NCBI GenBank assembly: GCA_963771175.1
Contig: CAVYSY010000038.1
Location: 64,001-128,000 of the forward strand
DNA from: an uncultured delta proteobacterium
GTDB lineage: Bacteria; Myxococcota; Myxococcia; Myxococcales; Myxococcaceae
DNA: 64,000 nt
Reading direction: 5' to 3'
In this document: positions 1 to 64,000 of the stretch, in pieces
How positions within the stretch are numbered: the stretch's first letter is position 1
Layout of the letters: the number at the start of each line of letters is the position of its first letter
Notes under the pieces: generated by a model
The model's database searches: none
What the model saw: the letters and a program-made list of their open reading frames with translations, nothing else
Told to the model about the DNA's origin: nothing
Made by a program: the position numbers and the translations under genes

Positions 1-42
1 CGGGAAAATCGGGTGGCTGCCCGGCTGGCCAGGGAGTGCGGC

Positions 43-1654
43 TCAGCCCGCGCGGTAGCGCGCGTCGAAGCGGCTGGTGCCCGGCTCGCGCTTCACGCCG
101 TGGTCCGGGTTGGCGGACAGGTGCTCCAGCACCTTGAACACCGTCTCCACCTCGTCCGGAGCGCCCACGGCCGAGGCCAGCTCCTCCGCGGTGTGGCCCT
201 TCGCCTTGTCCCCGCGCAGCTTCGCCAGCAGCTTGCGCTGCAGCTCCAGCACCACGCCCGCCGCCTTCTTCCCCGCCTCCACGCCCGGCTGGTGGTACGC
301 GTTGATGTTCACCAGCGAGGCGTAGAAGCCCACCGCCCGCTCGTACAGGGCGATCAGCGCGCCCAGCGTGCGCGCGCTCACGTCCGGCACCGTGAGGGTC
401 ATCGACTCGCGGTCCTTCTCGAACAGCGCCCGCCGCGTGCCCAGGAAGAAGCCCAGCAGGTAGTCCCCGCTGGTGATGTCCGGCTCCACCTGCATCGAGC
501 GTCGCCCGGCGCGGTCCTTCAGCACCTCCATGAACGTCGCGAAGAAGTTGTTCACGCCCTCGCGGAGCTGCTGCACGTACGCGTGCTGGTCCGTGGAGCC
601 CTTGTTGCCGTAGACGGCGATGCCCTGGTTCACCACCTTGCCGTCCAGGTCCTTCTCCTTGCCCAGCGACTCCATCACGAGCTGCTGGAGGTACCGGGAC
701 AGCAGCATCAGCCGGTCCTTGTACGGGAGGATGACCATGTCCTTCTGCGCCACGCCCACTCGCCCGCGTGGAACCACATCAGCGCCATCAGCGCGGCCGG
801 GTTCGCGCAGCACGTTCGCGCTCGCGCGTCGCCTCGTCCATGTCGCGCGCGCCCGCCGAGCATCCCGTCGATGTCCAGCCCCTGCAGCGCGCGCCGGCAG
901 CAGGCCCACCGCCGACAGCACCGAGGTGCGCCCGCCAACCCAGTCCCACATCGGGAAGCGTGCGCAGCCACTTGCCCTGCTTCGCGTAGCTGTCCAGCTC
1001 GCTGCCCTCGCCCGTCACCGCCACCGCGTGCTGCGCCGAAGTCGAGCCCCGTCGCCTTGTACGCGCGCTCGCGCCTCCAGCATGCCGTTGCGCGTCTCCT
1101 TCGTGCCGCCCGACTTGCTGATGACCACGGTGAGCGTCTCGGAGAGCTCGCTCGCCCGAGCTGCGCCAGCACCCGGTCCATCCCGTCCGGGTCCGTGTTG
1201 TCGAAGAAGAACACCCGCATCCGGTCCGCGCGCCGTGCCGAGCGCGTCCGCCACGAGCTGCGGCCCCAGCGCCGAGCCGCCGATGCCGATCACCAGCAGC
1301 CGGGTGAACCGCGTCCGCCTTCGGGGGCTTCACCCGGCCCGCGTGCACGTCGTTCGCGAAGCCGCGCACAGCGCTCCACCGTGTCCCGCACTGGCCTTGC
1401 GTGAGGCCCGGCTCGGGAGCGCAGCTCGGGGGCGCGCAGCCAGTAGTGGCCCACCATGCGCTTCTCGTCCGGGTTGGCGATGGCGCCCTTCTCCAGCGCC
1501 TCCATCGCGTCGAAGGCCTTGCTCCATGCGGGCCGCGCATCCGCTCGAGGAAGTCGTCGGCGAAGTTCATCCGCGACACGTCGAGTGTCAGCCCGACCGA
1601 CTCCACCTCGCACAGGTACTTCTTGTAGCGCTCCCAAAGCTGACGCTCGCTCAT
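43..1654 (-). CDS. pgi: glucose-6-phosphate isomerase (several apparent frameshifts, ~780-1530)
   Basis: PGI motifs spread over frames: [67 protein letters not shown]; start [13 protein letters not shown] at 1654. Confidence 0.9.
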
Positions 1655-1868
1655 CGCCTCTCCTCGGCTGCGGTTGCTGGTCAGGCCCGTTCCTACCGCC
1701 ATGCCCGCACCGGGGAAACGAGTTTGATGCAGAGCGCGCCGGAGTCCCGACACTGAACACGCACGGGCGCCCGCGGCGTTGAGCACCGCGCACCCTGCCC
1801 TCCAGTCCCTGGCCGCGCTCCCCGCCCGTGCCTTCCCTCTGGGGAGCCCCTCACCCAGGAGCACGCCC

Positions 1869-3110
1869 ATGCGCACCCGGTCGGACATTCCCGGAGCCCT
1901 CGCCGTCCTCCTCCTCTGTGCCGGGCTCGCCGCCGGCTGTCAGACGTATGACTTCGAGCCGGTCACGCCGCTCGCCGTCACCGTGCCGACAGCCGAGGTC
2001 ACCCTCGCCGTCCGCACCAACACGCCCAACCTGATGCTGCTCGTGGACACGTCCGGCTCGATGCTCGACCCGATGAACTCGTCCCTCGCCACCTGCAGCA
2101 CCGCCTCGGGCTTCCTCTGCCGGGGCCAGGAGTGCCCCGCGAGCTGCCCCACCCGCTGGCGGGCCCTCCAGGGCGCGATGGGCTCCTTCCTCGACAGCTA
2201 CGGGAGTGTCGCGCGCATGGGCCTCGCCACCTACCCCGGCCAGCAGCTCGTCCTCGGCCAGCAGTGTGGCGGCACGCAGTCGCTCCACCTGGACCTGCCC
2301 GCCACGGAGGAGGCCGCCGACCTGCGAGACCACGCCCGCAAGGTAAAGGAGGAGCTGTTGAAGATTCCCGAGGACGAAGTGGGTGGACCCTCGGGAGGGA
2401 CCCCGACCGGCGCGAGCCTCCAGTTCATGGGCTCGCTGCCCCAGCTCCAGACGAGCGAGCGCACCGACTTCGTCCTGCTGCTGACGGACGGCCTGCCCAA
2501 CTGCAACGAGACCAATTCCTACTCCGGGTCCTCCACGGCGTGCCGCTGCACGGTGGGTAACGGCTCCAGTGCCTGCAGCGGTCTCTACGAGCGCCTGGGC
2601 TGCCTGGACCAGGACGGCTCGGTGTCCGCGGTGCGGGCCCTGAGAGAGAGAAACATCCAGACCATCGTCATTGGCTTCGGCGCGGATACGGCCACGGGCG
2701 ATGGGCCCGCGGTACTCAATGCCATGGCCGAGGCCGGAGGCTTCGCGCGCAGGTGCGAGCGAGACGCGGACTGCGGCACGGGCGACACCTGTGACACGGG
2801 CTCCGGGCTGTGCCGCCGCCGCTACTATCAGGCCTCCAACCAGGACGAGCTCGCGGCCGCCCTCCAGAACATCACCGAGCTCTTCGAGGGCACTCCCTGC
2901 CTCATCGAGCTCGCCCCCGACAAGATGCCCCCCTCGCAGAAGCTGCTCGTGGTCTACGTGAACGACGAGCACGTCGATGCCGGTGACGACACCTGGCGGC
3001 TCAAGGAGGGCGTGGGCGTGGAACTCCTGGGCGCCCTGTGCCGGCGGGCCGAGCGCTCCACTCCCACCCAACCGTTGCGAATCCAGGTGCGCGCCGTCAT
3101 CCCCCAGTGA
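1869..3110 (+). CDS. cglB: adventurous gliding motility lipoprotein CglB (VWA domain, Cys-rich)
   Basis: Lipobox LAAGC followed by QTYDFEPV; MIDAS motif LLVDTSGSM; GGTPT and LLTDGLPNC; many Cys, matching the myxobacterial CglB layout. Confidence 0.85.
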   Translation: MRTRSDIPGALAVLLLCAGLAAGCQTYDFEPVTPLAVTVPTAEVTLAVRTNTPNLMLLVDTSGSMLDPMNSSLATCSTASGFLCRGQECPASCPTRWRALQGAMGSFLDSYGSVARMGLATYPGQQLVLGQQCGGTQSLHLDLPATEEAADLRDHARKVKEELLKIPEDEVGGPSGGTPTGASLQFMGSLPQLQTSERTDFVLLLTDGLPNCNETNSYSGSSTACRCTVGNGSSACSGLYERLGCLDQDGSVSAVRALRERNIQTIVIGFGADTATGDGPAVLNAMAEAGGFARRCERDADCGTGDTCDTGSGLCRRRYYQASNQDELAAALQNITELFEGTPCLIELAPDKMPPSQKLLVVYVNDEHVDAGDDTWRLKEGVGVELLGALCRRAERSTPTQPLRIQVRAVIPQ

Positions 3111-3150
3111 GGCCCCCGGGCCCGAGCCCCTGGCGCTATCATCGGCCGCC

Positions 3151-3957
3151 ATGAGCCTGCCCTGGATGCTCGAGACCCCCGCGCCTCCCGCCGATGCGCG
3201 GATTCCCTATGGCCCCCTCACCCACCAGTTCGGGGACCTGCGCCTGCCCCAAGGCAAGGGTCCGCACCCGGTCGTGGTGGTGATTCATGGTGGCTTCTGG
3301 CGCGCGAAGTATGACCTCGACCACGCGGGCCACCTGTGCGCGGACCTCACCCAGCGAGGCTACGCCACCTGGAGCCTCGAGTACCGGCGCGTGGGCCACC
3401 CGGGTGGAGGCTGGCCGGGCACGTTCGAGGATGTCGCGCGCGGAATGGACTTCCTGCGCACCCTCGCGGCCAACTCCCCGCTGGACCTGGAGCGGGTCGT
3501 CACCCTGGGGCACTCGGCCGGCGGACACCTGGCCCTCTGGCTCGCGGCGCGCGGGCGGCTCCAGCCGGGACAGCCGCTGCACACGCCTCAGCCCCTCATA
3601 CCGCGCGGGGCGGTGTCGCTCGCGGGCGTGGTGGACCTCGAGCGCGCCCACGCCCTGCGTCTCGGTGATGGAATCGTCGAATCGTTCCTCGGCGGCACGC
3701 CCGCGCAGGTCCCCGAGCACTACCGGCTCGGCTCTCCCGCCGCGCTCCTCCCGCTCGGGGTGAAGCAGGTGCTGGTCCACGGAGCCGAGGACACCACCGT
3801 CCCGCTCTCCCTCAGCGTCGAGTACCACGCCCGCGCAACGAAGCTCGGCGACTCCGTCCGGCTCGTGAGCCTGCCGGGCGCGGAGCACTTCGAGGTCATC
3901 GACCCGCGCGCGAAGGAGTGGCCACTGATTTTGGAGGCGATCAGCTCCCTGCTGTGA
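3151..3957 (+). CDS. alpha/beta hydrolase (HSL/kynurenine-formamidase-like)
   Basis: HGGFW oxyanion motif, GHSAG nucleophile elbow, D(TTVP) and H(FEVID) triad residues. Confidence 0.85.
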   Translation: MSLPWMLETPAPPADARIPYGPLTHQFGDLRLPQGKGPHPVVVVIHGGFWRAKYDLDHAGHLCADLTQRGYATWSLEYRRVGHPGGGWPGTFEDVARGMDFLRTLAANSPLDLERVVTLGHSAGGHLALWLAARGRLQPGQPLHTPQPLIPRGAVSLAGVVDLERAHALRLGDGIVESFLGGTPAQVPEHYRLGSPAALLPLGVKQVLVHGAEDTTVPLSLSVEYHARATKLGDSVRLVSLPGAEHFEVIDPRAKEWPLILEAISSLL

Positions 3958-3984
3958 GGGAGCCGATGGGCCCGCCGGGTCGGC

Positions 3985-6983
3985 TTACAAAAGCCCGGCG
4001 TCCTTGAACCCGGCGAGGATACCGGTCCAGGAGGGCCTCATCGAAGGGAGGCACTTCGACACCCGAGCCCCGCAACCCCTCGCGCGTCTGGTCGTCCCGG
4101 TAGACGGGCATCCGGTGGCTCAACTCCACGACGGTGGCGCGGCCCTGGTAGACCTTCTCCGTGATGTAGGCGGTGAGCGGGTAGAGCGGGTTGGCGGGCG
4201 GCAGCGAGTGGAGCGCCTGCAGCCAGCTCCGGGTCGACACCTTCTCCATCGGGTAGCCCCGCTCCACGAGCTGCTCGAACATCTCCAGGTGCGACAGCTC
4301 GCGCACCCGGTCGGGCACCAGGTTGTAGGTGCCGCCCGCGGCCCGCTGGGAGAGGACCGCGATGGCGCGGGCCAGGTAGTCCACCGGCGCCGGCAGCCAG
4401 AACTTCCTCGGCAGGTCCGGGTAGAGCCCCATGCGGATGCAGCCCACGAGCATCCGGCACAGCAGGTCGTCCACATTGGCCATGCCCGTCACACTGTGGC
4501 CCTCGATGAAGCCAGGGCGGTAGATGGAGACGGGCAGTCCCCGAGCACGCGCCTCGTGCACGAGCCGCTCGGCCACCCACTTGGACTTCGTGTACCCGTT
4601 CTCCACGGCCATCAGCGGCAGGCTGCGCAGCAGGTCGAAGCCCTCCTCCACCTCCTCCAGCCCCAGCAGCGTGGAGACCGCGCCGTACACGCACACCGAG
4701 GAGACGTGGTGCAGTGCCTTGGGGCGCGTGGTGCAGGCCAGGCGCAGGACGTGGCGCGTGCCCTCGACGTTGGACCCCCGCATCGCCGCGTAGGGCCGCA
4801 CGTAATGGGTGTCCGCCGCCGAGTGGTAGATGACGTCCACCTCGGCGCAGAGCCGCGCGTAGTCCACCTCGGAGAGCCCCAGCCGGGGCCGCTGCACGTC
4901 ACCGGCCAGCGCCGCCACCCGCGCCAGCAACTCCGGACGCCGCCCGTACTTCTCGAAGGTGGCCCGCCAGCCGCCGCATGGCCTGTGCGTCCGACTCCGC
5001 CCGCACCACGCAGTACACGGTGCGGAACGGGCCATGGGCCAGGAGCTCCTCCAGCAGGAAAATGCCCAGGAAACCCGTGGCGCCGGTGATGAGCGCGACC
5101 TCCGAGCCCGGCGTGCCGCTCAATGGGCGGAGGTCCTCCTCCAGGCGAGACTCCGCGAGCAGGTCCACGTCCTCCGTCCCCTTCACGGGCTCCGGCGACG
5201 CGAGGCGGTGCTCCACCCACGCCATCATCCCCGCGGGCGAGGGGTGCGAGTACACCACCCGCGGAGGCACCTCCACGCCGAGCTCCTGACGGAGTGCGCC
5301 CACCACGTGCGCCACGCACAGCGAGTCGCCGCCCAGGAGGAAGAAGTCCGAGTCCGCCCCGACCGAGCCCGGAGCGAGCTTCAGCACCCGCTCGAAGATG
5401 GCGGCGCACCGGCTCACGCCCTCCGACTCCAGCCCGCCCGCGAGCGCCTGCACCGGCGGGGGTGGCAGCGCCGCGCGGTCCACCTTGCTCCGGTTGGCCA
5501 TCAGCGGCAGGGCGTCGAGGAAGACGTAGAGCGGCGGGACCATGTACTCGGGCAGCCGGTCCGCGACGAAGCGCCGCAGGGACTCGGGCGAGGGCGTCTC
5601 CGAGCGGGGCACCACGTACGCCACCAGCTTCCGGGCACCGCGCTCCCCGGACTCCAGCGCCTTCACCGCGGCGTGCTGGACGCCCGGGTGCTCGCAGAGC
5701 GTGTGCTCCACCGCCTCCAGCTCCACCCGCAGGCCGCGAATCTTCACCTGCTGGTCCACGCGCCCGGCGAACTCGAGCGACCTGCGTGGCCCCCTGCGCA
5801 CCGCCAGGTCTCCGCTCCGGTAGAGCAGCCCGGTGCCCGCCGGGTGGCGCACGAAGCGCCGCGCGGTCAGCTCGGGCTTGTTCAGATAGCCGAGCGCCAC
5901 GCCCACGCCGCCGATGTAGAGCTCGCCCACCTCCCCGTCCGCCACCGGCCTCAGGGCCTCGTCGAGCAGGTGCACCTCCCATCCGGGCAGCGGCGGGCCG
6001 ATGGGCACGGAGGTGTCCGAATCCCGGAACAAGTGCATGGTGGTGCAGACGGTCGCCTCGGTGGGGCCGTAGGCGTTGAAGAAGCGCCGCGACGGCGAGG
6101 CCCAGCTCCGGGCCAGTGCGAGCGGACAGGCCTCGCCCGCCACCACCACGGTGCGCAGCTCCGGCAGCGCGTCCCGGAAGTCGTGCAGGGTGGCCAGCAC
6201 GGACGGAGGCATGCACACCATGGAGACGCGGTGAGCCACGAGGAACTCCGCCAGGGGCCGACCGGGCATCAACTGCTCGCGCGAGCCCAGCACCAGCGTG
6301 GAGCCCCCACACAGGGCGGAGAAGATTTCCCACGTCGCGGCATCGAAGCTCAGCGAGGCGAACTGCAGCAGTCGCACGCGGCGATCCAGCTCGAACGCGT
6401 TGACGTTGGCGCGCGCCAGGGCGACGAGCCCCCGGTGGGGCACCACCACGCCCTTGGGTTCTCCCGTGGAGCCGGAGGTATAGATGACGTAGGCGGCATC
6501 GTCGGGCCCCGCGGCCGGGAGCACGGCGGCCGGAGGTGTACGCCGCCACGCGAGAGCCTCGTCGTCCAGGTAGAGGAAGCGAGGCCGGCGGTCGAGCGCC
6601 GCCACACAGGGCTCCAGGTCGAAGGCGAACTTCCGCTGCGCCAGCACCGTGCGCACCCCTGCATCGGTGAGCGTATAGGCGAGGCGCCGCGCCGGCAGCT
6701 CCGGGTCCAACGGCACATAGGCCGCGCCCGCCTCGAGCACCGCCAGCAGGGCGATGATGCGGTCGAACGAGGGCTCCAGGCAGAGGGCGACGAGGTCTCC
6801 CCGCCGCACGCCCAGCTCCCCCACCAGGTATGACGAGAGGGCGCGGACCCGGGCGCCCAGCTCGCCATAGCTCAGCGTCCTGTCCCCCCAGGACAGGGCG
6901 GGCGCCTCCGCGTGCGCCTTGAAGAGGTGTTGCAGCCAGGGAACGACGGTCGGGAACGAAGAATCAGAGGCCAGTGCAATCAT
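3985..6983 (-). CDS. stand-alone NRPS-like A-T-R enzyme (adenylation, PCP, thioester reductase); apparent frameshifts near 4960 and 4020
   Basis: A-domain motifs YTSGSTGEPKG, NAYGPTE, YRSGD, GRVDQQVKIRG; PCP DFFLLGGDSL; R-domain ITGATGFLG and YTKSKWVAE; removing one base near 4020 gives ...DRYLAGFKDAGLL-stop at 3985. Confidence 0.85.
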
Positions 6984-7191
6984 GGGCGCGCGCCTCGTAT
7001 TCATGGTTTACATGAAAAACCACTTAAAAAAGTAAATCAGCACTTAAAGATTACGTCACCTGCCCAGGAGCGGCTCGCGGGAGGAGCGGTGGAATGCATG
7101 GAGTGTGCGGCGCTCAAAACCACCGCGGGACAGCAGTGACAAGCCTGACACTTCAACTTCAGATGTGAGGAAGGGCCATCAGGCAGAAAGA

Positions 7192-7224
7192 GAGGGCGCC
7201 GTCATGGTTCATGACGGCGCCCTC
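7192..7224 (-). terminator. probable intrinsic terminator
   Basis: Perfect 15-bp inverted repeat GAGGGCGCCGTCATG-gtt-CATGACGGCGCCCTC, followed on the minus strand by TCTTTCT, downstream of the 7313-7897 gene. Confidence 0.7.
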
Positions 7225-7312
7225 GACACATCCGATGAGGCAGAGCCCAGGTCTGGAAGTGAACCCCGGGTCAGAAGCCGCGCACGTCAGGCACGGGACT
7301 CGGCCCGAGAGC

Positions 7313-7897
7313 TCAGCCCTGCGGCACCGACCAGGAGCCCGTCCACTCCGAGGGCATGTCCGGGTGCAGCGAGGTGAGCTTGTAGGTGCAGTGCTTATCG
7401 CCGCTCGGGTCCGGGCTGCGGATGGTGTAGAGCGGCGACAGCCTCGAGCCGCGCTCGGTGCCGGCGTACTGCACCTCGTACTCCTTGCTGGTGGAGTTCG
7501 TGGTGGTGGTCTCGCCGCGCTCGGTCTTGCGCGTCGTGGTGCACTGCGCCTCGAACTTCACCTTCCAGGTGCCCTTGTCGCCCACGCGCGGCACCTTGAG
7601 TTCGGCGCGCATCATGTACTCGCCCGGCGGCAGCTCCTCGGCGCTGGAGCCGAGGAACTCCTCGCAGTCGCGGCCCTGGCCCTTGCAGATACCGATGCTC
7701 TGGTCGCTCCAGGGCTGCACGCCCGCGCGCACGTCCGAGAGCAGCGGGCCCACCAGGCCCTCCTCGAAGGACGTGAGCCCGGACGCGCCCGCCGATGATG
7801 TGGAGCAGTTGCTGGAGCTGGCCGCCTCCGCCGTGTTTCCGCCCTTGCACGCCATGAGCGTGCCCGCGGCCGTGAGTGCCAGGATGAATGTCCGCAT
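7313..7897 (-). CDS. hypothetical lipoprotein
   Basis: Signal peptide with lipobox MRTFILALTAAGTLMAC; GC3-rich codon usage. Confidence 0.7.
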   Translation of the reverse strand: MRTFILALTAAGTLMACKGGNTAEAASSSNCSTSSAGASGLTSFEEGLVGPLLSDVRAGVQPWSDQSIGICKGQGRDCEEFLGSSAEELPPGEYMMRAELKVPRVGDKGTWKVKFEAQCTTTRKTERGETTTTNSTSKEYEVQYAGTERGSRLSPLYTIRSPDPSGDKHCTYKLTSLHPDMPSEWTGSWSVPQG

Positions 7898-8005
7898 GGT
7901 GTTCCCCCCTCGTATGAAGTCGAGTGCGGGCGCTATAGCACCCGCCCCCGGCCCCAACAGTGAACGGGTTCACACTCGCGCGGGGCCCCGCTCAGCGGCG
8001 GGGAG

Positions 8006-8743
8006 TCAGAAGCCGCGCATCCAGCCGCCGTCGATGGCGATGGACTGGCCCGTGATGTAGGCCGCCTGCTCCGAGGCGAGGAACGTCACCAGCGCCCCCA
8101 GCTCCTCGGGCTTGCCCAGACGACGCGCCGGAATCTGCGACGTAATCCTGTCCTCGGGGACGCCGAGCGCCTTCAGACGCTCCGTGGCGTGGTAGCCGGG
8201 CTGCACGCCGTTGATGGTGATGCCGTGCTCGGCCACCTCGTTGCTCACGGTCTTCACCAGCCCCATCAGCCCCGCGCGCAGGCCATTGGAGATGGTCAGC
8301 AGTGGCATCGCCTCGCGCGCCGCCGCCGACGTCACCAGGACGATGCGCCCCCAGTGCCGCTCCTTCATCCCCGGCAGCGCCGCCTGGAGGCCCTCCACCA
8401 CGCTCATCCACAGGTTCTGGAAGCCCTCCTGCCACTGCTCGGCCGAGAGCGTCTCGATGCCGCCCTTGGGCGGCCCGCCCGTGTTCACCACGAGCACGTC
8501 CACGCCGCCCAGCTCCGCCACCACCTTCTCCACCAGCACCTTCGTGGCACCGGGCTTCGTCAGGTCGGCCGCCACGGCGAGCGTGGCGCCCATCCGCTTC
8601 TCGGCCTCGCGGATGCGCTCCTCACTGCGCGAGCAGATGGCCACCCGTGCCCCCTCCTTCACGAGCTGCTCGGCGATGGCGTACCCCAGTCCACTGGAGG
8701 CACCCATCACCAGAGCCCGCCTACCCTTCAAGCCGAAATCCAT
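8006..8743 (-). CDS. SDR family oxidoreductase (FabG-like, atypical)
   Basis: GASSGLG cofactor motif, VNTGGP, ITGQSIAIDGG; overlaps the 3' end of kmo. Confidence 0.85.
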   Translation of the reverse strand: MDFGLKGRRALVMGASSGLGYAIAEQLVKEGARVAICSRSEERIREAEKRMGATLAVAADLTKPGATKVLVEKVVAELGGVDVLVVNTGGPPKGGIETLSAEQWQEGFQNLWMSVVEGLQAALPGMKERHWGRIVLVTSAAAREAMPLLTISNGLRAGLMGLVKTVSNEVAEHGITINGVQPGYHATERLKALGVPEDRITSQIPARRLGKPEELGALVTFLASEQAAYITGQSIAIDGGWMRGF

Positions 8744-10118
8744 CCGAGTGCTCCTTCATGAAGGGCGCCAGCCGCTCGCGGATGAGCGTGCGGGCCCTGT
8801 CCAGGTCCACGTCTTCCGCCCGGGTGAGGCCCTCGCTCAGCTCGGCGACGATGCCGCCCGCGATGGTTCCCACCTCGTAGGCCAGACGGTACGGCACCCG
8901 GCTGAAGCTCACCAGCGTGTAGCGGCTCAGGAACTCGCCCGGGAAGGCCTTGAGCAGCTCCTTCTCCACCGCCTTCTCCAGCAGGAAGCGCGGGTCCGCC
9001 GTCCGGTCCCGCATCTCCACGAAGTTCTCCACCGCCATGTCGGCGATGGCATCCGCGTTCGGCTTGCGCAGCCGGAAGAACTCCTCGAAGGCGTCCTCCC
9101 ACCGAGTGTGCCGCCCGAGGCAGTCCTCCAGCGTCACGCAGTCCTCGAAGCCGCAGTTCATCCCCTGCCCGAAGAAGGGCACGATGGCGTGCGCCGCGTC
9201 CCCCAGCAGCAGTGCCCTCCCCCCCACGTGCCACGGCGCGCTCTTCACCGTCACCATCGTCCCCGTGGGGTTGTGGAAGAAGTCGTGCGTCAGGTCGGGC
9301 ATCAGCGGCAGCGCGTCCGGGAACTGCTCCTCGAAGAAGGACAACACCCGCGACGGAGAGTCCAGCGACTCGAAGCTCACCGGGCCCTGGAAGGGGAGGA
9401 ACAGCGTGCAGGTGAAGCTGCCATCCTCGTTCGGCAGGGCAATCAGCATGTACGAGCCACGCGGCCAGATGTGCAGCGCGTGCTTCTCCATCCGGAAGGC
9501 GCCACCCGGGCCCGCGGGAATCGTCAGCTCCTTGTACCCGTGGCTCAGGTGCTCCTGCGCCGAGCAGTGGCCCGGCAGCCGCTCCAGCTCGCGCCGCACC
9601 GCCGAGCCCGCGCCGTCCGTGCCGAACACCACCGGAGTGCGCACCTCGCGCGCGGCGCCACTCGACTCGTCCTGCACGTCGAGCACGCCCTTCTCGAAGT
9701 CCACGTGCTGCACGCGCTGCTTGAACTGGATGCGCACCCGGCCCGAGCCCTCGGCGTGCGTCATCAGGTACTTGTTCAGCCACGCGCGCGAGATGCTGTT
9801 GATGTGCTGGGACTCGTCCTTGCCGTAGGCCTGGAAGACCAGCCCACCCGAGACCGGGTGGATCATCCGGCCGCGCATGGGGATGGCATGGCGCAGCGCC
9901 TCCTCCTCCAGCCCCACCTGCCGCAGGGCATACAGACCGCGGGCGGAGATGGCGAGGTTGATGGAGCGCCCCGCGCCAATCTCCTCGTGCCGCATGTCCG
10001 GGCGCCGCTCCAGGACGTCCACCTGGAAGCCACGCCGCGCCAGGTACATCGCCAGAAGCGAGCCCACCAGGCCCGCTCCCACCACCGTCACGTGCTGTGT
10101 GCGTTCAATCTCGTGCAT
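8721..10118 (-). CDS. kmo: kynurenine 3-monooxygenase
   Basis: GAGLVG FAD motif, GRSINLAISARG, HALHIWPRG, LLGDAAHAIVPFFGQGMNCGFED; next to kynU. Confidence 0.9.
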   Translation of the reverse strand: MHEIERTQHVTVVGAGLVGSLLAMYLARRGFQVDVLERRPDMRHEEIGAGRSINLAISARGLYALRQVGLEEEALRHAIPMRGRMIHPVSGGLVFQAYGKDESQHINSISRAWLNKYLMTHAEGSGRVRIQFKQRVQHVDFEKGVLDVQDESSGAAREVRTPVVFGTDGAGSAVRRELERLPGHCSAQEHLSHGYKELTIPAGPGGAFRMEKHALHIWPRGSYMLIALPNEDGSFTCTLFLPFQGPVSFESLDSPSRVLSFFEEQFPDALPLMPDLTHDFFHNPTGTMVTVKSAPWHVGGRALLLGDAAHAIVPFFGQGMNCGFEDCVTLEDCLGRHTRWEDAFEEFFRLRKPNADAIADMAVENFVEMRDRTADPRFLLEKAVEKELLKAFPGEFLSRYTLVSFSRVPYRLAYEVGTIAGGIVAELSEGLTRAEDVDLDRARTLIRERLAPFMKEHSDGFRLEG

Positions 10119-11395
10119 GGCTTTCGAGCACCCCCGCGAAGCGGTATACGTCGAGGAAGCTGACATAGAGAGGAGCCGGCGCGGCGCGGATGACGTCCGG
10201 CGAACGGAAGTCGCAGAGGATTCCCTGCGCCGTGAGCTTCTCCAGCAGCTTCCGAGGCTCCTTGCCGAAGCGCAGCGAGAGCTGGACGCCCCGCTGCTTC
10301 GGCTCTCTCGGAGTGGTGATGCGCACGAACCCGGGCGGGAGCCGGTCCAGGAGGAACTCCAGGTAGCCGGTGAGCAGCTCGCTCTTGCGGCGCAGCGCCG
10401 GCATCGTCGCGCGGTCGAAGATTTCCAGGGACGCCCGGAGGGCCGCGAGCTGGAGGATGGGCGGGTTGGAGAGCATCCACCCCTCGGCGCCCGGGCTCGG
10501 GTTGAAGTCCGGCCCCATCTGGAAGCGCGTCTGCTTGTCGTGGCCCCACCAGCCCGCGAAGCGCGGCAGGTCCTTGTCGCGAGCGTGGCGCTCATGGACG
10601 AAGACGCCGCCCAGCGTGCCCGGGCCCCCGTTGAGGTACTTGTACGAGCACCACACGGCGAAGTCCGGCCCGTCATCGTGCAGCGAGAGCCGCAGGTTGC
10701 CGGCCGCGTGCGCCAGGTCGAAGCCCACCCGGCAGCCCTGCTTGTGCGCGGCCCGGGTGATGGCGGCCATGTCGAAGGCCTGGCCGGTGAGGTAGTTCAC
10801 GTTGCCCAGCAGCACCAGGGCGATCTCCCGCCCGTGTCGCTCGAGGGTCTCGAGGATGTCCTCGGTGCGCAGCGTCTCCTCGCCCTCGCGAGGGGAGAGG
10901 CGGAGGATGGCCTCGTCCGGGTCCTGGCCGTGGAAGCGCACCTGCGAGGCCACCGCGTACTGGTCCGACGGGAAGGCCCCCGCCTCGATGAGGATTTTGC
11001 GGCGCTCGCCCGAGGGCCGGTAGAAGGACACCATCATCAGGTGCAGGTTCACCGAGAGGGTGTTCATCACCACCACTTCGATGCGGGTGGGCCCCCACGA
11101 GCCGGGCCGTCTGCTCGGTGAGCAGCTCGTGGTAGGGCATCCACGGATGCGGCCCCGTGAAGTGGCCCTCCACCCCATGCTTCTCCCAGTCCTCCATCGC
11201 CTCGAGCACGTAGGGCTTCGCCTTGCGCGGCTGGAGCCCCAGCGAGTTGCCCACGAGGTAGATGACGGGCTCTCCGCTCTCGCCGCGCGGGAAGAGGAAC
11301 TCCTCCCGGAAGTGGCGCAGCGGATCCTGCGCGTCCATCCGCCGGGCGAAGTCCTCACTGGCCTCGAAACGCACTGCCTCTGAGCCACCGCTCAT
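10105..11395 (-). CDS. kynU: kynureninase (one apparent frameshift near 11090)
   Basis: YLVGNSLGLQP, MNTLSVNLHLMM, AFPSDQY, DLAHAAGN, PLP-lysine motif WCSYKYLNGGPG. Confidence 0.9.
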
Positions 11396-12416
11396 CTACT
11401 TGAACTCCTCTGCTGAACGCCCGAGCCACTCGAGTGCGTTGCGCCACAGCAGCCGCTCCCGGGTGGAAGCGTCGAAGTCCGGGAGGGACTCCATCAGGGT
11501 GCCCGGCCGGTCCTCGCCCAGCGGGAAGGGATAGTCGGTGCCCAGGGCCACCTTGTCCGGGCCGAACAGCCGCACGATGAAGCGCAGCGTCTCCGGGTCG
11601 TGCACCAGCGAGTCCACGTAGAAGCGGCCCAGGTACTCGCGCGGCGGCACCGGGTTGTCGACCGCGCACGAGGTCCGGCCGCGCCTCGAAGCCGTGCTCG
11701 ATGCGGCCGAAGGTGCCCGGGAAGGCGCCGCCGCCGTGCGCGAAGGCGACCCGCAGCTTCGGCAGCCGCTCCAGCACGCCGCAGAACAGGAGCGAGCAGA
11801 TGGCGAGCGCGATCTCGGCCGGCATGCCCACGAGCCAGGGCATCCAGTACTTCTTCATCCGCGCCTCGCCCAGCATGTCCCAGGGATGGACGAAGACCGC
11901 CGCGCCCAGCTCGGCCGCCGCCTCGAAGACGGGGAAGAGCTCCGGGTCGTCCAGGTTCCAGTGCCGTTGACGTGGCGTGCCGATCTGCACGCCCGGCGAG
12001 GCCCAGCTCGCGCACGCAGCGCTCCAGCTCGCGCACGGCGAGCGCCGGGGACTGCAGCGGCACGGTGCCCAGGCCCACGAAGCGCCGCGGGTGCGCCGCG
12101 CACCACCGAGGCGAGGTGATCGTTGAGGAAGCGCGACAGGTCCAGCCCGTGCGCCGGCTTCGCCCAGTAGCTGAACATGACCGGCACGGTGGACAGCACC
12201 TGCACGCGCGACGCCGTGCGCGTCGCACTCCTCGAGGCGCTTCACCGGGTCCCAGCAGTTGCTCTCGATCTCCCGGAAGAACTTCCCGTCATCGCGCACC
12301 ATGCGCGCGCGGCACGGCGCGTGGTGCTCCAGGGTGATGAAGCCGCCGTAGCCGTAGCGCTCGGCGAAGCGCGGCAGCTCGGGCGGCAGCAGGTGGGTGT
12401 GGATGTCGATCTTCAT
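11396..12416 (-). CDS. 2-amino-3-carboxymuconate-6-semialdehyde decarboxylase (amidohydrolase family; frameshifted)
   Basis: MKIDIHTH metal motif, VQVLSTVPVMFSYW, VFVHPWDM, AHGGG, LGTDYPFPLG; pathway context. Confidence 0.85.
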
Positions 12417-12943
12417 GAGGCACGCGGCGGGCTGGGTCACCCGGGTGCCACAGCGCTTGCAGGTGCTGTGCTCCGGGCTGCCGTAGAAGCGGTCGAAGAT
12501 GGGCGGGAGCTGGGTGCACGATGTTGGTGACGTGGAGGAACTCCTCGTAGCAGCTTGTCGCCGCACTGCGCGCAGAACCACAGCGAAGCCGTCCAGCTCG
12601 CCGCGGCCGGCGGCGGCGCTCGATGCACCAGCCCCACCGTGCCCGCCGGCCGCTGCGGCGAGTGCGGCACCCCGGGCGGCAGCAGGAAGATCTCCCCCTC
12701 GCGGATGGGGACGTCCTCGGGCTTGCCGTCCTCGATGATGCGCAGGGTGATGTCGCCCTCGAGCTGGTAGAAGAACTCCTCGCCCTCGTTGACGTGGAAG
12801 TCGGTGCGCGCGTTCGGCCCGCCGACCACCATGACCATGAACTCGCGGTCCTGCCAGATCAGCTGGTTGCCCACGGGCGGCTTGAGCAGGTGGCGGTGCT
12901 CGTCGATCCACTTCTTGAAGTTGAGGGGCTTCAGTCGGCTCAT
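12413..12943 (-). CDS. nbaC: 3-hydroxyanthranilate 3,4-dioxygenase (frameshifted 3' half)
   Basis: HLLKPPVGN, VGGPNARTDFH, EEFFYQLEG, VPHSPQRP; rubredoxin-like CAQC and CKRC pairs. Confidence 0.9.
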
Positions 12944-12944
12944 C

Positions 12945-13370
12945 TCAGTCTCCAATGGTCGCGATGCACTTCAGCTCGATGGCAATCGGCGTGGGCAGGC
13001 GGTTGATTTCGAGCGTCGTGCGGCACGGCGGCGTGGGCACGTCCTTGAAGTACTCGGCCCACAGCCGGTTGTAGGTGGGGAAGTCCTTCTTCATGTCCGT
13101 GAGGTAGACCGTCACGTCCACCAGCCTGTCCCAGGACGAGCCCGCCTCCTCCAGGATGTAGCGCACGTTGCGGAACACCGAGTGGCACTGCGTCTCGATG
13201 TCGTAGGAGACGACGTTGCCCTCCGCGTCCAACTCGACGCCGGGAATCTTCTTGCTGCCGCGCTCGCGCGGGCCCACGCCGGAGAGGAAGAGCAGGTTGC
13301 CCACGCGCCGGGCGTGGGGATAGAGGCCCACCGGCTCCGGGGCCTTCTGGGAATCGATTCGGTCGCTCAT
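12945..13370 (-). CDS. RidA family protein, probable 2-aminomuconate deaminase
   Basis: PVGLYPHARRVGNLLFLSGVGP, PCRTTLEINRLPTPIAIELK; pathway context. Confidence 0.85.
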   Translation of the reverse strand: MSDRIDSQKAPEPVGLYPHARRVGNLLFLSGVGPRERGSKKIPGVELDAEGNVVSYDIETQCHSVFRNVRYILEEAGSSWDRLVDVTVYLTDMKKDFPTYNRLWAEYFKDVPTPPCRTTLEINRLPTPIAIELKCIATIGD

Positions 13371-13374
13371 AGCG

Positions 13375-14824
13375 TCCTCGCAAGCTGACGCACACGTTCT
13401 TGGGCTCGGTGAAGAAGCGCAGCGCGTCCCAGCCGCCCTCGCGCCCCACGCCCGAGTCCTTCACCCCGCCGAACGGCGTGCGCAGGTCGCGCAGCATCCA
13501 GCAGTTCACCCAGACGATGCCGCTCTGCAGCTTCGCCGGCGACGCGATGCGCCCGGCTCAGGTCCCGCGTCCACACGCTCGCCGCCAGGCCGTAGCGCGT
13601 GCCGTTGGCCCAGGCCAGCACCTCCTCTTCCTGTCTCGAAGGGCGTGAGCGTGGCCACCGGGCCGAAGATCTCCTCCTGGTTGGTGCGGCACGCGTGGCC
13701 CAGGCCCTCGATGAGCGTGGGCTCCACGAACCAGCCGTTGCGGCAGCGCCCCGGCACCTCCGCGCGCCTGCCGCCGGTGAGGACGCGGCCGCCCTCCTGG
13801 CGGGCCAGCTCGACGTAGCCCAGCACCTTCTCGAAGTGCTGCGGCGACACCAGCGCGCCCTGGTCGGTGCGCGGGCTCCAGCGGGTCTCCCACCTTCAGC
13901 GCCCGCGTGCGCGTCCACGAGCGCCTCCTTGAAGCGCTCGTAGATGGGGGCCTGCACGAAGATGCGCGAGCCGCAGAGACAGATCTGACCCTGGTTGGAG
14001 AAGGACGAGCGCACCGTGGTGGCCAGCGCCTCGTCGAAGTCGCAGTCGGCGAAGATGACGTTGGGGTTCTTGCCGCCCATCTCCAGCGAGAGCTTCTTGA
14101 AGAGCGGCGCGGCGGTGCGGGCGATTTCCGCGCCCGTGCGCGTGCTGCCGGTGAAGGAGATGGCGCTGATGTCCGGGTGGCGGCTCATCGGCGCGCCCAC
14201 CTTGGGGCCGAAGCCGTGGACGATGTTGAGCACGCCCGGCGGCAGCCCCGCCTCGCGACACACCTGCGCGAGCAGGTACGCCGTCATCGGCGTCACCTCG
14301 GAGGGCTTGGCCACCACGCAGTTACCGATGGCCAGCGCCGGGGCGATCTTCCAGGTGAGCAGGTACAGCGGCAGGTTCCACGGCGAGATGCACCCCACCA
14401 CCCCCAGCGGCGAGCGCAGCGTGTAGTTGAGCGCCACCCCGTCCGTGAGGTGCGCCTCGCTGGAGAACTGCGTCACCGCGTCCGCGAAGAACTCGAAGTT
14501 GAGGATGCTGCGCGGGATGTCCACCGTGGCGGCCACCTTCAGCGGCTTGCCGGTGTCGATGGACTCGGCGCGGGCGAAGGCCTCGGCCCGGGTGCGAATC
14601 GCGTCCGCGATGCGGCGCAGCAAACGCGCCCGCTCGGAAGCCGGGGTGGCGGCCCAGGAAGGGAAGGCACTCCGGGCGGCTTCCACGGCCCGCTGGACGT
14701 CCGCCTCGTCCGAGTCGGGCACCCGCACGGAGGGCTCCCCGGTGGCGGGGTCGGGCTTGTCGAACCAGACCTGCGAACTCGGGGGGACCAGCTCTCCGCC
14801 GATGTAGTTGAGGACCTTCTCCAC
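13375..14824 (-). CDS. 2-aminomuconate-semialdehyde dehydrogenase (ALDH8-like; frameshifted, 3' end approximate)
   Basis: ISPWNLPL, FTGST, LEMGGKN, catalytic NQGQICLCGSR, EEIFGPV, PFGGVKDSG. Confidence 0.85.
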
Positions 14825-15054
14825 GCGTGAATCCTCCTCTGGCAGCCGGCGCCTCGAATACCACGAGCCCCGAGTAGCGGCCACCTGGAGGGGAAACACA
14901 TAGCGTTCAATTTTGAAGCCCCCGGAGAGCAGAAGGGCGCTGCTTCCTCCACTTCGGGTGACTCGAATAAATCGAGGCTCCAATCGTCCGTAGCCACACA
15001 CGACGGGAGCGAAGTCGGGCTCCCAGTGCTGAACACCCCTAACGGATGAATACA

Positions 15055-15708
15055 ATGAACCGCCTCTCTTCCGCCGCCGTCGTCGTCTCCCTTCTCCTCA
15101 CCAGCGGCGCTTACGCCCAGGACTGGCGCAACCGCCAGGAGCGCACCCAGGACCGCCGTGAGCTTCGCCAGGACAAGCGCGAGCTCCGGGACGACCGGCG
15201 CGACGTGGCCGAGCTGGAGAACGTGCTGACGCGCTTCGACAGGGCCTGGGCGGAGAGGAACGAGCGCGAGATGACCTCGGTGGAAGCGCGGCTGCGGGAG
15301 CTGCTGCACGAGGAGCTGGCCGAGGGCCACGCCGAGCTGCAGCGGGACAAGGCCGAGGTGCGGCGGAGCAACCGGGAGGCGCGCTCGAACCGCCAAGAGG
15401 TGATGTGGGGCCGGCCGGATGACCGCCGGGACGCGCGGGACGATCGGCGCGACCGGCGGGACGACGTCCGGGACGCCAAGGTGGAGGCGGCCACGCAGCG
15501 GACGCGGGCGTACATCGCCCGGGAGCTGGCCACGCTCATGGGCAGCCGGTATTACTCGGATCTGCAGCGCCAGCGCTCGCTCATCGTGGAGCTCCTCCAG
15601 CTCGGCCAGCAGGAGGTGCAGCAGACCCGGCAGGAGCTGCATGAGGATCGGCAGGAGCGGCGCGAGGACCGGCGCGAGACGCGCGAGGACCGCCGCCGTC
15701 GTTATTAG
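15055..15708 (+). CDS. secreted, highly charged hypothetical protein with DRR-type repeats
   Basis: Signal peptide ending AYA-Q; repeated (Q/D)DRR(E/D)xR units; predicted coiled coil. Confidence 0.7.
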   Translation: MNRLSSAAVVVSLLLTSGAYAQDWRNRQERTQDRRELRQDKRELRDDRRDVAELENVLTRFDRAWAERNEREMTSVEARLRELLHEELAEGHAELQRDKAEVRRSNREARSNRQEVMWGRPDDRRDARDDRRDRRDDVRDAKVEAATQRTRAYIARELATLMGSRYYSDLQRQRSLIVELLQLGQQEVQQTRQELHEDRQERREDRRETREDRRRRY

Positions 15709-15802
15709 GCCCCCTTCCCTTCGGAGGCGGCCTCGACACGAGGCCGCTTGCGCTTCTCCCGGAGCACCGGAAAAGTTGCCGCTCCCCCGATTGGAGACGG
15801 CA

Positions 15803-16588
15803 ATGACGCAACACCCGCACGAGGAGCTGGCCCTGCTGCTGGACCAGGCACGCCTGGAGGCCCGCGAGATTCCGCCCCTCACCCAGCAACACCCGGACCT
15901 CACGCTCCCGGCCGCCTACGCCATCCAGGCCGAGGGCATCCGCCTGCGCACCACTCGCGGCGAGCGCGTGGTGGGCCTGAAGATGGGGCTCACCTCCGAG
16001 GCCAAGCGCCGGCAGATGAACCTGGACTCTCCGGTGTACGGAGTGCTCACGGACCGCATGCAGGTGCCCGCTGGCGGCACCCTCCGGCTCCAGGGCTCCA
16101 TCCACCCGAAGATTGAACCGGAGATCGCCTTCCGCACCTCGCGCGAGCTGCGCGGTCGCATCACCCGCGAGCAGGCGCTGGAGGCGTGCGCGAGCGTCTT
16201 CGCGGCGATGGAGATCCTCGACTCGCGCTACCGTGACTTCAAGTACTTCTCCCTGCCCGACGTGGTGGCGGACAACTCCTCGTCCTCCCTCTTCGTCCTG
16301 GGCACCACCGAGCGCCCGCCGCGCGAGCTGGACCTGCCCCGACTCGAGATGGTGATGGAGGTGAATGGCGAGCGCGTCCAGGCGGCGCGCTCGGACGCCA
16401 TCTCGGGAGACCCGCTGCTGTCCGTCGTCCAGTTGTGCGAGCTGCTCGACGCGCGGGGCGAGTCCCTGCCCGCCGGCAGCATCGTGCTCGCCGGCGCCGC
16501 CACCGCGGCCCACATGCTGCGGCCCGGAGACCGCGTCCGTCTCACCGTCGAAGGACTGGGAGAGGTCGCGGTCTCCGTCGAGCCCTGA
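15803..16588 (+). CDS. 4-oxalocrotonate decarboxylase / 2-keto-4-pentenoate hydratase family (FAH superfamily)
   Basis: GLKMGLTS, HPKIEPEIAF, MEILDSR, VVADNSSS, GSIVLAG. Confidence 0.85.
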   Translation: MTQHPHEELALLLDQARLEAREIPPLTQQHPDLTLPAAYAIQAEGIRLRTTRGERVVGLKMGLTSEAKRRQMNLDSPVYGVLTDRMQVPAGGTLRLQGSIHPKIEPEIAFRTSRELRGRITREQALEACASVFAAMEILDSRYRDFKYFSLPDVVADNSSSSLFVLGTTERPPRELDLPRLEMVMEVNGERVQAARSDAISGDPLLSVVQLCELLDARGESLPAGSIVLAGAATAAHMLRPGDRVRLTVEGLGEVAVSVEP

Positions 16589-16598
16589 GGGCCCCCCG

Positions 16599-18203
16599 CT
16601 ACTCGCCTCGGTAGATGCCGACGGCCCCGGGATTCCCGTACTCGTCGCGCCGGAAGGCCACCAGCACCCGGCGCGACGAGCCACTGCCCACGGCCTGGAT
16701 GTCCCAGACGGGGCGGTGCGAGAGGGGGCCGAGCGTCTGGCTGTAGCGCATCACCGTGTCCCCCTTCAGCCGGGTCAGCCCGCCGCTCCAGCGGTGCCCG
16801 ACCCAGAGGCTGTCGTCGCTCGGGTCACGCGCCAGCGCGGAGATGAAGCGGTCCGAGCCGGTGTTGAGCGTGTACTGCAGCACCACACCCGTCGCGTCCA
16901 TGCGGGCCAGCCCCCATGCGAAGGAGCTCACCCACACCGAGCCATCCGGCATCAGCGCCAGGCCGGACACCAGGTCGTCCACCCGGTCCCCGGGGCCGGG
17001 AATCCCCACCTCGTCCACCAGGTCCGGCCAGAGGTCGATACGGTTCTTGATGGCGGAGCGGTTCTCCGTCTGCTTGCGCGCCAGCTCGAAGTCCCTCGGG
17101 GTCTTCACGGTCATGAAGCGGAAGCGCGTGGAGCGGTTGGCCCCGCCGAACCACACGTCCCCATCCGGCCGCACCGCGATGCCGTAGTAGGCGTCCGTGA
17201 GCCGGAACTCGTGGCCCGCCGCGTCCTTCGCCACGATGTGCGCGTGCGTGTGCTCCAGCACTCCCGAGCATTCGCGCTTGCCGTTGCAGGTGGGGTTGGC
17301 CTGATGGTTCGGGTCACCCCACGCGAAGGCATGGTTGGCGCCAAACCACAGGTTGCCGTGCGCCTTGTCCCAGGCGATGCGCAGGACGGAGCAGAGCTTC
17401 TCGCGACCACCGGCCTCCTCGCCAATCACGCCCGGGCCGGACGAGATGTCGTAGTGGTCGACCCGGATGCCCGTGCCCGTCAGCGTGACCCTGTCCGCGT
17501 CACCACTCTTGTAGACGTTCGGGTTCTTCGCGCCCGCCTTGTAGTAGTTGCTCTCGCAGTCCGCCTGACCCTCGTAGCCCACGAACACCGTGCCCGCCGG
17601 GCCGCCCGTCACCGCGATGACCTTGAGGTACTTCGGCCCGACCGGCGCGCTCCCATCCTTCATGTAGCCATAGGGCCGCAGGCCATCGTCCATCGTGAAG
17701 CGCTCGAAGGTGCTCGACCCCGGACGCAGGAGGAACAGGCCCTCCTCGCCACCGGCCACCCAGACGTTGCCGCCCTCGTCCTCCGTGACGCCAAACACAT
17801 CCTGGGGCGCGCCCCGCGCCGGGCCGTAGAACGTCCACCCCCGCGCGTCCGGGTAGACGACGGTGCCCGCGTCAGCAGTACCCGCGTCCACCGGCTCCAC
17901 GGGAGGCTCACCCGCGTCCGGTCTCTCCGGTTCGGGGGGAGGTTCCTCGTCGTCCGGCTCGGAGTTTTCGTCCCCCGGCCCGTGGTCGTCCTCGTCGGGT
18001 ACCGGCTCCCCATCATCGATGACCGGGTCCTCATCATCGACGACCGTGCCGGCATCCTCGGGAGATGGAAGGCCGGGCGTGCTCCCCGTGCCCTGGTCAT
18101 CCTGCTCCGTCGAGGGCGAAGCCGGCTGGCTCCCACCTCTACATGCCAGCGTGACCACCAACAACCCCACCAGCCCCCACTTCCACCCTCGCCGCCCGCT
18201 CAT
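16599..18203 (-). CDS. hypothetical lipoprotein with an acidic Pro-rich linker and probable beta-propeller
   Basis: Lipobox-like VTLAC; D/E/P-rich linker; repeated D-x-x-G-x-[VL]-W-[VF] blades (GNVWV, GNLWF, GDVWF, GSVWV, DSLWV). Confidence 0.7.
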   Translation of the reverse strand: MSGRRGWKWGLVGLLVVTLACRGGSQPASPSTEQDDQGTGSTPGLPSPEDAGTVVDDEDPVIDDGEPVPDEDDHGPGDENSEPDDEEPPPEPERPDAGEPPVEPVDAGTADAGTVVYPDARGWTFYGPARGAPQDVFGVTEDEGGNVWVAGGEEGLFLLRPGSSTFERFTMDDGLRPYGYMKDGSAPVGPKYLKVIAVTGGPAGTVFVGYEGQADCESNYYKAGAKNPNVYKSGDADRVTLTGTGIRVDHYDISSGPGVIGEEAGGREKLCSVLRIAWDKAHGNLWFGANHAFAWGDPNHQANPTCNGKRECSGVLEHTHAHIVAKDAAGHEFRLTDAYYGIAVRPDGDVWFGGANRSTRFRFMTVKTPRDFELARKQTENRSAIKNRIDLWPDLVDEVGIPGPGDRVDDLVSGLALMPDGSVWVSSFAWGLARMDATGVVLQYTLNTGSDRFISALARDPSDDSLWVGHRWSGGLTRLKGDTVMRYSQTLGPLSHRPVWDIQAVGSGSSRRVLVAFRRDEYGNPGAVGIYRGE

Positions 18204-18264
18204 ACCCCGGTACGCCTCCGCCGCTCGCCGCCGGACACTCCGTCCAGTGTCATACGGAAGCATC

Positions 18265-18279
18265 GCAAGCGGAGTGCCA
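18265..18279 (-). promoter_or_regulatory. putative sigma-54 (-24/-12) promoter
   Basis: Minus strand reads TGGCAC-TCCGC-TTGC with exact GG-N10-GC spacing, ~60 bp upstream of the 18203 start. Confidence 0.6.
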
Positions 18280-18394
18280 TGGCCAGGGGCACGTCAAGGC
18301 CTGACACCGCACAGCGGGTGGGCAACTTCGTCGCCACCGGGAGCAGTCACCTGCTCCGTGTGAGCAAGGACGAGGACCGCGGCTGGGGCGCGAC

Positions 18395-18679
18395 TCAGGA
18401 GGACTCGTCGCCCTTCCGAGAGCCTCCGCGGGCCCTGTTCTTGTCCACGATGGCCACCAGGATGAGCACGAAGGCGAGCAGCCGGATGGAGTACGCCGCG
18501 ACGACGTGCTCGTTGTTGTTCCGCAGCGCCAACACCACCACCCGGTGCAGCGCCATCAGCCAGAAGGAGGCGGCGAAGAACGCGAAGAACCGGTCGCGCG
18601 TCTTCCGCCAGAACCGGAGGAAGAACAGCCCCGCGACACAGCACAGGGCGAACACGGTGCCGGAGAGGAAGTCGTTCAT
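18395..18679 (-). CDS. small membrane protein (DUF5985-like), second copy
   Basis: MNDFLSG..GLFFLRFWRKTRDRFFAFFA..IRLLAFVLILVAIVDKNR; three hydrophobic segments. Confidence 0.7.
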   Translation of the reverse strand: MNDFLSGTVFALCCVAGLFFLRFWRKTRDRFFAFFAASFWLMALHRVVVLALRNNNEHVVAAYSIRLLAFVLILVAIVDKNRARGGSRKGDESS

Positions 18680-18937
18680 TCGGAATCCCAGACGCAGGCC
18701 GAATATCAGGAGCCCGAGTGACACGAGCGCGGACAGGTGCCGGAACGTGGTCAGGTCCGGCCCCTTGGGCATGACCATCAGGTCCACCACCAGCAGGACG
18801 TTGTTCACCGCCAACCCGACGAAGCAGAGGCTGCTCCACAGCAGCAGGGGCACCCGGTTCCGGGCGTATCCCCGCAGGAGCAGCACCGCGCAGGCGAGGC
18901 TGGTCGCCGCACACAGAAGGAAGACCACGTCAGCCAT
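18676..18937 (-). CDS. small membrane protein (DUF5985-like), first copy
   Basis: LCAATSLACAVLLLRGY..LLLWSSLCFVGLAVNN; removing one base gives ..FGLVWDSE-stop overlapping the next ATG (ATGA), so the fused 190-aa ORF is probably an artefact. Confidence 0.7.
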
Positions 18938-19328
18938 TGTCATCGTCCCTCCGAATCCGGAAGGCATCGGCGAAAGTCCGGATCTTGTCGACCGGCTTGG
19001 AGAAGATGAGGTTGATGACGCTCACCCGGCGCTCCGAATACGCCTTCGCGAGACCGCGCACCGCTTCATCCAGCATCGCGCTCTCCGAGGCATAGCGGTA
19101 CTCCACCGGTTTGCCTTCCTTCCGGGCCATGAGGCCGGAATGCGTCATGTCCTCCAGCCGCTCACCCGCGGAGACAGAGGCTATCCGCAGCTCGCGCGCC
19201 ACCGATTCCGCGTCCCAGGTCCGCTCCGGGTGCTGGTACAGCAGCAGGAGAGTCTCCAACTGCTCCACCGAATCGATGTGCTCGGCGATGAACCGCCGCA
19301 CCTCTTCGGGAAGATTGCTCGGGCGCAA
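18930..19328 (-). CDS. conserved hypothetical protein (possible winged-helix)
   Basis: FIAEHIDSVEQLETLLLL..W.AESVARELRI..YSERRVSVINLIFSKP..IRTFADAF; overlaps the next gene. Confidence 0.7.
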   Translation of the reverse strand: MRPSNLPEEVRRFIAEHIDSVEQLETLLLLYQHPERTWDAESVARELRIASVSAGERLEDMTHSGLMARKEGKPVEYRYASESAMLDEAVRGLAKAYSERRVSVINLIFSKPVDKIRTFADAFRIRRDDDNG

Positions 19329-19364
19329 ACCTCATCCCCTTCTTACTGCCTGTCTCGGACCACC

Positions 19365-20957
19365 TCAGGGCCGGGGCGCTTGCTCCGGGGAGGCGGACCG
19401 TACAGGCAACCGGACGTGGAAAGTGCTGCCTTCCTTCTCAATGCCCTGGGACTCGGCCCAGATACGTCCACCATGCTGCTCGATGATGCCCTGGGAGATG
19501 GTCAGCCCCAGGCCGAGACCGCCGTAGCGGGCCCCATGGGCCTGACCGAAGCGCTCGAAGATGGTCGCCAGCTTCTCCGCGGGGATGCCAACGCCGTGGT
19601 CGCGCACCTGCAGCGCCACCTCCCCGTCCTCGAGCCACGCCCGCAGCTCCACCGGTCCACCCTGGGGCGAGTAGCGGATGGCGTTGGACACCAGGTTGGT
19701 CACCACCTGCTCGATGCGCCCCGGATCGCCCCACATGAGCAGCCGCTCGGGAGCCTCCACCTTCAGCCGGTGCTCGGAGGAGAGCGCCTGCAGCCGCTCG
19801 CAGGTGGCGTGCAGCAGCGGCACCAGGTCGAACTCCTCCACCTCCAGCGACAACCGGCCCGTGAGCAGCCGGCTCACGTCCAGCAGGTCCGAGACCAGCT
19901 TCGTCATCCGGTCCACCTGCCGGTCCAACCCCTCGAAGGCCCGGCTCGTCCCGTGAGTCAGCTCGGCGCCGTATTTGCGCCTGGCGAGCTGCACCTGCAT
20001 CTTCGCCGCGGCCAGGGGCGTGCGCAGCTCGTGCGAGGCCGCGGCCAGGAAGGTGTCCTTGGCGGCATTGGCGTGGGCCAGCTCCTGCTCGGCCTGCTTC
20101 TGGTCGTCGATGTCCGTGGCGGTGACAATCCACCCGGTGATGCGCCCGCGCTCGTTGCGCTCCGGGACGGCCCGGCCCAGGTGCCAGCGGTAGCTCAGGT
20201 CACTGCGGCGGCGCAGCCGGAACTGCACCTCGAAGGGCTGGCCGGTGTGCACGGACTGGCACCAGTCCTCGTGCACCGATTGCCGATCCTCCGGGTGCAC
20301 CACCTCCGAGCGCCACAAGTCCACCACCGCCTCGGCGGGCAGGCCGGACAGCTCCGTCCAGGCCCGGTTGCCATAGCGCAGCGTCCCATCCGCGGTGGCG
20401 GCGAACACACACAGGGGCATGGCGTCGCCCAGCAGGCGGTAGCGGTATGCGCTCTCCCGCTCCAGGGCCTCGCGCTCGCGCTGGCGCAGCAGGGCCTCCT
20501 GCCGCTTGAGCTGCTCCTCCTTGATGAAGAGCTCCACGAAGACGGAGACCTTCGAGCGCAGGATTTCCGGCGCGAAGGGCTTGAGGACGTAGTCCACCGC
20601 GCCCTGTGCGTAGCCGCGGAAGACGTGCGAGGCGTCCCGGCTGCGCGCGGTGAGGAAGATGATGGGGATGAAGCGCGAGCGCTCGCGCTCCTTGATGAGC
20701 CGGGCCGTCTCGAAGCCGTCGAGCCCGGGCATCTGGACATCCAACAGGATGAGGGCGAAGTCCTCGCGCAGCAGGTGCAGGAGGGCCTCTTCGCCGGAGT
20801 GGGCCTTCACCACCTCACCCAGGTCGCCGAGGGTGGCTTCCAGGGTGAGGAGGTTGGGAGCGTGGTCGTCGACCACCAGGATGCGTGCCCGCGGCAGCTC
20901 CGACAAGACCTGGAAGCCGCCCCCCTTCCCACCCTCCGACCACGTCATCACGGTCAT
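19365..20957 (-). CDS. receiver-PAS-histidine kinase
   Basis: REC motifs ILVVDD and LLDVQMPGLDG; PAS VHPED..WHLGRA; H-box [28 protein letters not shown] overlap with the upstream kinase. Confidence 0.9.
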   Translation of the reverse strand: MTVMTWSEGGKGGGFQVLSELPRARILVVDDHAPNLLTLEATLGDLGEVVKAHSGEEALLHLLREDFALILLDVQMPGLDGFETARLIKERERSRFIPIIFLTARSRDASHVFRGYAQGAVDYVLKPFAPEILRSKVSVFVELFIKEEQLKRQEALLRQREREALERESAYRYRLLGDAMPLCVFAATADGTLRYGNRAWTELSGLPAEAVVDLWRSEVVHPEDRQSVHEDWCQSVHTGQPFEVQFRLRRRSDLSYRWHLGRAVPERNERGRITGWIVTATDIDDQKQAEQELAHANAAKDTFLAAASHELRTPLAAAKMQVQLARRKYGAELTHGTSRAFEGLDRQVDRMTKLVSDLLDVSRLLTGRLSLEVEEFDLVPLLHATCERLQALSSEHRLKVEAPERLLMWGDPGRIEQVVTNLVSNAIRYSPQGGPVELRAWLEDGEVALQVRDHGVGIPAEKLATIFERFGQAHGARYGGLGLGLTISQGIIEQHGGRIWAESQGIEKEGSTFHVRLPVRSASPEQAPRP

Positions 20958-23900
20958 TTCGCTCCCGCGCAAGGCTCTACCCATCGGCGAATCAACTCCA
21001 GCAATCGCTCGGTATCGACCGGCTTGGAGAGGTAATCGGACGCTCCCGCTTCCAGGCACTTCTCTCGGTCATCCTTGAGAGCCCGGGCGGTGATGGCGAT
21101 GACGGGCAGGGACGCCCACCGGGAGTCAGCACGGATGGCCCTCATCGCCTGGTAGCCATCCATCTCCGGCATCATGACGTCCAACAGAACCACATCCAGC
21201 TCCGGATTCTTCACCATCAAATCCATGGCGGCCCGCCCGTCCTGGGCGAAGGTCACCTGCATGCCGTGGCTCTCCAGCACGCTGGTGAGCGCGAAGATGT
21301 TGCGCGCATCGTCGTCCACCAGCAGCACCTTGCGGCCGGTGAGCGAGCGGGTGAGCTCCTTCGACTCCTCGTTCGCCACGCGCGACTGGTCCCCGACGCG
21401 GCGCAAGAAGCGGCCCACCTCGGCCACCACCGCCTCGGGCGAGCGGGCGACAGCCTCGAGCAGCACGGACTCGGCCGAGCGCCGCAGCCGCCGCTCGTCA
21501 TCCGGCAGGAGCTGCGAGCCGCTATAGAGGAGGACGGGGGGCAGCCGGGCGGGCCGGCGTACCAGCCCTACCAGGAGCTTCATCCCCCGCCCACCGGGCG
21601 AGGCGAGGTCCAAGGCCAGCACGTCCACCTCCCCGTGGTCCAGCGCCTCCATGGTGGAGGTCGACTCCAGCTCCCGCAGCTCCAGGGGCTCGCCCATGTC
21701 GATGAGCTGCTCCACGCTCTCGCGCAGCTCGGGCGTGGGGTCCACCAGCAGCAGCCGGAGGGGCGCGCCGTCGGGCTTGAGGTCCAGGTGGCTGAAGGCG
21801 CCCTGGATGGCCTCGGGAGAGAAGGGCCGGTCCAGGAAGGCGAAGCCGCCGCCGCACGAGGCGCCACGCAGACGGTCCACGCTCACCACCTGGACGGGGA
21901 TGCGGCGGGTGCGCGGGTCTCGCTTGAGTCGGTCGAGCACGGACCAGCCGTCGATGACGGGCAGGCCGAGCTGCAGGACGATGGCGTACGGCTTGAGCCG
22001 CTGGGCGAGCGAGAGCGCCACATCGCCGCGCGTGGCCACCAGCGCCTTCAGGCCGTTCTGGTGCGCGGTGGCCACCAGACCGCGGGCGAACTCCACGTCG
22101 TCCACCGCCACGAGCAGCACGCGATCATCCGCGCGCAGGTCGTCCCGGTCATCCACCAGGGGACTGAGGGTCACCGTGCCCGGCACGTCGGTGTCGGGCG
22201 GCAGCAGCTCGCGCAGCATGGGGGTGTAGTCCACGTCCATCTCGCTGGCCGGCTCGCCCCCGCGCTCGGGGCCGCTGTAGCTGCGCGGCAGGTACAGGGT
22301 GAAGATGCTGCCCGCCCCGCGCGCGCTCTTCACGCGGATTTCGCCGCCCAGCAGTCGGGCCAACTCACGGCTGATGGAGAGGCCCAGGCCCGTGCCACCA
22401 TACTTGCGGCTGGTGGTGCCGTCGGCCTGCTGGAAGGCCTCGAAGATGAGCTTCTGCTTGTCCTCGGGGATGCCGATGCCCGTGTCGATGATGGAGAAGG
22501 CCAGCACCTGGTCGGCCTCCACCAGCTCCGGGGCGGCGAAGCGCTCCTCGGTGTCCGCCATGCGGATGCGCAGCGTCACCTGGCCGGCGCTGGTGAACTT
22601 GAAGGCGTTGGAGAGCAGGTTCTTCAGGATCTGCTGCAGCCGCTTCGGATCGGTGAAGACGGTGACCGGCACCTCCGGGCCCACCTCGGTGAGGAAGCCC
22701 AGGTTCTTCTGCTCGGCCACCGGGCCGAACGTGCGCCGGGCGAAGTCCACCAGCTCGGCCAGCGCCGAGTCGCGCGGCTCCACCTGCATCTTCCCGGCCT
22801 CCACCTTGGACAGGTCGAGGATTTCATTGATGAGGGACAGCAGGTCCCCACCCGAGGAGTAGATGGTCTCCGCGTACTCCACCTGCTTGCGGCTGAGGCT
22901 GGCGTCGGAGTTGTCCGCGAGCAGCTTGGCCAGCACCAGCATGCTGTTGAGCGGCGTGCGCAGCTCGTGGGACATGTTGGCGAGGAACTCGCTCTTGTAC
23001 TTGGAGATGATCGAGAGCTGCTCGGCCTTCTCCTCCAGGGAGGCGCGCGCCTGCTCCACCTCGTGGTTGTTCTTCTCCACCTTGATGTTCTGCTGCTCGA
23101 GCAGCTTGGCCTTCTCCTCCAGCTCGAGGGCCTGGGCCTCCAGCGCCGAGTTGGAGCGCTTGAGCTCCTCCTGCTGCTGGGTGAGCTCACGCGACTGGCT
23201 CTGCAGCTCGTTGGCGAGGCTCTGCGACTGCCGCAGCAGCTCCTCGGTGCGCATGTTGGCCATGATCATGTTCAGCACCACGCCGATGCTCTCGGTGAGC
23301 TGGTCCAGGAAGATTTGATGGATGGCGCTGAACGGGTGGAAGGAGGCCAGCTCGATGACGGCCTTGACCTCGCCCTCGAAGAGGACGGGCAGGACGATGA
23401 GGTTGAGGGGGCTGGCCTCGCCCAGGCCGGAGGTGATGCGGATGTAGTCCGCCGGCACGTGGGTGAGGAGGATGGTCTTCTTCTCCAGGGCGCACTGGCC
23501 CACCACGCCCTCGCCGAGGCGGAAGCGGTTGCCCACGTTCTTGCGCTCCCGGTAGGCGTAGCTGGAGGTGAGCTTGGCCACGGGCGCGCCGTCCTCGGTG
23601 TCCATGAGGAAGAAGGCGCCGTGGTGCGCGGACACCAGGGGCGTCAGCTCGGACATGATGAGCCGGGAGACGGCCTCCAGGTTCTTCTGGCCCTGCATCA
23701 TGCCGGAGAACTTCGCGAGGTTCGTCTTCAGCCAGTCCTGCTCGGTGTTCTTCTGGGTCGTCTCCTTGAGGTTGACGATCATCTGGTTGATGTTGTCCTT
23801 CAGGGCGGCCAACTCGCCGCCGCGCATCCACCGCGATGAACCGGGTCAGGTCACCCTTCGTCACGGCGGTGGCCACATCGGAGATGGCGCGAACCTGGGA

Positions 23901-26236
23901 CGTCAGGTTGCCGGCGAGCTGATTCACGTTGTCGGTGAGCTGCCTCCAGGCCCCGCGCGCACCGGGCACCTTGGCCTGGCCACCCAGCTTGCCCTCGATG
24001 CCCACCTCGCGGGCCACCGTGGACACCTGCTGGGCGAAGGTGCCCAGCGTGTCCGTCATGCTGTTGATGGTGTCCGCCAGCGCGGCCACCTCGCCCTTCG
24101 CGTCCACGACGAGCTTCTGGGTGAGGTCGCCGTTGGCGACCGCGGTCACCACCTTGACGATGCCTCGCACCTGGGTCGTCAGGTTGCGGGCCATCAGGTT
24201 CACGTTGTCGGTGAGGTCCTTCCACGTACCGGCGACACCGGGCACACGCGCCTGGCCGCCCAGCTTGCCCTCGGTCCCCACCTCGCGAGCCACGCGGGTC
24301 ACTTCCGAGGCGAACGCGTTGAGCTGATCCACCATCGTGTTGATGGTGTCCTTCAGCTCCAGGATTTCACCCTTCGCGTCGACGGTGATCTTCTTGGACA
24401 GGTCGCCATTGGCGACCGCCGTCGTCACCTTGGCGATGTTTCGCACCTGGTTGGTCAGGTTGGAGGCCATCGAGTTCACGCTGTCGGTCAGGTCCTTCCA
24501 GACGCCGGACACGCCCTGCACCTCGGCCTGACCGCCCAGCTTTCCTTCCGTCCCCACCTCGCGAGCGACGCGGGTCACTTCCGCGGCGAACGAGCGGAGC
24601 TGGTCCACCATCGTGTTGATGGTGTTCTTCAGCTCGAGGATCTCCCCCTTCACGTCGACGGTGATCTTCTTGGACAGGTCTCCATTGGCCACCGCCGTCG
24701 TCACCAGCGCGATGTTTCGCACCTGCGCGGTGAGGTTGGAGGCCATGAAGTTCACGTTGTCCGTGAGGTCCTTCCACGTACCGGAGACGCCGGGCACGTC
24801 GGCCTGACCGCCCAGCTTCCCTTCCGTCCCCACTTCCTTGGCGACGCGGGTCACCTCACCGGCGAACGAGCGGAGCTGCTCCACCATCGTGTTGATGGTG
24901 TTCTTCAGCTCGAGCACCTCGCCCCGGGCGTCCACCGTGATCTTCTTGGACAGGTCACCGCGAGCGACGGCGGTGCTGACCTCGGCGATGTTTCGCACCT
25001 GGGCGGTCAGGTTGTTGGCGAGCAGGTTCACGTTGTCCGTGAGGTCCTTCCACGTCCCGCCACACCCGGCACATCCGCCTGGGCGCCCAGCTTGCCCTCG
25101 ACGCCCACCGTCTTGGCGACGCTGGTCACCTGGTCGGCGAAGATGCCCAGGGTCTTGGTCATGCTGTTGAGCGTGTCGGCCAGTGCGGCCACCTCGCCCT
25201 TGGCATCGACCACGAGGCGCTGGGACAGGTCACCGTTGGCGACCGCGGTCACCACCTTGACGATGCCTCGCACCTGGGTGGTGAGGTTGGAGGCCATCAG
25301 GTTCACGTTGTCCGTGAGGTCCTTCCACACGCCGGAGACGCCCGGCACGTCGGCCTGGCCGCCCAGCTTGCCCTCGGTCCCCACTTCCTTCGCGACGCGC
25401 GTCACTTCGCCCGCGAACGAGCGGAGCTGGTCCACCATCGTGTTGACGGTGTTCTTCAGCTCGAGCACCTCGCCTCGCGCGTCCACCGTAATCTTGCGCG
25501 ACAGGTCACCGCGCGCCACCGAGGTCGTCACCTCGGCGATGTTTCGCACCTGCGCGGTCAGGTTGTTGGCGAGCTGGTTCACGCTGTCGGTGAGGTCCTT
25601 CCACGTACCGGCGACACCGGGCACGCGGGCCTGACCGCCCAGCTTTCCTTCCGTACCGACCTCGCGCGCGACGCGCGTCACCTCGGCGGCGAACGAGCTG
25701 AGCTGATCCACCATCGCGTTCACGGTGGTACCGATGCGAAGGAACTCGCCCTTCACCGGCTGCCCGGGCAGGTCCAGCGCCATCTTCTGGGTCAGGTCAC
25801 CTCGCGCCACCGCGCCCAGCACGCGCGCCACCTCGGTGGTGGGCTGCACCAGGTCGGCGATGAGCGAGTTGATGGAGCCAAGGCTGGAGGCCCAGCCACC
25901 GCTCACCGGCCCGAGCGAGGCGCGCTCGGCCATCTGGCCCTCGCGGCCCACCACGCGCTCGACACGGACGAGCTCGTCCTGCATCCGCTGGTTCATCGCC
26001 ACCATGCCGTTGAAGGCGTGGGCAATCTCCGCCATGGCCGCGGGCTGCTCCTCCGGCGCCAGACGCACGGAGAAGTCGCCATAGGTGACGGCACGCAAGG
26101 ACTCCAGCAGCGTCTCGAGCGCTGCATTGCTCGCCGAGCGCCGAGGGGAATGGCCACCGCGGCGCGCGAGCGCGGTCGGCTTGCGCAGCTTCTTTCCGGT
26201 CTGGATACGGGTGGGATGCTTGGTGCGACGGTTCAC
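20954..26236 (-). CDS. poly-HAMP, GAF, histidine kinase, triple-receiver hybrid kinase (frameshifts near 25060 and 23825)
   Basis: Seven GKLG[GA]QA 92-aa repeats, GAF domain, H-box [27 protein letters not shown], three receiver-like domains; GTG start preceded by GGAG. Confidence 0.88.
23830..25800. repeat. 276-bp tandem coding repeat (poly-HAMP units)
   Basis: CCCAGCTT anchor at 23983, 24259, 24535, 24811, 25086, 25362 and 25638. Confidence 0.9.
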
Positions 26237-26540
26237 GTCCTGCTCCAGTGCGGAGGGGTTGGCGTTTGTCCCAACCCAAGGACGCTCTCCGTTCGTTCCT
26301 GCATCGACCATGCCCCGCACGAGGGCAGACGCCCGGTCGAGCGCACACGCGGCCCGGAATTCCCCGCCCCGACGTTGGGCATCCGTGAAGAGTGCTTCCA
26401 CGTCCAGCGGCCCGGCGAGCCAGCCCCCCTCCTCGCGGGCTCTCCGCGGCCTTCACGGGAGCGCGCATCCCCACGCACGGCGCCGATGGCACCGGTTTGC
26501 TCCTCGCCCGGTGCCATCGGCGTCTTTTTTCACCGGACGC

Positions 26541-26825
26541 TCACCCGTTGGTGCCGATGATGCCGAAGCAGTCGTCGATGCAGCTCCTGAACGCCTCGGA
26601 GCACACGCGCTCCGAGACGCACTCGGCGCACTCATTCGCCCTGTCCGCATAGTCATTGTCGTCGTCGGCCTTGCCGCTGCACGAGTCCGTGCAGGCGTCC
26701 ACGTTCAGGCCCGCGGACAGGCACTCCTGCTCCTTCTCACAGACGACGCGGCAGTCGCTCTTGCAGCCGCTCAGCACCATCGCGAGTCCCAGGGTCGCCA
26801 CCAGCGTCACGATTCGATTCTTCAT
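26541..26825 (-). CDS. small Cys-rich lipoprotein
   Basis: Lipobox VLSGC; repeated CxxxC and CxxC spacing in a ~94-aa protein. Confidence 0.75.
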   Translation of the reverse strand: MKNRIVTLVATLGLAMVLSGCKSDCRVVCEKEQECLSAGLNVDACTDSCSGKADDDNDYADRANECAECVSERVCSEAFRSCIDDCFGIIGTNG

Positions 26826-27212
26826 GTGCTCCTCCTTCTTGGCGCGGCGCATCTTGCATGCGGACGCGCGCCCGGCGAATGAAGAACGTGGGCGCGACGC
26901 CCCCGTTGGCCTCAGCCCGACGCCGGAGGCTCCTGGCGCAGCACGGACAGCAGAAAAATGCATACCCGGGCCAGCGGCTCCACCAGGGCCCGGTGCTCCT
27001 CCTTCCCCGAGCCCAGGATGCCGATGACTTCACGTCGGGTGCTCATGGCTTCGCTCCGGGCGAGAACGAGGAGGGAAAGGCCCCCACCCTACCCTTGTCC
27101 CTGAGCAGGAGAGGGCTCGCGACCTCGTCCCCTTCGCGAGCGTCTGGAAGCTGGCCTCAACGCGCCGCGGCGTACACAATCGCACGTCCTTTTCGCCTCT
27201 CCCTGGAAAGCC

Positions 27213-28610
27213 ATGACGACCTCCGCACCGCTGCCTCCCATGCCCCCGGGCCACTGGCTGTGGGGCCACCAGCTCCAGCGTCAGACGGATCCGCTCGGCC
27301 TCTACCTGCGAGCCCGCCAGCAGTTCGGGGACGTGGTGCGCTACCGCATGGCCTACGTCTTCGTGGAGCAGCTCACCCACCCGGACCACGTCAAGCACGT
27401 GCTCGCCGACGCGAGCGCCCGCTACACGAAGGGCTCCGTCTTCGACAAGACGCGCCCGCTGGTGGGCAACGGCCTGCTCACCGCCGAGGGTGACTTCTGG
27501 AAGCGCCAGCGTCGGCTCTCCCAGCCCGCATTCCACCGGGAGCGCCTGGCCGCGCTCGCCACCATGATGACGGACAGCGTCTCCGAGCTGCTCCAGACCT
27601 GGGCGCCCGCGGTGGACGCGAGCCGGCCCGTGCCGGTGTTCCAGGAGATGATGAAGCTCACCCTCACCGTGGCGGTGCGCGCCCTCTTCAGCGCGGACGT
27701 GCGGGAGCAGACGAACGCCCTGGGCGAGGCCTTCACCACCGCGCTCGAGGTCACCAACGAGCGCATCGTCTCGCCCCTCCCCTACCAGCCCTGGCTCTAC
27801 CGGCTGCCCACGAAGAAGAACCGCGCCTTCCAGCAGGCGGCGGCCACGGTGGAGCGCATCGTGGGCGGCATCATCTCCTCGCGCCGCGCGGCGGGGGCCG
27901 CGAAGGCGAGCGATCTGCTCGGCATGCTGATGGAGGCGTGCGACGCGGACACCGGCGACGCCTTCGATGACGCGCAGCTCCGCGACGAGGTGATGACGCT
28001 GCTGCTGGCCGGCCACGAGACGACGGCGACCTCTCTCGCGTGGACCTTCCATCTGCTGGAGAAGCACCCCGAGGTGGAGGCCACCCTGCACGCGGAGGTG
28101 GACGCGGTGCTCGGCGGGCGCGTGCCCACGGTGGAGGACCTGCCGAAGCTGCGCTACGTGACGTGCGTCTTCGAGGAGGCGATGCGCCTCTACCCGCCCA
28201 TCTGGGCCATTCCCCGGGTGCCCACCGAGGACGACGAGGTGGGCGGCTTCCGGATTCCCAAGGGGGACATCGTCATCCTCGTCCCCTACGTCACCCACCG
28301 CCACCCGGACTTCTGGCCCGAGCCCGAGCGATTCGAGCCCACGCGCTTCCTGCCAGAGAACAGCAAGGATCGGCCGCGCTGGGCCTACCTGCCCTTCGGT
28401 GGGGGGCAGCGCCAGTGCATCGGCAACAACTTCGCGATGATGGAGGCGCAGCTCATCCTCGCCATGGTGGCCCAGCGTTTCACCCTGCGCGGGGTGCCCG
28501 GCGTGCCGGTGGAGCCCGAGCCTCTCGTCACCCTCCGCCCCCGAGGCTCCATGCCCATGGGGGTGGTGCGCCGCGAGGACGCGCCCCAGGTGCAATCGCG
28601 GACGGGGTGA
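27213..28610 (+). CDS. cytochrome P450
   Basis: AGHETT I-helix, EAMRLYPP (ExxR), PERF, heme motif FGGGQRQCIG. Confidence 0.95.
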   Translation: MTTSAPLPPMPPGHWLWGHQLQRQTDPLGLYLRARQQFGDVVRYRMAYVFVEQLTHPDHVKHVLADASARYTKGSVFDKTRPLVGNGLLTAEGDFWKRQRRLSQPAFHRERLAALATMMTDSVSELLQTWAPAVDASRPVPVFQEMMKLTLTVAVRALFSADVREQTNALGEAFTTALEVTNERIVSPLPYQPWLYRLPTKKNRAFQQAAATVERIVGGIISSRRAAGAAKASDLLGMLMEACDADTGDAFDDAQLRDEVMTLLLAGHETTATSLAWTFHLLEKHPEVEATLHAEVDAVLGGRVPTVEDLPKLRYVTCVFEEAMRLYPPIWAIPRVPTEDDEVGGFRIPKGDIVILVPYVTHRHPDFWPEPERFEPTRFLPENSKDRPRWAYLPFGGGQRQCIGNNFAMMEAQLILAMVAQRFTLRGVPGVPVEPEPLVTLRPRGSMPMGVVRREDAPQVQSRTG

Positions 28611-28638
28611 GCCACGCGGGGGCCTGCCTCGGGGTCCC

Positions 28639-29619
28639 TCAGAAGAGGGGGGAGCCGCAGTCGAGCAGGCAGCTATCGGCGGTGACGCCCCAGCCGGGGC
28701 TCTCGCCCAGCTGGCAGACGCCGTCGCCGCAGTGGTGGATGTCCTGCGGGAGGAGGCGGGTGGTGAGCGGCTTGTACTGCACGCCGTTGTAGGTGCAGCT
28801 CGTGTAGAAGGTGCCGCTGGCGTCCAGCGTGCAGTAGTCCTCGCACTGGCCGATGCGCCTCACCTGCGAGCACGCCTCGTTGGAGAGCGCCCCGTAGCCT
28901 GTCAGGCCGCACGGGCGCGAGGTGCTCTCGTCGGCGGCCAGGGAGTTGCGGTCATTGCCGGCGAAGAGCCCCTCGTCGGTGAAGACGTTGCCAAAGAAGC
29001 AGGACTCCTTCTTGGCGAAGGTCGCCAGCTCGTCGGAGGAGTAGGGGATGGTCACCTCGTTCGAGTTGCGGCCCAGCACGGAGATGGAGACGTGCAGCCC
29101 GTAGTTGTTGGCGTGGGCCGCCAGGCACGAGGAGAGGGTCTGCTGCTCCACCAGGGTGGCCGGGGCCCCGCTCGCCCAGTTCGGCGCCAGGCCCAGCGCG
29201 CCCGACCAGGAGTAGACGACGCCCGTGTTCGGGTTGGTGAAGCCGCGCGTCTCGCCCTGGGGCACCGCGCAGCGCACCACGTAGCGCATGAGCTGGTCAT
29301 TCGCCTCGGGGTTGCTGTTGAACCAGGTGGAGAAGTCCGTGGTGGACAGGCCATTGAGCGACAGGCCGTTGAGCGACAGCCCGTTGAGCGACAGGCCGTT
29401 GAGCGACAGCCCGTTGAGCGACAGGCCATTGTCCATCTGGAGGTCCTGCCCCTGCGTCTGGAGCGCCGCCGCCTCGTCCTCGGTGGGCAGTTCCTGCACG
29501 CCGCAGCCGGTGGTGCCCACCAGCGCGAGCGCCGAGGAGACAATCCATGCCATTCCCTTCCGACCCGCCCCACGCCCAGCCATCCCGCTCCGCAGACCTT
29601 CGAACGACGTGAAACCCAT
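28639..29619 (-). CDS. myxobacterial lipoprotein with NGLSL pentapeptide repeats
   Basis: Lipobox-like TTGC; (NGLSL)x5; LMRYVVRCA, CLAAHAN; Cys-rich C-terminus. Confidence 0.75.
   Translation of the reverse strand: MGFTSFEGLRSGMAGRGAGRKGMAWIVSSALALVGTTGCGVQELPTEDEAAALQTQGQDLQMDNGLSLNGLSLNGLSLNGLSLNGLSLNGLSTTDFSTWFNSNPEANDQLMRYVVRCAVPQGETRGFTNPNTGVVYSWSGALGLAPNWASGAPATLVEQQTLSSCLAAHANNYGLHVSISVLGRNSNEVTIPYSSDELATFAKKESCFFGNVFTDEGLFAGNDRNSLAADESTSRPCGLTGYGALSNEACSQVRRIGQCEDYCTLDASGTFYTSCTYNGVQYKPLTTRLLPQDIHHCGDGVCQLGESPGWGVTADSCLLDCGSPLF
29343..29430. repeat. 15-bp tandem repeat, about 5.8 copies, encoding NGLSL
   Basis: CCGTTGAGCGACAG[GC] units visible directly. Confidence 0.9.
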
Positions 29620-29878
29620 GGCTCACCTCCGGCTCGTGGTCCCTCGCTCGGTTGGGGCCACAAGCCGAGGGTGAGTACCCAGGGCGTTCCCGGCATCTGC
29701 GGGAACTCGGGTAAAGCCATGGAGGTCTGCGACTCGACAACCTGCCCGTACAACGCGCGACTTTGTGCCCGGCTGAGCGTGAGGCACTCGACGCATGAGG
29801 GGTCGCCCCCACCCTCCCGACGGGTACCCGAGGGAAAATCTTTTCCCGCGCTGGGAAAAGTGACCGCCCGCGAGGGCC

Positions 29879-31563
29879 CTACCGTGGGAACGGCGAGCGC
29901 TCCTCGGCTCCCGCGAAGGCGATCAGCGCGCCCGCGGTGGCATGGGCATCGCCCTCATCGGAGTCCGTCCCCGTCGTGCCATCCGACAGTCGACCCTCGG
30001 ACTGCTGGTGCCTGACGAGCAACGTCCAGGAGGGCCTCGTGTGCGCCGCCTCCGGCCTCACCCGCGCACTGGAGACAGAAGGCCACCTCCGCCGCCAGGT
30101 CCACATGGCCCTGCTCCACCAGCCAGGGGGTGGCCACCAGCAACTCCTCCGTCCACGCCGCCGCGCGCGAGTCCCGGAGCGGGGCGCGCAGGTAGTGGGT
30201 GTCCAGCAGGTACAGGTGCGTGAGCCAGTAGAGGTCCACCAGGTGCGACATGTCCCGGTAGGCGCGCTCGGGGACGAGCAGGCGCACGTCCAGTCCACAC
30301 GAGGCGGCCATCTCTCCCAGCAGCCACGCATGGATGCCGTGGCCCTCGTCGTCGATCGACTCCAGGTAGGCGCGCAGGGCGGACGGCTCCAGGGGAGCGT
30401 GAGGCAGACCCCGCTCGCGGCGCACGTACCAGGCGTCCACCCGGGCCATGCCCACCTCGGGATCCAACCCGGGAGGAAGCGCCAGGGGGACCTCCGCCAG
30501 CGCGGCCACCGCCGACTCCAGTGTGGGCCCCAACCCTCGCCGTGCGAAGGCGCCGGGCGCGTGACCCTCCAGCATGTGCAGCGTCAGCGCGCGCAACGCC
30601 CGTGCCTCATCTCCCTCGCCCTCCGTCAGCGAGAGGAAGGCCCGCAGTGCGCGATCCACCTCATCCGTCCTCGGGGAAGCCGGAGGCGAGGGAGGCCCCG
30701 ACAGAAGGAAGAGGGACGTGGCATCCCGGGTGAAGGCGGGGCTACCGGGCATGTCGTGCACCGCGTCCGCCAGCACCGCGCTCGCGGCCGACGCGGCGTG
30801 CAAGGCCCGCGAGTAGCGCTCGCGGAAGGTGCGTCCCTCCACCTCCACGCGGTAGCGGTCCAACCGCCGGGCTCCGGCCTCCGCGGCGAGCGCGGCCTGA
30901 TGCCCACTCTTGAAGGTGAGGACGAGTGGCACGTCCGGGGGCGGCTCCACCGGCCGGACCGGCAGTGCGGCGGCGCGGGTCAGCTCCGCGAGCACCTCCT
31001 CGGAGGAACGCGAGCGGGCCCGCGTGACGGAGAGGGCCACCTTGGTGTGCACATACCCCACGCGGCCCTCGAGCCCCGCTTGCAGCACGTCATCTCCCGG
31101 AGACGAACACCGCCGGCACCCCGGCCTCCGCCGCGAGCGCCAGCACGAGGTCCGCCTCCGACAGGGCCCGGCCGGCGCACGTCCACGCGCCGAGCACGTC
31201 CACGGTGTGCGCACCAAAGCCCGCCGAGCCAGCCGCGGCATGCATGCCCACACAGGCCACCGCCTGAACGTCCTCGAAGACTTCCGGTGCGTACGCGTCC
31301 TCGGGGAGGAAGCAGGGCTCGGCGGCGGGGTGTAGCGCCTCGGGCAGCAGGTTCATCTCGCCGGAGCCGGACAGGTGGCTGTCACTCACCCGCACCCGCT
31401 GGAAGCCGGCGGCGAGCAGGCCCTCGACCGCGGCGTTCACCTCCGCCGTCAGGAGGGCCTGGGCGCGTCCGTACTCAGGAGTCCCGGAGATGAGCGCGCC
31501 GGGAGTATCCACGCCGGCCACGCCCTCGAGGTCGATGATGAGCAGCGCCCGGCGCGAGGTCAT
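29879..31563 (-). CDS. M55 (DppA D-aminopeptidase-like) metallopeptidase with a long C-terminal extension; frameshifts near 31095 and 29990
   Basis: IDLEGVAG, EVNAAVEG, SDSH, GMHAAAG, HT and VFVSGDD motifs; extension with YWLTHLYL..DLAAEVAFCL. Confidence 0.7.
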
Positions 31564-31572
31564 GGCGCTCGG

Positions 31573-32052
31573 CTACTTCCTGGGAGCACTGGGGCCACCC
31601 GATTTGATCCACTTCGCCAGCGCGAGCGCCGTGGGCTGGTCGATGAGCGAGGCATAGGTGGGCATGGTGGTGCCAGGGACGAACTGCTCCGGGTTGCGAA
31701 TCCACTTCGCCAGGTCCTGCTCGGATTTGGCGGCGGCCTGGGTGATGCGATCGTGGTAGCGGGCACCCGGGGCGTGGCACAGCGCGCAGCCCAGCCGAGC
31801 GAAGAGGGCGGAGGGGTCCACCTCCTTCTTGGGCTCGGCCTGCGCGAGGAGGAGGTCCGCGAGCAGCGCGGGCGCGGAGGTGCGCACGGAAGCGCCGGGC
31901 TCCACGGCCTCGAAGGACACGGAGGCGGGCGTCACCTGGGCCACCGGAGCACTGGCGGAGAAAGTGGTGTTGGCGACACTCGCGCACCCGGACAGCAGGG
32001 CACTGCCCGCCAGCAGGGTGCCAGACACGGCGCTCAGGACTCGTCGGTGCAT
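31573..32052 (-). CDS. c-type cytochrome lipoprotein
   Basis: Lipobox LSGC, heme motif CALCH, WIRNP..PGTTMP axial Met. Confidence 0.85.
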   Translation of the reverse strand: MHRRVLSAVSGTLLAGSALLSGCASVANTTFSASAPVAQVTPASVSFEAVEPGASVRTSAPALLADLLLAQAEPKKEVDPSALFARLGCALCHAPGARYHDRITQAAAKSEQDLAKWIRNPEQFVPGTTMPTYASLIDQPTALALAKWIKSGGPSAPRK

Positions 32053-32353
32053 CCGCTCACGCCCTCCGGAGAAATCCAGAATGCCGCAACTCAGGGTTCA
32101 AGGGTAGACACCCCCGTTCGTCTGGAGCCCAGCCGAGCGCGCGCCGGGCTGGAGCGTGGAGTCCACGAAGGTGCGCGGATCCACCACCGGACACCACCGG
32201 GGACCCGAGGCATTTTCGTGACGCCCCCTCCAGGCGCAGGGGATATATGGGGGGGGGTAACAAGGACGCCGGCGGTGTCCGCCAGGCAACACCCTTTGTT
32301 GCCCTTCCGGGGGCCGGCCCCAGCCGACACCCCGCCTCCAAGTTGGTACTGCC

Positions 32354-33019
32354 ATGAAGACCGAGTACGCGCGCCACGCTTCCGGGCGGATGTTCGAAAA
32401 CAACTTCCTCGAAGCCTGCTCGAAGATCCACCCGGCCACTCCGTTCGCCTTCTACATCCCCATCATCACCGGCCTGCTGGCATGGAGCCTATGGAGCGGG
32501 ACGACCCGCGTGGGGATGGTCGCCCTGTTCGCCCCCTTGGGGTACCTCACCTGGTGCTTCATGGAGTACACGCTGCACCGCAACCTCTTCCACTGGGAGG
32601 GAAACGGGCCGCTCACCCGGCGCTTCCACGCCATCATCCACGGCTACCACCACACGTACCCGGATGATCCGCAGCGGCTGGTGATGCCCCTGGGGGCGAG
32701 CATCCCGCTGGCCATCGTCGTCAGCGGACTGCTGTGGCTGGTGGGCCGGCCGGACGCCACGATTCCCTACTTCGTCGGCATCGTCGTCGGCTACCTCGCC
32801 TACGACTACCTGCACTGGGCGGTGCACTACAAGAAGCCGTGGACCAACTGGGGCAAGGCGCTGCGTGCGCACCACATGGCGCACCACTTCGCCTGCCCGG
32901 ACAAGAATTTCGGCATCAGCCACCGGTGGATCGACCGGATGGTCGGCTCGATGCAGGTGCGCGGGCAGGCGGCCCGCGAGTCGGCGAAGCAGGGCGCCGA
33001 CTCCACCGCGGCGGAGTAG
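32354..33019 (+). CDS. fatty acid hydroxylase / sterol desaturase family (FA2H-like)
   Basis: His boxes EYTLHR..FH, HGYHH, YDYLHWAVH, HHMAHHF; RLVMP. Confidence 0.9.
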   Translation: MKTEYARHASGRMFENNFLEACSKIHPATPFAFYIPIITGLLAWSLWSGTTRVGMVALFAPLGYLTWCFMEYTLHRNLFHWEGNGPLTRRFHAIIHGYHHTYPDDPQRLVMPLGASIPLAIVVSGLLWLVGRPDATIPYFVGIVVGYLAYDYLHWAVHYKKPWTNWGKALRAHHMAHHFACPDKNFGISHRWIDRMVGSMQVRGQAARESAKQGADSTAAE

Positions 33020-33046
33020 TCCCGCCGCGGTGAACCGGGGCATGGC

Positions 33047-34189
33047 CTACGGGTGCGCGGGAGCCGACGCCGCCCACTGCCAGGCGGTGCCCCGGTGCAG
33101 GGCGGCGTAGATGATGTCCCTCAGCTCGTTGCACTCGGAGTGGGTGAGCGAGCGGTCGAGCGCGCGCAGCACCACGCGCAACAGCACGTTCTTCTGCCCG
33201 GGTGAGATGCCGAGCCGCTTCACGGCGGCGGGAGGCAGCGCCTCACAGGGCGTCTCCGAGAGTACCTCGACGGTCTCCACCATCTCGGCCCGTGAGCCCA
33301 GGGCGGCCCGAACCCCATCTCCGAGCTCCTCGGAGGTGGCGTCGCCCTCGAGCACCAGCGACAAGTCACGACGCACCTCGGGCATGGAGGACACCTCGCG
33401 GTACGGCTCCAGGTCGAGCATCTGCGAGGCGATGCGTGGCTCCTCTGCGCGCAGCAGGCGGATGTCATCGAGGCCCTTGCGCAGCATGAGGATGCGATCC
33501 ATCCCGAGCCCCATGGCGAGCCCCGAGGTGCGCGCCGTGTCCAGCCCGCTGTCGGCGAGCAGCGCCGGGTTGGCCAGGCCGCACTCGCCGATCTCCACCC
33601 ATTCGGCTCCGTGGCGGACGTCGATCTGGAGCCCATCGGTGGTGTACGGGTGCTGGGCGGGAGTGATGCGCGGCTCGCGCCCGGGGAGCAGGGCGCGCAC
33701 CACGGTCTCCACCATGAGGCGCAGCTCCTCGACGCCGAGCGGCGCGCCCGTGCGGATGCGCCAGAGGTCCATCTGGTGGGGCTCGCCGGTGTGCAACCGG
33801 TCGATGCAGTCGCGGCGGTAGACGAGCCCGGGACAGGCGAGCAGCACGTCCTCGGGAGACTGGGGTACGGCGGCGAGCTGGCGCAGCAGCGGCGGAATCA
33901 TCGCCGAGGTCTGGGTGCGCAGCAGCGCGGTGTCACAGACGTAGCGGGTGTAGCGGGCATCGCGAGCGGCGCCCTCGGGCGGGTAGCGCAGCCGGTCGTA
34001 GTTGTCGGCGACGGAGACGATGGGGCTCTGCCGGTGGAGGCGCACGTCGCAGCGCCACGCGAGGCGCAGGGAGGAGAGCACGTCATCGATGAGGCGCTGC
34101 ATGGCATGAGGGCCGGCAGCGGGGTCGGTCAGGTCACGAATGGACAGGGCACGGCGGACAGCATCGGTGCTGAGAATGCAGACGGACAT
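33047..34189 (-). CDS. monomeric PheRS-like class II ligase (PheS-type catalytic domain plus FDX-ACB domain; resembles the 'PheS-related mystery ligase' family)
   Basis: NYDRL, LLRTQTSA, motif 2 VYRRDCIDRLH..PHQMD, HPYT, WVEIGECG, motif 3 GLAMGLGMDR, DDIRLL, RRDLSL (start of FDX-ACB), DRSLT..E.N. Confidence 0.85.
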   Translation of the reverse strand: MSVCILSTDAVRRALSIRDLTDPAAGPHAMQRLIDDVLSSLRLAWRCDVRLHRQSPIVSVADNYDRLRYPPEGAARDARYTRYVCDTALLRTQTSAMIPPLLRQLAAVPQSPEDVLLACPGLVYRRDCIDRLHTGEPHQMDLWRIRTGAPLGVEELRLMVETVVRALLPGREPRITPAQHPYTTDGLQIDVRHGAEWVEIGECGLANPALLADSGLDTARTSGLAMGLGMDRILMLRKGLDDIRLLRAEEPRIASQMLDLEPYREVSSMPEVRRDLSLVLEGDATSEELGDGVRAALGSRAEMVETVEVLSETPCEALPPAAVKRLGISPGQKNVLLRVVLRALDRSLTHSECNELRDIIYAALHRGTAWQWAASAPAHP

Positions 34190-34340
34190 GGGAAGTCTCT
34201 CGGACTGGAGTGGAAGGAAACGGCTCCAGGTGACGCCCGGTCCTCGAGGGGAGGAGCTGGCGCCACCACGCACGGCGCCCCCCGAACCCCTGGTCCAGGC
34301 GAGCGTCACGCCGAGAGGCGATCCGCCGAGAGAGAACGGG

Positions 34341-34421
34341 CTAGCGACGCAGCACGGCCTCCCTGAGCCTGGTGGGGCTCGGGGGGCGGCTAAATCGACG
34401 CTGGCACGTGAGGAGAAGCAT
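34341..34421 (-). CDS. putative leader peptide MLLLTCQRRFSRPPSPTRLREAVLRR (26 aa)
   Basis: ATG at 34421, 10 nt after a -10 box; in-frame TAG at 34341; overlaps one arm of an alternative RNA helix. Confidence 0.55.
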   Translation of the reverse strand: MLLLTCQRRFSRPPSPTRLREAVLRR

Positions 34422-34431
34422 CGCGGTCAGA

Positions 34432-34460
34432 AAGGTAAACGCGGTTCGGGCCGAATGCAA
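34432..34460 (-). promoter_or_regulatory. putative sigma-70 promoter
   Basis: TTGCAT-17 bp-TACCTT on the minus strand, directly upstream of the leader ORF. Confidence 0.6.
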
Positions 34461-34472
34461 TCCGGGCCCCGC

Positions 34473-35036
34473 TCAGACCTCGACGAAACGTGTGCCGGTG
34501 ATGCCCTCCTGCTCCATGGCCAGCTTGAGATCCTCGGAGATGATGAGGGCCACGCGCCAACCCCAGGGGCGGAAGATATGCGCGTCCCCCACCTTCGTCG
34601 GGTCGATGCGCAGGCCCGAAACAATCCGGTACTGTCCTACCTTTTCTGGCTCATCATCCTCGGGCGTCCAGAGCACCACCCGTCTGCTCCCGGCCTCGTC
34701 TACGCAACGAGTGATGCGCAGCGCATTGAGGATGAAATAGGGCGCCTCGTGCCCCTCCACCCGAGCAGGAATGAACTGCACATCCTGGACACGTAGCCGC
34801 TCGAAGATCTGAACGACGCGGCCATGGACGACGGGGATGGAGAAGGCGGCCCAGCAGTAGTCCAGCGAGTCTCCGGGAATGTCGAGTGGGAATCGCGGTA
34901 CGCACCCCAGCTCGAGCACCCTCCCATCCTTGAACTGCCAGGGGTCGAGTTCCTGCCCCTGCTCGTCGACAGGAGTTCCCAGATGCCACCGCGTATGGGA
35001 TTGCCTGTCGTCCATCAGCTCGAAATACCGGGTCAT
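34473..35036 (-). CDS. Imm11/DUF1629-like immunity protein, copy A
   Basis: RWHLGTP..DPWQF..DVQFIPARV..YFILN..RC.DE..LRIDP..IFRPWGW..LIISE; directly downstream of an AHH toxin. Confidence 0.8.
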   Translation of the reverse strand: MTRYFELMDDRQSHTRWHLGTPVDEQGQELDPWQFKDGRVLELGCVPRFPLDIPGDSLDYCWAAFSIPVVHGRVVQIFERLRVQDVQFIPARVEGHEAPYFILNALRITRCVDEAGSRRVVLWTPEDDEPEKVGQYRIVSGLRIDPTKVGDAHIFRPWGWRVALIISEDLKLAMEQEGITGTRFVEV

Positions 35037-35053
35037 GCGCTTCGCTCCCATTG

Positions 35054-36367
35054 TCACCAGGTCTTCGTCGCCCACCGATGGAGCGAGGACCCCGGAGTAC
35101 ATACCTCGTCCGCCAGCTCCTTGAGTGTTCGCACCAGCTTGCTCTTGCATTGTGAAACGGTCTGGCAGCCACGGAGTGCTGCTTCTAGCCTTTGCATGAC
35201 CTCCGTATGGTATTCCACCGGGTGAGGACCCTTGTGGCCCTTGAGGTAGACGAGGTTCTCCGCTGCGTCCAGGCTCATCCCCGCCTTGGCGAAGAGCTTC
35301 TCGAACAGGGGCGTCCACGGCCCACCGGACTGCGTCGAGGTTTCGTTCTTGTTGGTGGCGAGGTGGTGCCAGTGGTGGCCGTCCTTCTTCTCGGAGCCAT
35401 CGGTGCACGCGCTGCCCACCGCGGCAGCCGCCGTGCCCGCCGCCACTCCCGTGACGATGATGGTGCCATCCGCCGCCATCTGCACCGTCGTCGCCCCCGC
35501 CACGGACAGCCCCTCGGCCATGGCGTACCGGGGAGGCCCCAGCAACGCGCCCAGTCCTCCCTCGGGCACCTGGGGCAGCCCCCTGGCGAGCCCCATGCTG
35601 GCCACCACCATCAGCACCCGCAGCCCCGTGCCTCCCATCGCCTTGCCGAAGCGCTCCGCCGCCGCTTCGAGCTCCTGCACCGTCCTGGCCGCCTCCGCTT
35701 CCTCGTACAGCCGCAGGCACGCACGGGCGAAATGGGTGAGCTCCAGCGCCCCCACCACGAAGGCCAGTCGCAGCGTCAATGCCGTCACGAAGGCCTTGCT
35801 GAACAGCGGCTCGGGCACCAGCCACGCCCCGAAGTACACCAATACCGACAGGGCGACACTGGACAGGAAGACGGGCGAGGAGAACAACTCCTGGGCCGCC
35901 TCGCGCACTCCCGCGCCCATGTAGCGGGGAGAGAGCTTCAGGGCCAGGAAGAGGCGGCTCTGCTCCAATGACCGCGGCATGGGTAGCAGCGGCGGGCCAA
36001 ACCGGGACACGTACTCCTCCCGCAGCCGTGATTCCCACTCCGCCGGCTGGCCTTCTCCCGCCCCAGCCGACACCAGGACGAACCGGGGCCGAGACCGGGG
36101 CCTCTCCGTCAGTCGGAAGGACTCATGGAAGGCCGCGAGGACCGTCCGCGCCTCCTGCACCCTCAGTCGCTCCAGGACCGGGTCAGGGGCCACCGGCTCG
36201 AAGTCGAGCCGCAATGCGCCACCAGACAGCTCACTCGCCCTCACCGCGCTCGGCTCCGCCTGCTGTCTCCGCTCGGGAAGCGGCCCCTCCGGCGATGTGG
36301 CGCACGAGAGGGGCAACAGCAGCAACAGGGCCATGGCCATGCGCGGCAAGGCAGAAGCTCTCTTCAT
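35054..36367 (-). CDS. polymorphic toxin lipoprotein with C-terminal AHH nuclease (SitA-like), copy A
   Basis: Lipobox PLSC; hydrophobic mid-region; WHHLATNKN, GGPWTP, ENL and GHKGPHP.EYH motifs. Confidence 0.8.
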   Translation of the reverse strand: MKRASALPRMAMALLLLLPLSCATSPEGPLPERRQQAEPSAVRASELSGGALRLDFEPVAPDPVLERLRVQEARTVLAAFHESFRLTERPRSRPRFVLVSAGAGEGQPAEWESRLREEYVSRFGPPLLPMPRSLEQSRLFLALKLSPRYMGAGVREAAQELFSSPVFLSSVALSVLVYFGAWLVPEPLFSKAFVTALTLRLAFVVGALELTHFARACLRLYEEAEAARTVQELEAAAERFGKAMGGTGLRVLMVVASMGLARGLPQVPEGGLGALLGPPRYAMAEGLSVAGATTVQMAADGTIIVTGVAAGTAAAAVGSACTDGSEKKDGHHWHHLATNKNETSTQSGGPWTPLFEKLFAKAGMSLDAAENLVYLKGHKGPHPVEYHTEVMQRLEAALRGCQTVSQCKSKLVRTLKELADEVCTPGSSLHRWATKTW

Positions 36368-36453
36368 GACGCGGCAGCATGCACGGTCCTCGGTTGTCGC
36401 ACCATGCGGCCGAGTCTACGCACCGCCTTGAATTTCAAGGTCATCGCGTTCGC

Positions 36454-37017
36454 TCACACCTCGACGAACCGGGTGCCGGTGATGCCCTCCTGCTCCAGGG
36501 CCTGCTTGAGGTCCTCTGAGATGATGAGGGCCACGCGCCAACCCCAGGGACGGAAGATATGCGCGTCCTCCACCTTCGTCGGGTCGATGCGCATCCTGTG
36601 GACAACCCGGTACTCCCCCAACTTGTCCGGGCGATTGTCCTCGGGCTTCCAGTACCGCACTTCCGCGCACCGGGCGTCATCGATGCATCGGATGATTCGC
36701 AGGGCATTGAGAATGAACCGGGGCTCCTCGTGGCCTTCCACCCTGGCGGGGATGAACTGCACATCCTGGACACGTTGCCTCTCGAAGATCTGCACGATGC
36801 GTCCATGGACCACGGGGATGGAGAAGGCGGCCCAGCAGTAATCCAACGCGTCTCCGGGAGTGTCGAGCGGGAAGCGAGGCACGCACCCCAGCTCGAGCAC
36901 CCTCCCTTTCTTGAACTGCCAGGGGTCGACTTCCTGCCCATGCTCATCGACAGGAGTTCCCAGATGCCACCGTGTGTGGGATTGCCTATCGTCCATCAGC
37001 TCGAAATACCGGGTCAT
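36454..37017 (-). CDS. Imm11/DUF1629-like immunity protein, copy B
   Basis: Paralog of 34473-35036 with the same length (564 bp) and a diverged central segment. Confidence 0.8.
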   Translation of the reverse strand: MTRYFELMDDRQSHTRWHLGTPVDEHGQEVDPWQFKKGRVLELGCVPRFPLDTPGDALDYCWAAFSIPVVHGRIVQIFERQRVQDVQFIPARVEGHEEPRFILNALRIIRCIDDARCAEVRYWKPEDNRPDKLGEYRVVHRMRIDPTKVEDAHIFRPWGWRVALIISEDLKQALEQEGITGTRFVEV

Positions 37018-37037
37018 GCGCTTTGTCCCCAGCTCCT

Positions 37038-38488
37038 CTAGGTCTTCGTCACCAACCGATGGAGTAGGGACCCTGGAGTGCATACGTCATCTGCCAACGT
37101 CCTGAGCTCTTCCACGAACCTGCTCCTACATTGTGAAACGGACCCACAGTCCTCGAGCGCCTCCTCAAGCCTCCGGAAGACCGCCGCATGATACTCCTCG
37201 GGATGGGGCCCCTTGTGGCCCTTGAGGTAGATGAGGTTCTCCGCTGCGTCCAGGCTCATCCCCGCCTTGGCGAAGAGCTTCTCGAGCAGGGGCGTCCACG
37301 GCCCACCGGACTGCGTCGAGGTTTCGTTCTTGTTGGTGGCGAGGTGGTGCCAGTGGTGGCCGTCCTTCTTCTCGGAGCCATCGGCGCACGCGCTACCCAC
37401 CGCGGCAGCCGCCGTGCCCGCCGCCACACCCGTGACGATGATGGTGCCATCCGCCGCCATCTGCACCGTCGTCGCCCCCGCCACGGACACCCCCTCGGCC
37501 ATGGCGTACCGGGGAGGCCCCAGCAACGCGCCCAGTCCTCCCTCGGGCACCTGGGGCAGCCCCCTGGCGAGCCCCATGCTGGCCACCACCATCAGCACCC
37601 GCAGCCCCGTGCCTCCCATCGCCTTGCCGAAGCGCTCCGCCGCCGCTTCGAGCTCCTGCACCGTCCTGGCCGCCTCCGCTTCCTCGTACAGCCGCAGGCA
37701 CGCACGGGCGAAATGGGTGAGCTCCAGCGCCCCCACCACGAAGGCCAGTCGCAGCGTCAATGCCGTCACGAAGGCCTTGCTGAACAGCGGCTCGGGCACC
37801 AGCCACGCCCCGAAGTACACCAAAACCGATAGGGCGACACTGGACAGGAAGACGGGCGAGGAGAACAACTCCTGGGCCGCCTCGCGCACTCCCCGCGCCC
37901 ATGTAGCCTGAGCCAGGAGTGCATAGATCGTCTGCAATCCTCTTGAGCTCATCAACGAGGCTGCTCCGTCATTGTGCCATGGTCTGGCACCGTGACACTG
38001 CAATCTGAGCCAGCGATAGATTTCCGGGGAGAGGACGCTTCAGGGCCAGGAAGAGGCGGTCTCCGCTGCGTCCAGGCTCATGACCGCGGCATGGGTAGCA
38101 GCGGCGTAGGCCAAACCGGGACACGTGAGTTCTCCTCCCGCAGGCGTGATTCCCACTGGCGGCCGGCCTTCTCCCGCCAGCCGATACAAGACGAACCGGG
38201 GCCGAGACCGGGGCCTCTCCGTCAGTCGGAAGGACTCATGGAAGGCCGCGAGGACCGTCCGCGCCTCCTGCACCGTCAGTCGCTCCAGGACCGCCGGTCA
38301 GGGGCCACCGGCGAAGTCGAGCCGCAATGCGCACCAGACACTCACTCGGGCCCTGGCAGCCCCTGGCGCTCGGCTCCGCCTGCTGTCTGCCGCTCGGGAA
38401 GCGGCCCCTCCGGCGATGTGGCGCACGAGAGGGGCAACAGCAGCAACAGGGCCATGGCCATGCGCGGCAAAGCAGAAGCTCTCTTCAT
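37038..38488 (-). pseudogene. AHH toxin lipoprotein copy B; 5' part disrupted (real decay or assembly noise)
   Basis: Nearly identical to copy A over ~37210-37900; ~118-bp unrelated insert at 37908-38025 and many indels at 38025-38400. Confidence 0.65.
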
Positions 38489-38538
38489 GACGCGGCAGCA
38501 TGCACGCCCCCGCACTGCCGCGTCATCCGATGCCGCGA

Positions 38539-39177
38539 CTACCGCGTCCCGAAGAGCCGATCTCCCGCGTCACCCAGACCCGGGAGGATGTAGCCGTGCT
38601 CGTCGAGCTTCTCATCCACCGCGGCGGTGAAGACGTGCACGTCCGGGTGGTGCTCGCGCAGGTTCGCCAGACCCTCGGGGCACGCCAGCAGGCAGACGAA
38701 ACGCAGACTGCCCGGCTTGTTGCGCTTGATGCGGTTGAGCGCCGCCACCGCCGAGTTCCCCGTCGCCAGCATCGGGTCGCACACGATGACGTCTCGGTCC
38801 GCGAGCTGGTTCGGAACCTTGTAGTAGTACTCCACCGCGCCCAGCGTCTTCGGGTCCCGGTACAGACCGATGTGGCCCACGCGGGCGCTCGGCACCAGTT
38901 GCAGCATGCCGTCCAGGATGCCCTGGCCCGCGCGCAGGATGGCCACCAGCACCAGCTTCTTTCCATCCAGCACCGGCGCCACCGTCTGCATCATCGGCGT
39001 CTCGATGGTCTCCTCGCGCACCTTCAGGTCCCGCATCGCCTCGTAGGCGAGCAGCAGGGAAATCTCCTGCAGCAGCGCGCGGAAGGAAGCCGTGCTCGTG
39101 TCCTTGCGCCGCATCAGCGTCAACTTGTGCTTCACCAGTGGGTGGTCCACCACCGTGCAGTTTTCCGGGTACGTCAT
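38539..39177 (-). CDS. upp: uracil phosphoribosyltransferase
   Basis: [47 protein letters not shown]. Confidence 0.95.
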
Positions 39178-39220
39178 GGCTCCCTCCTTCGTCGACTCGA
39201 CTGAATAGAAAAGAAGACCT

Positions 39221-40411
39221 TCAGAACACCGTACCGTCGCTCTCGATGCGGATGGGCGGCGTGCCCCCCTTCCGCTTCTCCGCGGCGATGCGCCTCCCGG
39301 CGCTCCACGTCCCCCCTTGCAGCACCTTCGCCAGCGGCAGCTCCTCCGCCGTCATTCCCAGCCGCTCGCGCACCCGCTTCGCCACCTCGTCCAGCAGCGC
39401 CACCGTCAGCGCCCGCCACTCCACGATGGGCTCCGCTCCCGGCGCGAAGGCGTCCGTGAGCAGCCGCGAGTCCCTCGGAACCAGCAGGCCCAGGTCCACC
39501 AGCAGCCCGCCATTGCGGTACTCGGGCAGCCCCGTCAGCGCGTCCAGGTCCGTCACCTGGATGCCGCCTTCCTCCAGCGGCTCCAGCAGCGAGTACGTCA
39601 GCCACTGCGACAGCTTGTGGAAGGGCACCAGCGACTCCGGGCTGCCCTCGGCCCCCAGCGCCGAGTGCGACCACACGTCGCCCAGGTTCACCCCGTCCAG
39701 CGTGATGCGCCCCGGCCAGATGGAGCCCAGCGACTCCAGCACCCGACCCAGCACCTCCGCCGCGGGCACTCGAGGACCCCGCGCCGCGAGCAGGTCGAAG
39801 AGCGCTCCGGGCCTCGGCAGCGCCTTCCCCAGTCCGCGCAACAGCGCGAGCCGTCCCTCCAGCCCCGCCAGCGGGTTGACCTCCGTCACCTGGAAGCCCC
39901 GCGCCAGTGCATCGAGGCTCAGCCCCTTCAGCCCCTCCGCGTCCGCGCGCAACGGTTGGCGTGGGTCCGAGGAGAACGCGCCCGCGAGGAACATGCGGAA
40001 GCTCGCCACGGCCAGGCCCTCGGAGCGCGCGTAGGTGTCACCACCGGGCTCCACGTACTTCCACGTGGGCCCGCTGCCCGCGTCCAGCAGTACGCTGGTG
40101 ACGACCAGGTCCAGCTTCGCCCGGGCCCGCTCGGCGGGTGGCAGCGAGGCCAGGCGCGCATCCAGCTCCGCGTTGCGCCGCACCCCCCCCACGTCGAAGT
40201 GCCCCCAGCGACTGTGCACGGGAATCGCCAGCGAGGGGTACGCCGCGCGGGTGACGTCCAGCACGTAGTCCGCCACGGCCGGCAGCCGCTCCATGTCCAC
40301 GCGGAAGTGCTTCAGCTTGCCGGCGAGCCCCAGCTCCAGCAGGGCCCGGCAGCGCTCGCGAATGGCTCGCGGGCTCCGCAGGTACGCGACGGTGGCGGAG
40401 GGCTCAGGCAT
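39221..40411 (-). CDS. URC4/urg3 family protein (DUF1688)
   Basis: [74 protein letters not shown]. Confidence 0.88.
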
Positions 40412-41657
40412 CGAGTGCCCTGCCCTTCACCTGCTCCAGCTCGTCCTTCGAGGCCACCTTGCCGTTGGTGAAGTAGCCGGCGGCCTTCTTCGCCTCCATC
40501 TCCACCTTGGCGTCGGCGGGGATGAGCTCCTCCGGGATCGGCACGCGCTCGAGGATTTCGATGCCCGAGCGGACGATGGCGTCGTGCTTCATGTCGCTCA
40601 TGGACACGAAGCGGTGGATGCGGGTGATGCCCAGCCAGTGCAGCGCGTCCGGCATCAGCTCCTGGAAGCGCATGTCCTGCACGCCCGCGACGCACTCGGT
40701 GCGGTGGAAGTAGGTGGCCGCCGAGTCGCCGCCCTCCTGCCGCTTGCGCGCGTTGTAGACGAGGAACTTCGTCACCTCGCCCAGCGCGCGGCCTTCCTTG
40801 CGCGAGTAGACGATGACGCCCGCTCCGTTCTCCTGCGCCGTCTGGATGCACACCTCGATGCCGTGCGTGAGGTACGGCCGGCACGTGCAGATGTCGCTGC
40901 CGAACACGTCCGAGCCGTTGCACTCGTCGTGCACGCGCACCGCCAGCGGCACGTCGGGGTCGGCGATGGTGTCCATGTCGCCGAAGAAGTAGAGGGTGAG
41001 CCCACCGATGGGCGGCAGGAACACCTCCAGGTCCGAGCGGGTGATGAGCTCGGGAAACATGCCGCCGGTCTGCTCGAAGAGCCCGCGGCGCAGCGCCGCC
41101 TCGGTCAGGCCGAAGCGCTTGGCGATGCCGGGCAGGTACCACACCGGCTCGACCGCGGCCTTCACCACGCTCACGTCGCCGTTGGCGCAGAGAATCTTCC
41201 CGTCCGGCTTGAGGCGGCCAGCGGTGATGGCGTCGCGCAGCTCGGGCATGTTGATGTGCGCGCGGGTGATGGCGATGGTGGGCCGGATGTCCATGCCCTG
41301 CTCCAGCAAGTTCCGGAAGGCCTGCGGGGCCACCGCCCCCCACGGGTCCATCGAGACGATGCGGTCGGGGTCCGCCCACGCCTTGTGGGGTCCAATCTGC
41401 ACGGCCGGCGCGGTGTTGGTGAGGTCCGCCCGGTGGTCCTGCGTGAGCTGCCCGGCGGCCACCGCGACGGCCCGGTAGATGGCATACGAGCCCGAGTGCG
41501 TGCCGATGACGTTGCGGTGCACGGGCTCCGTCAGCGTGGCGATGACGGGTCCCCGGCGCAGCGGCTCGGGCTCTCCCCAACGGATGGGGAGGGTCTGCGA
41601 GTCGCTATCCGGATGAGAGGTGAGACGGATGTGGTTGACGGGCTTCTTGTCGGACAT
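40404..41657 (-). CDS. GTP cyclohydrolase II-like protein of the URC1/urg1 type
   Basis: N-terminal RNVIGTHSGSYAIYRA; RVHDECNGSDVFGSDICTCRPYL; RKEGRALGEVTKFLVYNARK; EMEAKKAAGY. Confidence 0.88.
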   Translation of the reverse strand: MSDKKPVNHIRLTSHPDSDSQTLPIRWGEPEPLRRGPVIATLTEPVHRNVIGTHSGSYAIYRAVAVAAGQLTQDHRADLTNTAPAVQIGPHKAWADPDRIVSMDPWGAVAPQAFRNLLEQGMDIRPTIAITRAHINMPELRDAITAGRLKPDGKILCANGDVSVVKAAVEPVWYLPGIAKRFGLTEAALRRGLFEQTGGMFPELITRSDLEVFLPPIGGLTLYFFGDMDTIADPDVPLAVRVHDECNGSDVFGSDICTCRPYLTHGIEVCIQTAQENGAGVIVYSRKEGRALGEVTKFLVYNARKRQEGGDSAATYFHRTECVAGVQDMRFQELMPDALHWLGITRIHRFVSMSDMKHDAIVRSGIEILERVPIPEELIPADAKVEMEAKKAAGYFTNGKVASKDELEQVKGRALDA

Positions 41658-41717
41658 GAGGCGCCCTCCTCGGAGTGCGCGCTGCGGGGGAAGGAAAAAA
41701 GAACGGGAGAGACTCGG

Positions 41718-43202
41718 TCAGCTCATCCAGCTTCCGTCGGTGCGGGCGCTCCACTTGCGGGTGACCTTCTTCAGGTCCGTCCAGAAGCCAAGGCTGGACG
41801 TCCCCGTGATGTCGCCGTAACCGAACTTGGACTCGCCGGTACCGCCGAAGGAGAAGGGCTCGCGAGGCACGGGCACGCCCACGTTGACGCCCACCATGCC
41901 CACGCGCGCGCCCTCCACCACCGCCTGAGCCACCGCGCCGTTGGTGGTGAAGATGGAAGCCGCGTTGCCGTAGGGCGAGGCGTTCTCCACCTCCAGCGCC
42001 GCCGACAGCGTGGGCACGCGGACGATGGACAGCACCGGGCCAAACAGCTCCCGCTGTGCCGCCTCCATGTCCGGGCGCACGCCGTCGAGAATCGTGGGTC
42101 CGAGCCAGTGGCCACCCGCCCACTGCTCGCCCACGGGCTTCTTCCCGCGCCCGTCCACCAGCACCCGCGCTCCGGCCTTCTCCGCCGTGGCGATGGCCGC
42201 CTCCAGCCGCGAGAGGCTCGCCCGGTCGATGATGGCGCCCATGCCGCCGCCCACCTCCAGCCGGGAGGCGCGCTCCGCCACCTGGTCGATGATGCGCTGC
42301 ACGTCTCCCACCGCGAGCAGCACGCTGGCCGCCATGCAGCGCTGGCCGGCGCACCCGGTGAAGGAGTCCACCACGGCCTGCGTGGTGAGGGCCTCGTCCG
42401 CGTCGGGCACGACGATGAGGTGGTTCTTCGCTCCGCCGAGCGCCAGCACGCGCTTGCCCTGCGCGCTGCCCTCCGCGTACACGCGCCGCGCCACGGGAGA
42501 GGAGCCCACGAAGGCCACCGCGCGCACCTCCGGGTGGGCCACCAACGACTCCACCGTCTCGCGCCCGCCGTGCACCACCGAGAAGACGCCGCGAGGAATG
42601 CCCGCCTCCACCATGAGCTCGCCGAGCGCGCACGCGGTGAGGGGCACCTTCTCCGAGGGCTTGAGGATGAAGGCGTTGCCCACCGTCACCGCGATGGGGA
42701 ACATCCACAGCGGCACCATGGCGGGGAAGTTGAAGGGCGTAATCCCCGCCACCACGCCGAGCGGCTCGCGCCGGAACTCGCAGGTGACGCCGCGGCTCAC
42801 CTCCATCGCTCCGCCGGTGTCGAGGTTCTGCAGCGACAGCGCGAAGTCACACACCTCCAGCCCCTTGAGGATGCCGGCGCGGGCCTCGGCCACCGTCTTG
42901 CCGGCCTCGCTGGCGGCGAGGTGGGCCAGTCGCTCCAGGTTGGACTCGAGCAGCGCGCGGAAGCGGGCCATGAGCGTGGTGCGCTCGCGCAAGGGCGTGG
43001 CGCGCCAGCCGGGCACCGCGGCCCTCGCGGCCTCCACCACCTGAGCCACGCCATCCGCGGGCGTCAGGGGCACGCGGCCGATGACGCCTCCGGTGTACGG
43101 GCTGCGCACGTCGAGCAGAGAGGCATCTCGCGGAACGAGCCACTCACCTCCCACGAGGTTGCGGCAGGTGGTGACGCTCTCGGACAACTGGACGAAGGAC
43201 AC
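41718..43202 (-). CDS. mmsA: CoA-acylating (methyl)malonate-semialdehyde dehydrogenase
   Basis: ITPFNFPAMVPLWMFP, KPSEKVP, FVGSS, GGAKNH, GCAGQRCMA, GVNVGVPVP. Confidence 0.88.
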   Translation of the reverse strand: MSFVQLSESVTTCRNLVGGEWLVPRDASLLDVRSPYTGGVIGRVPLTPADGVAQVVEAARAAVPGWRATPLRERTTLMARFRALLESNLERLAHLAASEAGKTVAEARAGILKGLEVCDFALSLQNLDTGGAMEVSRGVTCEFRREPLGVVAGITPFNFPAMVPLWMFPIAVTVGNAFILKPSEKVPLTACALGELMVEAGIPRGVFSVVHGGRETVESLVAHPEVRAVAFVGSSPVARRVYAEGSAQGKRVLALGGAKNHLIVVPDADEALTTQAVVDSFTGCAGQRCMAASVLLAVGDVQRIIDQVAERASRLEVGGGMGAIIDRASLSRLEAAIATAEKAGARVLVDGRGKKPVGEQWAGGHWLGPTILDGVRPDMEAAQRELFGPVLSIVRVPTLSAALEVENASPYGNAASIFTTNGAVAQAVVEGARVGMVGVNVGVPVPREPFSFGGTGESKFGYGDITGTSSLGFWTDLKKVTRKWSARTDGSWMS

Positions 43203-43218
43203 TCGTGCTCCCCCTTGA

Positions 43219-43259
43219 GACGGCAGCGTCACGAGAACGGTGACGGCTGTGTCACGAGA
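43219..43259. promoter_or_regulatory. 18-bp imperfect direct repeat, possible operator of the URC operon
   Basis: GACGGCAGCGTCACGAGA and GACGGCTGTGTCACGAGA, 23-bp period, just upstream of the mmsA RBS. Confidence 0.5.
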
Positions 43260-43313
43260 GAGCTTACCAAGAGTGCTTGAGAACCCGGTAATCCGGGGGG
43301 GAGCGGAAAGGCC

Positions 43314-45584
43314 CTACACAGGGTCCATTAATAGACATTTGTCGAAAACGACGCGCTGCGCAGTGACACGGGCCCCGTCCCCGTCCGCCACCAGCGCGCG
43401 CAGCGTGTCGAGCTCCACCGGCTTGACGAGGTGGGTGTCGAAGCCCGCCTCGCGCGAGCGCTGACGATCCGAGGCCTGTCCATAGCCGGTGAGCGCCACC
43501 AGCCGCAGCCCCGCGCCACCCGGGCGCCGCCGCAACCGTCGCGCCACCTCGTACCCGTCCAGTCCCGGCAAGCCGATGTCGAGGAAGACCACCTCAGGAG
43601 CGAAGGCCTCCACGCACTCCAGCGCCGCCATGCCGTCGTAGACGACGGACACCTGGTGCCCATCCAGCTCCAGCACCTCGCCAAGCAGCTCGGCGGCGTC
43701 CACGTTGTCATCCACCACGAGCACGCGGCGGCCCTCGGAGGACACCTCCGGCGCGGGCCGCGAGTCCTCGCGCACCGGCACCCGCTCCGCCGGCAGCAGC
43801 GGCAGGCGCACCGTGAAGACGCTGCCCTGTCCCACGCCCTCGCTCGCCACCTCCACACGGCCGCCGTGCATCTCCACCAGCCGCTTCACCAGCGTCAGCC
43901 CCAGGCCCAGTCCGCCCTGCGCGCGGTCCAGCGTGCGCGCCACCTGCATGAAGGGCTTGAAGAGGTGGGGCAGCGCCTCGGCGGGGATGCCCATGCCCGT
44001 GTCCGCCACGCGCACCACCGCCTCGTCCTCCTCGCGCACCAGCGTCAGGGTGATGCGGCCACCTCGCTCGGAGTACTTGGCCGCGTTATGCAGCAGGTTG
44101 GTGAGCACCTGCTCCAGCCGCACCGGGTCCGCCTCCGTCCACACCGGCTCCCCCGGTAGCTCCGCGCGCAGGGTATGTCCCCGCGACTCGGCGAAGGGCC
44201 GCGCCGCCTCCACCGCGCGCGCCGCCGCTCCCACCACGTCCAGCGGGCGCTTCTGGAGGTGGATCTTCCCCCGCGTCACCCGCGACACGTCGAGCAGGTC
44301 ATCCACCAGGCGCCGCATGTGATGCACCTGACGCTCCACCACGTCGCGCTCCCGGCCGACGTCCTGGCCCTCCCGCTGCTTGCGCTCCATGAGTTGGACG
44401 GCGGTGAGCACCGGGGCCAGGGGATTGCGCAGCTCGTGGGCGAGCATCGCGAGGAAGTCGTCCTTGCGCCGATCCGCCTCGCGAAGTCGCTCCTCCACGC
44501 GGGCCCGCTCGGCGAGCGCCACGCGCAACCCATCCGCGCCCCGCTCCGCCTCGCCGCGCGCCCGAGCCTGGGCGAGCGACAGGATGAAGAGGGCCAGGCT
44601 CACCAGCACGCCCCCCACCGCGAAGGGAATCACCATCTGGCTCCGAGTGCCCTCCTCGAAGGCTGGCAGCGAGGAGAAGGCGAGCGTCCAGGGTCGCCCG
44701 GCCACGGTGAGCGTGGAGATGGCGGTGAGCATGGGCTTTTCGGAGAGCTCCTCGGGACGGTGCGAGCGGTGCAGCAGGTTCTCGGGGTCCACCACCGGTC
44801 CGTCATGGAGATGGAAGGCCACGCGGGGCCGCCGCTCGGTGCCGAAGATGCCGTTGAGCAGGTCGTCCGCGCGGAAGGGGCTGTAGACGAAACCGACGAG
44901 CGCCTCGCGCCTCGCCTCCACCGTGGCCGGCACATCGCCGCCCCGATAGACGGGCAGCAAGAGGAGGAAGCCGGCCTGCTTCTGCTCGTGGATCTCCTGC
45001 TTGAGCGTCACCTTGGCGGAGAGGGCGGGCACCCCGGTGTCCCGCGCCCGGTCCATCGCCTCGCGGCGGATGGGCTCCGAGTACATGTTGAAGCCCATGG
45101 CCGCCCGGTTCCGCTCATCGAGCGGCTCCAGCAGGACGATGGAGTGCAGCTCCCCGTTGGGGCTCTCCGGCCAGACGCGGAAGTCCCGCAGGCCCGCCAC
45201 CTCGTGCGCCCACTGCTCGATCTCGGGACGCTCCTGGTGCGAGAAGCGCCGGCTGAAGCCGATGCCCTGGATGCCCGGGTAGAACTCCTGCACCTGGAGC
45301 AGCCGCACGAACTCGGAGAACTCGCGTGGCGTCACCTCGCGCTGAGTGGCGAACAAGCCACTGGTTCCCCGCAGGAGCGCCACATGGGCATCCAACCGCC
45401 GCTGGATTCGGTCGGAGGTCGACTGCACCACGTTCTCGAAGCGCGCCTGGTCCCTCGCCCGCGCGTTCACCCCCAGCAGCAGACTCATGCCGAGCGTGAC
45501 GAGCAGGGAGAGGATCAGGACGACCCCGGGGACGAGCTGGCGAGGGAGCCGGCGCAAATGCGGATGGCGGAGCAGTGTCTTCAT
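43314..45584 (-). CDS. CHASE-domain hybrid histidine kinase
   Basis: TM segment, CHASE motifs (YPGIQGIG, NRAAMGFNM, RREAMDRARDTG, GFVYSPFR), second TM, AHELRNPL, NAAKY, C-terminal receiver FLDIGLPGLDG. Confidence 0.9.
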   Translation of the reverse strand: MKTLLRHPHLRRLPRQLVPGVVLILSLLVTLGMSLLLGVNARARDQARFENVVQSTSDRIQRRLDAHVALLRGTSGLFATQREVTPREFSEFVRLLQVQEFYPGIQGIGFSRRFSHQERPEIEQWAHEVAGLRDFRVWPESPNGELHSIVLLEPLDERNRAAMGFNMYSEPIRREAMDRARDTGVPALSAKVTLKQEIHEQKQAGFLLLLPVYRGGDVPATVEARREALVGFVYSPFRADDLLNGIFGTERRPRVAFHLHDGPVVDPENLLHRSHRPEELSEKPMLTAISTLTVAGRPWTLAFSSLPAFEEGTRSQMVIPFAVGGVLVSLALFILSLAQARARGEAERGADGLRVALAERARVEERLREADRRKDDFLAMLAHELRNPLAPVLTAVQLMERKQREGQDVGRERDVVERQVHHMRRLVDDLLDVSRVTRGKIHLQKRPLDVVGAAARAVEAARPFAESRGHTLRAELPGEPVWTEADPVRLEQVLTNLLHNAAKYSERGGRITLTLVREEDEAVVRVADTGMGIPAEALPHLFKPFMQVARTLDRAQGGLGLGLTLVKRLVEMHGGRVEVASEGVGQGSVFTVRLPLLPAERVPVREDSRPAPEVSSEGRRVLVVDDNVDAAELLGEVLELDGHQVSVVYDGMAALECVEAFAPEVVFLDIGLPGLDGYEVARRLRRRPGGAGLRLVALTGYGQASDRQRSREAGFDTHLVKPVELDTLRALVADGDGARVTAQRVVFDKCLLMDPV

Positions 45585-45800
45585 CAACGAGCAGGTGGAT
45601 CCGGACGACAACGCGCCAGCGGCCCGCATCCCTCCCGGCGCCTCGCAGCGGGAACCGCCCGCGCCAGGGGCTCTCCCTTTGCGGCCGATGGCGAACGCCC
45701 ACCTGCCCTTCCGAGTCGCTTGCTCGCTCCAGGCCCTGGTTTGGACTCTGGCCATGTCGGACAGGGCGACACGGCCAGGCATGGCGGCCCGGTGGGGAGG

Positions 45801-46979
45801 CTAGTCGCGGCGGTACATCGTCACCACGCACGCCCCGCCGAGGCCGAGGTTGTGCTGCAGGGCGACGCGGGCGTCCTCGACCTGACGCTGCTCGGCCTGA
45901 CCGCGGAGCTGCCACACGAGCTCGGTGCACTGCGCGAGGCCGGTGGCGCCCAGCGGGTGGCCCTTGGAGAGCAGGCCGCCCGAGGGGTTGGTGACGAACT
46001 GCCCACCGTAGGTGTTGTCCCCGTCCCAGATGAACTTCTCCGCCTCGCCCTCCTTGCACAGGCCGAGCGCCTCGTAGGTGAGGAGCTCGTTGGCGGTGAA
46101 GCAGTCGTGCAGCTCGATGACGTCCACGTCCTGGGGACCGAGGCCGGACTTCTCGTAGACCTGCTTCGCGGCGAGGGCGGCCATGTCGAAGCCGATCATC
46201 TTGATCATGCTGTCGCCGAAGCTGGAGGGCAGGTCCGTGGTCATCGACTGGGCGGCGATGTACACGGGGTTGGAGATGCCCAGCTTCCGGGCGAAGTCAT
46301 CCGAGCAGACGATGGCGGCGGCGGCCCCGCAGGTGGGCGGGCAGCACTGGAAGCGCGTGAGCGGGTCGAACACCTCGTCCGAGGCCAGCACCTCCTCCAC
46401 CGAGAGCGTCTGGGTGAAGAGGGCGTAGGGGTTCTTGCTGGCGTGCTTGCGGGCCTTCTCGGAAATCTTGGCGAAGGTCTCGCGCTTCGTGCCGTACTTC
46501 CAGCGGTACTCCCGACCGGCGCCGCCGAACATCTGCGCGGCGAAGGGCGACTGGTTCATGCCCTGGGCCCGGTTCATGGTGTCCACGTGGCGCTCGAGCG
46601 GGTTGGCGCGGTCGTCGTACTTGGAGCCGAGCGCGCCCTTCTCCATCTTCTCGAAGCCGAGCGCGAGCACGCACTCGGCCATGCCGCCCTCGACGGCCTG
46701 GCGCGCGAGGTAGAGCGCGGTGGAGCCGGTGGAGCAGTTGTTGTTGACGTTGATGACGGGGATACCGGTGAGGCCCACCGAGTAGACGGCGCGCTGGCCG
46801 CAGGTGCTGTCGCCAAAGACATAGCCGGCGTAGACCTGCTGGATGTCGCCGTAGGCGATACCCGCGTCCTTGATGGCCGCGTGCGCCGCCTTGCTCGCCA
46901 TCACGTCGTACTCCTCGCTGGCGCCCGGCTTGGCGAACTTCACCATCCCCACTCCGATGACATTGACCCGACGTCCCAT
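45801..46979 (-). CDS. SCP-x type thiolase (lipid-transfer protein)
   Basis: [55 protein letters not shown]. Confidence 0.9.
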
Positions 46980-47026
46980 GGTTGTTGTCCCTTTCTCTTG
47001 GAGCCGTGTAATGGCCATCCGGTGGG

Positions 47027-49636
47027 TTACAGGAGGAAGCGCAGGCGCCGGGCCGCCAGCACATCCCCGTCCACACGCAGCTTGCCCTGCATGTAGAGCC
47101 GCGTGACGGACTGCGGGTCCTGCTTCAACGTGACCAGGTCCTCGTCGGCGATGCGAATCGTGGTGTCGGGCTTCTCGACGGTGCCCTCGCGCACGCCCGC
47201 CGAGCCCTTGGCCGCCACCACCCAGGAGCCCTGGGGCTCGGTGACGTGGAACTGGATGACGGCGTCCACCTCGCGGGCGACTTCCGGCTTCTGCGCCAGC
47301 CGCTCACCGAGTTCCTTGAAGATGGCCGGAGCACGGGCCGTGAGTTGCTGGCTGGCGCTCTTGAAGCTGGCCTTGGCCTCGGCTGCCGCGTTCTGGGCCG
47401 GGGACGACTTCGCGGCGCCCGAGCCCTCAGCAGCAGGCGCGGAGCCGACCTTGGCGAGGAACCCGAGCTTCTGCGAGGCCATCACGTTGCCGGTAATCTT
47501 CAGCTTGCCGCCGAAGTAGAGCTTCTGCGGGTCCGCCTTGCCCGAGGTCATCGCGAGGAAGTCCGCGTCGGTGAGCTCCAGGGTGCAGTCGGCCTTGCCC
47601 TGCGCGCCCTCCTGCACCGAGCCGGCGCCGTTCTTGAGGTCCAGCGTCCAGGCGCTGTCCGGCTGGGTCAGCTTGAACAGGTAGACATTGGCCACCTTGC
47701 CGACGAGCTCGGGGTGCTGCTCCACGTAGGCGCGGAGGGCCTCGAAGACGCGGGCACTCGCGGAGGCCCCACCGGAGGCCGCGGCGGGAGCGCTCGCCTG
47801 CGCGGGGGCCGCGGGCTTCACCTGGGCCTTGGGGACTTCCTTGTAGAGCTCGACGGCGGCGTTGCTGATGACGACCTTGTCGCGCTCGACGACCTTGCAG
47901 CGGACGATGATGCGGTCGCCCTCCTTCCACATCTCGGTGCGGAGCGTCTCACCGGGCAGCACGGTCTCGGCGAAGCGGACGCGGATGCTCTTGAAGAGAC
48001 GCGGGTCCCCCTCGGCGAAGGCCTTGATGACGTGGCGGCCCACGTACCCGAAGGTGCACAGGCCGTGGAGGATGGGCCGCTTGAAGCCGAAGTTCCGGGC
48101 GAGCTCGGGGTCGGCGTGCAGCGGGTTCCAGTCACCCGACAGGCGATAGAGGAGCGCCTGGCTCTCGTGCGTCTTCTCGGTGATGACGGCGTCGGGAGCG
48201 CGCTCGGGCGGCACGTTGATGTCGCTCGACGGCCCGCGCTCGCCTCCCCAGCCACCGGCGCCCCGCACGAAGGTGGTGATTTCGTTGCGCACGAGCGGCT
48301 CGCCCGTCTTCGCGTCGTAGCTGGTGACCTCGGTGACGACGAGCGCGTTCTTGCCCTTGTCGAAGATGTCCTTGATGCGGCCCTTGTGGCGCAGGGAGGC
48401 CGTGGAAGGCAGCGGGCGCAGCAGCTCGGTGTACTGCTCGCCGTGGAGGACGCGGTCCAGGCCGTAGTTGAGACCCGGGGCCTGCTTGCCCTCGGCCGAC
48501 AGCTTCAGGATGGTGTTGAGCGCGGGGATGACGCCATAGGTGGGCAGCGGGCGGAAGCCCTCGCCGTGGAGCTCGTAGACGTACTGGAGCTCCTTCGTGT
48601 CGAGCGGGTCCTGCGCGGCACCCACGCCCAGCGCATAGAGGGAGAGGTCACGCTCGTCGTAGGACGAGGTCGTCTCGGGGAACTCGTAGCCGAGCGCCGC
48701 GTCGACGTCGATGAACTCGTTGCCGCCCTTGCTCTGGGAGGAGAGGTTGTCCATCACCGGCTGCATGCTGGCGGCGATGTCCGCGGGGTGGGTGGCGTCG
48801 GTGAAGTCGGTGATGGCCTCCCACGACTGCTGGATGGCCTCGGGGGTGATGGCACGGCCGAGCTTGAAGACCTTGCCGTGGGTGCGCTCCCAGCGCAGCT
48901 TGGCCATGAAGCCGCCGCCCACCTCGAAGAGGGAGCCGGACTCCTGGCAGTCCTCGTGGCAGAGCCAGGTGACGAGCGGGCTGACGTACTCGGGCTTGAG
49001 GACGTTGACGACCTCCGGAGGCAGCACGGTCTCGGTCAGGCGGCAGCCGGCGATGGGGGCAATCGCGTTGACGAGGACGTTCTTCTTGCGGCCCTCGATG
49101 GCGAGCGTGTTGGCGAAGCCCACGAGGCCGAGCTTGGCCATGCTGTAGTTGGCCTGGCCGAAGTTGCCGTAGATGCCGGCGGCCGAGGCGGTGAAGATGA
49201 TGCGGCCGTAGCCCTGGTCGCGCAGGTGGGGCCAGGCGGCGTGGGTGACGCGGAAGGCGCCGAGCAGGTGGACGCGGTAGATGAGCTCCCAGTCCTGCTC
49301 GCTCATCTTCTGGAAGCTGGTGTCGCGCAGGATGCCGGCGTTGTTGATGACGATGTCCAGGCGCTTGAAGGTGTCGAGCGCGGTCTGGACGATTTTGGTG
49401 CCGTCCTCGACGGAGTCGTAGTTGGCGACGGCCTCGCCGCCCGCGGCCTTGATTTCGGCAACGACCTTGTCGGCGGCCTCGGAGCTGCGCCCGCCACCGG
49501 TGGTGGCCCCTCCGAGGTCGTTGACGACCACCTTCGCGCCACGGCTCGCGAGCAGCAGCGCGTGCGAGCGGCCCAGACCATTTCCGGCGCCGGTGACGAT
49601 GGCGACCTTTCCGTCGAAACGAAGCTCGTTGCCCAT
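47027..49636 (-). CDS. peroxisomal multifunctional enzyme type 2-like protein (SDR, double hot-dog hydratase, two SCP2 domains)
   Basis: [40 protein letters not shown], hydratase-2 motif [20 protein letters not shown]; two SCP2-like ends ([16 protein letters not shown]). Confidence 0.9.
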
Positions 49637-49933
49637 TCAGTCTCCTTGCGGGGCGAGAGCAGACGACGGGACGAGGCGTTTGACAAGTGAGTCAATCTCG
49701 CCCGCCGCACTGCGTCGACGACCCTCACCACCCGTGCGACTCCAGACGGAGGACCTACCGCCCCCACATCCCGGCAGTCGCTCCTATTGGTGGCAGCGAG
49801 AGCATTGGCCCCGCCCTGACGCCGCATGGAAGGCGGCTGTTCCCATCACCACCCTGACGACGCGGCAAACGGGGCGAGCCCCCCTCCCAGGGCCCGCCCG
49901 AAGAGGGACGAAAGGGAGACGGAGGAGGCAGAC

Positions 49934-50479
49934 ATGCGAGGGACGTGGACGAAGGCAGCGCTCATCACGGTCGTCGCGGTGCTGGGGTCGATGGGTTGCG
50001 GTGGTCCGATGGAGGAGGCGGGTGCCGTCGAGGAGCTGGACGAGGTGGCGCAGGAAGAGGCGGGGGACGTCAGCGCGCTCACGGAGACCTACCCGAAGTG
50101 CCAGGGCGTCGAGGTGAGCCCGAGTGTGCTCTGGCCGCCGAACCACAAGTTCGTCTGCGTCAAGCTGAGCGGCGCGAAATACATCAACATCAAGTCGGTG
50201 ATGCAGGACGAACCGGTGAATGACGGGGGTGACGGCAACACCTCACCGGATGCGAAGTTCAAGGACGGCAAGCTGTGCCTGCGAGCGGAGCGCAGCGGCC
50301 AGGGGGATGGGCGCGTGTACTGCATCAAATTCACGGCCAAGGACAAATACGGCAATAAGTGCAAGGGCACGGTGGAGGTCGGCGTCCCGCATGACCAGGG
50401 CCAGGGCTCGGAGCCGATCAACTCCGGGTGCAAGTACAACTCGTTCGGCTACGGCTACGACCACGACTGCGACTCCTGA
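49934..50479 (+). CDS. hypothetical lipoprotein with an LWPPNHK-type domain
   Basis: Lipobox-like SMGC; LWPPNHK, QDEP, LRAERSGQGDGRVY, VPHD; GGAGG RBS. Confidence 0.75.
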   Translation: MRGTWTKAALITVVAVLGSMGCGGPMEEAGAVEELDEVAQEEAGDVSALTETYPKCQGVEVSPSVLWPPNHKFVCVKLSGAKYINIKSVMQDEPVNDGGDGNTSPDAKFKDGKLCLRAERSGQGDGRVYCIKFTAKDKYGNKCKGTVEVGVPHDQGQGSEPINSGCKYNSFGYGYDHDCDS

Positions 50480-50556
50480 TAGCGACCGCGGAAGGACTCG
50501 GGCTCGGCCCTCTCGTATAGGGAGAGAGTCGGGCCCTTGCCCGTCGATGCAGCGAC

Positions 50557-51021
50557 TCAGAGGGCTGGCACGGCGCTCGGGAAGGGGCGGAAGCCGAGCG
50601 CGGCCTCCACGGTGGCGCGCAGCTCGCCCGCGGCCCACGGCGTGGCGAGGGCGAAGTGGATGATGCTGGACTGACTGAGGGTGGAGGCCTCCTGGGGGCG
50701 GAACCTGCCGGACAGGAGGAGGCGGGGGCCGGGGTAGCCGCGCTCCACGAGGCCAGCGAGGAACTCCGCCGCCCGCTTCGCGTCCGCGAGCCCCAGGTCG
50801 ATGAGAATGGCGGCGGGGGCCGGCTCGAGGTCCAGCAAGGGCTCGGCGAGGGAGAAGGTGTTGGCGGGGAGCAGCTCGAAGCCCGGGGACAGCTCCCGCC
50901 GGACGGTCTCGCGGAGAGCGGAGTCGTCGGCCACGAGGAGCACACGGATATCGCCGGAGGTGCTCCGATTCAGGGAGCGTCCGTCACCCTGCGGCTGTCG
51001 GGAAGGAGGCTCGGTCGGCAC
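50557..51021 (-). CDS. atypical single-domain response regulator (start uncertain)
   Basis: RVLLVADD, ILIDLGL, LLLSG; the conserved KP is replaced by TP (ATPW). Confidence 0.6.
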   Translation of the reverse strand: MPTEPPSRQPQGDGRSLNRSTSGDIRVLLVADDSALRETVRRELSPGFELLPANTFSLAEPLLDLEPAPAAILIDLGLADAKRAAEFLAGLVERGYPGPRLLLSGRFRPQEASTLSQSSIIHFALATPWAAGELRATVEAALGFRPFPSAVPAL

Positions 51022-51119
51022 GGACCCAGAGTAACGCCGGGAGAGAACGGGGGGCAACGCAACTCCCTTTCCTCCAAGGGGTAGCACAATGAGCGACCGC
51101 TCGCGCTCCCGCTGGCCGA

Positions 51120-51761
51120 CTAGCCATGCTGGGGGTGTGGGGACACGGCGTAGGCCCGGAGGAACGTCTCCAGGTGGTCCTCCAGGAAGCGCTCCACGTC
51201 CAGCGGCCTGCAGCGCGCGCCCGAGAGCTGCACCTGGTGCAGCAGGCCGAGCACCACCGGGCATACCAGCTCCAGCGCGGCGTGGCGCACGTCGCAGCGC
51301 CGCAGCTCCCCCTCCGCGATGTGGCGCGACAGCCGCGCCTCCGCCGCCTGCAGCGTGGGCTCCAGCATCTCCTGCACGTACACGGGGCCCAGCGTCTCGT
51401 GGCCCACGCTCGCGGTGAGGCCGAAGGCATGCGCCGCCCCCACGCCCATGCGCCAGCCCAGGAGGAGGGATTGGAGGAACCACTGGAGTGACTCGCGCAC
51501 CGGACCCCGGGGCTCGGTGGCCGCGGCGTGCAGGTGCGGCAGGCCGCGCCGGTGCAGGTCCACCATCACCTCGGCCAGCAGCGCCTCGCGCGAGCCGAAA
51601 TAGTGGCGCAGCGTGGCCACGCTCACCCCGGCCACCTCGGCCAGCTCCCGGAAGCTCGTCTGGGCCCCGTCCGGCGCGAGCAGTCGCACGCGCACCGCCT
51701 CCAGCAGGCGCGCTCGCTCCTTCTCGTAGTCCGCGTTGCGGCTCCCCTTCACCCGGGCCAT
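51120..51761 (-). CDS. TetR family transcriptional regulator
   Basis: HTH TSFRELAEVAGVSVATLRHYFGSREALL; divergent from the Rieske oxygenase. Confidence 0.88.
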   Translation of the reverse strand: MARVKGSRNADYEKERARLLEAVRVRLLAPDGAQTSFRELAEVAGVSVATLRHYFGSREALLAEVMVDLHRRGLPHLHAAATEPRGPVRESLQWFLQSLLLGWRMGVGAAHAFGLTASVGHETLGPVYVQEMLEPTLQAAEARLSRHIAEGELRRCDVRHAALELVCPVVLGLLHQVQLSGARCRPLDVERFLEDHLETFLRAYAVSPHPQHG

Positions 51762-51896
51762 GCCCTTGAATAACCCGCCTGGGGTAGGAAATCCATTTCC
51801 CGCCCCTCTTGTATCTCCCCTTCCCGCACTTCGACTTGAAATTAAATAAACCACCCTGAATATTCTAACCGAGAGCGCTGGAAGCGGGAGGACTGC

Positions 51897-52904
51897 ATGC
51901 TGGACGGTTTCGCCGACGAGGGCTTCGCGGACATCTGGACGCCAGTGGCGATGTCGCGAGAGGTGGGCAAGGCGCCCTACGCGCTGACGCTGGCCTCGGA
52001 GCGCATCGTGCTCTTCCGGGACAACGAGGGTCGGGTGTCGGCGCTGCACGACCAGTGTCCGCACCGGGGCGTGAAGCTGTCGCTGGGGAAGGTGGGGAAG
52101 GACGGGTGCCTGGAGTGTCCCTTCCACGGCTGGCGCTTCGCGTCGGGCGGGGCCTGTACGCACATCCCGCTCAACCCCATGCCCGAGGAGAAGCGCCGGC
52201 GCTTCGCCGCCACCACCTTTCCCGTGCGTGAGCGCGGCGGCCTCATCTGGGTCTACACGCGCCCGGGTACCGAGGCCCCCGAGGAGCCGACGGTGCCCGC
52301 GGTGCTGGAGCAGGAGGGCGTCCACGTGTGGCTGTACGCCGAGACGTGGAACGCGCACTGGACGCGGGCGATGGAGAACATGCTGGACTCGCCGCACCTG
52401 CCCTTCGTGCACCGGCGCACCATCGGCGGAGGGCTGCGCCGGAGGATGAAGCCGGACTCGAAGATGGAGATGGAGGTGCACCCGACCCCCACGGGCTTCC
52501 GCACCTCGTGGACCATGGACGGAAAGTTCACGGATGCCTCCCTGGAGTGGCTGCGGCCCAATGGCATGGCGCTGCACGTCCCCGTTCCGAAGCGCATCAT
52601 GAGGCTGCATATGTGGTGCGTGCCGGTGGACGCGAACCACACGCGGATGATGCTGGCGAGCGCGCGTGATTTCCTGCGCTTCCAGCCCATCGCGGGCCTC
52701 ATCGACCGCTTCAACACGCGCATCCTGCGCGAGGACCAGGCGGTGGTGGAGTCGAGCCACCCGGCCGAGGTGCCCCCGGCGTCCGAGGAGCGCAGCGTGG
52801 CGACGGATCGGGCCACGCTGGCCTTCCGGCGCTGGTACCTGGAGCGCAAGAAGCGGGGCGCACGAGAAGTCACCAGCCCCGAGGCTCCGTCACTGGCGAG
52901 TTGA
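51897..52904 (+). CDS. Rieske non-heme iron oxygenase (VanA/KshA-like)
   Basis: Rieske motif CPHRG..CPFHGW; mononuclear iron motif ENMLDSPHLPFVH; ED acid. Confidence 0.9.
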   Translation: MLDGFADEGFADIWTPVAMSREVGKAPYALTLASERIVLFRDNEGRVSALHDQCPHRGVKLSLGKVGKDGCLECPFHGWRFASGGACTHIPLNPMPEEKRRRFAATTFPVRERGGLIWVYTRPGTEAPEEPTVPAVLEQEGVHVWLYAETWNAHWTRAMENMLDSPHLPFVHRRTIGGGLRRRMKPDSKMEMEVHPTPTGFRTSWTMDGKFTDASLEWLRPNGMALHVPVPKRIMRLHMWCVPVDANHTRMMLASARDFLRFQPIAGLIDRFNTRILREDQAVVESSHPAEVPPASEERSVATDRATLAFRRWYLERKKRGAREVTSPEAPSLAS

Positions 52905-53222
52905 TCAGCTCGCCGCTGGCTCCGCGACGGCCTGCTCCTCACGACGCAACCGCGCGTCGAGCACGAAGGTCCCAAAGGGCAGCAGCGACGCGATGAACGC
53001 GCCCACGATGCGCACGAGCGACCAGCGGTGCGCCGCGGACGCCTCCACGAGGGCGAGGAGGTAGAGCACGAACAGCAGCCCGTGCGCCCAGCCGACCATC
53101 TTCACCGCGAGGGGCATGCCGGCCAGATACTTCAGTGGCATGGCGATGAAGAGGAGCACGAGGAAGGAGAGGCCCTCGAGCAGGCCGACGGCGCGCAGAC
53201 GTCCGATGGGGGTCTTCAGCAT
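52905..53222 (-). CDS. DUF3817 family membrane protein
   Basis: LEGLSFLVLLFIAMPLKY, GWAHGLLF, ASLLPFGTF. Confidence 0.8.
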   Translation of the reverse strand: MLKTPIGRLRAVGLLEGLSFLVLLFIAMPLKYLAGMPLAVKMVGWAHGLLFVLYLLALVEASAAHRWSLVRIVGAFIASLLPFGTFVLDARLRREEQAVAEPAAS

Positions 53223-53406
53223 GGGGGGGAACCTCATTCGCCCCCCTCGCTTCGCACCCTCTCGGGGCCCGGGTCAACACACGTGGCCAGCGCCCTCCCA
53301 CAAGCACCCCTGAAGTAAGTCGTTTCAGGTGTGACGAGCAGCGCCAGTGCGTCCGCACCGCACACGCCCGCCACGACACCTGAGCCCCCGCCTCCTGGGC
53401 GCGCTT

Positions 53407-53443
53407 TTCAGAAACCTGTCCGACTGTCGGACAGGTTTTTGAA
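53407..53443. repeat. long intergenic palindrome (18-bp arms, 1-nt spacer)
   Basis: TTCAGAAACCTGTCCGAC-T-GTCGGACAGGTTTTTGAA, one mismatch. Confidence 0.85.
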
Positions 53444-53492
53444 GACCGCGCCCGGCAGCCCCCCCCTCCTGCGCGGACTTTCTTCGGATGGC

Positions 53493-53900
53493 TTAGCGGC
53501 GCTCCGTCATGCGCTCCAGCGTGTCTCGGTTGCGAGGCTCGAAGAAGCGCTCGCGCAGCAACCTCGGGAGTGCGCGCTTGTCCACACACAGGAGTTGGAG
53601 CGCATCGTTCCATTCCCCGAGCACGGCGACGGCGCGCACGTCGGGTGCCTCACGATAGAGGTCGTTGAGGTTGTGGACGAGCGCCCAGAGGTCCTCCACC
53701 TCCCAGCGCTCCGACGTCTCCCCGGCGAGGATGTGAAGCTCGAAGTGCGGGCGCTCGCGAACGTCGACGACCTTGAAGCGCCGAGCGGCCCCACCCATGG
53801 CCAGCGTGAGGGGCCCGACGAGCTCATCGGCCCGCACGCCGAGCGCGACGGTGAGGCCCCCTTCGAGGACACCGGCGTCACACAGGCGGAGCAGGGACAC
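53493..53900 (-). CDS. hypothetical protein
   Basis: GC3-biased ORF SLLRLCDAGVLEGGL..LVHNLNDLY..LGEWNDALQLLC; GTG start inferred. Confidence 0.65.
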   Translation of the reverse strand: MSLLRLCDAGVLEGGLTVALGVRADELVGPLTLAMGGAARRFKVVDVRERPHFELHILAGETSERWEVEDLWALVHNLNDLYREAPDVRAVAVLGEWNDALQLLCVDKRALPRLLRERFFEPRNRDTLERMTERR

Positions 53901-54027
53901 GTGGGGAGGCTCCGCATCATTGAGGAGCTCCCGCGGCCGCCTCCCGGTCCTTGAGGAGGCGCGAGCGTTCGAGCGAGTCGAGGAGCGAAGCCATGGGCGC
54001 GAGGGTGCCACGGCGTCTCTCCCCGGC

Positions 54028-54528
54028 TCAACCTTCCTCGCCCTCCCAGTAGCCCACCTGGGAGGCAAGGGGCAGATACGCCTCCAGGGTGCGCGCGGCC
54101 TTGTTGCCCCCGGGCGCCGCTCCGGCGAGCACCCCCACCTTGTTGGAGTCCGGGTACACGATGACGTCGGGCTCGAGCATGGTGGAGATGGCGAGGTAGC
54201 GCAGGGGCTCGTCCCCCTCATTGATGAGCTGGTGCGCGCAAGCGGGCCCGGCGGGGAGCGCGACGTAGTCCCCGGTCTTCACGGGCACGGTCTCCTCGCC
54301 GAGCCGCAGCGTGCCGGAGCCCGAGAGGATGAAGAGGGCCTCCTCGTTGGAGAGGTGGTAGTGGCGGGGCCAGGACTGCTTGCCGGGGAGGAGCTCGAGG
54401 AGGCTGCACCCGAGCTTCTGCCCGTGGGCCGCGGCGCCGAGCTGCTTGCGCCGCATGGCGACACGGGAGCCGCGAGTGGTCTCGGTCCAGGAGATGTCCT
54501 GCGCATTGACGACGTGGGGGTGGGCCAT
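54028..54528 (-). CDS. cupin domain protein
   Basis: HYHLSNEEALFILSG, AHQLIN, VIVYPDSNK. Confidence 0.85.
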   Translation of the reverse strand: MAHPHVVNAQDISWTETTRGSRVAMRRKQLGAAAHGQKLGCSLLELLPGKQSWPRHYHLSNEEALFILSGSGTLRLGEETVPVKTGDYVALPAGPACAHQLINEGDEPLRYLAISTMLEPDVIVYPDSNKVGVLAGAAPGGNKAARTLEAYLPLASQVGYWEGEEG

Positions 54529-54539
54529 GGGTTCCTCCG

Positions 54540-55319
54540 TCAGGGGCGAGTGGCGATGAGGGCGAAGACGCGGTGGGGCACGGCGAGCGGGTTCTCGGGG
54601 AAGCGCTCGGAGAGAACGGAGGCGAGCGCGGCATCGAAGCGGGCCACCTGCTCTGGCGCGAGCGACGCGCCAATCTTGGCACTGGCCCGGACCCGACCGC
54701 GCCAGGCCTCGTGGGTGTAGGGGACGGCGAGGTCGAAGGAGAAGCTCTCCAGGTGGACGAAGCCCGCGCCGGCGGCGTCCTTGAACCAGGCCGGATAGAG
54801 GCCGGTGCCGTGGCCGAAGCGGACGTAGGGCTGCACGGGGCCGGGATTGAACTCCTCGATGAGGTGCTCGGTGGCCTCGATGACGTTGCCGGGCAGGGTC
54901 ACCCAGTCGAAGTGGGCGATGACGAGCCGGCCACCGGGGACGAGCAGCCGGGCGGCCTCGCGAGCGGCGGCGGTGCGGTCGAACCAGTGCCAGCACTGGC
55001 CGGCGATGACGAGGTCCGCCGAGCCGTCGGGCAGCCCGGTGTTCTCCGCGGGGGCAATCCGCCAGTCGATGGAGAGCCGCTCCTCGGCGGCGAGCCGGCG
55101 GGCGCCCTCGAGCATGGAAGCGGAGATGTCCAGGGCGGTGACCTGGCAGCCGTGCCGGGCGAGGCCTCGGGCCACGGTGCCAGTGCCGGTGCCCAGGTCC
55201 ACGGCGCGCAACCCGGGCCGGAGGACGCCCTCGCGAGCGAGCCGCAGGAAGAACGGCTCGGGGAATCCGGCCCGGTGCTTCACGTAGTCATCCGCCGTGC
55301 GTCCGAAGTCGACCTGCAT
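54540..55319 (-). CDS. class I SAM-dependent methyltransferase
   Basis: VDLGTGTG, ALDIS, AGQCWHWFD, LVPGGRL. Confidence 0.88.
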   Translation of the reverse strand: MQVDFGRTADDYVKHRAGFPEPFFLRLAREGVLRPGLRAVDLGTGTGTVARGLARHGCQVTALDISASMLEGARRLAAEERLSIDWRIAPAENTGLPDGSADLVIAGQCWHWFDRTAAAREAARLLVPGGRLVIAHFDWVTLPGNVIEATEHLIEEFNPGPVQPYVRFGHGTGLYPAWFKDAAGAGFVHLESFSFDLAVPYTHEAWRGRVRASAKIGASLAPEQVARFDAALASVLSERFPENPLAVPHRVFALIATRP

Positions 55320-55394
55320 GGTGGCCTGCTCCTCGCCTCCCATCTCGACGCGCTGTCGAGTCGAGTCGACAATGCGCTCCGGGAGACACGGTGA

Positions 55395-56669
55395 ATGGTT
55401 AAGGCACGCGAACCGAAGGCTCAATCTCGATTCGACAGTCGACATGAGGAGCTGCTGCCGGCGGCGGAGGCGGCGAAGCTGCTGGGGGTGAAGCGAGCCA
55501 CGCTCTACACGTACGTGAGCCGGGGTCTGGTGCGGTGCGTGCCCGAGCCGGGGACGAAGGAGAACCGGTACGTCCGCGCGGACATCGAGCGGCTGAAGGT
55601 GCGGCACGACGCGCGGGCAGGGCACGCGGCTGTGGCGGCGGGGGCACTGCGCTGGGGCGAGCCGGTCATCGACTCGGCGGTGTCGCGGGTGGGGGCGGAG
55701 GGGCTGGCGTACCGGGGCCACCCAGCGGTGCAGCTCGCGCTGGAGGGACGGACCTTCGAGGATGTGGCGGAGCTGCTCTGGACGGGCTCACTGCCAGTAC
55801 AGCCGGTGCGGTGGCCCTCGCCGGGGCTGCCCATCCAGCCCTCGGCGGTGGCGGAACTGATGCCGAAGCGCTCGCCGCCGCTGGCGGTGCTGTCGGCGGT
55901 GGTGCCGCTGTTGGGCGCCTGGGACGAGGTGCGCTTCGCGGCCCCGGCGGAGCAGGAGCGGCTGCGAGGGCGACGCCTTCTGCGGCACCTGGCGGCCTGG
56001 GTGTGCGCGGCGCACGCGCCGGCACGGGTGGCGCGGGCGCTGAAGGAGGAGACGGTGGCGGCGTCGCTGGCGGTGGCGTGGGGAGCGACGGCGAAGCGAG
56101 CACCGGAGGTGCTGGACCGGGCGCTGGTGCTGTGCGCGGACCACGAGCTGAACGTGTCCACCTTCGCGGCCCGGGTGGCTGCGTCCTCGGGAGCGGACCT
56201 GTACGCGTGCATGAGCGCGGCATTGGCGGCGCTCTCGGGACCGAAGCACGGAGGCGCGTGCGACCGCATCGAGGCGCTGCTGCAGGAAGTGGGCAGGCCG
56301 GAGCGGGCGCGCACGGTGGTGCACGAGCGGCTGCGCCGAGGCGAATCCGTTCCAGGCTTCGGGCACCAGCTGTACCCCGAGGGAGACCCCCGCACACCGC
56401 CCCTGCTGGAGGCGGCGTACACGTTCCGTCCGGAGCCCCTGGGCGTGCGAGTGCTGCGCGCGGTGGAAGAGACGATGCGCGAGGCGGGGCACGCGCCGCC
56501 AACGGTCGACTTCGGACTGGTGGCGCTGGCATCAGCGCTGGAGCTGCCCACGGGAGCGGCAGCGGCACTGTTCGCGGTGGGGCGCGCGGCGGGCTGGGTG
56601 GCACACGTCCTGGAGCAGCGCGAGCAGGGGAACCTGCTGCGCCCCCGGGCCCGCTACGTGGGAGCCTGA
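55395..56669 (+). CDS. citrate-synthase-like protein with an N-terminal helix-turn-helix
   Basis: EAAKLLGVKRATLYTYVSRGL HTH; LAYRG, ADHELNVSTFAARV, GPKHGGA, PGFGH, DPR, R..GWVAH, RPRARYVG. Confidence 0.85.
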   Translation: MVKAREPKAQSRFDSRHEELLPAAEAAKLLGVKRATLYTYVSRGLVRCVPEPGTKENRYVRADIERLKVRHDARAGHAAVAAGALRWGEPVIDSAVSRVGAEGLAYRGHPAVQLALEGRTFEDVAELLWTGSLPVQPVRWPSPGLPIQPSAVAELMPKRSPPLAVLSAVVPLLGAWDEVRFAAPAEQERLRGRRLLRHLAAWVCAAHAPARVARALKEETVAASLAVAWGATAKRAPEVLDRALVLCADHELNVSTFAARVAASSGADLYACMSAALAALSGPKHGGACDRIEALLQEVGRPERARTVVHERLRRGESVPGFGHQLYPEGDPRTPPLLEAAYTFRPEPLGVRVLRAVEETMREAGHAPPTVDFGLVALASALELPTGAAAALFAVGRAAGWVAHVLEQREQGNLLRPRARYVGA

Positions 56670-56776
56670 GCCCGAGCGGACTCCGCGTGGTTTCCAACGC
56701 TCGCCGGCCGTATGGGGCGCATGGCGGACGACAATGCGCTGGACTCCGCTTCCTCCGCGTCTTACCGGAGCCACCC

Positions 56777-57052
56777 ATGAGCCCCTTCGTCCGCCTTCAG
56801 CTCCTGCTCCTGCTCGGCAACGTCGCCTTCATCGCCGCCTGGGCCGTGGCCCTCACGCGGCCCGCGGGCTGGCAGTGGGTGGGAGTCGCCCTGCTCGCCT
56901 TCTTCGTCGCCGTCCGCGTGGGCGGCATGTGGCTGCGCGCCCGGCAGTTCCCCGACGAGGGTCGCTCCCGCAGGGCAGCCATCCTCTCCACCGTCGTCGC
57001 GGCGCTCGCGGTCGCCCTGTGGGTCTACACCGCCCTGCGCGGGCCCGCATAG
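56777..57052 (+). CDS. small membrane protein (three TM segments)
   Basis: GGAG RBS; three hydrophobic segments. Confidence 0.6.
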   Translation: MSPFVRLQLLLLLGNVAFIAAWAVALTRPAGWQWVGVALLAFFVAVRVGGMWLRARQFPDEGRSRRAAILSTVVAALAVALWVYTALRGPA

Positions 57053-57076
57053 GAGCGCCCTGGCCCGCAAGTGAGA

Positions 57077-57115
57077 GAGGGTGCCGGGACCTCTCACGGT
57101 CCTCGCGGCACCCTC
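57077..57115. terminator. hairpin between convergent genes
   Basis: GAGGGTGCCG..CGGCACCCTC outer stem with inner GGACC/GGTCC. Confidence 0.55.
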
Positions 57116-57139
57116 ACCCGACCTCTCAAGAGAGAGGCG

Positions 57140-58249
57140 TCACACGTTGAAGCGGAAGTGCATGCAGTCGCCGTCCTGCACCACGTACTCCTTGCCTTCC
57201 ACGCGCAGCAGGCCCTTCTCCTTCACCGCCGACTCGGCACCGAACTTGATGAGGTCTTCCCACCTCATCACCTCGGCCTTGATGAAGCCGCGCTCGAAGT
57301 CCGAGTGGATGACGCCCGCCGCCTGCGGCGCCTTGTCACCCTTGTGGATGGTCCACGCCCGGCACTCCTGCTCGCCCACCGTGAAGTACGTCTGCAGGCC
57401 CAGCAGCTTGTAGCCCTCGCGCACCACCTTGTGCAGGCCCGGCTCCGTCAGCCCCGCGCTCTCCAGGAAGCCCGGACGCTCCTCCTCGGGAAGCTGCTGG
57501 ATTTCCGACTCCATCGCCGCGGCCAGCACCACCACGCCCGCGCCCTCCTTCGCCGCCATCTCCCGCACCCGCTGCACCATCGGGTCGGAGTCTTCCTTGC
57601 CGATCTGCTTCTCGCTGATGTTCGCCACGTACAGCACCGGCTTGTCCGTCAGCAGGAAGAGGTCCTTGAGGACCGCCCGCTCCTCGTCCGACAGCTTCTG
57701 CGCGCGCACGGTGATGGCCGAGTCCAGCCCGGCCTTGACGCGGTCCAGGATGGCGAGCTCCGCCTTCGCCTCGTCGCCCGCCTTGCCGCCCATCTTGGCG
57801 TTCTTCTGCGAACGCTCGCGGCGCTTCTCCACCGTCTCCATGTCCTTGAGGCAGAGCTCCGTGTCCACCACGTCCCGGTCTCGCACCGGGTCCACGCCGC
57901 CCTCCACGTGGGTGACGTTGTCGTCCACGAAGCAGCGCAGCACGTGCAGCACCGCGTCCACCTGCCGGATGTTGCCCAGGAACTGGTTGCCCAGTCCCTC
58001 GCCCTTCGAGGCGCCACGCACCAGGCCGGCGATGTCCACGAACTCGAGCGAGGTGGGAACCTTCTTGAGGGGCTTCACCAGGGCCGACAGCTTGTCCAGC
58101 CGATCGTCCGGCACCGGCACCACGCCCACGTTCGGCTCGATGGTGCAGAACGGGTAGTTGGCCGCCTGGGCGCCCGCTGCCGAGAGTGCGTTGAACAGGG
58201 TGGACTTGCCCACGTTGGGCAGACCGACAATGCCGATGGAAAGCGCCAT
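57140..58249 (-). CDS. ychF: redox-regulated ATPase YchF
   Basis: GLPNVGKST, NYPFCTIEPN, DIAGLV, FIKAEV, EGKEYVVQDGD. Confidence 0.97.
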   Translation of the reverse strand: MALSIGIVGLPNVGKSTLFNALSAAGAQAANYPFCTIEPNVGVVPVPDDRLDKLSALVKPLKKVPTSLEFVDIAGLVRGASKGEGLGNQFLGNIRQVDAVLHVLRCFVDDNVTHVEGGVDPVRDRDVVDTELCLKDMETVEKRRERSQKNAKMGGKAGDEAKAELAILDRVKAGLDSAITVRAQKLSDEERAVLKDLFLLTDKPVLYVANISEKQIGKEDSDPMVQRVREMAAKEGAGVVVLAAAMESEIQQLPEEERPGFLESAGLTEPGLHKVVREGYKLLGLQTYFTVGEQECRAWTIHKGDKAPQAAGVIHSDFERGFIKAEVMRWEDLIKFGAESAVKEKGLLRVEGKEYVVQDGDCMHFRFNV

Positions 58250-58294
58250 ATTGGATTCCTGAACAGCTCGAGGCGAACCCGAAAATCCGGGGGA

Positions 58295-58834
58295 CTAGGC
58301 TCGGGTCGCGGGCGTGCCCTTGCCCGGCAGGCCCTGCACGAACTGCTCCGCCAGGGCGCGGTGCTTGGTGTCGTCCATGCGCTCGTTGAGCAGCTTGCCG
58401 GCCACCTCCATGGACAGGTCCACCGCCATGGCCTTCACCTCGGCGATGGCCTTGGACTTCTGCTCCTCGATCTCGCGCTGCGCGGAGGCCTTGAACTCCT
58501 CGGCCTCCTTGCGGCTCTTGGCCATCAGCTCCTCGCGGAACTTCTCCATCTCCTGCTGGTTGCGGCGGAGCATCTCCTGCGACTCGCGGCGGGCCTCGGC
58601 GATGGCCGTCTTCTGCTCGGCGAGCAGCTTCTCGGCCTCGGCGCGCTCACGCTTGGCCGCCTCGATGGAGCTGGCGATCTGCTTCTCGCGCTCCTCGACC
58701 AGCGACAGGATGGGGCCCCAGGCCTTCCAGCGCAGGACGATGGCGACGATGATGAAGGTGACGAGCGTCCAGAAGATGAGGCCCGGGCGGACCTCCACGA
58801 AGCTGCTGGCGGCGAGAACGTTGGGCAGGAGCAT
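58295..58834 (-). CDS. atpF: F0 ATP synthase subunit b
   Basis: PGLIFWTLVTF TM, WGPILSLVEERE, coiled coil; downstream of atpE. Confidence 0.9.
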   Translation of the reverse strand: MLLPNVLAASSFVEVRPGLIFWTLVTFIIVAIVLRWKAWGPILSLVEEREKQIASSIEAAKRERAEAEKLLAEQKTAIAEARRESQEMLRRNQQEMEKFREELMAKSRKEAEEFKASAQREIEEQKSKAIAEVKAMAVDLSMEVAGKLLNERMDDTKHRALAEQFVQGLPGKGTPATRA

Positions 58835-58971
58835 GGCGGCCTTCGCAGGTACTGCGTCAGGGGTACGGCCTGCTGGGACTACAGAAGACGGGGAACCGCG
58901 GTGATGCGAGGGCCGGCGCCCCCTCGTCTGCACGAGCGAGCGCCGGACCCGGGTCCTACTCACGACCTGAA

Positions 58972-59202
58972 TCACACCTTGATGGCGAGGAGGATGCACA
59001 CGACCAGCGCGAACAGCGTCGCGCCTTCGATGAGGGCCGCGGCGATGATCATGGTGGTGCGGATGTCGCCACCGGCGGCCGGCTGACGGCCCGTGGCGTC
59101 CATGGCGGCGGCGGCCAGCTTGCCGATGCCGAGGGCGGCGCCGATGATGGAGAGGCCGGCACCGATGCCGGCGGCGAGGAAGGCGAGAGCGACGTTGGTC
59201 AT
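58972..59202 (-). CDS. atpE: F0 ATP synthase subunit c
   Basis: Two TM helices, RQP loop, AALIEG with the conserved Glu. Confidence 0.95.
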
Positions 59203-59344
59203 GGGAGTGCTTCTTCTTTCTTCGGAGGGGACCCACTTGTGGGGGGGTCGTTGCTTCCCTTTTGGACGACCTCCGGCGACCTTTCGAATCGCCGGGTACT
59301 CACCGGGGCCCCAGGAGTCGGGGCCCCGCTAACTTGGGGGGACC

Positions 59345-60407
59345 TCAGGAGCCCAGCACGTGGGCCTTGCCATGGTCGTGGCTGTGGCCCAGCTCCTTGT
59401 GGTCGCCGTGCTCGTCGGCGTGCGCGTGGCCGTGGTGGCCCATGGCCACGCTCATGCCGATGAAGAGCGCCGAGAGCATGGTGAAGACGTAGGCCTGCAC
59501 GAAGGCCACGAAGAGCTCCAGCAGGTAGATGCCCATGGCGAAGGGCACGCTCACGAAGGCCACCGCCGGGTGGCCGAGCATGAAGATGAGGCCCAGCAGG
59601 AAGAAGATGACGATGTGGCCCGCCAGCATGTTGGCGAAGAGACGGATGGTGAGCGCGAAGGGCTTGGTGAACAGGCCCAGCATCTCCACCGGAATCATGA
59701 TGGGCCACAGCGCCCAGTGGCACGCCGCCGGTCAGGTGGGCCAGGTAGCCGCCGAGGCCCGCGGCGCGGATGCCGGCGATCTGCGTGACGACGAAGGTGC
59801 AGACGGCCAGGCCGCAGGTGACGGCGATGTTGCCCGTGGCGCTCGCCATCCAGGGGAACAGGCCCAGCAGGTTCATGAAGAGGATGAAGAAGAACGCGGT
59901 GAGCAGGTAGGGCGTGTAGCGCGGGCCCTCCTCCTTGCCGATGTTCTTGATGGCCAGCTCGTCGCGCACGAAGAGGACGAGCATCTCGAAGAGGTTGGCC
60001 GCCGGTGCCGCGGGGCACCAGCTTCGTCTTGTCGCGGTTGCTCCAGATGAGGAGCGAGCCGATGAGCAGCAGCGCCGCCAGCCACATCATCACCGTGTGC
60101 TTGGTGATGGAGAGGTCCAGGCAGCCGGCGCCCAGGCCGGGGATGACCTCGCCGTGCTCCGTCATCTGCGGCGTGCAGGCGCCCGCCTTCAGCGGGATGA
60201 GAATCTGCGGCAGGTGGATGGGGACGTGGTTGTTGCTGAGCGGAATCTCGAACTCGTACTCCGGCGAGTCCGAGACGTGGTGGAGGATGTAGCCCGCCAC
60301 GTCCTGCTCTCCTTCTCCAGGTGCGTCTCGCCGGCAGCGCCGTGCCCGCCTTCGGCGAACGCGACGCCGGCCATCAGCCCGACGAAGAGAACCATTGCCT
60401 TGCGCAT
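59345..60407 (-). CDS. atpB: F0 ATP synthase subunit a (frameshifts near 60300, 60000 and 59715)
   Basis: [63 protein letters not shown]; His-rich tail. Confidence 0.92.
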
Positions 60408-60453
60408 CACTCGTCTCCGCCCGCCGCGCCCCGGGACGCGGCCATCACGTAGC

Positions 60454-60806
60454 TCACTTCAATCCACTGCAGCGCGAAGTAGGTGCCGAAGAAGCCGGCC
60501 ACGAACGCCACCGCGCCCAACCCTCGCGCCACCACCCACAGCAGACCCACCACCACGCACCACGGCCCGCATCCCGAACACCACTCCTACCACCTTCAAC
60601 GCCGCGTTCAGGTCCTTGCGCACCGCCCGCCGCTTGAGCACCAGCGCCACCGCCCCCGTCACCGCCGCCAGCCCCACCCCCATCACCGCCGCCAGCCGCG
60701 CCTCCGGCCCCCTGGGCGCCAGCGCCGCCACCGCCAGTCCCACCACCGACACCACCGCCGCCAGTCCGGCGTGCAGCCGGAAGGTCTCCGCGCCGTGTTC
60801 CTTCAC
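60454..60806 (-). CDS. AtpI-like membrane protein (frameshifted)
   Basis: Hydrophobic ORF between the AtpZ-like gene and atpB; GTG overlaps the upstream TGA. Confidence 0.6.
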
Positions 60807-61067
60807 CGCTTCCGCTTCCCCAGCCGAGCCATCTCGCGGAGGAAGGCGTAGAAGCCCACGCCAGATCCCCACCAGGCTCAGCCCCAGCAAGAACCAGGGC
60901 GACGTTCCCAACCACCTGTCCAGGAAGTACCCGCCCAGCACCCCTACCACCGCCCCGCCCACCAGCTTCCACACCGCGGAGATGTACGGCTCCGCCGCCC
61001 TCATCTGCCGAGCCGTCTCCGACAGCTCGTCGCCCTCCGTGTCTTCCCGTGGCTCCTTCTCCGCCAT
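60803..61067 (-). CDS. AtpZ/AtpI family protein (one frameshift)
   Basis: GVLGGYFLDRWLGTSPWFLLGLSLVG signature; first gene of the F0 operon. Confidence 0.8.
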
Positions 61068-61477
61068 GCCCTACAACCCTCGGGAAAACCACGGGTTTCC
61101 TTCGCCGCCCACCCCGCCCTTCCTACGCGCGGGCGCCGCTTAACATTGAAGGTGCGCGCCACGCAACCGCCACGCTCGGAAAGAGGTGGTCCTCCTATAA
61201 GAAGGGTTGCGGTGACTGGAAGCCCAGCTTGCTGAAACGGGCATGGATGGAGCTGGAGGAGGTGCCCCGATCTGCACCACGGTGTTGCCCTCGGGGTTCC
61301 TTCTCATGGTGTGGGTAAAGGCCATACCCAACCGCGCGTCGGGCAGGGCGGACGGCCAGCGCAGCGCCGGGGGGGGTGATCGACCCCGCGCCAGTCCACC
61401 GGGCGCTCCTCGTCGCGAGGTCCCACCGTTCCCAGCTTCCACCTGGACCTCTCACCACACGCCAGGAGGACCCCACG

Positions 61478-61975
61478 ATGCCAGTCCCCTTCCAAATCAC
61501 CTCGCCCCGCTTCAAGGACGGAGACCCCATTCCCATCGCCTACACCTGCGAAGGAGAAGACGCGCCCCCGCCCCTCCACTGGCAGGGCGAGCCACCGGGA
61601 ACCAGGAGTTTCGCACTCGTGGTGGAGGACCCCGACGCCCCCGACCCGAAGCACCCCCAGCGAACCTGGGTGCATTGGGTGCTCTACAACCTGCCCCCCA
61701 ACATCCATGACGTGCCCGAGACCATGCTGCCCGACAGCGTCCCCCCGAGTGCCCGCCAGGGCCTCAATGACTGGAAGCGGCAAGGGTACGGAGGGCCCTG
61801 TCCTCCCATCGGCCGCCACCGCTACTTCTATCGCCTGTACGCCCTGGACACAGTGCTGCCCGACATGGGCGCCATCACCCGCGACCAGTTGGAGCACGCC
61901 ATGGCCGGCCACATCCTCGCCCAGACGGAGCTGATCGGCACCTACGAGAAGGTCCACGCGCATACCCGGCACTGA
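61478..61975 (+). CDS. YbhB/YbcL family (PEBP/Raf kinase inhibitor-like) protein
   Basis: EDPDAP, WVHWVLYN, GYGGPCPP.G.HRY, LYALD. Confidence 0.92.
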   Translation: MPVPFQITSPRFKDGDPIPIAYTCEGEDAPPPLHWQGEPPGTRSFALVVEDPDAPDPKHPQRTWVHWVLYNLPPNIHDVPETMLPDSVPPSARQGLNDWKRQGYGGPCPPIGRHRYFYRLYALDTVLPDMGAITRDQLEHAMAGHILAQTELIGTYEKVHAHTRH

Positions 61976-62041
61976 CTGGCCGCGCACGAAAACACCGGGC
62001 CCGCTTCCCCCCAACCCGGCCTGGGTGTCATCCTCCCCTCC

Positions 62042-64000
62042 GTGACGACGCACGACGGAGCGGGGGGGGCCCCGTACCATCATTTCGAGACGCTGCCCTT
62101 CGCCCTGTGCGTCATCCGCGACAGCGTCATCGTCTACGCCAACGCGGCGCTCCTCGGGCTGATCGGCAAACCTCGCGAGGAGGTGGTCGACAGGCCGTAC
62201 GAGCTGCTGCTGTCGGCGCAACAGGCCCCCTTCATCACCGAGCGGCACGCGCGTCGGCTGCGCGGGGAGCCGGTGCCGGACGCGTACGAGACGGTGGTGC
62301 GCACCCCCACGGGTGAGCGTCGCGTGGAGTTCACCATCTCCCTGAGCGGGCCGGACACCGTGGTGCTGATGCGAGACCTCTCCAGCCGGCTGGCCCAGCG
62401 CCAACTGCTGCAGCGCATGGCCTCGCTCGGCGCCTCGCTGCCCGGCATCCACGCCGAGGACGAGGTGCTCCGCCGCGTCTTCGAGGGGCTCGCCGAGCTG
62501 GAGCTGTCCTACGGCTACCTCGTGCCGGACGGAGACAAGGTGTGGCTGGGCCATGCCTGCGTGGCCACCGGAGCGTCCGCCGGCGAGGCGCGCCTCACCG
62601 GCCAGCACCTGGTGGACGTGCCCGGCCGGTGGTCCCCCGTGCTGGAGCGGGCCTGGCGGGAGGGCTCCGCCTTCGGGAATGACTTCGCCTGGGAGGCGGC
62701 CCAGTTCGTGGGCCAGGACTGGGCCGAGCCGGTCCGCACCCACCTGAGCCGGGTGGAGCCGCTGCGCGCCATCTGCGTCCGCATCGACCTGGAGGGCGCA
62801 CCCCGGGCGCTGCTCATCGTGGCCGCCGACTGGTTGCGCGAGGAGGAGCAGCCCTCGCTGCGTCTCTTCGCCGCCCAGGTGTCCGCCGCGCTGGAGGCCG
62901 CGCGCACCATCTCCCGCCTGTCCACGCGCAACACCGCGCTCGCCGCGCTCAACCGGCTGGCCGAGGTGGCCGCCACCGCCCCGGAGCCGCGCGCCTTCTT
63001 CGAGCCGGGCACGCAGGAAATCTTCGGGCTGCTGCACTGCACCGCGGTGCTCATCACCCTGCGCACCGAGGACTCCGACGAGATGGAGATGGTCTGGACG
63101 TCCGGTGCCACCGAGGAGGCGGTGCGCCCCTACCGGCGGCGCGCCCTGTTCGGCGACGTGACCCGGCAGGTGATGGAGGAGGGCGTCCCCCGGGTGCTGC
63201 ACCTCGAGGACTTCCCCGACCCCGCGCGCGAGGACATGCGGCGCGCCGGCCGCGCCTCCGCCGTCATGGTGCCCCTGCAGGTGCGCTCGCGCATGGTGGG
63301 CGCGCTCGTCATCACCTTCCGCCAGCACCGCATCCTGTCCGACCTGGAGCTGGAGACGCTCCAGGCCATGGGCTCGCACTTCGCCGCCGCCATCGAGTCC
63401 CACCGCCTGCTGCAGGAGGTGCGCGGGCGCGCCGAGGAGCTCGCCCGGCTCCACGCGGAGCTGAAGCACGCCCAGCAGCAGCTCGTGGAGCGCGAGCGCC
63501 TGGCCGCGCTCGGCGAGCTGTCCGCCGTGGTGGCCCACGAGGTGCGCAACCCCCTGGGCGCCATCTTCAACGCCGTGGCCACCCTGCGCCGCTTCGTCGA
63601 GCCCGCCGGCTCCGCCCACACCCTCATGGGCATCCTCGAGGAGGAGGCCAACCGCCTCAACCGGCTCGTGGACGACCTGCTCGACTTCGCCCGCCCCTCC
63701 TCGCCCGAGCCGCAGCCCGTCCCGCTGGAGCCGCTCCTCCAGGAGGCCGTGCGCACGGCGACGAGCGGGCAGACGCGCGTGCGCGTGGAGTGGGCGCTGG
63801 AGCGGGACGTCCCCCCGGTGCCGGTGGATGAGCGGATGATGCGGCAGGCCTTCCTCAACCTCGCCCTCAACGCCGTGCAGGCCATGCCCCAGGGCGGCAC
63901 CCTGCGCGTGGCGGCCCGCCGCTGCTCCGAGCACCCCGGCGCCATCGTGGAGTTCACCGACACCGGCCTGGGCATCCCCCTGCGAGCTGCGCGAGCGCCT
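62042..64000 (+). CDS. PAS-GAF sensor histidine kinase, truncated by the window end (absent from the ORF track)
   Basis: Manual translation from GTG 62042: FETLPFALCVIRDSVIVYANAA (PAS), MVPLQVRSRMVGAL (GAF), AHEVRNPL (H-box), NLALNAVQAM, DTGLG. Confidence 0.88.
   Translation, partial: MTTHDGAGGAPYHHFETLPFALCVIRDSVIVYANAALLGLIGKPREEVVDRPYELLLSAQQAPFITERHARRLRGEPVPDAYETVVRTPTGERRVEFTISLSGPDTVVLMRDLSSRLAQRQLLQRMASLGASLPGIHAEDEVLRRVFEGLAELELSYGYLVPDGDKVWLGHACVATGASAGEARLTGQHLVDVPGRWSPVLERAWREGSAFGNDFAWEAAQFVGQDWAEPVRTHLSRVEPLRAICVRIDLEGAPRALLIVAADWLREEEQPSLRLFAAQVSAALEAARTISRLSTRNTALAALNRLAEVAATAPEPRAFFEPGTQEIFGLLHCTAVLITLRTEDSDEMEMVWTSGATEEAVRPYRRRALFGDVTRQVMEEGVPRVLHLEDFPDPAREDMRRAGRASAVMVPLQVRSRMVGALVITFRQHRILSDLELETLQAMGSHFAAAIESHRLLQEVRGRAEELARLHAELKHAQQQLVERERLAALGELSAVVAHEVRNPLGAIFNAVATLRRFVEPAGSAHTLMGILEEEANRLNRLVDDLLDFARPSSPEPQPVPLEPLLQEAVRTATSGQTRVRVEWALERDVPPVPVDERMMRQAFLNLALNAVQAMPQGGTLRVAARRCSEHPGAIVEFTDTGLGIPLRAARAP

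Follow-up and report, generated by a model that had tools for sequence, protein, structure and literature searches.

SrmL, a phenylalanine-free single-chain PheRS-like ligase encoded behind a Phe-codon leader, as a candidate backup phenylalanyl-tRNA synthetase

The locus encodes a single-chain PheRS-like protein of the SrmL family

The window, that is, the whole 64,000-nucleotide stretch of DNA analyzed here, carries on its reverse strand a gene whose product combines a catalytic and an anticodon-binding domain in one chain:

33047..34189, reverse strand: SrmL gene, encoding a 380-residue single-chain PheRS-like ligase with zero Phe residues (open reading frame, NF051887 profile, AlphaFold model)
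33422..34030, reverse strand: catalytic domain of class II PheS type, residues 54-256; R125 and R232 kept, H180, Y182, E202, D141, W143 and P137 changed
33092..33391, reverse strand: FDX-ACB anticodon-binding domain, residues 267-366; D275 and S277 retained; the Asp and Phe that read G34 are replaced, and 12 residues are inserted

The direct fusion of a PheS-like catalytic domain to FDX-ACB, proposed in an earlier sequence-only reading of the window, was borne out by Pfam, tRNA-synt_2d matching residues 54-256 with 114.9 bits (cut-off 19.8) and FDX-ACB matching residues 267-366 with 30.6 bits (E 4.7e-7), slightly below its cut-off of 31.1. Comparison with NCBIfam identified the protein as a member of NF051887, 'PheS-related mystery ligase SrmL', at 522.7 bits (cut-off 300) over model positions 1-349 of 349; its close homologues, which originate from Archangium and kin, bear the name SrmL, and their origin makes a myxobacterial source of the window probable. 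Scores for both the bacterial PheS model TIGR00468 (109.7; cut-off 237.45) and the mitochondrial model TIGR00469, pheS_mito (109 bits; cut-off 258.35), fell below the respective cut-offs. The N-terminal coiled coil typical of bacterial PheS was absent from the window protein by domain search and in the structure model, and neither Pfam nor the fold match revealed an editing domain in the single chain. An AlphaFold model computed from a 51-sequence alignment (pLDDT 95.3, pTM 0.92) retrieved human mitochondrial PheRS as its first seven matches in a structure search (TM 0.76, ~408 columns), and the family profile of SrmL also placed this enzyme at rank 1. Foldseek against viral models returned distant class II enzymes only, the ESM Atlas search yielded the family's own clusters only, and a single-protein scan of viral contigs gave no match. 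Matches in public RNA runs were to contigs only, with small shares. A longer, 420-residue form starting at GTG 34309 was considered and rejected, the homologues and the ribosome-binding site both fitting ATG 34189; the extension would bring in the sole Phe of SrmL.

No paper on the SrmL family, its leader or the loss of Phe described below was found among the matches listed, in a search that covered mainly papers available without subscription, and all of the matches listed for 'SrmL' (the best 20 of 40) were unrelated uses of the acronym. The family is already named and its function is not described in the literature searched, in agreement with the sequence-only reading, which named no characterized function for it. 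The name itself assigns no function, and neither the leader nor the missing Phe figures in the displayed description of the NF051887 model.

SrmL accompanies an ordinary PheRS and is patchily distributed

As had been noted from the sequence, no pheT is found among the neighbors of the SrmL gene in the window. The canonical pheS-pheT pair anticipated elsewhere in the genome was located on contig C46. The genes surrounding SrmL are unrelated to it (toxin-immunity pairs, a P450 and a convergently oriented gene for a fatty-acid hydroxylase); across 83 loci, no neighboring gene or biosynthetic cluster was conserved between taxa beyond close kin, and no gene or gene cluster for a natural PheRS inhibitor was found beside SrmL. 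Among 50 carrier genomes tested for pheT (50 of 80 loci), 47 encoded a PheT above the cut-off, two a split one, and one gave a weak match only but does have pheS.

Of 201 genomes from the phylum of the window, 14 carried SrmL; around a Streptomyces genome it was found in 6 of 301 (4 above the cut-off), and of 401 genomes around that of a Steroidobacter, the centre genome alone had it. Two copies resided on plasmids and four in huge-phage records of 415-635 kb, in which SrmL was the only full PheS-like match. In phage contig L115, tRNA-Phe was the nearest tRNA gene on each side of SrmL (17 tRNA genes in the locus), and in phage L117 it was the second nearest after tRNA-Val; phages L116 and L118 (two of the four) had no tRNA genes near SrmL. 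The record of phage LR745206 contains two tRNA-Phe genes elsewhere. The distribution of SrmL is thus patchy and mobile.

The amino-acid pocket and the anticodon surface are remodeled

The motifs HPYT (residues 180-183), EIGECG (199-204), PHQMD (137-141) and GMDR (229-232) stand in the window protein as they had been read, and the ATP-binding arginines of motifs 2 and 3, R125 and R232, are present in 223 of 223 relatives, as is G204. That the departures from PheS consensus are traits of a family was confirmed for H180 (215 of 223), Y182 (222), E202 (217), D141 (221) and P137 (212), to which W143 (222) may be added; the Asp of motif 3, in contrast, turned out not to be special, since it also occurs in 3 of 22 ordinary PheS sequences and in the PheS of Staphylococcus haemolyticus. 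The gate residues A225 (214/223) and T183 (212/223) are kept, and S/T95, Q139, G227 and G229 are further residues retained in SrmL.

The changes affect positions normally held by Phe (H180, Y182, P137) as well as positions that are not (E202, D141, W143, I98). H180 and E202 occurred together in 214 of 223 relatives, both were missing in five, and one was found alone in four. Twenty relatives rich in Phe already carry most of the pocket changes (H180 in 14, Y182 in 19, E202 in 15, D141 in 18, W143 in all 20), so that these were not forced by the removal of Phe alone. As judged from the alignment, the SrmL pocket is altered for a reason of its own.

From the HPYT and GECG substitutions, the sequence-only reading had derived, as one of its options, a substrate other than Phe. 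According to the available parts of PMC3275996 and PMC8136816, the Phe, Phe and Gly of the bacterial enzyme give way to Asn410, Tyr412 and Asn434 in human cytosolic PheRS, which loads Phe with a second aromatic residue supplied from the other side of the pocket. These three residues align with H180, Y182 and E202 of SrmL, and because the cytosolic enzyme loads Phe with such changes, HPYT and GECG alone are not indicative of another amino acid. In light of this comparison, Phe would be the likeliest substrate of SrmL, and W143 could be the second aromatic residue of its pocket. The roles of the corresponding pocket residues in mitochondrial PheRS are treated in the available part of PMC5521548.

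The Phe of motif 2 that stacks on and anchors the adenine in PheRS (PMC8136816, as available) is the residue replaced by Pro in 212 of 223 SrmL relatives. In the anticodon domain, the same text describes an Asp and a Ser that contact A36 and A35, and an Asp and a Phe that read G34. SrmL keeps the first pair as D275 and S277 and has S311 and T313 in place of the second; N334, R338 and R342 are conserved along with D275 and S277, and the conserved insertion carries L318, P319, R325 and G327.

Phenylalanine is almost entirely missing from SrmL

The window SrmL has 0 Phe in 380 residues, against 12.6 expected (P 3e-6); a single Phe-free open reading frame, seemingly a non-gene frame, was found among the 1353 of 300-460 amino acids in this genome. 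The housekeeping enzyme of the same genome has 21 Phe in PheS and 17 in PheT. Over residues 5-369, 172 of 223 relatives are devoid of Phe and 196 have at most one; among the 120 closest homologues, 111 are Phe-free. Phe makes up 0.8% of SrmL catalytic domains vs 6.7-7.1% of those of four other PheRS groups, and at all 19 columns where 60% or more of the mitochondrial-type enzymes have Phe, SrmL has another residue. Phage and low-GC copies are purged as well (0 Phe in L115, L117 and L118); L116, which is without a leader, has six. The protein is, besides, rich in Arg. Because the purge extends to the Phe residues of the active site, it implies a state in which almost no Phe-tRNA-Phe would be present.

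Placement of the catalytic domain

A quick IQ-TREE analysis of the catalytic domain (80 rows, 220 columns) recovered SrmL as one clade (support 100) beside the organellar and viral single-chain PheRS (SH-aLRT 99) and near alphaproteobacterial PheS (97). The set contained no NPYT-type enzyme, since scans for the strict mitochondrial motif, and for cytosolic-type PheRS in viral contigs, gave nothing usable. Placement of SrmL with archaeal-type (p 0.26) or with bacterial sequences (p 0.15) was not rejected by the AU test, and long branches meet in this tree; a sister relationship of SrmL to mitochondrial PheRS is the favored reading of the sequences.

A short Phe-codon reading frame precedes SrmL

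Upstream of the gene lies a conserved small frame preceded by promoter-like hexamers:

34341..34421, reverse strand: leader reading frame of 26 codons with a single Phe codon at codon 10, conserved upstream of SrmL
34392..34397, reverse strand: CGA-TTT (Arg-Phe) codon pair, the predicted sensor; both codons are rare in this genome
34432..34460, reverse strand: promoter-like -35 (34455-34460) and -10 (34432-34437) with 17 nt spacing, ending 10 nt before the leader start

In this genome TTT accounts for 2.6% of Phe codons and CGA for 5.3% of Arg codons. The TTT of the window leader directly follows the CGA, and a Pro codon stands three codons further on. Such a TTT..Pro frame was present in 86 of 93 genome loci, with CGA-TTT in 71 of 93. 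Among the controls, the TTT..Pro frame was seen in 3 of 93 reverse complements, 2 of 91 downstream regions, 59 of 3142 upstream regions taken from this genome and 4.8% of shuffled sequences. The leader rule was fixed on these genome loci and then used unchanged on the metagenome loci, 69 of 80 of which had sufficient upstream DNA; here, the loosest rule recovered 69 of 69, TTT..Pro 66 of 69 and CGA-TTT 45 of 69, against 2 of 69 reverse complements. Because the carrier loci are kin and some are near-duplicates, these counts overstate independence. Four loci were missed by the loosest rule, three of which show a Phe-codon element on reading (in one case after a stop); the fourth, L093, showed none. 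The full pattern was found once in the 9.8-Mb genome, at the SrmL gene, and no other CGA-TTT leader of the genome showed it in full. In leaders that have lost CGA, the Phe codon is the one retained, and the 16-codon leader of phage LR745206 has four Phe codons and no Arg codon, ahead of a Phe-free SrmL copy.

In 88 of 135 loci a -10-like TANNNT stood 4-10 nt ahead of the leader start, compared to three in the control, and a sigma-70 scan of the upstream region called no promoter. Given the position of this hexamer, the leader likely opens the transcript, making the message nearly leaderless. Rfam covariance models (T-box and known leaders) gave no match in region 30000-39000 even with an E-value limit of 1, and the leader had no match in NCBIfam. 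A frameshift from the leader into SrmL was considered and rejected, the distance between Phe codon and gene not being constant modulo 3.

Leader RNA segments may form alternative pairings

Between the Phe codon and the start of SrmL, the following segments were delineated:

34374..34388, reverse strand: segment A, C-rich, beginning 6 nt past the first Phe-codon base; pairing partner of B or D
34358..34369, reverse strand: segment B, G-rich, within the leader frame; potential partner of A or of the anti-Shine-Dalgarno segment (weak signal)
34326..34335, reverse strand: anti-Shine-Dalgarno (anti-SD) segment right after the leader stop, complementary to the SrmL ribosome-binding site
34276..34290, reverse strand: segment D, G-rich, complementary to A over 15 bp (-37.9 kcal/mol), forming the A:D pairing
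34196..34203, reverse strand: likely ribosome-binding site of SrmL

The A:D pairing was found in 84 of 84 scored loci, with a mean of -29.6 kcal/mol vs -24.7 for foreign partners and -21.0 for shuffled ones; in 113 de-duplicated loci, the corresponding values were -26.1 for the own partner, -22.6 for swapped and -18.4 for shuffled partners. Variable A:D columns paired in 74% of cases vs 51% with swapped partners, and G-C, C-G, A-U and U-A pairs all occurred; this test covered the 107 of 113 loci that could be anchored, in a register picked for maximal pairing, which favors the observed value. Pairing of the Shine-Dalgarno (SD) with the anti-SD likewise exceeded its controls (-16.5 vs -12.2 and -12.1; 93 of 113 loci). 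Among the same 113 loci, A:B and B:anti-SD exceeded controls weakly, and the D:E, D:M and SD:E pairings showed no excess. A conserved D:E or C:D hairpin in high-GC leaders was discarded as a candidate, there being no signal above controls.

Folding calculations gave a mixed picture of the direction of the switch. With the leader part past the Phe codon free rather than removed, the ribosome-binding site became easier to open in 80 of 113 loci and harder in 9, and opening cost 8.4 kcal/mol with the own leader vs 10.2 and 10.1 with shuffled and swapped leaders. In the window itself the effect was small (6.1 to 4.6, vs 3.5 for shuffled), with no advantage over shuffled leaders. When as much as 15 nt beyond the Phe codon was masked, there was no net effect relative to no ribosome (33 of 84 loci easier, 32 harder), and opening was also eased when a ribosome occupied the leader stop and left segment A free (38 vs 9). 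Two low-GC leaders have terminator-like ends, a 12-bp hairpin with U-tract in the Azotobacter plasmid and an 11-bp hairpin with U-tract in phage LR745206, where the leader end is complementary to the 5' arm of the hairpin; equilibrium folding of L118 and L119 retained the terminator in every masked state. The outcome as to direction appears to depend on the model and on the ribosome state, and it is therefore from architecture and precedent that stalling is taken to turn SrmL on.

Proposed function of SrmL and its alternatives

A Phe-codon leader followed by a Phe-free protein ties SrmL to tRNA-Phe rather than to an unrelated substrate. The reading that we favor, by a modest preference and from sequence evidence, is that of a backup PheRS which would load Phe onto tRNA-Phe once the supply of charged tRNA-Phe has collapsed, a block of the normal enzyme being the most likely cause. 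The leader would be translated from the nearly leaderless message and, with Phe-tRNA-Phe short, the ribosome would wait at TTT, codon 10. Its stalling would leave the remaining leader RNA free to trap the anti-SD segment, thereby freeing the ribosome-binding site; in some lineages, the freed RNA might break a terminator instead. Being without Phe codons, SrmL can be made during a shortage of Phe-tRNA-Phe, and the newly made enzyme would then recharge tRNA-Phe. Its pocket may accept Phe through another layout, with a His180-Glu202 pair where cytosolic PheRS has two Asn, and with Tyr182 and Trp143 as putative aromatic walls. The altered amino-acid and adenine sites could let SrmL escape a putative blocker of the normal enzyme; a Phe-loading spare is useful only if the normal enzyme, not Phe, has failed, which argues for a blocker-resistant backup. 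Among the three options that the sequence-only reading had offered, a backup synthetase has thus become the best reading, and a ligase for a non-Phe substrate and a paralogue akin to EpmA or GluQ have both been weakened by the Phe-codon leader, the Phe purge and the phage tRNA-Phe genes.

The same switch might serve Phe starvation: SrmL would load another amino acid onto tRNA-Phe, a substitute would go in at Phe codons, and translation would continue. We consider such deliberate mistranslation, the main rival reading, possible, if rather improbable. A second Phe-loading enzyme would be of little help if free Phe were missing; E202, D141, W143 and I98, none of which stands at a Phe position, are nearly invariant and present in Phe-rich relatives; and the chain lacks an editing domain, mitochondrial PheRS being reported to attach Tyr stably (PMC3275996, available part). 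The gate residues A225 and T183 are nonetheless retained, cytosolic PheRS accepts Phe despite polar, non-aromatic residues at the positions concerned (available parts of the papers cited above), and the spread on plasmids and phages would fit defense against a blocker better than general starvation. In its boldest form, which we regard as doubtful, SrmL would be a mobile rescue cassette of soil bacteria and huge phages, a mitochondrial-type, Phe-free ligase switched on when Phe-tRNA-Phe is gone and loading a substitute onto tRNA-Phe so as to rewrite Phe codons on purpose, from a lineage that may be sister to mitochondrial PheRS.

It is unlikely that SrmL instead protects, modifies or reactivates damaged or uncharged tRNA-Phe, using ATP in its class II site without ordinary aminoacylation. 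The Pro at the adenine-stacking position, the changed G34-reading residues, the conserved insertion of the anticodon domain and the phage copies beside tRNA genes would suit such a role, but the residues for the amino group and the carboxyl side (S/T95, Q139, R125 and the acid at 141) remain in place, as does the glycine floor, and the entire two-domain fold matches a working synthetase. Less probable still is a ligase for an unrelated target, be it a protein, another tRNA or a metabolite, whose leader senses, say, the CGA codon or a ribosome-binding drug. Both the pocket and the anticodon surface are remodeled, as this would allow, and CGA precedes TTT in the 71/93 and 45/69 loci mentioned above; yet leaders without CGA still hold on to the Phe codon, the phage leader has four Phe codons and no Arg, the protein is purged of Phe while Arg-rich, the anticodon domain has been retained, and no conserved partner gene was found across taxa.

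The backup reading gives the named 'mystery' family a testable job. A bacterial and phage single-chain PheRS made without its own amino acid, even in the active site, would be a striking design for shortage. Should SrmL be a resistant backup, it would mark a natural blocker of bacterial PheRS (an antibiotic, a toxin or a phage defense), and its leader would be a ready reporter for finding that blocker; should a substitute be loaded, it would represent regulated mistranslation. SrmL also bears on the source of mitochondrial PheRS and offers a small, divergent PheRS scaffold.

Comparison with known systems

Mitochondrial PheRS (human FARS2, PDB 3CMQ; TIGR00469) resembles SrmL in joining a catalytic domain to FDX-ACB without an editing domain, and is its best fold and profile match and its nearest tree group. 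Identity between the two is only ~20%, SrmL is a second enzyme and not the sole one, and it has other residues in place of FPFT, the Gly of GCG type, the Phe of motif 2 and the Asp and Phe that read G34. Human cytosolic PheRS alpha (PDB 3L4G) offers Asn410, Tyr412 and Asn434 at the H180, Y182 and E202 positions, but this enzyme is an (alpha-beta)2 tetramer with Phe438 as its second aromatic residue, where SrmL has Ala or Ile, with Trp143 nearby. Paralogues of the EpmA and GluQ-RS type consist of the catalytic domain only and have lost the anticodon-binding domain, from which SrmL differs in possessing FDX-ACB. In the available parts of the respective texts, single-chain PheRS is the organellar form and the only known monomeric class II synthetase (PMC3275996), AARS Online has PheRS-M as its only single-chain Phe family (PMC11580382), and the review PMC7373986 names no paralogue of the SrmL type.

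Biosynthetic enzymes are known to avoid their own amino acid when it is short, a cognate bias that PMC4209129 ascribes to biosynthetic pathways and in the main text of which, as available, the term 'tRNA synthetase' does not appear. The purge in SrmL differs from it in being near-total and in taking out the Phe of the catalytic site. Attenuators with cognate codons in a leader frame have been described for pheST of gamma-proteobacteria and for trpS and leuS of Streptomyces in a survey (PMC1262725) whose available part reports that no element is conserved among actinobacterial phenylalanine operons; in contrast to these classical leaders, that of SrmL has one TTT rather than a run and is mostly without a U-tract terminator.

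Streptomyces coelicolor possesses an auxiliary, antibiotic-resistant TrpRS that is controlled by ribosome-mediated attenuation (Vecchione and Sello 2010; Kitabatake 2002; both as cited in the available part of PMC4787780), which, like SrmL, is a second synthetase gene behind a leader. SrmL in turn is accompanied by a housekeeping PheRS in the genome and preceded by a frame with a cognate codon and alternative pairings. The TrpRS differs in being a class I enzyme for another amino acid, with indolmycin as the inhibitor and with control described as transcriptional, unlike most SrmL leaders, which point to the ribosome-binding site. By analogy, the auxiliary TrpRS is likely the nearest working model for SrmL, whose Phe-codon leader and Phe-free sequence would make it a variant of the regulated auxiliary synthetase.

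Genes around SrmL in the window

The window also carries the following genes on either side of SrmL:

29955-31563: M55 D-aminopeptidase-like gene
34473-38003: two tandem toxin and immunity pairs, AHH-nuclease (SitA5-like) toxin with Imm11 immunity, immediately upstream of the SrmL locus
38539-41657: a single run of genes for GTP cyclohydrolase II-like, DUF1688 and uracil phosphoribosyltransferase proteins

The M55 D-aminopeptidase-like gene, a single 549-aa ORF in relatives, appears to be split over two frames in the window. Within the tandem pairs, the toxin gene of the second is shortened, and the immunity gene of the first appears to lie in more than one frame, namely two.

Related synthetases and tRNA-Phe genes

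Ordinary mitochondrial-type single-chain PheRS enzymes, with the FPFT motif of the Phe pocket intact, were met on three viral contigs, two of which exceed 530 kb:

L221: 2171-3214
L222: 1793-2857
L223: 1856-2866

Sequences of this kind form basal branches of the organellar group in the catalytic-domain tree. FPFT was also found in a long archaeal-type PheS of some Myxococcota and one planctomycete (loci L129, L130 and L230). Four related proteins (P0206, P0219, P0245 and P0251) form a divergent Phe-rich branch from which both H180 and E202 are gone and the D130/H133 loop is also missing; this branch may represent a separate paralogue.

Genome G000 carries a tRNA array:

380045-381301 of its contig: 13 tRNA genes

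The array includes, in addition to the ordinary tRNA-Phe, a second, divergent tRNA-Phe(GAA), which is a possible second substrate.

Variation of the leader and copies on plasmids and phage

The sensor unit occurs in tandem in the Anaeromyxobacter-type leaders upstream of loci L005, L006, L007 and L066; its first copy contains TAT (Tyr), its second TTT (Phe). Two further loci encode a Phe-free SrmL, one devoid of a leader (L093) and the other preceded by a leader with a stop immediately 5′ of the Phe codon (L082); both copies are possibly unregulated.

SrmL and leader sequences were also found on mobile replicons:

L120, 6320-9101 (Glutamicibacter plasmid NZ_CP142605.1): SrmL and its leader
L118, 9871-9975 (LR745206.1, 635-kb phage): attenuator-like leader before a Phe-free SrmL

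On the Glutamicibacter plasmid, SrmL and its leader adjoin a Cmx/CmrA chloramphenicol efflux gene, and a partial copy is present on a Corynebacterium diphtheriae plasmid. The phage-encoded leader comprises 16 codons, four of them for Phe, a hairpin and a U-tract; it differs in design from the bacterial SrmL leader and looks like an attenuator of the classical type.

Follow-up and report, generated by a model that had tools for sequence, protein, structure and literature searches.

The short open reading frame (ORF) that precedes srmL in the window, meaning the whole stretch of 64,000 nucleotides analysed here, is best read as the leader of a ribosome-mediated attenuator that responds to charged tRNA-Phe, and srmL itself, which encodes a paralogue of phenylalanyl-tRNA synthetase (PheRS) without a single phenylalanine, as a backup synthetase for a blocked housekeeping PheRS; the probability of this combined reading is put at roughly 0.6. 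That Phe-tRNA is the signal sensed is very probable, and it is reasonably likely that SrmL charges tRNA-Phe with phenylalanine while escaping whatever blocks PheST. The argument starts from features that are legible in the sequence, namely the leader frame, the fixed Phe codon and its distance to region 1, the Phe-free protein, coexistence with pheS and mobility. The features of the window are collected in Table 1.

Table 1. The srmL leader and its gene, with positions as numbered in the 64,000-nucleotide window (SD, Shine-Dalgarno).
Feature	Position	Strand	Remark
-35-like hexamer TTGCAT	34455..34460	-	starts at 34460; 3/6 consensus
-10-like hexamer TACCTT	34432..34437	-	starts at 34437; spacer 17 nt; ends 10 nt before leader ATG
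Leader ORF, 26 codons, single Phe codon	34341..34421	-	ATG at 34421
Sensor codons CGA-TTT (Arg9-Phe10)	34392..34397	-	both rare in the genome
Region 1, C-rich, 3-4 nt past the Phe codon	34374..34388	-	predicted partner: region 2 or region 4
Region 2, within the leader ORF	34354..34372	-	predicted partners: region 1, or region 3 plus first anti-SD copy
First anti-SD copy (helix arm of the first-pass annotation)	34326..34333	-	variable among Archangium relatives
Second anti-SD copy CCTCTCGG	34311..34318	-	unchanged in 11 Archangium-group rows, read from alignment A1
Region 3, overlapping the 5' arm of the 10-bp helix	34292..34309	-	predicted partners: region 2, region 4 or 34230-34239
Region 4, G-rich	34276..34290	-	predicted partner: region 1 (ON) or region 3 (OFF)
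3' arm of the 10-bp helix	34230..34239	-	conservation only partial
srmL ribosome-binding site CCGAGAGA	34196..34203	-	SD-like
srmL, 380 aa, zero Phe	33047..34189	-	ATG at 34189; PheRS catalytic core plus FDX-ACB

The layout described in the first-pass annotation was confirmed, both for TTGCAT-N17-TACCTT followed 10 nt later by an ATG (34460, 34437 and 34421) and for the 26-codon ORF (34421-34341), its peptide and the 151 nt from its end to the ligase ATG. Conservation of this small ORF was assessed in 82 distinct homologous loci with 300 nt of upstream DNA, drawn from Myxococcota, Gemmatimonadota, Actinomycetota, Cyanobacteriota, Pseudomonadota and Bacteroidota (seven phyla when Alpha- and Gammaproteobacteria are counted apart). 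The motif CGATTT-N6-CCC occurs within the 300 nt before the gene in 76/82 loci, and a relaxed form in 80/82, whereas all four control windows gave 0/82 and shuffling gave 0.27 on average, although relatedness among the loci means that p-values for such counts are overstated. An in-frame ATG or GTG lies at most 45 nt upstream of the relaxed motif in all 80 cases (24 and 13 in the other two frames), and with ATG alone as the start the counts are 64 in the CGA frame versus 4 and 2, so the proposed upstream ORF is indeed conserved in homologues. The start lies 2-11 codons ahead of the Arg codon. The sensor codon is the first Phe codon of the leader in 78/80 cases, and the only one in 55/80 leaders and in the window.

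A pattern centred on Phe and combined with an in-frame start recovers 79/82 genome loci (controls 0, shuffle mean 3.4) and 54/61 metagenome loci (controls 0, shuffle mean 2.4), the latter being those with enough upstream DNA among the best 80 of 537 loci, a set partly dependent on the first. In the 54 metagenome leaders (from the best 80 of 537 loci), Phe is encoded by TTT 53 times and by TTC once; the position before it holds CGA 37 times, a different Arg codon 3 times and a non-Arg codon 14 times. Because the preceding codon varies in these leaders and the Phe codon stays, Phe is the fixed feature of the leader, with Arg and the PP pair both variable. In the genome loci CGA and TTT are each found in 79/80. 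Both codons are scarce in the source genome, TTT making up 2.4% of Phe codons and CGA 5.0% of Arg codons, and CGA-TTT accounts for 8 of 4,299 Arg-Phe pairs; a slow P-site context as the cause of the CGA preference before UUU is a guess. No NCBIfam match was obtained for the leader peptide, whose sequence and length vary while the nucleotide pairings described below are kept.

Support for the putative promoter is solely positional, as it falls below the threshold of a consensus scan (0 sites). Among 36 non-redundant loci, 20 have a TANNNT box that ends 5-8 nt ahead of an in-frame leader start (0-3 in control windows), and 23 of 47 metagenome loci taken from the best 80 of 537 have one at that distance (controls 0-5); TTG-starting hexamers at comparable spacing were noted on visual inspection of several homologues. 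An SD-like word precedes srmL in 31/36 loci and the leader in 3/36. Since the box is so close to the start and an SD-like word is so rarely found before the leader, translation of the leader is likely to be leaderless in general, and near-leaderless in the window, where the box is 10 nt away and the transcription start is predicted 3-4 nt before the leader ATG. The 36 loci are a set of 37 minus L005 (genome G004), whose leader changes frame past the Phe codon and continues without the normal stop, which may reflect an assembly error or a constitutive allele. Two further ideas were rejected: joining of the leader to srmL by programmed frameshifting or as a fusion, since the motif and the srmL ATG do not keep a constant frame, and use of the same leader at other genes of the genome, where 8 CGATTT-N6-CC[CG] sites have an in-frame start, only the srmL site is convincing and those before other genes, for example dnaE- and mutS-like ORFs, were judged to be chance.

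The first-pass annotation had placed three helices in this leader, two of them nested and hiding the ligase start, and the third crossing them. All can be drawn: 34326-34333/34196-34203 forms 8/8 Watson-Crick pairs and 34374-34387/34277-34290 forms 14 pairs with one G-U, while 34300-34309/34230-34239 has its 10 pairs but includes a G-U that had gone unmentioned. As a fixed structure, however, the three helices found no backing in covariation, scoring 0.091 against 0.091 for shuffles (301/500 as high) in a 26-sequence Myxococcaceae alignment where 69% of the SD-helix cells are paired. Pairing within a locus beats pairing between loci for anti-SD:SD (30/36), 2:3 (32/35), 1:4 (33/36) and 1:2 (29/36). 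The 2:3 pairing contains 29 doubly changed cells versus 9.0, with 0/500 shuffles as high, a score obtained on the same alignment that gave the structure and with few clades behind it. Several pair types are exchanged in the 1:4 arms between positions +16 and +20, as read from a best-register table that by design inflates pairing. Two candidates were dropped as general elements, namely the 3:4 hairpin, which is no better than shuffles (16/35 loci), and pairing of region 2 with the anti-SD, conserved in 10/36 only. On these models a trp-like switch, 1:2 versus 2:3 plus 1:4, fits better than the exact three-helix arrangement.

Both folds, and their dependence on ribosome position, are predicted. 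In the window, the 1:2 hairpin (34390-34354) is predicted at -21.1 kcal/mol and the pairing of region 3 with region 4 at -23.0 kcal/mol including flanking pairs; in the predicted alternative fold 1:4 encloses 2:3 and the anti-SD ends up in a loop. When folding was repeated with a ribosome placed on the leader and the RNA 5' of it blocked, the median predicted cost of opening the srmL SD rose from 7.7 kcal/mol (ribosome at the Phe codon) to 10.4 kcal/mol (ribosome past region 2), and was higher in the latter state in 32/36 loci, in agreement with the control by ribosome position that had been proposed. The corresponding costs are 7.2 and 9.5 kcal/mol in metagenome loci from the best 80 of 537 (higher in 39/46), and 2.3-3.6 and 5.1-5.6 kcal/mol in the window. 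The equilibrium fold of the window without a ribosome is already open (3.5 kcal/mol), and therefore the OFF state would need a leader ribosome or co-transcriptional folding. No U-tract follows region 4 in the window, and no intrinsic terminator with a U-tract was found in the window leader; a U-tract does follow this G-run in 12/80 relatives, some of which therefore likely act on transcription. Taken with the conserved frame, the own-locus pairings and the SD-opening costs support the earlier proposal that a translated leader with alternative helices controls the ligase.

The first-pass annotation, which had called the ligase PheRS-like, missed the named family, the absence of Phe and pairings 1:2 and 2:3. 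The protein belongs to NCBIfam NF051887, 'PheS-related mystery ligase SrmL' (522.7 bits, cut-off 300, with all of profile positions 1-349 covered), a family name that states no function. It is a single-chain paralogue of the mitochondrial type, with the catalytic core fused to an FDX-ACB anticodon-binding domain (30.6 bits, just below the 31.1 cut-off) and no editing domain. The AlphaFold2 model (pLDDT 91.7) finds human mitochondrial PheRS as its best Foldseek matches, with TM-scores of 0.71-0.77 for the top six, and the score against TIGR00469 is below cut-off (109 versus 258). Class II motifs, the ACB motif, the ATP-binding arginines and motif 3 are kept, as are the motif-2 Arg, Gln, Ser/Thr and gate Ala of the pocket, the Ala at the para-position gate being present in 84/84 aligned sequences. 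Where PheS has Phe, SrmL has other residues: FPF becomes HPY, the motif-2 Phe becomes Pro (82/84) and AFG becomes AMG. In addition, all 84 differ from PheS by Glu to Asp in motif 2, Gly to Glu before CG and Glu to Asp in motif 3. These three pocket changes, two Glu to Asp and one Gly to Glu, are not explained by Phe avoidance, and the substrate of SrmL may therefore differ from that of PheS. A full-text literature search, with most subscription journals outside its scope, turned up no description of SrmL, of its leader or of a PheRS without Phe.

With 0 Phe in 380 aa, SrmL is the sole such product among 2,647 ORFs of at least 300 aa in the genome, filtered by codon-position GC (background Phe 3.3%, binomial 2.8e-6). 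Phe is likewise absent from 78/84 locus homologues and 111/120 database homologues, and from 66/78 metagenome copies from the best 80 of 537 loci, the other 12 having one. Among 51 distant near-full-length relatives, picked from the 150 matches listed, the number of Phe residues is 0 in 20, 1 in 5, 2-4 in 4 and 6-24 in 22, and Phe-free members reach down to about 31% identity. P0132, P0133, P0157, P0163, P0177 and others keep many SrmL-type motifs despite 6-24 Phe (22/51). A quick-mode tree of 63 rows leaves 28 of 60 inner branches open, and no order of events is therefore claimed from it. The PheA-like enzyme of the same genome retains 11 Phe.

A canonical pheS followed by a pheT-sized ORF is also present in the genome, and pheS was found in 5/5 distant srmL carriers. 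The distribution of srmL is patchy: it occurs in 15/41 relatives, including 14/18 of the genus, and in 6/301, 1/301 and 1/401 genomes of three other phylum samples, seed genomes included. Archangium species are the closest named relatives. In the window srmL is likely to be monocistronic since the next gene is convergent. Of 105 mechanically picked neighbouring ORFs, many lacked a Pfam match and some are probably shadow ORFs; the only families shared outside close kin were a glyoxalase-like one (two actinobacterial loci) and TPR genes (two myxobacterial loci). An operon or biosynthetic cluster was rejected accordingly, the 105 ORFs holding no conserved partner and no recurrent genes for modification, proteases or export.

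Plasmid copies in Azotobacter and Glutamicibacter retain the CGA-TTT leader. On the Glutamicibacter plasmid (L121:7320-19080) intact srmL and its leader lie between cmx and tet(33), and on a Corynebacterium diphtheriae plasmid (L210) erm(X) and tet(65) flank a partial match to query residues 159-367, giving resistance-gene surroundings for 2/3 plasmid matches. Furthermore, family members are found in viral sequences, a 359-aa gene product with zero Phe in an uncultured phage record of 634,780 bp and 30% GC (LR745206.1, L122:7871-9080) and a 366-aa one, again with zero Phe, in an IMG/VR viral contig of 180,807 bp and 29% GC (L119:3739-5092), which also carries part of a permuted tmRNA. Their leaders contain 4 (phage record) and 6 (viral contig) Phe codons followed by U-tailed hairpins, which we take to be the classical pheM/pheL layout. 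The multi-Phe viral leaders, the fixed Phe codon and the Phe-free SrmL support the earlier suggestion of Phe-tRNA shortage as the signal.

The proposed switch would work as follows. With plentiful Phe-tRNA, the ribosome would cross regions 1 and 2 to the stop codon of the leader, from where the downstream RNA would pair anti-SD with SD and keep srmL off; in the 12/80 relatives with a U-tract, a U-tailed 3:4 terminator may replace or add to SD sequestration. With UUU in an empty A site the ribosome would wait, leaving region 2 and most of region 1 free, so that 2:3 and 1:4 could form, the anti-SD would be looped away and srmL would be translated. Needing no Phe-tRNA for its own synthesis, SrmL could be made even in a near-total block and, by recharging tRNA-Phe, would shut off its own switch. 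As the trigger, a block of housekeeping PheRS is favoured over plain Phe starvation because the total loss of Phe suggests a near-total block, because the PheA-like Phe-biosynthetic enzyme, with its 11 Phe, is not depleted, and because housekeeping PheRS would edit Tyr-tRNA-Phe, which it can recapture after release according to PMC7373986. Zinc shortage was also considered, as housekeeping PheS in this genome has a CxxC..CxxC insert that SrmL lacks, but is weakened as a trigger since the insert is also absent from 3/5 parsed housekeeping PheS of other srmL carriers.

A broader reading is offered tentatively, at a little under even odds: srmL and its leader would form a mobile, self-inducing rescue cassette against a natural agent that shuts off Phe-tRNA formation, the enzyme purged of Phe, a single rare UUU sensing the block, and large phages carrying the enzyme as a counter-defence. 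The agent is hypothetical and would be an antibiotic, a toxin or an anti-phage effector. In general terms, PMC5388404 states that microbes make toxins against aminoacyl-tRNA synthetases, including PheRS, and that gene transfer disseminates resistant paralogues.

Two other explanations keep the Phe switch and change the task of SrmL. It could answer true Phe starvation, either by placing a surrogate such as Tyr, Leu or Met on tRNA-Phe or by scavenging Phe with much higher affinity; such starvation would stall the leader too, the lack of an editing domain would suit a surrogate, and the invariant pocket changes exceed Phe avoidance. This is nonetheless unlikely given the undepleted PheA-like enzyme, the position of plasmid copies among resistance genes, the editing of released Tyr-tRNA-Phe by housekeeping PheRS and the retention in 84/84 sequences of the Ala that gates the para position of the PheRS pocket (both roles as given in PMC7373986). 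Slightly less likely again is that SrmL acts on tRNA-Phe that a toxin or anti-phage defence effector has damaged, repairing or otherwise handling it, or that it joins an amino acid to a different acceptor. Some synthetase paralogues do have repair-like or other-acceptor roles, the viral copies own Phe attenuators, and an ACB motif is kept beside a remodelled pocket, but no partner gene travels with srmL, the overall fold equals that of a working monomeric PheRS, and the ATP-binding arginines and motif 3 are kept.

The remaining explanations would change the signal or the meaning of the small ORF. The first-pass annotation had named PP and R-x-R as stalling motifs and considered induction by translation-targeting antibiotics, and in an erm-type arrest-peptide system a ribosome-binding antibiotic would stall the leader at RRFSRPP or R-x-R. 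The strong preference for Arg-Phe, the predicted SD sequestration and the plasmid copies near cmx, tet and erm genes would suit this, but the motifs do not hold up, with PP in 13 of 36 non-redundant leaders and Arg two codons past Phe in 15 of 36. With a non-Arg codon before Phe in 14/54 metagenome leaders (from the best 80 of 537 loci), RRFSR is fixed in its Phe and variable in its arginines. No arrest motif is conserved, the start lies 2-11 codons before the Arg codon, viral leaders have several Phe codons, and an arrest peptide gives no rationale for a Phe-free product, all of which makes the explanation very improbable. Equally improbable is that CGAUUU..GCCCC acts as an RNA-level site, either a tRNA-binding riboswitch or a protein operator, with the small ORF incidental; synonymous change is indeed nearly absent (CGA 79/80, TTT 79/80), but in-frame starts at variable distance are found in 80/80, the spacing of the -10 box suits leaderless translation, the CGA position is free in the metagenome set (best 80 of 537) while the Phe frame stays, and there is no Rfam match. 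The least probable, at the level of an outside chance, is the earlier alternative that the 26-residue peptide is the substrate of the adjoining ligase in the manner of a RiPP: the peptide varies in sequence and length although the RNA retains its pairings, the neighbourhood has no recurring genes for modification, proteases or export, and the enzyme retains a tRNA anticodon-binding domain.

The preferred reading, a Phe-tRNA attenuator before a Phe-free backup synthetase, has several known counterparts. E. coli pheM-pheST and pheL-pheA are leader-peptide attenuators (Rfam Phe_leader), and the srmL leader resembles them in placing a Phe codon and predicted alternative pairings ahead of a gene related to PheRS. 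The two viral srmL leaders look to be of the same type and are the only ones with a cluster of Phe codons. In contrast, the window leader has one Phe codon, a probable (near-)leaderless start, no U-tailed terminator and no Rfam match, SD sequestration is its likely output, and it stands before an accessory paralogue that is free of Phe. Rfam gave 0 matches in the window, T-box models included, and none at the srmL leaders of the viral (L119, L122) and L120 loci. In translational attenuators of the erm/cat type a leader ORF and an anti-SD:SD helix control translation; the srmL leader likewise combines a leader ORF with an srmL SD in a predicted switchable helix, but it lacks a conserved arrest peptide and its conserved feature is the Phe codon. 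By the tests applied, the srmL leader falls outside the Rfam Phe_leader, T-box and erm arrest-peptide families, and the system represents a variant form of leader-peptide attenuation, coupled to a synthetase paralogue that is unusual in being Phe-free.

Streptomyces trpRS1, described by Vecchione and Sello in 2010, is reportedly an auxiliary indolmycin-resistant TrpRS under ribosome-mediated attenuation. Like it, srmL would be a putative self-regulating accessory synthetase beside a housekeeping copy, with a cognate-codon leader and a patchy, mobile distribution; unlike it, srmL differs in amino acid and class, and its inducing agent is hypothetical. We know of no report of complete loss of the cognate residue from the trpRS1 enzyme. 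The part of PMC9437257 consulted also lists trpRS1 resistance and makes no mention of PheRS. SrmL resembles PheRS-M/FARS2 (PDB 3CMQ) in joining a catalytic core to FDX-ACB without an editing domain and differs from it in having about 20% identity, a remodelled pocket, zero Phe, an occurrence in bacteria and viruses and an accessory role. AARS Online lists PheRS-A, -B and -M only, as far as the consulted part of PMC11580382 goes.

With this reading a 'mystery ligase' family gains a concrete, testable role and a built-in assay. The loss of every Phe across very distant relatives, AT-rich viruses included, points to strong selection by something that stops the charging of tRNA-Phe and, as PheRS is a drug target, both the agent and the escape route matter. 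If the rescue-cassette reading is true, the leader would be a ready reporter for finding that agent. An attenuator with one sensor codon and a near-leaderless start, conserved across seven phyla, would in addition offer a compact model for the sensing of tRNA charging by a single codon, and SrmL may bear on the origin of the single-chain mitochondrial PheRS.

Several observations concern the surroundings of srmL. Upstream of it, 34473-38003 (minus strand) holds two tandem AHH-nuclease/SitA5-like polymorphic toxin cassettes with an Imm11 immunity gene; the leader promoter begins 12 nt past the last Imm11 stop, and an Imm11 gene also precedes srmL in the Archangium locus L038. Apparent frameshifts occur in a D-aminopeptidase-like gene and a HAMP-repeat kinase-like gene (window 29955-31563 and 20954-26401) and in an ihfA-like gene (G000:C46 near 37643), which suggests indel errors of this assembly; the leader and srmL are intact. 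Genes for a UPRTase, a DUF1688 protein and a GTP-cyclohydrolase-like protein stand in a row at 38539-41657 (minus strand), resembling the URC uracil-catabolism cluster. Elsewhere in the genome (G000:C26:380045-381301), an array of 13 tRNA genes includes a second, divergent tRNA-Phe(GAA).
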